Shown: positions 1 through 64,000 of the stretch, one piece after another
Numbering within the stretch: position 1 is the stretch's first letter
Layout: every line of letters starts with the position of its first letter
Assembly: GCF_031769215.1 (NCBI RefSeq)
Contig: NW_026782299.1
Span: 1,674,001-1,738,000, forward strand
DNA from: Ylistrum balloti
Taxonomy: Eukaryota
Direction of reading: 5' to 3'
DNA length: 64,000 nt
Made by a program: the position numbers and the translations under genes
Notes under the pieces: generated by a model
Databases searched by the model: none
What the model saw: only the letters and a program-made list of their open reading frames with translations
Told to the model about the DNA's origin: nothing

Positions 1-1475
1 GTGAAACTGATAAATTCTGTGCTAGAGGGAAAATAAACTACCTTATCCTCTCCTTCCACTATGACGTAGACTTTATTGACCAAGTTCAATTTGTGAAAAC
101 AGTTCTGTTACAATTAAATCCAATTAACAGTAAACTGATTTATCTACATTATGCTTTTTGATATCATATACTTAATATTATGCAGTGGATTTACGGAACC
201 TAGGAAACAGAGAAATGGAACCTGTTAGCAGATCATCAATTAATAAGTTACTTCAAGACGAGTTATCCTCATCCTCATGGTTGTAACAAAGGCCAAACTG
301 TTTACTTTCAGTAGTCTCGATTTGAAACACAGAATTGAGTGACAATATATACTGATTAATGAACAAAACATTTTTTTCCTGAAAGGCCTAAAGTGCTCAA
401 ATATATCAATGTAATTCTAAATATCATAATTCCGAAGGAGATCACAAGGGATATTGTAATCATATTTTTCCCTCCAACCTCAATTTCTGCACATCTCAAA
501 TTCTGCTTGGCCAAATCTGCTCAACAACTTACTAGTGTTCATGGCAGATAGTGATTGTTAGGAAGTGCTTTTCAGGTCAGGGGTCAACTGTCAAGGTTAC
601 TGTTACTATCAAGAGAAAATTGGTTTCCACAAGAGTTCTGTATAGCAAATATTCTGTGCAGAAAGCACTTCCTTTAAATTGATCTTTATACTGTAATTCT
701 GAGTAAATTGCTGTTAATAAGGTGAGGATTAGTATTAATTTACAATTTTCTACATCATTCTGATAGTGTTATTAGGACTCAGCAAATTAAAACAGTAAAC
801 AATAGGTCTTTTATTTTCATTTTATTATTTTTTGTATGTTGTTTTTATTCCTTTTTTTTCATATTTCAAATATGTTTTCCATATCTGTTTCATATTAATC
901 ACTCATCTCAGTACATTGCATAAACCATGTTGTTAAGTTATTATCAGTGATCGAACACCACTACGAATGTACAGATTAGTGTAGGTTGAAATTCTTAATC
1001 TCATTTCTAGAAAAGGACTACTGTAATTAAAATTCATTGTATATCACATCTATTTAAAGCCCTTTAAGGAACCTGCACCTTAACACACCTGAAGATAAGA
1101 TTTTTCACCAAGACAATTTGAAGTTCAAGAAGAGTCATGACTTGTGGAACATCGATATACTGGTTTACCATTGTCATGTAGAAAATATAACAAAACTTGG
1201 TCAAAATAATTAAGTAGAAAACTCTCACCACGTATATTCTACTCCACAAATCTGTATCACAAACATTTGTTATTTCAATGAGTTCTATTGTTCACTATTT
1301 TAAAGGAAAGAACAATGAAAATAAATACCTTTCAATCTAAAATAAGTTAAAACCTGTATGGTGATTTCTGCTAAATATAAAAATTTGTTGGTAAAACTAC
1401 ATTAACTTCAGTCACTAGAAAAAATTACAGGTGAAAAATTGTGAAGACAAGTTTTTCAACTTGAACTATCAGAAA

Positions 1476-1622
1476 TATTTTCTCACTGTGAACATACAAA
1501 ATTCATTGTTATATTTTTTCACTGTGAACATACAAAATTCATTGTTATATTTTTTCACTGTGAACATACTAAATTTATTGTTATATTTTTTCACTGTGAA
1601 CATACTAAATTCATTGTTATAT
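1476..1622. repeat. 36-bp tandem repeat, 4 copies
   Basis: Unit TTTTTCACTGTGAACATACAAAATTCATTGTTATAT; it explains the YFFTVNIQNSLL repeat in ORF 1431-1724. Confidence 0.92.
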
Positions 1623-3382
1623 AAGACCTTTCCACATATTTATAAATATGTGTCCATTATTCAAACAATAAAATCTGGAATAGCCTTCAGCTCATACACT
1701 ACCATACATTCATTTAAGTTGTGACATCATACAATTACACAGAGATCAAGATACCAGTTTCAGTCCCATTATTAACATGAAAAATAGATATTAAATAACA
1801 GAGAAACGATACAGACAATAGTTACAGACATTATTATAACAGTCACCTACACAGCTTTAGAACTGCAAATCTACCACAATCTGAAGTTATCAGATTCTAT
1901 ACAATAAAACATTACATATTCAAGCAACTCCTCCACGTGGTCTTGCTTCAATAATTTAATACTTCATTTCAGATCAAAAATTAATTTACTCAAGAGACCT
2001 GTATTTCATTAAAATAGAAAAGTTAAAATTCTCTAAAGGCAGAATAAGGAAATGATAAATACATATTACTATTGCACTTTGGGACCACACAGCACACATG
2101 AGGATTCTGTCTATGCTATATAGAACAATATAAAAAAAACAGATTTTATCACATAAATATTAATATAGTTTAAGATATATTTTAAAACTTTGTGTTTTAC
2201 TTCTTCAACTCAAAAATACTTCAAATGAATTTCCTAATTATTTTAAAACCCCACAAATAAATAACAATCTTGTTCAATACTAATACAATAAATTATACAA
2301 GTACAATACCACTCTTTTTGGAGTGGAATAGAATTTTAACTAAAATAGTTTCTAACAAAACCTGAAGTCCTTGGTTTGAATATATATTTTACTGATATAG
2401 CCCTTACCCTCAACAAAACCTAGAGTCTTGGTGATGCATTGATGTTTTACTGAAATAGCTCTTCATCCATTTTCTGATAATTTCAAAAAAAAAACATTTG
2501 CTTCACTTTCTTTCAATGTATTTGATTTAATATTATTTGCAAGAGCTAAATATGCTACAAAAAAGTGTTACATAGAAAATAAACAGAAACAAAAATGACA
2601 TTATGTAGGATATTACAATATGAAATAGAGTTAGACATTAAGCCGAAAATCCCATTCACAACTGTGTATATATGAAGCAGAAATAAGAGACATTAAGAAA
2701 CAGAGTTACTGGTATACACTGGTGAACGACAAGACAAATAATAATTCAGTTATGGGTATGGCAGCAAAAGCACTGGCGGTGATTGACAAGAAAATAACAG
2801 GAATAATTCCCACTTCTTTCATTTTTGAAATGTGTATCTGGCATGGATTTGAATCCCTATCCTTAATCAAGGGTGATCTGCACCAACACACTGAATCTGG
2901 CAGTCCAAAGCTGTTTCCATTGGAACAGGAAAATGGCATTTCCTAGAAATCTTAAAAATAGTTTTCCCGAAATATAGTTTGTTGGATTGTCTACCAAGAA
3001 CAAAAGTAGCTGGATTATTTATTGAGAACAAAGATGTCGGGAATGAAAGTCGCTACATTCATAAGGTTCAGAGTAATAGCAAAATGAGAAATTCTATCAC
3101 ACAAAATCAATATCAAATATACCTGAACTTGTGTCTATGTTGTAGTGAAAGACTTTGTTTGTCAATACCAGGTGGGAAAAACAGGTTTATTATTAATATT
3201 TTAACAGTGACGGAAGAAATTCATGATGCTGTTGGCAGGCGTGGAAGATAAATATTCCCAATATTTACAAAATTCTCTCACACATCCACACCCAAGTAAA
3301 TTCTGTCAATCTCATTCAGTAGAAAAGAGTTTCACTAACCACATCATCCGGAACATTTGCTGCAGGTTGGTAATGTCAATAC

Positions 3383-3644
3383 AATACAGGTTCTTAAAAC
3401 ACAACCAGTAGAAGATTTGAGTGTAACATTTCAATAATGACACGATCACCTTCATCAAACAAATGACCAGTGTGGAGCATACTAGCACCGACGTACGCAG
3501 TGGACGAAATGGTAAGGAATCGTATACTATGTTCGTCAGAGCTAGTGCACTCCATACTGATCGTTTGTCTGATAAAGATGACTGTGTAGTGATTAAAACA
3601 TCACACTCCAATCTTTTACTGGTTGTGTTATAAGAACTTCTATT
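3383..3644. repeat. 262-bp imperfect palindrome / fold-back
   Basis: The arms align without gaps about centre 3513/3514 (e.g. GTTCTTAAAACACAACCAGTAGAAGATT vs reverse complement GTTCTTATAACACAACCAGTAAAAGATT). By hand about 95 of 125 positions are complementary. Confidence 0.9.
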
Positions 3645-4461
3645 CTATCATCCTGAACATTTTCACCTTCATATTCATATCAGGGCATATAAAAAAAAGC
3701 AATCAATTGGGATACCCGCACAAAATTAGGAGATACAATCTATACAAAAATGTCATATGATTTACTTACATATTTAACATGCATGATGTTTATTTTCATT
3801 TAAATTCGAAGTAAGTATCAAAAGCAAATTCACGTTAAGGAAACAAATCTCATAATTTCTTATCGTACCCTCAACAAATTTCCAATCTGTTAGGTATATT
3901 CTGATGAAGAACTGCCTAGCAAATAACGGAGTTTTTGCACATGAATTCATTTTTTGTATGCAAAAACATTTATGCTACATTGAGTATAAAATGGGTAACA
4001 CATAAATCAAAATTGAAATCCATGATGTAAATAGTAAAGAGAAATAAATCTGTATAATTTATCTTGCTCAAAATTCAAAAAAAGAATGTCTAGAATATGT
4101 TTATCAATTAAAAATGATAATTCAATTTCTGTTGTATTCATCTGTTTCACAGAAAAGATTTTTCCCTCTATTTGAATGTAAAAAAAACTCTCAGAAAATG
4201 CCTTTCACATTTAAACATTATAGTAATTTTTTCACAGATAATGGGCAGCACATCCACAATATGGCACTACTCGCATACCTTTGTTTTATCACAAAATTTG
4301 TTGCAAGCTAAACCAAACATACAGCTGTTATTATACACAAGTATACACATAGTCATCCTCAACACTCGGTAAATCCCAGTCTCACACAGGTTCACATTTC
4401 TCCAAAACACAATATATGCCATTCTTTCACAGATTCACACTTCCCTAAAACATAGTAAATA

Positions 4462-28806
<24,345 letters not shown>

Positions 28807-30239
28807 TTTGTGAAATTCTGACACAGTTATGATGCTACATTTCCAGATCTAATTTTTGGGCCTTTACTTCTTTGTATTAATTCCAATATGAAGACATTTG
28901 TCGCAATGGAAACACAGTATTATCTTCTATACTGGCAACATTTCTGCTTGACTTCTGTGACCGAAGCTAAAAACCAAAGAGATTATTTTTAAAATAGGTA
29001 TAGATTGTATTATAATTTACATCACATTTATGTATTAAGGAAATTATCTAGGAATGTTCAAATCTCTTTTTATCAAAATCAACAAAATATATATGAGTGA
29101 CACCAACATTAACTGTCTAATTGAAAACATATTAAATGTTAACCTGCCTGTTCAGTGCAATTGGCAGGTCAGATGCATGTTGATTTATTGTTGCCTAAGT
29201 TGTATATGACCATAATAATATTTCATAGCTATACTAAATTGACCAAAAACAATATTATTTCAGATACAAATGCATGTGCACAAATTTGACACTTGCAACT
29301 TACTGCAGATATCTATAAACAACATCAGAACAAACTGCAAATAAATTTTGATTCAAAACAAGAGCAATTATTAACTCATTTTATTCTCAACAAAACTGAT
29401 TGCATTTGCTTATGGTACTGTTATGGACATTTCAATGTTAAACTCTGAACATAATTGAAAGCTAAAGTGAAGACAGAAAAACACACACTTGAATGGCTTA
29501 GAAATAGTAGATACAAATAAACTTGTTTTGCTTTGAAATGAATTTTTAAAAATCTCTGGGTACTCTGTGGGAATAATTGTTTAATTCATCGCATCCATGG
29601 TGGAGGCATTTTCTACCACTTTTTGTTAAGTATCTCTGTTCTGTCTCTGAAATGAGCATAATCGGTATAAATGTATATACCAATAAAAAGCCTAATAAAT
29701 GCGAGTCTACTGCTGTCATTGCGCCTCGAACCAATATTCATGGGGAAAGTAGTCACAAATTCATACTTTATTGCACAGATAACAACAGATTCATTTTATT
29801 TAAGCTGCTTTTTACCAAGTCTGTTTCGCCATAAAGACCTATTTTACCGATGAATAGTTATTATCTTATAGCTATAAAACAACGTATCGCGACCTGATCG
29901 GTGTATGTAGGAGACTTGACTGCCAAATGTAATGAAACAAATGGCATGTCCAGTTCATAAATATTTTATATCTCATGGTAAAGTTAAGAAAGACAAAATG
30001 ATCAAATGTACATTTTTTAAATGCGAGTTTTAGTCGGTGACAGTTTCAATACAGACATCAATGTTTCATGATTTTCGGTGCATCGTAAGTATAAAATAGT
30101 AACTACATTAATATCAGTGATCGAAGATAAAACTTTAACGTACCCATCTCGTGTACTCAAGGTAAACTTCAATATGAGATCACTGGCAGATTTATAAATT
30201 TGTTAACATAGCAAAATAATCAAAAAAATCTTTCCTGTC

Positions 30240-30440
30240 CTCTTCTATAACTTCACGCCAGCAGCCATTTTTCCATTAATCACCTTTTGTGTACACTGAT
30301 GTAAGGACAGTTTTGATTGGCTGGTTGCAAAGATTCCTGAAATTTATTACTTCGGAACTTCTCTGACGATATCATTATTCTAGATAACAATATACGAGAA
30401 AATCCGAACTAAAACCCATCAAGCAATATGGCGGAAGAAA
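30240..30440. promoter_or_regulatory. Putative bidirectional promoter (MBTPS1 / C39-like gene)
   Basis: Divergent YY1-type motifs: AAAATGGCTGC on minus (30261-30271) and AATATGGCGG on plus (30425-30434), with ATTGG (CCAAT) at 30316-30320 between them. A GTAAGT donor at 30519 closes a plus-strand first exon. No transcript data. Confidence 0.6.
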
Positions 30441-32760
30441 GTTTGGACCTTGGGAATGACACCAAAAACTCCAAATTCGTCCTATCTTTCTTCTGTGTTA
30501 GCCTTATTTATCATAAAGGTAAGTTTAAAGTTGTTTCCAATATTTCGTTGGAATATCTAATGGACTGTAATATAACATGTAATTTGAAAAACCGTTCTTA
30601 ATGATAGTCATTTTTTCTTAAATTTTGTTAGATTTTTTAAGAGAGGCTAATTTACAGTCCTTGAACGATCCGATTTTTAATGGAATGTACTGCTATAGCA
30701 GATGTATTCGTCGATGAGACATTTTGATGAAAAAATAGACTAGTGGAATCACTGTCCAATGAGTCATTTGTACTTGTTTGGAGTCACATAATTGATTTTG
30801 TCTCGCACAGTCGAGGCCAGAGCTCTCGGCATCATTTACAAAAATATTGGTAAGTCGTATGAAAGTTTGTTCGCGAAATGTGAATGAGCCTCACAGAAAA
30901 ATCATAAGTCAAATTTTCCAATTCAGTTGGTATTATGTTGAACTGTTGTTGGTTTAGAACATCACATCCATCACTGGGTATTATGATTGTATTAAAACTC
31001 TCCATCAGAAGTATGCCTTAGTATACCAGTTTTCATCCCATGTCTAAATCCACTGAATGAAGCGTGTACAAATCTTCTGATCACAGTAACCATTTTGTGT
31101 TGAAATTTGATTGTTCAAGTGTGGCATAGATAGTGGTGTGTTTGGTTATGGAGGACTGTTCTCAGTCAACTGTTACTTAAGTAAAAATGGCTGCATCTTG
31201 GGAGGGATTCAGCTGTTAAAACCAGATACATCAGTGGGATTTTTTTTATCCAGTTGAGTCCAGAACACCATTTCCAAAATTTGATGAACATGTGTCCTTA
31301 CCCAAAATTCACTGATGCATACATATCTGCCAACTTTTCAAAATTCTCAGTGTGTGAAAGACATTTTTGACTCCAATGTATATTTAATTAATAAATCTAG
31401 ATAACTTTAAATTGATTAAGTGCATGCTTTAATATACAATAATAATGAAAAAATATCTGCATTTTCCGCAAGTAAGGTTCAAGTTGGAATTTATTCATTT
31501 AAATTCTCAGTATTCATTGAACTCATACAACATAACAGAAATTAAGATTGGTGATTATGTGTTTGGATGTTAGTAAGGATATGTATTTCCAAATATGATG
31601 CTTCTGAAAGAATTTGTTTAATGGAAATAAGGAAGAAATAATATGAATCATCTCATGAATTTTTAAGCTGTCTTTTTTATTAAAATAGAGAGAAGCAAAA
31701 AAGGATAAATGAAATAAATTCATTCATAAAATTCAAAATCTTTTAATCTTGTAATAATGGTCCATCATATTTGAATTTTTGAATTTACTGTGAAATACAT
31801 TCATAAAGATCGTTTCTCAAATAATTTTCTTGTTGAATTTGTTATTTGACCACGCAGGTAGTATAAACATGGTAATAACTACTTAGTTGTCTGTAAAATG
31901 ACATCATCTTAACCAAACATTTACCAGGGCCCACTCCTGAGTCCTGACCAATGGTCTATCGTTAATCAGGTAGGGAACAATTGATCAAGTAGAAGAGTGC
32001 TCTAAACCGTAGCAGTCAATTAGAATTAAGTGGAATTGGGTGACACTAATTAGATAATTGGGCAATGTACTCACATAGCTACCCTTGATTATGTGGCCAG
32101 GTGGTCAATCTTACCAATTTGACAAACATAGCAAGGTTACCTATGGCCTACCTAGTGGGATCTCAGAAATCGGGAGATTACCCCAATTTTGATCCATATG
32201 ATAGGGAGGCGGGGATGGGGAGTGAAAATCAGGAAACTCCTGTCTGAATCAGGAAAGTTAGCAGGTATGTGCATATGGCAGTTAAACATAGACAAGCATG
32301 ATTGACAGTTAACTGAAGCTTTCAACCTAATTCAGTAATAACATAGTACATTGTTTTTGATAAATGGATGTTGATATAAATTGTTTCGTGATTTTGGTAC
32401 GGCTAAACATATGTTTGTTTCCTGTTATTTGTTTAAATATTAAGGATGGTAGGTAAGTAAACAAGGTACTTCCTTGATAATTGCAATAAAAGGTTTAGAA
32501 AAGGTACAAAATGTTACATTTGATAGAGTAACTTTTAGGCATAAAAAGACAATATTTTTTGTTTCCAAATATGGTAAATTAAGATATTTATGGTGGCAAA
32601 TCGCAATGACCTGGGTAACTTGACTGTCAAAAGATATCTATCACATACATATAGAGTAATATAGAATGGAATAACATTTTATTGAAGTGTAGACATAAGG
32701 CGTTATCATGCTATCAATATTTCTGTAAAACTTGTTAATGTTTTTCTAGCTACAGAATAG

Positions 32761-35700
32761 ATGGCGACTGGAGAGACCAGCCATGTATCAGCTATAGCCA
32801 TTGAATCTGAAGAGGTAAAGTGCAGTGTGCCGGTAGTTGTGCCTGCATTAGAGTTAACAGTACAGGTGAAGCAAGGCAATGATGCAAGAAGAAAAACAAT
32901 GACAGTTGCAGGTACTGATGTAGGTGCCGATGGTGCTACAAAACAACCTGATAACAACAACTCTCAACTCAACAACAATGTTACCCAAACAGAAAGTAGT
33001 CCTACATCTACACTTCCACCAGCTGTAGTAACAGATTGTCATAATGATCAAATTTACACAGATTTTGATATTCCAAGCCTCCGATCAAATGGAAATGAGA
33101 GTTTCAATTCTAGAAATGAAAAAATCAAAGTAATCTGCAATGGTGAAGTAGATTCCATGGCTGGTGAAGCCATGGGGAACAGTATTGGAACTGGTTGTAC
33201 ATTTGGGAGTTCTGATGATATTAGAACACCCAATGGATTCATCATTGGTAATGGTGGAATGGAGGATCAGGGGTCAAAGGCCTGCCAAGCAGTTCGGCCT
33301 AAAACTATTTCTTGGAGTCGATTGGTCAAACAGAGAAAGGATAAAAAGGAGAGAAATCGAAAGCAAAACAATATTCGAGGCCAAAGTCGCGGAGAAGCAT
33401 ATTTATACCCAGAAATGTACTCTAGCTCCGAGGAAGATCTCGATGATATTGTTTCGGTGTCTGCAGAGGATTCCAAATCACAGATACAAAAGTCTTCAAG
33501 TGGTGGAGGAACTGATTGGAATTTCCATCTTATCTGTGAAACAAAACAGGAACAAACAAGACCATTGTCGTGTGGTAGTAATTCAAGATACAACTCCAAA
33601 ACTGAGTGCATAGTTAATGGAACTGTATTGAGTAATGAAAGTACAGACAGCTATGGGTCAAAGTCCTCCTCCTCAGAAAGTGGGACATGCCCTCCATTTG
33701 ATCCAGTAATGATGGTGAGAAGTGATTGTATTCTAGCACCACTTGCAGTGCCAGAGGACAGTGGAGGATCTTCTCTGTCAAGTGGGTCTGATTCTAATTT
33801 TAACCCTAATGATTTTCACTGTGATAATCTTGACTTTTCTTTAGATAATAATAATATGTATAGATATTCCCAGTCCCATGCTAGTCAAGATCAAATTGCT
33901 TCACAGGTTTTAGAAATAAACAATATTTCATGTGAAGAAAACATGCCAAAACGTGAAGCAGAAATGAGATCACCAATTATGCCGTTCTTACCAAATGCAC
34001 AAATTCAACAGCTTCCACGGCCTGCTAGTAATGACAGCTTAGATGAGATAGGTGACTACATTGACACAGATTTTCCATCTCAAGCCAGCCGCCTACTGTT
34101 TGCCTGTAGCTCTGCAAGCTCTTCCTCAACCTCATCTGATGAGGACGAGGGGTATGGGGTTAATGCAGAACCTCGGATCCCAGATTATTCAGAACGCGAG
34201 GAAGATAGAAATGAACTACCTGTTCTCCCACATGAGCCTTTGCAATTTCACGAAAGGAAATCAAATGGACACAGGGAAGATGAAAGTGAAAGTAGAGTTC
34301 TATTTTTAGATGATTCTGCAAGTGATTTGAAGCTCTGTGATAGATTGTCCAATCATGCCTGTTTAAAAGACAATGATCATGACTGTGCAATCAAACCAAC
34401 CAAACCACTGCCAAGGTTGGGCAGTTGTACAGGTAAAAGTGAAAGTGGAAGTGAGGTTGGAGGTCATATGGGTTCTGACTCATCTGTGGTGTACTCACCT
34501 GAAGCAGACTTTCTAGAATTTGTTGACTCTGATCTTCCAGGGTCTGCAGGACTTCACCAATCATTTTCCTTTGTCAGGGATGCAGAGATTCTCACCCCGT
34601 TTTTGTCTGATGAACGTTGTTATCCCAGTAATTGTGATGGCGTTCATCAGGCATCTTTGGCCAACAGCTGCGAGGACATGATGGCTGAGGGTGCTGTATC
34701 CCTCACCAACAATCTGAACTATGACCGATGTTGTACAGACTTTGAAGACTTTGACAATAACATGGAGAGGTATGATCCACACCTCCAGGTTGATAATGAA
34801 AACTTTCACGCCTATTGCAATCCAGATATATGCAAGCAAGAAAAGGTACCCGGTGCAAATTTTCAGAACTCTGCCAGTAATCGTCGTGAAAAGATATTCT
34901 ACAAAGCTGCTCTGGATAGGGAGAACAGGTTATCATCAGGGTCTTCTGATGAGGAGGAGAATGTCTCTCATAGTTTTATGAAAGATGTGACTGCAAACCT
35001 TGAGGGTGATGAGGATCGTGCACCCCAAAATAGCAACACTGAATGCATGTACATGGGGGACCTAGAGAATCTCACTCATGCACTACAAAATGCTGTCATC
35101 ATGCAACTGCCACCTAAACTTGAGGAATCTTCAGGGTATGATCAATTTTTTTATAAATGTTTTATGTTGGTTTGTCACTACACAGGTTTTGATCAATTTA
35201 TTATAAAATAAGATTATTTATAAGATATATAACCCTGTATGAAAGTCAATTTTCATAATTTACTTTTCGGAGATAAATTGATTACCGGTATTTCTTAATT
35301 TTCTTTAGTTGTAATATGTATCACTTTGAATTGCCACAGTCTGAGCTGAGACAGCATTCTATATTAGAAGTGATAGAAAGTAGGACTTTCTTTCAAATTA
35401 TGATAGACTTGGTTTAACATATGTAATATCAAGAACAGGACAACTGCTTCTCTTATTCAAAACTTTTTATCCTGGATTTGCCAATGGGCCGACACATAGT
35501 TTCTAACTCAAGGAGAGACAGGACAATTAAAATTTAGTAGTATATGTTATTAGAATGCCTTTAACTGGCTTTGAATGATGTTAGTGTTGGTATCCATAAA
35601 TAACTTTATATATAGGATTCATTCAGGAAACTAACATATTTTCTGGGTTACAAGCTACACCGATATAAAAGCCACAGAGCCAATTTTTACAGATTTTACA

Positions 35701-38700
35701 ACCAACTCCCATGGAAAAAAAGTGCAGCTTATAATCCAGAAAATACAGTGCATTTAATAACATCTATTCATGTTGTTAGTATTTCAAGCAGTTAAGGTCA
35801 TGATGATCCTTGATTTTCTTTCTAGGGGTCAAGAACTTGAGGTCATAGTTAATATTATTATATAAAAGTATTCAATTGAATTAACATTATCATTACAGCT
35901 GACAAATTTTTAAAAGATTTTGAACATACACTATCAATGTAAAATTTAAAGTTAAATACAAGAATACCTTTCAGTATGGTCATATATTGAAATTTCTAAT
36001 ATAAGATAAAAGTTTCCATTATAAATGCATGCTTCCATAAACTCAGTAGCAGAACCATGATTTTTAGATTGGGTAGCCTTTAAGCATATTACACTGATCA
36101 CAACTCAATGAAAAAATACTTAACATATATGAGAAAGAAAAATTCCTCAAAAAATGCCGGGGCCTGGATTAATCATGAAAAGGGTGGGACCTGTCATGTG
36201 CTTGTCCTCTGGGTCCTTCACTGCTATTTACGATAATGATTAATTTCATTTCCCAAGAATCTGTAGTCCTAAGCCACAACAATTGTTTTTATGGCCTTGA
36301 GAGTGAGTGCATTCATGTCTAACATATATTGTCTGAAGATATATACACATGTTGACTAATAATAAAGATCCCATCAACTGTATGTAACATATGATTCTAC
36401 ATCTAATTCAAAGTGTAACTGATTGTAGGGAGAGTTCTGATGAGCCAATCTATGAGGAAATAGAATGTCTAGAGCCACTGTTGACAGGTGATAACAGTCT
36501 ACATGTTGTCAAGGAGGAAGTCACAAAATCTACCGACAATGTGTCCCAGGTATGTCGTACTGAGTGTCTAGAGCCACTGTTCATAGGTGATGCCATTCTT
36601 TGTAGAAAGTTCATGTGCAGTTGGTATATCATTTCCAAAATTGGTAGCATCATTCTACTGACTTCATTTTTCCAGGATTTGTCAAAGAATAATTCTTTTT
36701 CAAATTCAAAATCACCATTTCGATATTGCATTCATATCAACATTTGGACTGGATAGGGAATGTATTACAAAGATAATATGTCTTATATAGGTAATGTCTT
36801 GTTTATGAGTAACATTTTTGAGTAACCCTGGTATCAGTTCTATTGTATTTATGAAATATGTTATATACTATACACTGAAGTTTTAATTGTTTTTTTATGA
36901 TTCAAACTTCTGAACTTTTTTAGGTTTTACCAAAGTATGAACAGCGACGTCGACGAGGTAACAAGCCTCACTGCCATGTGGAAAAGGTAATGATCTGGAA
37001 TGAGTATGAGGCATATGTCTTGCAAGTGAAACAGATTGGAACAACAGCTTGTGGTCCGACAGCTGTACTTAATGTAATGGTGAGTTCATGTTTATATTCA
37101 CAAGTTTTCTGTATTCATTCTGTGCACCAGTGAATACTTCTCCTGTTTGCACAATATTGACTTTTCCTAATCCTTCTATCAATATTACACGATGGATAAA
37201 AATTTTGAATTTGAAAAAAAAAATTTTGAGATTACGTTTTTTATTCGAGGATAGAATAAAATTACAAAAAATTGATTCTTTGAAAATGATCACAGGAAAG
37301 GACCCCCCATGAATTATGCAACTTTTCTAATTAAATGTTTTGATAAGTGCAAAAATTTGAACCTTGAAATAAAGTAAATGTTATTGTTATGGTTTCCCAA
37401 GGTAGCAAACTTTATTGTTCATATTGATACTTTACACGTATAAAAGTCAAGTGCTACTCAGCATATAATAATCTTATATAGTGCATGTGAAATTCCTTTC
37501 TCAGACTGACTGCCATCTTTAACTTATTAATTTTACGTTAATTTTGTTTTACTTTACAGAAAGCATTTGATTACCAAGTAGACAAGGATGAGATCTGTAA
37601 GCAAATTCTGGCCAATTTAAGGATGGAGGGGGCACCAATACCGTACTACCTCTTCTCTAGGTCTGCCGCAGGTAAATAGAAGTATAGGTGTCAAAGCAAT
37701 GAAAACACATTATAGAACCATATTGTTTATGAGTGAGGTCTGATTTATGTTTAAATGTTACTAGAAAGATTAATGGCAGACCTTTTTTAAAAGTTTATGA
37801 TACTTTTATATCTCATTATTTCAATGAGGCGATAATCTTTGTCCATATGACCGCATTTCGTGTAAGGGGAGGAAAAAGTCAGCATCATGGTTATCAATAT
37901 CACAGTTTTGGTATTAAATACAGCATTGTGGATGAATTCATTTCATTTGAATATGTTGAAGTTAGTCATGTTTGTTTTCGTATCTTATTGATAATTGAAC
38001 TTAAATACTCTAATCATATTATTTATTATATGTTTGTCAATGTAAAAAGTATTTCTTCTTTACCCAGTTGTCATTGATGTCATGATGACTTCAGAGTGAT
38101 ATCATGACATGACTCTGCTTATCTTGTCATCATGTGGTGACCAATAATTAAGGTAATACACAGATCTTATGACCTACAGATCCTGTCGTTTAATAGAGCA
38201 GAAATGAGATAAAATGTGTTATATTCCAGGCACAACAGCTGAGAATCTACTGGAGGGAGTAGAAAAGCTAACTAAGGGAGCTATACGGGGTCGCTTTTTC
38301 AATTTTTATCCGCCTCGCAAAGTGGAGCTCCTCAAATGGCTTGGTTACTGGATGAAAAAAGGTAATCTCTTTAATTTTAGGTGTTTGAGAATGTTTTGAA
38401 CCAGTCTAGAAAAAACACAGCTGCAGTCGGCAACTGTTTATACAGTGGTAGGGGATGGTATATGAAATCACATTCTTTCACTAATTTTTTTATCAGATAT
38501 TACTGATTTTATGTTGATTTGCCACTGAAGTCTGTGTAATAATCAGAAAAGAAAAGATCCATCATAGTGTTGGTAGGAGTCCCAGCTTAGAACAACTGTA
38601 ATGTCCTGACTATATCTGTTCAGTTTCACACACAATTATCTCTGTATCCTATTTAATCTGATGCTTGTCCATGAATGGTATTAGTGCCTTTCCTAAGTCA

Positions 38701-40388
38701 GCAGAAGAAAATAAACTCTAAGGTTAAAATATCGATGAAACATTGAAATATACAGACTGCCAGATAGATTATCCTTTAACATGGCACCGTGTATATACTT
38801 GAGGAGTTCAAGGGAGACAACTGTGTCATGACTACATGTACTTCATGCAAGTTCTGAAATATATATATATACATATATAATATCAGTGAAAACTAATCTG
38901 AAGTATCATATAACACTTATCTCGATATCCCAGGTGCAGTTCCAATTGCCACTCTAAACCTTCAGCGTGGAGTAAAGCCAGGATGGACAATACCAGATGC
39001 CTGGCATCACCAGATGGTGTATGGTGTAAGCTCTAAAGGTAATACTGACCAAATCAGCAAAACTTTATATCACAATTTCAGAAAAAAAAACCCTTCCTAT
39101 AATTCTCTTTTGATTTCGAAAATTGAAATTTATAAAATGTCCTAGTTTATGCATCATTGAGAGTTAGGTGACTTTGGTGCAAACGGTTGGAATGGTTGGA
39201 CCTTTTGAACCAGAAGGAGGTATAGATCAGGACAAGTCTTGCAAGTGGAACCTTCTCATGTTCAGAAAAGTAACTAGCAGAATATCATAAATTTTTCAGA
39301 ATTTTTTAATGATCTGGGAAAGATATGATATTTAGTACAGGTTAATATGGGACATATTTTGTATTTAATAGGAAATTCAGAAACTGTGCATTTTGAGCTT
39401 TAGATATAACAATTTCAACATCAGTGCAGGTGTGATTGTTTACTAACATGCAACCTGGATTGACTCTCTGGTTCAAGCAAAAGCACCCTCATCGTAAACA
39501 GGTGGGTTTAAGTAATGTGTTGCTTATTCTGGGCCTCTTACGTTTACAGGAGTGTATCTGACAAATCCTCTGGAGATTGTACCCGCAGAGACAGTTATGG
39601 AGCAGTTGACTAGTGACTCAGTTCTGTTGGTGAGACGACAAGATGTTGTTAATCGGTTCAGGGACTGGGCTCCACTTAATGATTTTCTCAAACAGAGAGA
39701 TACACGCTGGCAAACATGGAATGTGCTTGGTAAGTTTAATTCTTTCTTGATCTGGAATCAGTCAAATTAGATTTGTGTGGTAACATAGAAATAAAGTGTA
39801 AAAACATGTTAGCTAGATTGAGGTGTTTTTGAGGAAACAAGAAGTCTAGAATGAAGACACAATCAGATTTTAACTCAATTTAGATATTTCTGGCAAATTT
39901 CATCATCCATATGAAATAATAACAAAACGTCAAACAAAATTTTAAATACTGAAGTGAAATGAGGATGGGATTGTAGCTTTCAATATTTCAGAGAAACAGA
40001 GAACAAAAAATCAAGAGACGAAAATAAAGATTTCAGGGACTTTTAACAGTTTAAATATTTCTGACTAGCTTCATTATCCATACAAGATGAAAAAAAATTC
40101 TTGACTTTGTTTTCAGGTCAAGTAGTGAATGTTCTGCGTGAAGCTTGTACTGCGCTGTCACACCAGATACCTCGACACCGTGCCCAGCTCACCTCACACA
40201 TCACCATCCCTGCGGCATACAAGGCTGGCATAACGCTATTTGTACGTCAAAATACAGAGGTGACAGAGGAACTTCTCAGTGCACAGGAACTAGAATTGAG
40301 AGACGGTTCAGAGTTAGAGACTGAAAATTTGAATGGAACAAGTAAATGTGGTGTTCAGTTCGACTTGGACAGTTCAAGTTTAACCTAG
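32761..40388 (+). CDS. Uncharacterised ~1150-aa protein: long acidic disordered N-terminus plus C-terminal peptidase C39/papain-like domain
   Basis: Exons 32761-35135, 36429-36549, 36924-37079, 37560-37671, 38230-38361, 38934-39038, 39550-39729, 40117-40388; all GT-AG, phases consistent, 3453 nt ending in TAG. Domain motifs: QIGTTACGPTAVLNVM, GTTAENL, PIATLNL, WHHQMVYGV, VYLTNP. The gene structure is strong; the domain call is motif-based. Confidence 0.88.
35633..35749. mobile_element. Tiny MITE-like remnant (Tc1/mariner/pogo-type ends)
   Basis: Imperfect ~27-bp inverted ends TATTTTCTGGGTTACAAGCTACAC / GTGCAGCTTATAATCCAGAAAATA. Confidence 0.4.
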
Positions 40389-41587
40389 TACCTACATCTA
40401 TGTGTAGTGTCCATTTGAAGATATTTCTTTTTAAGATTTGCTATTAAAACTTTGCTTCTTATATTTATAGTACTAAATTTTGAATAACACAGTTGAACCA
40501 GATAGTTTGGATACAAACATGACAGTGCTATTTAAAAAAAGAAACAATCTTTTACCATGAACTCGCTTCTTTTTCTAAATGCAGAATATTTCTTCTGTGT
40601 TTTTAAAGTGGAATATTACTACCAGGATATTTTTTATGAAATTGTACTGTTGTTAGGGATATATTGGCTATGAGTGTGTTTGTATACAACATTGCTTAAT
40701 GTGGGTTTAAGGAAAAGATGAACCCTTAGTAAATGCGTCAATAGAGTTTTGTGTAGATGTGTGTGAAGAGAAGGGAGTGAGGGTGACGCTTTCACCTCAA
40801 ACATATGCCCACTTGATTACCCAGTGTGTATGAGGATGATCTCTTTGCAGGTATATATGCCCACTGGATTGACCATTATGAGTGAGGGTGTTCTCACCTC
40901 GGGTATATGGCCAGTGGATTGCCCTGCATAAGTGAGAATGTTCTCACCTGGGTTATTTGTCGAGTTGATTGCTCTGTGTGTGTGGCTATGTTCTCACCCC
41001 AGCTGTGTGTGTGGTATATGTTCAAAAGAGCATCAAGGGGAAATCTTACAAGTATGTGTTCAGCTGTCATAGTGTGTGAAATCAGATCTGGCATTTGTTA
41101 GATAGTTACAGATAATGTACCTAAAATCATTGAATTTGTACATCTGAAAATTGTTTTTGATAAGAAACGGTACAAACAATTTGTTATAGATTTAGCATTG
41201 ATATATTTCCACAATATAGGTAAGTGATTGTATTCATACCTGTTCTCATAGTGAACAATGAATGGTGTTATTGGTGTTAACTTCTTAAGGTAAGTATATT
41301 ATGGCTGTTAAATATATAAATATAACCCAAAAGTCCTTTTTGGCTGATCTATGTGTTACAATACAAATATGTACAGAAAACATTAGTGCTTATACTGTGC
41401 AGAAATATTGTTCAAAAATATTTTTGTTATTAAGTTTCTTAAAAGTTGGTATTGTACAGTAAAAACATTATTGTGATGAAATGTTGACCAGCCTCAGAGT
41501 CATTCTCATGTTAGTAATTGTTTGTATTTCAAATAGGAATGGTCATTATAGATAAGGTGTTTTAAATGTGTATTGATATTTTCATAT

Positions 41588-42170
41588 TTTTTAGCTCACC
41601 TGGTCTAAAGGAATGATGAGCTTATGCCATGGTATGGTATCATTCATTTGTCCAGCGTCTATCAACATTTTCCTTAACACACTACTGGTCATGAATGACT
41701 GAATAGTTTTTACCAAATTTGGTCAAAAGCATTCATGAGGGAAGGGGAACCAAAATTGTTTATATATTGGTTCTTTTCCCTTTTTCTTGAAAATCCTACT
41801 TCTCTTGAAGCATTGATTGGATTTAGCCCAAATTTCCTTAGAAGCATCCTTTACAGAAGGGGAAATAACTTTGTATAAACATTGGTTCTCGTTTCTCGGG
41901 GACCTGAGGGGCAGGAAGCAGGGGCCAGGAAGGGAAATAGAGGGAAAAATTGAAATCCTTCTTCTGTAAGAATGCCTGAATGTTGTCTCAATTTGATGAG
42001 CATGTTTTGATGAAGGGAAATTAATTTGTGTAATTGATAGGTCTCTGTAAACAGGATCACTATTGTTTTTGAAGATGAACATTTGGGGGAAAATAGAGCT
42101 AGGTAGTTAGATACTATATAAGAGACTATTACAGAAAACAAAAATCATAGCTCCTTTCATGACCTTTGTG
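41588..42170 (-). mobile_element. Truncated pearl/HINE-like element
   Basis: Begins TTTTAGCTCACCTGG..GAGC, the same terminus as the element at 45553; the right boundary is approximate. Confidence 0.45.
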
Positions 42171-42902
42171 AAAATATTCACCCAGTTTGCTTAAAAATTG
42201 TAGTATAACTGAAACATTGGATCCATCAAGGAAAAGAACTTTTAACTTTACTGTATTGTATAGGATCTGTTTACTTGAGAAAATGCTTCTATTTGTAATT
42301 GTTTTGGCTGACTGTGACAATTATGATGTAAACATGGTCCAACAATTTACAAATATGCAGTTTGTAAAATCCATTCAAATTATGATAGATTGCCAGTGAA
42401 GGAAAAAAATGATAGGTTTTGAGAATAAACACATTTTGGTGTTTATTACATAACATCCCCCCAAGCTAATGCCTAATTCATACAAGTCATTGTCAGTTAC
42501 TACCCTTGCCATCAAACATTGCCTTATTCACAACCTGTAATTATTCATTAATATTTACCTGAATGGTAAGCGATCTTATGCTTTGGTGTAGTGCCCTGTC
42601 AGTGTCATCTTTTTCCTTTAGACAAGTTATATATAGGGCCTTGATATTAGGGCCAATGGCATGCTGGAGTAAATATCAGACGTGTTTAAGTCATCAAACA
42701 ACTTCTCACTAACCATAAGACCTAGGATCATGACATTTTGCCTGATGCATGCTGGGTATTCAGATGAATGGCCATGATTTATGTTCAAGTTGATAGTGTC
42801 AAATGATTATAATTTTCACTTATCTTTGATAATCTCAAGTCCAAGGATCATGATAGTTGACCTGTGTTTTTTTGAGCTAAAGTGATATCTTGATTGTTTA
42901 AA

Positions 42903-43248
42903 TGGATGTCCCTGGCAAAAATGTCAAAGGGATCATTTATTTTAAAATCTTAAAACAATTTTTCCCGTAAGTAAAAGGTCCAAGATCCCAACAGTTGACT
43001 TGTTGTTTGCTTGGATAATTGGAAGTTAAGTCTGAGATCGGCTTTTAAATGTCAGAACAAGTGAATGATACAAGTGGATGTCCCTGGCAAAAATGTCAAA
43101 GGGATCATTTATTTTAAAATCTTAAAACAATTTTTCCCGTAAGTAAAAGGTCCAAGATCCCAACAGTTGACTTGTTGTTTGCTTGGATAATTGGAAGTTA
43201 AGTCTGAGATCGGCTTTTAAATGTCAGAACAAGTGAATGATACAAGTG
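42903..43248. repeat. Perfect 172-bp tandem duplication
   Basis: 42903-43074 is repeated at 43075-43246 with no visible difference. Confidence 0.9.
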
Positions 43249-43509
43249 AAGATGTCATGCTTAAAGTGTGTGTTATGTTGATTATACTTGATCATGTTAA
43301 GGCCAGTTAAATTGTGTTATTGTGATAACAATGAATTAATGTATGTGATGAATTTTTTTTTTATACTGATGTGAATATCTTGTGTAATTTGGCAGATTCA
43401 ATGTTAACCCAAAGTTCTGCATTGTGTTGCCTCCTGTGGTGAGTTTTATCTGTGACAATGTGTAGCAGGGTTTTGAAATTACATCATTCTGAAAATTGCT
43501 CTGGAAGTG

Positions 43510-44300
43510 ACCTGATATCACATCACCCTCAAAGAGACCCAACATCACCAACTCTAAAAGGTACTTGACATCATATTACTCTGGAGTTGATTAAATATTA
43601 CATCACTCTAAAGGTGACCTGACATCACAACACCCAGAAGTGATATGACAAATGTCACTGAGGAAGTGATGTGCCTAATGGTGACCTGATATTACATTAC
43701 AGTGACTTGACATCACTTCACTATGGAATTGTCCTGAGATCACATTACTGCTTAGGTGTCTTGACATCACATCATTTTAGAGGGGACATGATATCACATC
43801 TCTCTAAAGTTGAACTCAATCACATCACTCCAGAGGTGACCTGACACTACATCACTCTGGGGGTGACCAGACATCACATTACTCCAGAGGTGTCTTGACA
43901 TCACATCATTCTAGAGGGGACATGATATCACATCGATCCTGATGAGATCAGACATCACATCTCTCTAAAGGTGAACTCAATCACATCACTCCAGAGGTGA
44001 CCTGACACTTCATCACTCTGGGGGTGACCAGACAACACTCCAAATGTGACTCGACATCACATCACTCCAGATGTGACCTGACACTACATCACTCTGGGGG
44101 TGACCAGACATCACATTACTCCAAATGTGACTTGACATCACATCTCTCCAGATGTGGTCAGACATCACATCACTCCAGAGATGGTCAGACATTGCATCAC
44201 TCCAGAGGTGAATGTCATGTCACGTCACGTCACTCAAGAGGTGACCCAACACCACTTTAGAGGTAAATGTCACATCACTCCAGAGGTGATCTTACATTAC
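43510..44300. repeat. Degenerate ~27-bp tandem repeat
   Basis: Consensus approximately GACATCACATCACTCCAGAGGTGACCT; it explains the HHSR-repeat ORF 44024-44260. Confidence 0.85.
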
Positions 44301-45552
44301 TCCTGAGCATAAAAAATACAATGGATAGTATTGTTGACTTGTGGTTATACCTTTATGATTAATAATAATATTACTTTTGATTGCTTTACATTAATGAATT
44401 AGTCGAACATATATGTTGCATGGTAATTTTTACTTTAATATGTGGTAAATACTGTGACCACAAGAAAATTACTGGTGTTTGGGTGTCAGAATGGATGTAT
44501 GTTGTTTCAAGTTGAGGTCTGTGTATCATACTCTTTCTAGCCAAACTTATCTGTTACATTAGCTGGTTAATGTTCAAGATGTCCATACTCATAATGTAGC
44601 CAACAGTTTACAGGTCAAACAAGTATCTCTATGCCTATTTATGACTTCAATGCTTGAGATATAAATATGTGGTATATTTATGCATACTGATAAGAAATTA
44701 TGACTAGTTGTATATAGTACGCTCTCTACCTGCTCAATACATACTATTCAAGTCAGACATGTCACATGACTGACAATAAAAGTGCTGCATAAGCTATTTT
44801 GTGTTTGTTTTAACTCACTTGACTGAAGGTTAAGTAAGCTTATGTTGATACATGGGCCATCATTTCCCTAGTGTTCATTATTTAAACTATTTCCCAATAA
44901 CCAATACACCTGAAGTCATTAAAGTTCAACAGTATCATGATTGCTTGCATTCAAGGAAATGATATTGGTCTTTTTTCTGTTGCTACGGGTTAAATTGTTT
45001 GGTCGCCATAAAAATCTCTGCTCTGTTTTCAAGGAAATTTTGCAGAACGCTTCCATGACCAATAGAAAGAAAAAATCATGTATTAATTTTTTCACATTCT
45101 CAAAGGCATTGAGAGGTGGACAAACAGGGAAAGTTGGCTTAAATTTCTAAACTCTTCTCCAGGGTGAGATACGGTAAATAGAAATACCATTAATTGAATG
45201 AAGGGACATAAGATGACTAATCAGAATTTTAAAATGTTATTTCTCTAGATACCATAGGTTAGAAAGGAGAATATCAGTTTTGGTAAACTATGCCAACTAG
45301 GTTAGATGATAAAAATCTATATCCTGTTGGGACATGACTGATCAGTCAGATTGCCTGAAATATCAAGAATCATTTCTTCAGATCAAGATGATAGTACGAT
45401 ATTGTTATGGATGCATTGAACCTTAAGTGCTTTGTCAAAGTATCCAATTCCTTTTAAATCCCATACCTTCCCACTAAGTTACACTGATAGGGATTTTAAC
45501 AATCTTATAAATAGGAAACATTCTTTTCCAATTCTGTCATTTAATTGCTCCT

Positions 45553-46284
45553 TTTTTAGCTCACCTGTCCTGAAGAGCAAAGTGATGTATATGGATACCA
45601 GGGTGTTTGGTGCCCGTCAACTTTTACTATCTATAAGCAAAAGACGCAGAAGCATAGTGTTTGGATGATAGGTTCCTTAGATGAAGCCTGACAATATTTG
45701 TGAAAAAATATCTTGACTCTTATTCAATGTCACTAGGGTCAAATTTGTTAAAACCTTTAAATTATCTTTTCTAACCAATCGATGCAAATGCATGGTATAT
45801 TTGGCTGATAAGTTTCTATGATGAATTCCGCCAAAGGATGCGAAAATAATTTACCATAATCCTTACTCCACGTCACAGGGATCGAATTTGTTAAAACCTT
45901 TAAACAACTTCTTTTGAATAAGCAAAATGGCGAAGAAGCTTGATATTTGGTTGATAGGTTTTTTTTCAAACCTGTAAGAGATTTCTTCTGGTAAACCAAA
46001 AGTCTTAGAAGCATGGTATTTGGTGGAAGGGTATTTCTAGGTAGAAGCCCGGCAAATTTCGAGAATAAAAATCTGGCATTTAACTTAAAATTCAGGTCAC
46101 TGTTAAGAAGTGAGTATCAGAAGCTGTTTGTTGTTGAAATTGGTTTAAATGGATTGGATGTGCCCACTTTGAATGCAAATGGTATACATATGTCAATATA
46201 TATTTGTGATATGAACACTGATTCTATTTTTGGTGAAACGTTGAATACCAGGTGAGCGATGCAGGCCCAATGGGCCTCTTGTTT
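45553..46284 (-). mobile_element. pearl/HINE-like non-autonomous element
   Basis: Subterminal inverted repeat GCTCACCTG (45559-45567) / CAGGTGAGC (46249-46257); terminal stem AGGCCC-AAT-GGGCCT followed by CTTGTTT; internally duplicated core AATTTGTTAAAACCTTTAAA. Confidence 0.7.
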
Positions 46285-46906
46285 TATATATATTGGCAAA
46301 ATCACAAATTTCAAGACAACCCTGTAACTTTGTACACTTTGCAGAAGCTGGCGCTCTCTTGTTGCCTTTAGCTTTGGGAGGGATTTTCATTTTTGACATT
46401 TTTTTCGGTTTCCTGTCGAAAACTATCCTTAATCATTGGTTCAGTTTTCCTATTTATAAGTAACCACATATTTATATAAATCTCAGAATAAGATTATTGA
46501 TTTCGTAAATATTTTATTTGCGGACCATACATCACCAGTAAAAGACAATCTACATCAAAATATCAGTAACAATGGTGGAATGGAGTTGTAATATTAACAT
46601 ATTTATATATGACTGTGACTTTCCTTTAAATAGCTGGCACTTTTCCTTAACTTTCTTATCATGCCTATAAAACTCAATTGATTATTTGTTGAATAATGAG
46701 ACGTATTTTTTTCTTTTCTTTTTTAAACAAGAGTTCCGCTCACAACATTCCGTGTCACCACGTCCATGAATGTTTAAACTTACATGGATATTTTCTATGG
46801 TCTCCTCAATGTTAGATAAATCTATTTACGCTGTAATTAGGACTATATCGCTGCATTTTGTCTAACTTGAATTCATCTGCAAGCTATCGATCGTCATTGT
46901 GTTGAA

Positions 46907-49900
46907 TCATGGGTATTGGTAGATATGACGTGATTGATGACGTAAAGAGTGGAATCCGCCAATGTATATGTTATAATGAATTATGTAGCGGTTGTAATCA
47001 CGAGCGGCTATATTTACGGTGTCCAGTGACTGATTACTCGTAAATAATGAATCCTCGGCTTTATGTTCAGCATCGAATATGTGCGAGTTGTTCTGTATAC
47101 CGGAAGTGTCAGTATTTTTGTCTAATGGCAGATTTTCTGTTTTTGGCGGCGTATGATTTTCTTTTGGTGCACCTTTTACTTGTTCTGATCTAGATAATGC
47201 CAGGGCATCTGTTATAGTGATAGAAACACAGAGAGATTTTGAGTTACATCTCAAATACGGAGAGTCACAACTCGATTGCGTGGTAGTTGCGCTGCACGTA
47301 GGTCGCGGTTGATATTGCACCCTGTGATTCCATACATCACTGAGGCCATCTAAAACAACGAGACTGCCAAGACCCATCGGAGCTAGTGGGGCATGACCAG
47401 CTCTTCCGTAAAATTGAGGATAATCCCTCTGAGGGTCGACGTCTTCTCTCCTTTGATGGGACCGGAAGTCCTCCCATATCTTGTCTACGAACGAATGGAG
47501 AAGGTAAAAAATAGGATCGAATGCGCCTATCTCAATTTTCCTCATTTGACCTCCAACCCAAACATGAACTCTATTGTGTAGCGCTTCTATATTACTCTCT
47601 TGGCTAGCAGAAAAATAACTGATATCTCCCAATCGTCTCTGAGATAGTATCTGTATTATATCGGCATCAGAAATTAGGCGCCCTTGCGCCGAGATAAGGC
47701 GCTGTAGATGGCCGAATCCAAACTGAGTTTCCCAATGCTTGAAAGGACCTTCGATCACTTGACCGTGACCTGAACCCAGAAAATCATCTGACCAGATGAT
47801 CGACTGATAAGGTTTTTCCATTCGTCCGTCGAGAGTGACGTCCCAGTACGGAATTGTTACGTTAGGACACGCCTGCCGCAGAGCGTTCTCCATCCTACAA
47901 CGAATTCATATACTTTACTTCGTTTTGCATTGAATTTTTTAAACTGACTTTGTGGGGTATGTTTAGGAACAGTCGTTATTATTATGTAACTAAAATGAAG
48001 ACAGATATATCCTTTTTAGCCCTCCCTCAAAACTTTACAAAAAAAGATTCGATGAGTTCATAAAACCACAACTCTGACACGAGAATGATATCCGACTTAT
48101 CTGGTTGAAAACAGTCTAGATGGTAACGGTCGACATTTTTGAGTCTCGATATTTCTTGGCTTGAACGTGAAGCACAACTGAACCCATGCAGGAAGCTACT
48201 TGCCATTAATTTCTTTCTAAGTAAACAGGATGAAATCAATTTTAAAATCGGTTTTATAGTTATGATTTCTTAAATACCTCTGATTCTAGAGTTTCACATG
48301 AAGGGAAGACAAAGTAGATGACAAATGCGTAAAAGCATTTCATTAATTTAAGCGCTGCTAGCGAGTCTAACTCATAACGAACCTGACATTTAACAGTTAA
48401 CTCGCCAAATTATCAAAATCCGAGTCTTTACGGGATTTACCGGACAGAGATGTTGCGAAAAAGTCGTGCATACTTACATCAGCAGGAAGACTCTGTGCCA
48501 TCCGAGGAATCCCGGACCTGCGTGCGCAGCTTTATTAGCAGACGCACGAGAATGGATGTTGGCCAGTAGGTCATACTTGTTGAGGCTTACTGACTATAAT
48601 ACAGATAACTCAATGTTAGTACGGCTTAAAAATAAACAAAATATCCTTTCCCCATGTGACTTCCCGGGAATTACCTGCAGACTGAGAAAAACGTTTTATA
48701 AACAAAATGAAGGATAACACAGAGGTTGAGGAATCCAACGTCCTGTTGGTGGCGCTGGTTGGTTGGTGTACATGTCAACCAATAAAATCGTTGATGTTCC
48801 ATCCTTTATCTATTTATTTTATAAACGATGACATATCTCATGTTATTAATGGTTTGTCTGTCTATTAGAATCTTCACCGAAAAATTAATAATTTTGGAAA
48901 TCTTGCTTCTATGACTACTAGCACTAATATTATTCCCTGACTCCCCCTACCCTGGCCGGGACAATCTATCGTTATTGTATTGTCAGGGGTATACATCAGC
49001 ACTGCACTACCCACCATCGTAAAATTGTAGAATCAAATTACAAAGTAGCCCTTTTAAATTCACCTTTTCATTCTTTGTGTTTCAAACACTCACCGTATCG
49101 TTTTTGAGAATATTGAGTGCCAAATGAAATTTCAGCCTTTCTCCTTCAGTCATTGCACGGTATTCCTTTCGAATCCGTACCTCGTGTTGTTCCGGGAGGT
49201 GTAGTAAAGACCCTAACCAGACAACATCCTGTTTGGTCAGGGGAAACTCGAAGGCATCCATATCAATTTTTTCTTCGTCGGGATTATTGCCGTCTCCGGG
49301 AATCACTATTCGGTCATCTGTTTGTATGACCTCGACTCCTATGGTCCCATTCGTAAAAACGACAGGTCGTATGTATGCAGCGGAGACAGCTGATAGGGAC
49401 AACGTCACAGTCCACAAAAGGATGTTGTATATAGATCGAGGCTAAGGAAGTAAAATAACGTACATCAAATATCGAAATCAGAAAGCATAGTGTGAGGATT
49501 GTTCCTGAGGTGAGGTAGGATTGGGGATTTTTTATTATAAAGATCGCCGTTAACTGTTTGCATGTTATTCTCGGTAACCAAGCGGTCTAGGGTCGAGATA
49601 TCGGGAAAGAAGCCAGCTGGGGTTAAATACTGAAAGTTGTTTCAGTCGAATGACCTAGTTCAATTCAAGTGTCAAATGTGGGGAAAAAAATTTGAAAAAG
49701 CATGCTGCATGTCTTTATTGCGGATGGCTTTTGTCTTTACTGTATTCAAAGGATCATTTTTCAGAATGTAATATTTGTGATTTAAAATCTTCATTCAGAC
49801 GTGGAATTCTTTCATTATAGTGAATAAAATGAGTGACATTTCTGTTGTAAAGAACGACAACTGACGGCAATATATACTCAGGATTATATCACTGTGTTAG

Positions 49901-50486
49901 TTTATAACACTAGTATATTACTTAAATATAAAAACAAATCTTAAAGATAGCATTACACATAGATGTGAATATGTTTAGAATATTACAGAAAACGGTCCCA
50001 TACCTTAGTCTCACAAATCGTGATTTGCACGTGACGTTTTGTGTTGAAATTGTCTACCACGTGATCTAAATATAAAATTTACACATATTTGGACTAAACT
50101 GATTATCATACATTCCACGACAAATTTGACTTGAGAATTAAAAAGCATTCCAATAAATTAACACTAATTTGATTAACAAGGGGAGGCAATCTTAATTTGT
50201 TTACATTATCTATAGATAATATTTCTACCTTTGGGGATCATGTATTGATAATGTCCAAGTTATGTCGTAGCAATGCCAAATCACGAGCTGTAAGCACATA
50301 ATTTGATGTTCCCGGGGTGATCTGATTTTGGACTTTTCAACATGTATATTAAGGAACCAGTACAACCATTATACATTATAAATGTAATGTTTTGTCCCAG
50401 ACACACCCGGCACTGTCAATGCGGCGTTGAATGTAAATCTGCAAATTCCTTTTTTTTTTTAAAGAAAATAAAATTCGACTTACCAT
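46907..50486 (-). CDS. Secreted tyrosinase-like protein (type-3 copper), ~484 aa
   Basis: Exons 50484-50486 (ATG followed by GTAAGT), 49094-49441, 48478-48593, 46907-47894; 1455 nt. Signal peptide MPRSIYNILLWTVTLSLSAVSA; RIRKEYR motif; CuA IHS..AAH..WHRVFL; IPYWD; CuB LHNRVH..FDPIFYLLHSFVD. The ATG-only exon and the exact 3' end are less certain than the core. Confidence 0.92.
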
Positions 50487-50489
50487 AAT

Positions 50490-50700
50490 GTTTTAGACAA
50501 CAACACATTTCCGTAATTTATGTCAAATATCCATGACATATGACTAATATGTACCCGTTTCACTGACGTCACAAGCGGCCTTTCATTTATCACTTTGAGC
50601 ACTTCTTGGCACATCCACATTCATATGAATAATTAATTACCGACGAACCAGTCCGGGAAACACACTAATATAAATAGAATCATTATTCATATCAAAGAGG
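50490..50700. promoter_or_regulatory. Putative shared promoter of the tyrosinase and RRM-like genes
   Basis: Perfect CRE palindrome TGACGTCA at 50564-50571 and TATAAATA at 50669-50676, lying between the tyrosinase ATG (50486, minus) and the plus-strand gene. Confidence 0.45.
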
Positions 50701-51570
50701 CAGACAGCGTCCCAGTGAAGGACAAAGTCTCTGTTACTGGACGAAGTGTCTGCTCACCACATGTCTTCAGAGCAGACCAACATAGAATGAGAAAATGTTA
50801 CTTTCTGCAAACATCATAGAAATCTGAATTTACTGGTCAGTTGAAGAAAAAAAAAGTTTCTACGAAATATCAATACGATTATTTTCCTACGGCTTTGCTC
50901 TCTAAAGTAGTATGTACATGTAATGCGCCCTAATTCAGACTTTCAGGGGTGGCCGCAGGGAAGTGGCGTGATGATTGATATGGCTGGGAGTTATTGGTAT
51001 GTCAGCTAAATATCACGTGATTCCCGTGGGCTTTCGCAATATATTCCATCTGCACTTTACACATGCATATTCTGATGATGAATAAGGAAATAAAGAAAAA
51101 AAAGAAAAAAGCGATGATCTACGCAAGTTCATACTGTGCCTAAGTTGAAATGGAAGGTTGGATCTATAAGTTAAATGTTTAATACTGTTAATTATTTTTC
51201 ACCAAATATGTATATAGATGTTTATCTCAACACATTAGCTCGTCTTGGAATGGTATTTGTTGTAAGAAAATATCGTGGACATTTTTATTCACGTTCAGTA
51301 TCAGGTAGAAATACAATCGAAAAATCACATACTCTGGGTCTGGCTTTTCAGTCATGCCTTAGCAAATAGTTACCTTTAGCCGAGATTATTTTTCCATCCA
51401 TCGATAAAGGTAACAAAACTATATTTACAAGGGACATAACTTCTCATAATTATGACGTCATAGATGTTTACGTCAAATGTTATGACGTAATACACACAAC
51501 CGGGAAATCCAAGCCATATTCCAGCCGAAATCATACACAACATCCGGTAATACAAACAGATTTACATGCC

Positions 51571-54500
51571 ATGCCCACTGCAAGCCAAGCAATGATTTTG
51601 AAGACGGCGGAGGGGTCCGATCACATCATTTCAAGACGTCTTTGTTCGTCAATGTCTCACTTGAAACCAGCTAAATCTGAAGGTATGAATAAACCGCCAC
51701 CACAAACAGCTGGAAGTATGCCTACATTCCAAAAGGGCAAACCAGGTCCAAGGGCATGTCCAGGGACTACACCACAGCAAATTATCCTTCAGGGTTACAG
51801 AGGCAACATGTTCTTTGATCAGGAGACCAGACGCTTCCGTTGGCAAATCATATCACAGAATAACAATATTACAGAAGACATGCTTACCGCGACTTCGATT
51901 GACTGTGAATTGCCAGAAGAGAAACCTCCACCTCCGCAGGTAAAAATAATTTAAAAATCACAGTAATGTTTAGCTTTATTAATACGATAACTTTCTAACT
52001 TGGATATTATAACAAAACAAAGACAGCACATTTCTGCTTCGTGTCTCGACCGGAATCGAATCTGGTTCTCCGGCGTGATCATTCCACGGTCCTACCAACT
52101 GAACCAACGATGCGGTTAAAGACTGTAGATATTGGGATATTGTGTCGGTTCTAATAGCGGGGTTTAGAAGCAAGCCAGTGATTAAGTATCTCGGCTGCAT
52201 GCGGCAGATGGTTCGCGTACATTGAACTCCAGGGACAAAGAATTGGATATGTGATATCGAGTGCTGGACCGATGGATTTCTGGGTTAGGTGTGCTATAGT
52301 GGACATTATTGGTGATGAAATCATAACAAATAGAACACGAGATACAAACGTTCTAACGTTGACTCAGAGGTTTTAACAAGTTTAAGCCTTTGTTAACAGC
52401 ATAGCTATACAAAAATAACCGATTTGTCACAGATGGTATCATAATCACAGATAACTTGGTAATATACTTATTAACACGAAATATTAATGATCATACCAAC
52501 AGAAAGCTCGTGTAGTACAACAAATTGTTGCAATTGAACAAATCGTATTAAATTTTCAGTATTTTTTATTGGTACGTTTTTAAAATTTATATGGGATGAA
52601 ATTATGGAACCATGACGTAACCCGAATCACTGGCACTGTACCCCAGACAAGTCCTGGCAGGAATCTAATGCTTAGATAATTGTAAACGAGGTTGACTGAT
52701 AGGCTGTCAAAGCTTTGCACATCTGTTGTCCGATGCTTGGTTCCAGTCCTCCAGAAGTCACAGCATATTATTAAAAATGGACGTTGGTGAATTTTTGGAT
52801 TTTCCTTGAACGGAAGGTGTTCCCCAATAACAATCATTCTTACAGATGGACGAAACAGCTGTATGATGATGTTTACTGCATTGTTTAACTCCACTATATC
52901 TCATTCTTTATTAAATGTGGTATTCACTTGTGTGTTTTCTGTACAACCTCAGTGATACCGAATGGAGTTATAAAGCTAAATATGTTTCAATATCTAACAG
53001 GTTTATTGATTTGAAAATGTGTAATTAAGATTTTTTTTCAAAAAGCAAATCTCTTCATGAGGCTAAGATGATCAAAGTGATTGTTGATTAATCCAAAAAT
53101 GTGACAATAATTCAAACTGTTACTTGTCTTAAGCTTTTTTCAAAACACATTTTATTACCCAGATTATCAGCAAACCAACAAAGTTACTGTCGCGACGGAG
53201 TGACATGGCTGTCACAAATACTGCCACAGGCAGTTACACGCCTACTGACAATCGGAACATACCCGCTCAGTATGGTGTAGACGAAAAATCCTACGGGCGT
53301 TTAGAGGAGCTAGGCTTCCGAAGGAGGTTTATCGCAGCACCGTCAAAAGTGTCTCCGTCAACCAGACCATCCAATTCTATTGTCCCTAAATATGAATCCA
53401 CAGACAGGACGAGCACTCCCATCATGCAACACACAATAAGGCTCCATATACCCCATGGAAGTACGCCGAACATTGAGGGGCAACACTCGGACGATGACGA
53501 GTAAGTACTGTATACCTCCCGAATATCACGTTATAAGGCAAAATTCGCGCCTAACAAAAGGATATAATGCTTAGCAGGATATGGATTGAAAGTTGTTTTT
53601 TTTCTTGTTATGTATAATTTGTTTTGCATCCTAAAGTGTAGACCAATGTTATCCACCAGGCTTATGCGTGTATTCTAACATAGTATTTTTTTTTATTTTA
53701 CCTTTACACACATACTACATGCACACGCGCACTCGCGCGCACGCACACGCACAATCTGCATCAACTGTTTTGTTTTTATGACCATATTAAATGGAGGGAA
53801 GACAAATGTGTTTTATGTAACTATAGTTACAAGGGAGATATTGCTAGGAACTGTTCATGTTTCCGCATTTAAGTAGCATTTGTCCATGCTCAGGTTATAT
53901 CACCTTAAAACGAGCTGAAAATTTCGGCTACATCTGACTAACATCCATTATGCAAGCTAGCTACTGACCCTTGTCATGTATGCTGACGGTCTACGTTACA
54001 ATGAACTTAAAGCTCAACTTCCTTGACCCAGACGATAACTTCGGAGTCCTCGATCATTTTAAGGCATGCTATTGATAAATCATGAATCGCAAGACTTTTG
54101 ATAAGTGTCTGTGTTAAAATTAATATAGTAAAGAGTTTAGGGAATAGATTAATGATCGGGGCTTAATGATTACTTGTTATTGCATGTCCAGGAGGAATTA
54201 TCGTGTTCTTCTCTGTATGGAGGAGGTCAAAGACACATTGAGGTAAAATGTCATACAATTATATTGCCAATGTCATCAGTTTCTACTCGCGATGGGATGG
54301 CTACTGAAATGTCATGACTATGGTGTAAGATAGTACGATCTACTGTGACTACCATTGGTACAATATACTGTGACTATCATTGATACGATCTACTGTTACT
54401 ACCATTGGTACGATCTTCTGTGACTACCATTGGTACGATGTACTGTTACTACCATTGGTACGATCTTCTGTGACTACCATTGGTACGATGTACTGTTACT

Positions 54501-55817
54501 ACCATTGGTACGATCTTCTGTGACAACCATTGGTACGATCTACTGTTACTACCATTGGTACGATCTTCTGTGACTACCATTGGTACGATGTACTGTTACT
54601 ACCATTGGTACGATCTTCTGTGACTACCATTGGTACGATCTACTGTGACTACCAATGGTACAATCTACTTTGACTACCTTTGGTGCGATCTTCTGTGACT
54701 ACCAGTGGTACAATCTACTGTGACTACCATTGGTACGATCTACTGTGACTACCATTGGTACGATCTACTGTGACTACCATTGGTACGATCTACTGTTACT
54801 ACCATTGGTACGATCTTCTGTGACAACCATTGGTACGATCTACTGTTACTACCATTGGTACGATCTATTGTGACTACCATTGGTACAATCTACTGTGACT
54901 ACCTTTGGTACGATGTACTGTGACTACCATTGGTACGATCTACTGTGACTACCATTGATCCAATCTACTGTGACTACCATTGGTACGATCTACTGTGACT
55001 ACCATTGGTACGATCTACTGTGACTACCATTGGTACGATCTACTGTGACTACCATTGATCCAATCTACTGTGACTACCATTTGTACGATTTTAAACGAAA
55101 ATTATATGACTAAATATTTCTAGTTCACTTGATGTACTTGACAATATTTTCAAATGAACATATTTTCGGCGAGGATGACTTTTTTAGATTTAGGTTGATT
55201 TGATGACATATAATCACTACGGTTTTCAATCGCTAAGAGGCAGTTGAAGTGGCCGGTAGTGTCTTACCGACTCAAGATTAACTCCATATTAGTCAATTAG
55301 CTTCATACGTTATATTTTCAGGTGTGCTGAAGCTCACAGAGTAAGTGCCAAAACCATATCGCTTATTGACGACATCAAACAGAAGGTTGGGTACGATAAG
55401 CGCATTTTCCCAACTATGTATATGAGGAAGTCCTTTCCAACGGAACAGCCATTGTCTTTGTGTTTTAGTCTCCGCGAGGACAACATTTCACATGCATCAG
55501 TTAAAAGGTGGGTCGAGAGAGAAACCGGACTCAAAGTAGCTTCAATCCAATATGATCCAGTGTCAATCAGGGCTGGGGTGATGGTCGGTACTGGAAGTCG
55601 CTGGATCGTCACCATGACATCACTAGAAGACTGTCGGAAATTGCTACAGCAAGGACTCGAAGAAAATGGGGAGAAAGTGATGGTCCGATGGCTTGACGAT
55701 ATTTGTGTGTGCGAGTTCGACGCTTACAAAATACACTGCCAGGAACAAAATCGAACAAAATTAAGAAAGATACAGAGAAACCATAAATCTGATGGAAGTT
55801 TAATAAAACAACTTTGA
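51571..55817 (+). CDS. Uncharacterised ~417-aa protein with C-terminal RRM-like (LINE ORF1/ZCCHC3-like) domain
   Basis: Exons 51571-51939, 53163-53500, 54192-54242, 55322-55817 join in frame (phases 0, 2, 2; 1254 nt) with donors GTAAAA, GTAAGT, GTAAAA and pyrimidine-rich acceptors. The first frame is open upstream to an acceptor at 51379, so the N-terminus may be longer. The last exon shows a beta-alpha-beta-beta-alpha-beta pattern (LSLCFSL / SHASVKRWVERETG / VASIQY / RWIVTM / LEDCRKLLQQG / KVMVR). Confidence 0.72.
52043..52113 (-). pseudogene. tRNA(Gly)-like pseudogene or tRNA-derived SINE head
   Basis: Reads GCATCGTTGGTTCAGTTGGTAGG...CACGCCGGAGAACCAGATTCGATTCCGG, with A-box- and B-box-like motifs resembling tRNA-Gly(GCC). 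The acceptor and anticodon stems are broken. Confidence 0.55.
54333..55089. repeat. 25-bp minisatellite, ~30 copies (intron of the RRM-like gene)
   Basis: Unit CTACTGTGACTACCATTGGTACGAT containing the palindrome TACCA-T-TGGTA. Confidence 0.95.
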
Positions 55818-56348
55818 ATAATATGTTGCTTTTCTCCAAAACCGTTACCTTGCACTCTAAAATGCACATGGAGGCATTTTATGCAACCGTCAAAATTTCG
55901 GCGGGCGTATTTTTGACTCAGCATATTAGAATTTTCATATTTATATCCAGTTCTACACAGTTAATCATGAATATTTCTCTGGTACTGGACGAGCGTATTG
56001 CGTTCTGTCCCGTGGAACTCGTGTTCTTAATGGAATGTATTAACATTCAAAACAATCTTCATTCTACATTTGACAGGGGTCTCGTGGAAACCTGCTTTGC
56101 ATACCAGCGTAAGAGAGTAACGCGAAAGTTAATACAACAGTAAAACAAGTACCTGAGAAATTTAAACATAAAACTATATCAACATCCAGCCATCAATGAC
56201 TTATGGGACACTTTCGACCTTTAAAATATCTTCAATGATAATCCATACGTAAATAAAAAATGGAGAAGAGAAATTAAGAACATTAAACAAGATATATCTA
56301 CTTAGCAAATCAAACTTATTATGAGTAGAAAAATCCTTATATAGAATT

Positions 56349-57085
56349 TTAAAGCCCCAATATACGTAAAAATCACTATAAAAAAAACAAACTTTATCTT
56401 ATTTTCCCCGTAATATATGTAACAAAACAAATACTTTCCTTTAATTAAACAAAAAAAACTGACTGTTTGCAATTTAAATAAAAATTGAAAAACTCGAAAA
56501 ATAAATAATGTGGGACCCACAATAATTCATATATTACCGCTCGTAGCGATAACATTGCGCATGCGCATATTCCGCGTGTAAACACGGCAGGCACAGTACA
56601 GACGTTCACCAGTCGCTTCCTTTCTTTCCAGTTATACATCAGGCCAGTTCTGAATTCTTACGTTATAATTGTGCGTCGGATCGTTTCTAAACTAATTATT
56701 CTTTCTAATAATTTCCCAAAAAACTGAATATTTATCACAGGAATACCTCAAGACTTCGCAAACGGTGTTTGTAAACAAAAACTTACCGTAGACATATCTG
56801 CATGTGCTTCCTCTATAAGTAGAAACCTCAACTCTCGCGAGATCAGGTCATGAACTTTCCGACGTGTTCGACAACAATCGTAATTTCGATGGCGGCGTGT
56901 TTAAAATGGAGGTGTGTTTACAAATAGCGAGTTTCAACTGCTCATATATCAATACTTTATGCACAAAGTCATGGTAACTATTGTTTGAATAACTTTATTT
57001 TAACTACATCTTAGAGAATATCTCAATAATTATGTGTAATTCTACACTAAATTTTTGGTGAATGTTACGTATATTGGGGCTTTAA
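56349..57085. mobile_element. TTAA-flanked MITE (Kolobok-like)
   Basis: Perfect 21-bp inverted ends including TTAA: TTAAAGCCCCAATATACGTAA (56349-56369) / TTACGTATATTGGGGCTTTAA (57065-57085). TTAA followed by AG fits Kolobok rather than piggyBac (CCC ends). No transposase ORF. Confidence 0.75.
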
Positions 57086-57109
57086 GAACAGCCTCCTTCT
57101 GTGTAACAT

Positions 57110-57625
57110 AAAATGTACAGTAAAAAAATGGGGCAAAGCCTCTTTTGGCCGGGTTGCGGGATGAGTGCAATGTTATTTGGTATTTATAAGACAATTAAGT
57201 GTGTTCCTTTTGTTGAGTATGTAGAATACTTGTTATAAGAGAGACGTTTTGGTTGTATTTTATGAATTGGTGCAGAAGAAGGGCATTTGAAGTAAGAAGT
57301 TGCAGCCATTTTTGATTCGGAGATGTTTAAAAAACAGACAATGGACATCTAGGGCCTCAATGTGATTTATATGTGGAATTTCGGAAAGATTCTTGTAGTA
57401 GTTTCTGAGAAACTGTGATAAAAATAAAAGTTTCAGAAAATGACTAAGTTCCAAAGCCCGGAAAGCATCATAATAGGAGGTGCACACCTCAACATGTATA
57501 TAAACATCCTACAAAGTTTCAAGCTTCTATGTCAAAAACTCTAGGGGGAATTGATTCTACAAAACTGGTACCCCTTTTCCCTGCCCGCCCGCCCACCCGC
57601 CCGCCAACCATTCACCATACTATAA
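57110..57625. mobile_element. Probable non-autonomous element with (CCCG)n microsatellite near its 3' end
   Basis: CCCGCCCGCCCACCCGCCCGCC at ~57584-57605; composition resembles the pearl-like elements above. Boundaries are approximate. Confidence 0.35.
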
Positions 57626-59239
57626 CCCGGATTTGCACCAAAAATTGGATATCTGGATTGTCCATCAATAGACATATTTTCATTACCATCACAATCTTTG
57701 AAAGTATCACACAACATCTCCATTTGATTAAATAGGTTTAGTCTTTGTTCCCTTTACAAAGGACAATCGCATTAGAAATGAACTTCAGTATCCACCGAGT
57801 TTGTACAGGACTGAAGCAAAATCGCTCATGTAAAAGCATCGGGTGTCTATTACATCCAGCAGTCTCTCTCTTTAAAGGAGCACTAATGTAACGCGGGACG
57901 AGCCTCGGTTAACCATTCAAGGGAAAATAAACACAGGAAAACCAGAATTATTACATATATTTATACAAATTTATTTACGTTAAGTACAACTAAATACTGA
58001 CATGTTCACACTCGTTCTCACGCGCTCTATCATTCAGTCATTTATCTATACTAGTGATGTTAGACCCTGCAGTCTCTTCACGCAAAGAGGGGTTGTAGTT
58101 GTACCACTTCACATTATAGCATTCGTTGATAGTGAATAATATATCTCCATTAGCACAGATCGTACTAGTAGTATAAACGGTTATTATTATTATTATTATG
58201 TTTATTCAGGCAAAGGCATAATAAAATTACACATTACAAATATTACATAAGCAATTCCATAACAATTAAAATCAGTAATAAATTATTGTGGATTTCTTAA
58301 AATTATTAATTATAAAATATAAGATATCACAGAAGAATTTCACATACCTTAAAATATCACAGTTTAAACTAGTATCGCAGAAATCAAATTACACTGTGCT
58401 TGCAAATCTTCTAAGTAAAATAGTTGAAAATTTAGAAATATCAATAAAAAAGAGAGAAATCTGATAAAACCAGATGAAAATGCCTTTGGACTTGGATTAC
58501 CCATAAAGCCTATAAAATAGGCTTATTTCCAATGGGGTCCATTTAAGGTGTAATCCTTCCGGTTGGGATGTAAAGCCATGGAAATGAGATTAAATTAATT
58601 TTCTTTATTTAATTTTCATAAACTATAAATGAAACAGAGCAGTACATTTGAAAGAAAATTACATTTACATAGAAGATATGAAAACAAGTACTGAAAGTGA
58701 ATAAAATGTTTTGGCACATTTCAGGGCATTTATGAAAAAGGATGGGATTTGAAGAGGTATTACATAATAATATAATATGAACAATAATATAACATAATAT
58801 GAACAATAATATAACCTCACTACCCGTTCAACCAGACGCAAAGAAGTGGAGGTTGAGCTCAATAGTAGACGAAGGGGTTGTCAAATTCGCCTTTTGATTG
58901 TAGCATCAGAAATTGTTTTACTTTGTTTTTAAACGGTAAGAGAAGGTCAACTCCTCTGGTGATGAGGGTAACAATCTCGGTCCAATAACCCTGGCCGTCA
59001 AACCAGAAACTTGGTACAATCCTGGGCTCCCCGCGTAGCCTGTGTGACAATCCTTACAGCAACTGACCTTGACCTTGATGACACATAGTGCTGGTCGGTC
59101 CTGACGCCACTTGATGGCTCTCGGTGGTGCTCATGCCATCTGCCCATCACGTGAAGCCCAGTCAGTGCACTAGGCTCCGTTCTATATCATGCTAAGACCA
59201 AGAAACTAACCCGAACACGGGTAAGCCAGTACCACAAAG

Positions 59240-60230
59240 CATGGCCGTCGTTCTAGCCATCCCGGTTGCACACCACCCGTATTTACCCACGCGTTCACGC
59301 CTACACTCACGTGATCCATTTCCTTACAAAAATATGTTACCACACACTTGCGTTCGTGACAACTACCACATCCAATGTTGATTAAAGCACTGCTGTAAGA
59401 TTTAGGCATATATTGTTTAACACAGGGTCCTAGCTTTAAATCTTTATTGTATTATATGACCACGATCATCCCAAAGTTGGCCGAACCAGTCCCTTTCGTC
59501 CTATTGTCTTACATTACTTTGGATGACACATAAAGTGTGGACAGTGGGTTTGACTCCTGATTCCAAAATGTCTCGTTTCGATCAGCCGAAATGCTTGTGC
59601 GTCCCACGAATTGTGCTTCCGCTTCGACCTAACATGAATTTTGTATAATAAACGTTCGTGATCAATAAAATTAACTGGGCAATATAGACGAAATCTTCAG
59701 TCCTTTTGCTTACTAAGAGTAGTTGACATCCTATATCTGCTGTAACGCCAACGTTCGATGTATTTTTGTTGCAACCACGTACACCGTCATATCTCGATTT
59801 AGAACATTTTTAATTTCTTTTCGCTGAGACTGGACCGAGCTAGCAGAACAATGTAACAGAAATGGCTGCACGTGGCTTTCATACAGCTTAGTAAACACAG
59901 TACGGTAAACCTTGGAATTCAGCAAACCAAGGGCTCAACTAGCAGATTTTGACAGTTCTTCCACAGCTTTATTTTGCATTAAAATTGCTTTGCGTCCTTT
60001 TTACAGCTATGGACAATTAAAGACGACCGTCCGGTAGACGCGAAGTGAGTGTCTACGTTTAATGTGTAGTAGACTGCGATATGTTCAATAAGTGTATCCA
60101 ACAACACATCTAATGAACCTATATAGTTTTTATTAAAATGATCCTGCTCCCGAATCGCCGAATTGTCGGGGACCATTCCTAAAATGGTTATATTCACTTT
60201 TCTTGAATTGCACGAGGTTTTAGTCATATA
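59240..60230 (-). mobile_element. Decayed LINE (non-LTR retrotransposon) ORF2 C-terminal fragment
   Basis: Frameshifted peptides typical of the region after the RT core: ELSKSAS*ALGLLNSK..FTKLYESHVQP..V.NR, IDHERLLYKIH..NSW, MPKSYSSAL..GCG..ERKC..FC..MDHV. A LINE-like 3' end (AATAAA plus (TAA)n on minus) lies at ~58180-58210 and may or may not belong to it. Confidence 0.6.
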
Positions 60231-61837
60231 TAACGTGCTGGTTATAAACTATTTCCACTAGATGTATATGCCAACTGAGAAAATCTCATATACATTACGT
60301 TAAAATGGGACAAGACAAGATTCTTAACTGCGTGTGTTGCTTCCCTGTCGAAATCAACGGTTTCGCCAATTTTGTGATAGATTTACAAGGACTTCTGGGG
60401 GGGGGGATGACCGTTAGTAATGGCGTAGTGTGCTGTTTGCATATTTTCATGTTTTCAAAAGTTTTTGCCGTTGTCGAAATATCGTTAGAAACAACAGATA
60501 TTCAAGTTTGAAATGGACACCTACCTTTTGTGGTTGAACCCGCCGCCATCTTCAAAAAGGCCATTCCTTTGCGGGTACACGACAGTGTAGACAGGTAATT
60601 GTATATACACAATGGGGTCGCTAAAGAAAGGCAATCGTACATGTGTTGCTTGAGACAGGTAATTACATTATTGTCGCTACGTTCTGATATATTTGTCGCC
60701 ATAAACATTTATATGTGGATGAGACGCTTTTGAGAGGTTAGGGGGAATGTGTCACTGTAAACAGGAAATTGTCACGTATCATCATAGAAATACAGATGTA
60801 AATAGCAATGGGACATGTATCGCTTGTTTGTGTCGTGTATGGCATGTAACGAGTCTTGCTGTTCAATGAGGTATCATAATACTGCTTTATTTACGTTCCT
60901 CGGGTCTTAATCTGAGGTAAGGTAGGCCAACCACCCCGCTCAACAAACGGATACAATTTGATTTATAGGTGTCGCTATTGACAGGTTATGGAATCTGTAT
61001 AGGTATTGACGAGAAATGGAAAAAGTCTCACGTCGGTCGCAAATCAAAAGCGCCGTTACAAACGGCAACGTCATGATAGCAACATCGCTTATAGCCAATA
61101 CCATCTTTGTTTCCGCCATCTTGAAAAGTCCTATCCATCGTACGATCACGACAGTGAATACAATACGTGTTATAATTAACCAGGTCCGATATATGTCTGT
61201 TGGTAATATAAATTATATATGGTATGATCATGATGCCGAGAGTATTTAAACCGTACATGTCTAAGTTGTAATGACATGTATTGATGTACGTACCTACAGC
61301 ATGTCTAATGTAAACATGTGTAACTACTGACATATACAGCACATGTGTTTCGTTGCCAAAACGTGTTAATACTGTAGGCAACTGCATGTGTAATACAAAA
61401 GTATGTATAACGTGTAATACCCGTGCATGTATAGCTTGTAATACAAGTGCACGTATATCATGTGTATTACAGGTGTATGTATGGCGTGTAATACAAGTGC
61501 ATGTATATCATGTGTATTACAGGTATATGTATAACGTGTAATATTATTACATTGTAATACAGGTGTGTATATATTTGTATAGAGATATATGATCAAAGAT
61601 GTAATAGAAGCGGTACGGACAAATAGTAAGGTGGAACCGTCTGTGTCGGCTATCATTTTATTATATTAGTCTTAAAAGACGGCTCCAGTGCCTAATAGTG
61701 CCTTACCCTAACACTAGAAAGCTGAGTTGGGGGGGGGAGCTATCTAGATTTGGGTTTGTGTTAGGGTAATTTTGAAGTCTGTCTTATATCTTGAAAGTAA
61801 TTTATAGTCTGATACCACCCCTGGACTGGCGTTATCA

Positions 61838-61935
61838 CGCCTACTCTTCTTACGAAAAGTCCTAAGGCGATCGTTAGCGTGCCAGAGTGGACATTCCTCA
61901 CACGGGCCACCGTTTAAAGTCCCATCCGCCGGACT
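61838..61935 (+). mobile_element. SINE central-domain remnant (Nin-domain-like)
   Basis: CCTACTCTTCTTACGAAAAGT...ACGGGCCACCGTTTAAAGTCCCATCCG resembles the conserved invertebrate SINE core; recognised from memory, not aligned. Confidence 0.4.
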
Positions 61936-63260
61936 ATACTTAGCAGTTAGTGGTTAGTTCGGTGCAGGTGAAATTATAATCAATACTTTTTTTGTCCCGT
62001 CTTGAAAACCTTTCCAATCATATTGCCTAATCTACTTTATCACTTTACAAATGTCTACTGCTTTCTGTGATTCCACTCTAATCCTTCTGCATACATCTGT
62101 TCTCTATACCGACTTTTATAGTTATATAAGTGATTTGTGTAAATTTGCTGATTTAGAAAGAGAGGTCTTGTGTAGCGTTTACTTGGTTTGTATATTTGTG
62201 AGAACTGTTTATCTCTATTGCCCTGTACTACCTAACAGGGTTCCATATGCTACAAGCCATGGTACAAGACCCGAATTCGACTGCAAACCAGTCCATGACA
62301 GTTGTGCCTGGAGATTCCCACTATGTTTAACGTGTAATTGACGTAGGGTCTTAAACATGGAGTTTGTTTGTGTATTTTGCCTTTAAGAGCGCGCGTGTTT
62401 AATAATAAAACGGCGAATATGAGACGTTGTCACTTCCGGTATCAAACAACGTGCGTGTACCCAAATTGAAAAAAAGGGAAAAGGGGATAAAACACAACAC
62501 AACAATTTATTCTGTCGAAAGTCATGATTTTCCAGAACAATTGAGACGTAAGTATATATTTTGAACCATATGATATTCATTACCTCATAATTTTACCTTA
62601 AATATGGAAATGAAGATAGGCGCTGCCGTGCACAGTAATACGTGTACGCCGATCGACGTTACGTCATATATTGTTTACGGCATGTAAGTGTACATGTACA
62701 CAAATACAACAAAACATTGTTGTGTTTTCTAATTATCTTAAATATAGAGTATGTTCTTTGTTCTTTGAAAAATCCATAAAAATTTAAGCAATTCCAAAGC
62801 ATTTATCAGCAAACATCCGTTGGTCAGTCTCAGATAAGTAGCCTAGGTAACCAGAAACTGATGTTGTACCTTTACACCAAAATTTCTTGTACAGGGATTC
62901 TATCATTTTAGAGATATTTGAAACAGATAATCCTTTTACGATTTTATTTTGATATCTTTTAAGTTAAATGGGTATTAATGCGCCAACCTCACAGAACTAG
63001 GCATAGTTTGGTTTGTACTACATTGTATATATTTTGTCCTAAATAAGCATATACACTTATATTATATGGATCGTATTCATAAAACACCTGTACTATAATA
63101 TGTATAAAATAATATAGATATGATATTTTAGAAATAGAGGTAGGTTATTTTATTACCTGGTTCATGCAGTTGGGAGGATGGAAGGGAGATAATCAGAGTC
63201 AAAATCTGGTTTGGGTGTAGTCAGTAATATGAAAGAATGCCTTATACTGAAAAAAAAGTG

Positions 63261-63798
63261 TTACATTGTGACTGTGACACGTGTATCTAAGTATGGAGCT
63301 CATCCTCAGCTGGTTACAATGTGACTGTGACACGTGCATCTAAGTATAGAGCTCATCCTCAGCTGGTTACAATGTGACTGTGACACGTGTATCTAAGTAA
63401 GGAGCTCATTCTCAGCTGGTTACACTGTGGATGTGACACGTATATCTAAGTATGGATCTAATTCTCAGCTGGTTACAATGTGACTGTAACACGTGTATCT
63501 AAGTATGGAGCTCATCATCAGCTGGTTACAATGTGACTGTGACACGTGTATCTAAAGAGGGAGCTCATCCTCAGCTGGTTACACTGAATGTGGCACGTGT
63601 ATCTAATGATCCAGCTCATCCTCAGCTGGATACACTGTGACTGTGACACGTGTATCTAAGTATAGAGCTCATCCTCAGCTGTTTACATTGTGACTGTGAC
63701 ACGTGTATCTAAGTATGGATCTAATTCTCAGCTGGATACACTGTGACTGTAACACGTGTATCTAAGTATAGAGCTCATCCTCAGCTGGTTACAATGTG
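63261..63798. repeat. 53-bp minisatellite, ~10 copies
   Basis: Unit ACAATGTGACTGTGACACGTGTATCTAAGTATGGAGCTCATCCTCAGCTGGTT. Confidence 0.93.
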
Positions 63799-64000
63799 GC
63801 TGGACTGATTTTCAAACGACATTCAACAACCATATGGCTTAGGTCACTTTCCTTGATCTAAAAATCATTTGACATTTGACAGCATTGTTTACTGCAAACT
63901 GCAGCTTGAATTAAGGTGAATTTGAAATAATATAAAAGTATAATAACAAATAAGTCATGTACTTATTTCGTTTTGAGTTTTCTTTTATTAGTAAAGGTCA

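What the first reader, a model, noticed from the sequence alone, without database searches (positions are those of the whole stretch)
36924..40388. Spliced, uncharacterised C39/papain-like cysteine peptidase with an intact Cys-His-Asn triad
Seen: six short exons, most of them hidden from the ORF track, splice in frame to ...QVKQIGTTACGPTAVLNVMKAFDYQVDKDEICKQ...AGTTAENLLEGVEKL...AVPIATLNL...DAWHHQMVYGVSSKGVYLTNPLE.... Known: C39-like peptidases have an oxyanion Gln six residues before the catalytic Cys, a CGxxA helix, a GT(S/T)xxxL motif, a P-I strand, H-x-x-V and a downstream D-P (N-P in some relatives). All appear here in order, with Asn before Pro. Inference: an active cytosolic (no signal peptide) cysteine hydrolase. 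It does not match what I recall of BIVM, GUCD1, ACTMAP or UFSP/ZUP1, so it may be an unstudied animal family. Its relatives cleave N-terminal or ubiquitin-like peptides or act as transpeptidases. This is the best candidate for a new system in the window.
Basis: partly seen in the sequence, partly recalled or inferred. Interest (0 to 1): 0.78.

Follow-up and report, generated by a model that had tools for sequence, protein, structure and literature searches.

The report
Unnamed animal C39-like cysteine peptidase
The six exons are real: they encode the catalytic end of a scallop protein from a strongly conserved, never-studied animal family of papain-type cysteine peptidases, found from sponges to fishes but apparently not in land vertebrates; its substrate is unknown.

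Summary
Observation confirmed. The six exons (36924-40388, +) have canonical AG/GT borders and join in frame. They are exons 3-8 of an eight-exon CDS (32761-40388). Its 1150-aa product is letter-for-letter NCBI XP_060075223.1, 'uncharacterized protein LOC132554909' of the scallop Ylistrum balloti.

The conserved unit is residues ~851-1122. It is 45-60% identical across molluscs, annelids, nemerteans, brachiopods, crustaceans, insects and hemichordates. It stands alone (~270-300 aa) in echinoderms, a coral, a sponge and fishes, including zebrafish LOC100332351. No tetrapod appeared among the best hits of a lungfish query.

Across 124 homologues, Gln869 is kept in 119, Cys875 in 122, His990 in 123 and Asn1006-Pro1007 in all.

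No Pfam family reaches its threshold (C39_2 scores 18.5 bits against a cut-off of 24). No PDB sequence matches, every credible source name is 'uncharacterized', and the six gene identifiers searched appear in no paper.

This is a new, unnamed family of a known kind. Activity and substrate are inferred, and no RNA reads were available.

The parts
32761..35135 (+). CDS exon 1 (residues 1-792): ATG start and a long acidic, Ser/Asp/Glu/Asn-rich N-terminal region that is probably disordered
   Evidence: It is an 816-aa open frame with a GT donor at 35136. The model equals P0119 exactly. Composition S 13%, E 8.6%, D 8.2%, N 7.6%, net charge -66 over residues 1-846. Pfam gives nothing significant. 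The region aligns only with pteriomorph bivalves (~37%), plus two short islands in other bivalves.
36429..36549 (+). CDS exon 2 (residues 792-832), a linker
   Evidence: AG acceptor at 36427-36428 and GT donor at 36550. The phase fits exon 1 (2+1). It is part of the exact match to P0119.
36924..37079 (+). CDS exon 3 (residues 833-884), first exon of the finding. It holds the RRRR basic cluster, the start of the conserved domain (~851), Gln869 (37032-37034), the presumed nucleophile Cys875 (37050-37052) and Asn882
   Evidence: Q869 is kept in 119/124, C875 in 122/124 and N882 in 121/124. Cys sits at the N-terminus of helix 29-40 of the model. The sub-threshold Pfam C39_2 match covers this motif.
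37560..37671 (+). CDS exon 4 (residues 885-922): helices with invariant Tyr914 and the SRS-x-AG motif
38230..38361 (+). CDS exon 5 (residues 922-966): GTT-x3-L helix, the invariant FF pair and Trp
38934..39038 (+). CDS exon 6 (residues 966-1001): the AVPIATLNLQ strand and D987-A-W989-H990-H991-Q. His990 (39005-39007) is the presumed general base
   Evidence: D987 and W989 are kept in 124/124, H990 in 123/124, and H991 in 121/124 (replaced by F, Y or N). A strand starts at model residue 143.
39550..39729 (+). CDS exon 7 (residues 1001-1061): Asn1006-Pro1007 (39564-39569), the third triad member, and the start of the family-specific helical insertion
   Evidence: N1006 and P1007 are kept in 124/124. 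This exon alone retrieved the family.
40117..40388 (+). CDS exon 8 (residues 1061-1150 plus TAG): the NVLGQV helix, the last two core strands (HIxIPAxY, GITLF), a short helix, and a variable acidic tail from ~1123
   Evidence: Structural matches extend to model residue ~260.

Best explanation
Positions 36924-40388 encode the catalytic C-terminal domain (residues ~851-1122) of an eight-exon, 1150-aa intracellular protein of the scallop Ylistrum balloti (LOC132554909). The domain belongs to an unnamed animal family of papain-fold cysteine peptidases in the C39-like neighbourhood (C39, C39_2, phytochelatin synthase, PeiR, ACTMAP-like). Proposed mechanism, inferred from the fold and from conservation: Cys875, at the N-terminus of the central helix, is the nucleophile. 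His990, at the start of a beta-strand, is the general base. Asn1006, in an invariant Asn-Pro 16 residues later, orients that His. Gln869, six residues before the Cys, forms the oxyanion hole. The enzyme would cleave a peptide, isopeptide or other amide bond through a thioester intermediate. Invariant Trp989 and the His/Phe/Tyr at position 991 flank the catalytic His, as the aromatic residue does next to the His of double-glycine peptidases and most ubiquitin-type proteases. I therefore favour a substrate with small residues (Gly-Gly-like) before the scissile bond. That would be a ubiquitin-like modifier or an N-terminal or leader peptide of a cytoplasmic or nuclear protein. The long acidic N-terminal region, present in protostomes and hemichordates but absent in fishes, echinoderms, coral and sponge, would be a lineage-specific targeting or regulatory appendage. 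Shown: the gene model, family membership, conservation and fold. Inferred: activity, the role of each residue, substrate type and localisation.
Confidence: 0.72

Rival explanations
1. The domain is an acyl- or peptidyl-transferase rather than a hydrolase. The same Cys-His-Asn machinery would form a thioester that is resolved by an amine acceptor, as in phytochelatin synthase, BtrH, CtaG or CcbD. The enzyme would then build or remodel a small peptide or amide metabolite.
Against: The C39 peptidases and PeiR, which are hydrolases, score equally well or better. No relatives exist in bacterial or archaeal genomes, where such biosynthetic enzymes usually live. The long disordered N-terminal regions of the protostome forms suggest protein-directed regulation.
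Confidence: 0.12
2. It is a highly diverged orthologue or paralogue of an already named eukaryotic C39-like protein (ACTMAP, BIVM or GUCD1) and shares its function, for example trimming acetylated N-termini as ACTMAP does for actin.
For: The nearest named clusters by language-model features are ACTMAP-like_C (0.94, 171-180 of 256 shared features) and BIVM (0.93). All share the Q-x5-C...H...[DN]-P layout.
Against: Pfam PF21646 (ACTMAP-like_C) and PF09778 (GUCD1) do not match any of 46 members even at E<=5, nor the full-length proteins. The family's own clusters carry no Pfam 38.1 family. ACTMAP-like and BIVM clusters are not among the rows shown from the 40 nearest Atlas models by shape. The family has a ~75-residue helical insertion and its own invariant motifs (WHHQM, NVLGQV).
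Confidence: 0.1
3. It is a catalytically dead scaffold (a pseudo-peptidase) that uses the papain fold only for binding.
For: Two of 124 homologues have lost the Cys (P0088 has Ser, P0081 has His), and P0081 has also lost both His. Dead papain-like proteins are common among human proteins (PMC10318531).
Against: The scallop protein and 98% of homologues keep Cys, His and Asn; Gln is kept in 96% (119/124). All of these also keep the flanking Gly, Trp and Pro. Such conservation from sponge to fish is the signature of an active site.
Confidence: 0.04

Closest known systems
Peptidase C39 / C39_2 double-glycine peptidase domains (LahT 6mpz, PCAT1 4ry2/8vp3, ComA 5xe8; Pfam PF03412, PF13529)
   Different: Below Pfam's gathering score (18.5 against 24 bits). 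Not fused to an ABC transporter. Eukaryotic and intracellular. Asn replaces Asp. About twice as large, with a ~75-residue helical insertion (model residues ~165-240) and extra N-terminal helices. Substrate unknown.
Phytochelatin synthase-like enzymes (Alr0975, 2bu3/2btw; PF05023, MEROPS C83)
   Different: 9-10% identity. No Pfam membership. No evidence for a glutathione-type substrate.
Pseudomurein endoisopeptidase PeiR (8z4h/8z4n) and PDB entry 22oc ('P210 CD lyase')
   Different: 12-13% identity. Archaeal or viral cell-wall enzymes. Nothing could be found on 22oc in the paper library.
ACTMAP (C19orf54; PF21646), BIVM (PF28452), GUCD1 (PF09778): the named eukaryotic C39-like proteins
   Same: Same clan-level layout. 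ACTMAP-like and BIVM are the nearest named clusters by language-model features (0.94 and 0.93). Intracellular, stand-alone domains of similar size.
   Different: No HMM match to PF21646 or PF09778. Not among the rows shown from the nearest Atlas shapes. Different invariant motifs. Different range: this family seems absent from tetrapods, which have ACTMAP, BIVM and GUCD1.
UFSP1/2, ZUFSP/ZUP1 and ATG4 (ubiquitin-like-specific papain-fold proteases)
   Same: Papain fold, and an aromatic-type residue next to the catalytic His.

Membership tests
Papain-like cysteine peptidase fold (clan CA) | alpha+beta fold with a central helix packed against an antiparallel sheet | tested here: met
Papain-like cysteine peptidase fold (clan CA) | nucleophilic Cys at the N-terminus of the central helix, with an oxyanion Gln about six residues before it | tested here: met
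   Cys875 is model residue 29 and the helix is 29-40. Gln869 lies at -6. They are conserved in 122/124 and 119/124.
Papain-like cysteine peptidase fold (clan CA) | His at the start of a beta-strand, with Asn or Asp on the following strand or turn | tested here: met
   His990 is model residue 144 and the strand is 143-152. Asn1006 is residue 160. They are conserved in 123/124 and 124/124.
Papain-like cysteine peptidase fold (clan CA) | Cys, His and Asn side chains meet in space (S-N distance about 3.5-4 A) | not testable with these tools
   Model coordinates are not exposed to scripts. This is inferred only from the low-rmsd superposition on active C39 domains.
Papain-like cysteine peptidase fold (clan CA) | measured peptidase or amidase activity that depends on the Cys | not testable with these tools
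   This needs bench work.
Peptidase_C39 / Peptidase_C39_2 (PF03412 / PF13529) | score at or above Pfam's gathering threshold | tested here: not met
   PF13529 scores 18.5 bits against a cut-off of 24 for the window's protein. It is sub-threshold in 9 of 46 members. PF03412 is absent.
Peptidase_C39 / Peptidase_C39_2 (PF03412 / PF13529) | association with an ABC exporter or a double-glycine leader substrate | tested here: not met
   The protein is a eukaryotic, intron-bearing gene with a disordered N-terminus and no transporter domain. No prokaryotic relatives were found.
ACTMAP-like (PF21646) | match to the ACTMAP-like_C profile | tested here: not met
   No match at E<=5 in 46 domains, nor in 17 full-length or short homologues. 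There is only a language-model resemblance of 0.94.
GUCD1 (PF09778 Guanylate_cyc_2) | match to the profile | tested here: not met
   Absent.
BIVM (PF28452) | match to the BIVM profile | tested here: inconclusive
   No such hit appeared in any Pfam scan, but I could not verify that the local Pfam copy contains PF28452. The Atlas, annotated with Pfam 38.1, shows no common Pfam family in this family's own clusters. BIVM is a language-model neighbour at 0.93.
UFSP / ZUFSP / ATG4 UBL proteases | closest structural and profile similarity to these families | tested here: not met
Deubiquitinase / UBL protease in the functional sense | cleavage of ubiquitin or UBL conjugates, and reaction with Ub/UBL suicide probes | not testable with these tools
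   There are only hints. Trp989 and His/Phe/Tyr991 flank the catalytic His. One UniRef entry (A0ABD0LYH2, Batillaria) carries the name 'Ubiquitinyl hydrolase 1' although no Pfam domain is found in it.

The most novel reading that the evidence does not exclude
The family is a previously unrecognised class of animal ubiquitin-like or N-terminal-processing cysteine protease. It would be ancient (sponge to fish), under very strong constraint, and lost in tetrapods, which would explain why it has escaped human- and mouse-centred protease and deubiquitinase catalogues. Protostomes and hemichordates would have added a long, fast-evolving acidic targeting region.
Probability: 0.25. Interest if true: 0.75.

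Novelty: new member of a known kind. Interest (0 to 1): 0.55.

Why it matters
A 270-residue domain that stays 45-60% identical between molluscs, arthropods, hemichordates, echinoderms and fishes must do something specific and important. Yet it has no name, no Pfam family, no solved structure and no mention in the papers searched. It has no apparent human or mouse orthologue, so it falls outside the curated mammalian degradome and deubiquitinase lists. A zebrafish orthologue (LOC100332351) makes it directly testable. Finding its substrate would add a branch to the small set of eukaryotic C39-like enzymes, among which ACTMAP was only assigned its function in 2022. It might also show which pathway tetrapods lost or replaced.

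Tried and rejected
1. Pfam on the six exons one by one gave nothing; the exons are too short.

2. A PDB sequence search with exon 3, with the orthologue's domain, and with the family profile gave only chance-level hits or none.

3. RNA support: two searches found only one run. It proved to be DNA of another individual or haplotype, with contigs colinear through the introns, scattered single-base differences and no splice joints. The one 'joint' (35749 to 39373) has only a 22-letter side and non-canonical ends, so I take it for a repeat artefact.

4. Prokaryotic relatives, sought for operon context: none were found in 185,579 species' genomes.

5. JGI contigs carrying unnamed homologues are short and show one uninterrupted gene each; they give no taxonomy.

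6. The N-terminal 850 residues have no Pfam domain and no motif conserved beyond bivalves.

7. Literature: no paper holds both ACTMAP and GUCD1, or ACTMAP and C39. None holds the six LOC identifiers tried, or 'CD lyase'. The 2023 survey of papain-like families (PMC10318531) works from Pfam families and human proteins; my term search of it turned up nothing matching this family.

8. Profile-profile comparison with ACTMAP, BIVM or GUCD1 alignments was not possible, because no tool-derived sequences of those families were at hand and I did not type any from memory.

The N runs at 19139-19309 and 19444-19599 were left untouched.
Full report
**Observation.** Each has an AG before it and a GT after it, and the last ends in TAG.

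**Full gene.** Upstream on the same strand lies an 816-aa open frame starting at ATG 32761. It has a GT donor after 35135. A 121-nt exon (36429-36549) has phases that fit both neighbours. The eight-exon CDS (3453 nt) encodes 1150 residues.

That product is identical, letter for letter, to database protein P0119. This is NCBI XP_060075223.1, 'uncharacterized protein LOC132554909 [Ylistrum balloti]'. The window is therefore scallop DNA, and an independent annotation arrived at the same model.

The Mizuhopecten yessoensis orthologue (P0001, 1162 aa) aligns end to end at 84% identity, and at 94% within the finding's 318 residues. By derivation the N-terminal part is about 81% identical. The finding is thus the better-conserved C-terminal 28% of the protein.

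RNA reads could not be used. The only public run holding the stretch is DNA: its contigs run straight through the introns and show scattered single-base differences.

**The family.** Exon 7 alone (59 aa) found 118 proteins at E<=1e-3 among 1.84 billion representatives. Word searches followed, with the orthologue's domain, with a 46-sequence alignment (A1) and with the lungfish protein. They returned 215, 188 and 366 proteins.
- Long forms (570-1600 aa, domain at the C-terminus) occur in bivalves, gastropods, cephalopods, a chiton, nemerteans, annelids, a brachiopod, many crustaceans, and hemichordates. Among insects they occur in Orthoptera, Blattodea, Thysanoptera, Hymenoptera and Coleoptera.
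- Short forms (~250-310 aa, essentially the domain alone) occur in sea urchins, starfish, a sea cucumber, the coral Stylophora and the sponge Ephydatia. They also occur in sharks and rays, bichir, sturgeon, gar, bowfin, many teleosts, coelacanth and lungfish.
- The zebrafish protein is LOC100332351.
- With the lungfish query, all 120 listed hits that carry a species name are fishes (56-77% identical) and none is a tetrapod. One cluster also carries a ferret label beside Oreochromis niloticus, and I take that for contamination. This suggests loss in tetrapods but does not prove it, because only the best 120 of 366 hits are listed.
- No relative exists in one genome each of 185,579 bacterial and archaeal species.
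- Nearly every source name is 'uncharacterized' or 'hypothetical'. The few others look like unreliable automatic transfers (GyrB_0, ATRX, vitellogenin, pyroglutamyl-peptidase, a calcium channel). One UniRef entry is named 'Ubiquitinyl hydrolase 1', and I could not trace that name to any domain.

**Conservation.** The conserved block is residues ~851-1122. Identity to the scallop domain is 45-60% across phyla. In 124 domain sequences:

| Residue | Kept in |
|---|---|
| Gln869 | 119 |
| Cys875 | 122 |
| Gly876 | 122 |
| Asn882 | 121 |
| Asp987, Trp989 | 124 |
| His990 | 123 |
| His991 | 121 (otherwise Phe, Tyr or Asn) |
| Gln992 | 123 |
| Asn1006, Pro1007 | 124 |

Only two sequences have lost the Cys, and one of them has also lost both His.

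I take His990, not His991, as the catalytic base, for three reasons.
- It is the better conserved of the two.
- The members with Phe or Tyr at position 991 keep everything else.
- The spacings Gln-x5-Cys and His-x15-Asn then equal those of papain and the C39 peptidase domains. Those reference spacings come from my own knowledge.

Position 991 (His/Phe/Tyr) and invariant Trp989 then flank the base. Most ubiquitin-type proteases have an aromatic 'gatekeeper' motif (bioRxiv 10.64898/2025.12.04.692294), which, from my own knowledge, lies next to the catalytic His, as in C39 enzymes.

**Fold.** AlphaFold2 on A1, with the scallop domain 847-1124 as first row, gave pLDDT 94 and pTM 0.91. Cys875 sits at the start of helix 29-40. 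His990 sits at the start of strand 143-152. Asn1006 follows the next hairpin.
- Foldseek against the PDB ranks the LahT double-glycine peptidase first (E 3e-4, target TM 0.67). A Bacillus anthracis 'C39-like peptidase' (3erv), ComA, PCAT1, phytochelatin synthase Alr0975, papain-like CDI toxins and staphopain follow.
- About 130-165 of the 278 residues superpose on these structures. The remainder is mainly a helical insertion between model residues ~165 and ~240. The last two strands (242-258) return to the core sheet.
- In the ESM Atlas, the model matches unnamed chordate and arthropod clusters at TM 0.91-0.94. The nearest named clusters score about 0.5-0.58: C39_2, DUF6885, C39 and phytochelatin synthase.

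**Relation to named families.**
- Pfam finds nothing in nine full-length homologues at E<=0.01, nor, at E<=0.05, in eight further long and short ones beyond one chance-level AAA_28 match in the coelacanth protein.
- Scanning all 46 domains at E<=5 shows only sub-threshold Peptidase_C39_2 and Phytochelatin. C39_2 appears in 9 of 46, with best E 1.8e-4. The scallop protein scores 18.5 bits against a cut-off of 24, over the Gln/Cys motif. Phytochelatin appears in 3 of 46.
- ACTMAP-like_C, Guanylate_cyc_2 (GUCD1) and Peptidase_C78 (UFSP) do not appear at all.
- Protein-language-model neighbours are ACTMAP-like_C (0.94), BIVM (0.93), DUF6885 (0.93), phytochelatin synthase (0.93) and C39 (0.91).
- The family's own Atlas clusters (0.96-0.97) carry no Pfam 38.1 family.
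- PDB sequence searches are blank.

The family therefore sits in the C39-like neighbourhood of the papain superfamily. It is not a member of any named family I could test. BIVM remains formally untested by a profile.

**Localisation and architecture.** There is no signal peptide or membrane segment: the best 19-residue hydropathy is 1.17. Residues 1-846 are rich in Ser, Glu, Asp and Asn, carry a net charge of -66, and have three short basic clusters. One of these is RRRR at residue 840, just before the domain. This region aligns only with mussel and oyster proteins (~37%), plus two short islands in other bivalves. It has no Pfam domain. It looks like a fast-evolving, disordered appendage. The domain exists alone in other phyla, so the domain is the functional unit.

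**Mechanism and rivals.** The most likely reading is an active intracellular cysteine hydrolase: Cys875 as nucleophile, His990 as base, Asn1006 as orienting residue and Gln869 as oxyanion hole.
- By analogy with its nearest structural relatives and the residues flanking the His, I favour cleavage after small residues. The substrate would be a ubiquitin-like modifier or an N-terminal or leader peptide. This step is inference only.
- A transferase chemistry, as in phytochelatin synthase, BtrH, CtaG or CcbD, is the main rival.
- A hidden ACTMAP or BIVM relationship, and a dead scaffold, are less likely.

**Novelty.** The gene is annotated but uncharacterised. The family has no name, no Pfam entry, no structure, and no mention of the six identifiers I searched. 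The 2023 survey of papain-like families starts from Pfam and human proteins; my term search of it turned up nothing matching this family. This is a new family of a known kind. It is not a new kind of system.

Noticed in passing
window 36463-36500 and 36562-36599: A 38-nt direct repeat, 84% alike and 99 nt apart. One copy lies in CDS exon 2 and the other starts 13 nt into the following intron. Both encode ECLEPL..GD in the same frame, which stays open to 36756. It may be a remnant of a local duplication or an alternative donor.
   Followed up: partly
window 46907-47893 (-): A 328-aa open frame matching the central domain of tyrosinase (PF00264, E 4.8e-23). It is probably an exon of a neighbouring tyrosinase gene on the opposite strand.
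   Followed up: partly
window 27880-28353 (-): A 157-aa open frame matching the N-terminal domain of membrane-bound site-1 protease (PF23001 MBTP1_N, E 2.2e-24). It is an upstream neighbour on the opposite strand.
   Followed up: partly
window 55416-55817 (+): A 133-aa open frame with a near-threshold match to DUF4732 (26.7 bits against a cut-off of 27).
   Followed up: no
window 35000-40500: The only public run holding this stretch (X1) is DNA. It differs from the window at about 30 single bases and several small insertions, including a 16-nt insertion behind 38159 in an intron, so it comes from another individual or haplotype. Differences that fall in exons include 37070 (T>A), 39569 and 39677 (T>A), 40151, 40256 and 40362. 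Their coding effect was not worked out.
   Followed up: no
proteins P0088 and P0081 (homologues, species unknown): Two of the 124 family members have lost the catalytic Cys. P0088 has Ser and also Asn in place of the oxyanion Gln. P0081 has His at the Cys position and Val-Asn in place of His-His. They may be inactive paralogues.
   Followed up: no
protein P0217 (Batillaria attramentaria, UniRef A0ABD0LYH2): This family member is named 'Ubiquitinyl hydrolase 1' in UniRef although no Pfam domain is detectable in it. The basis of the automatic name could not be traced.
   Followed up: partly
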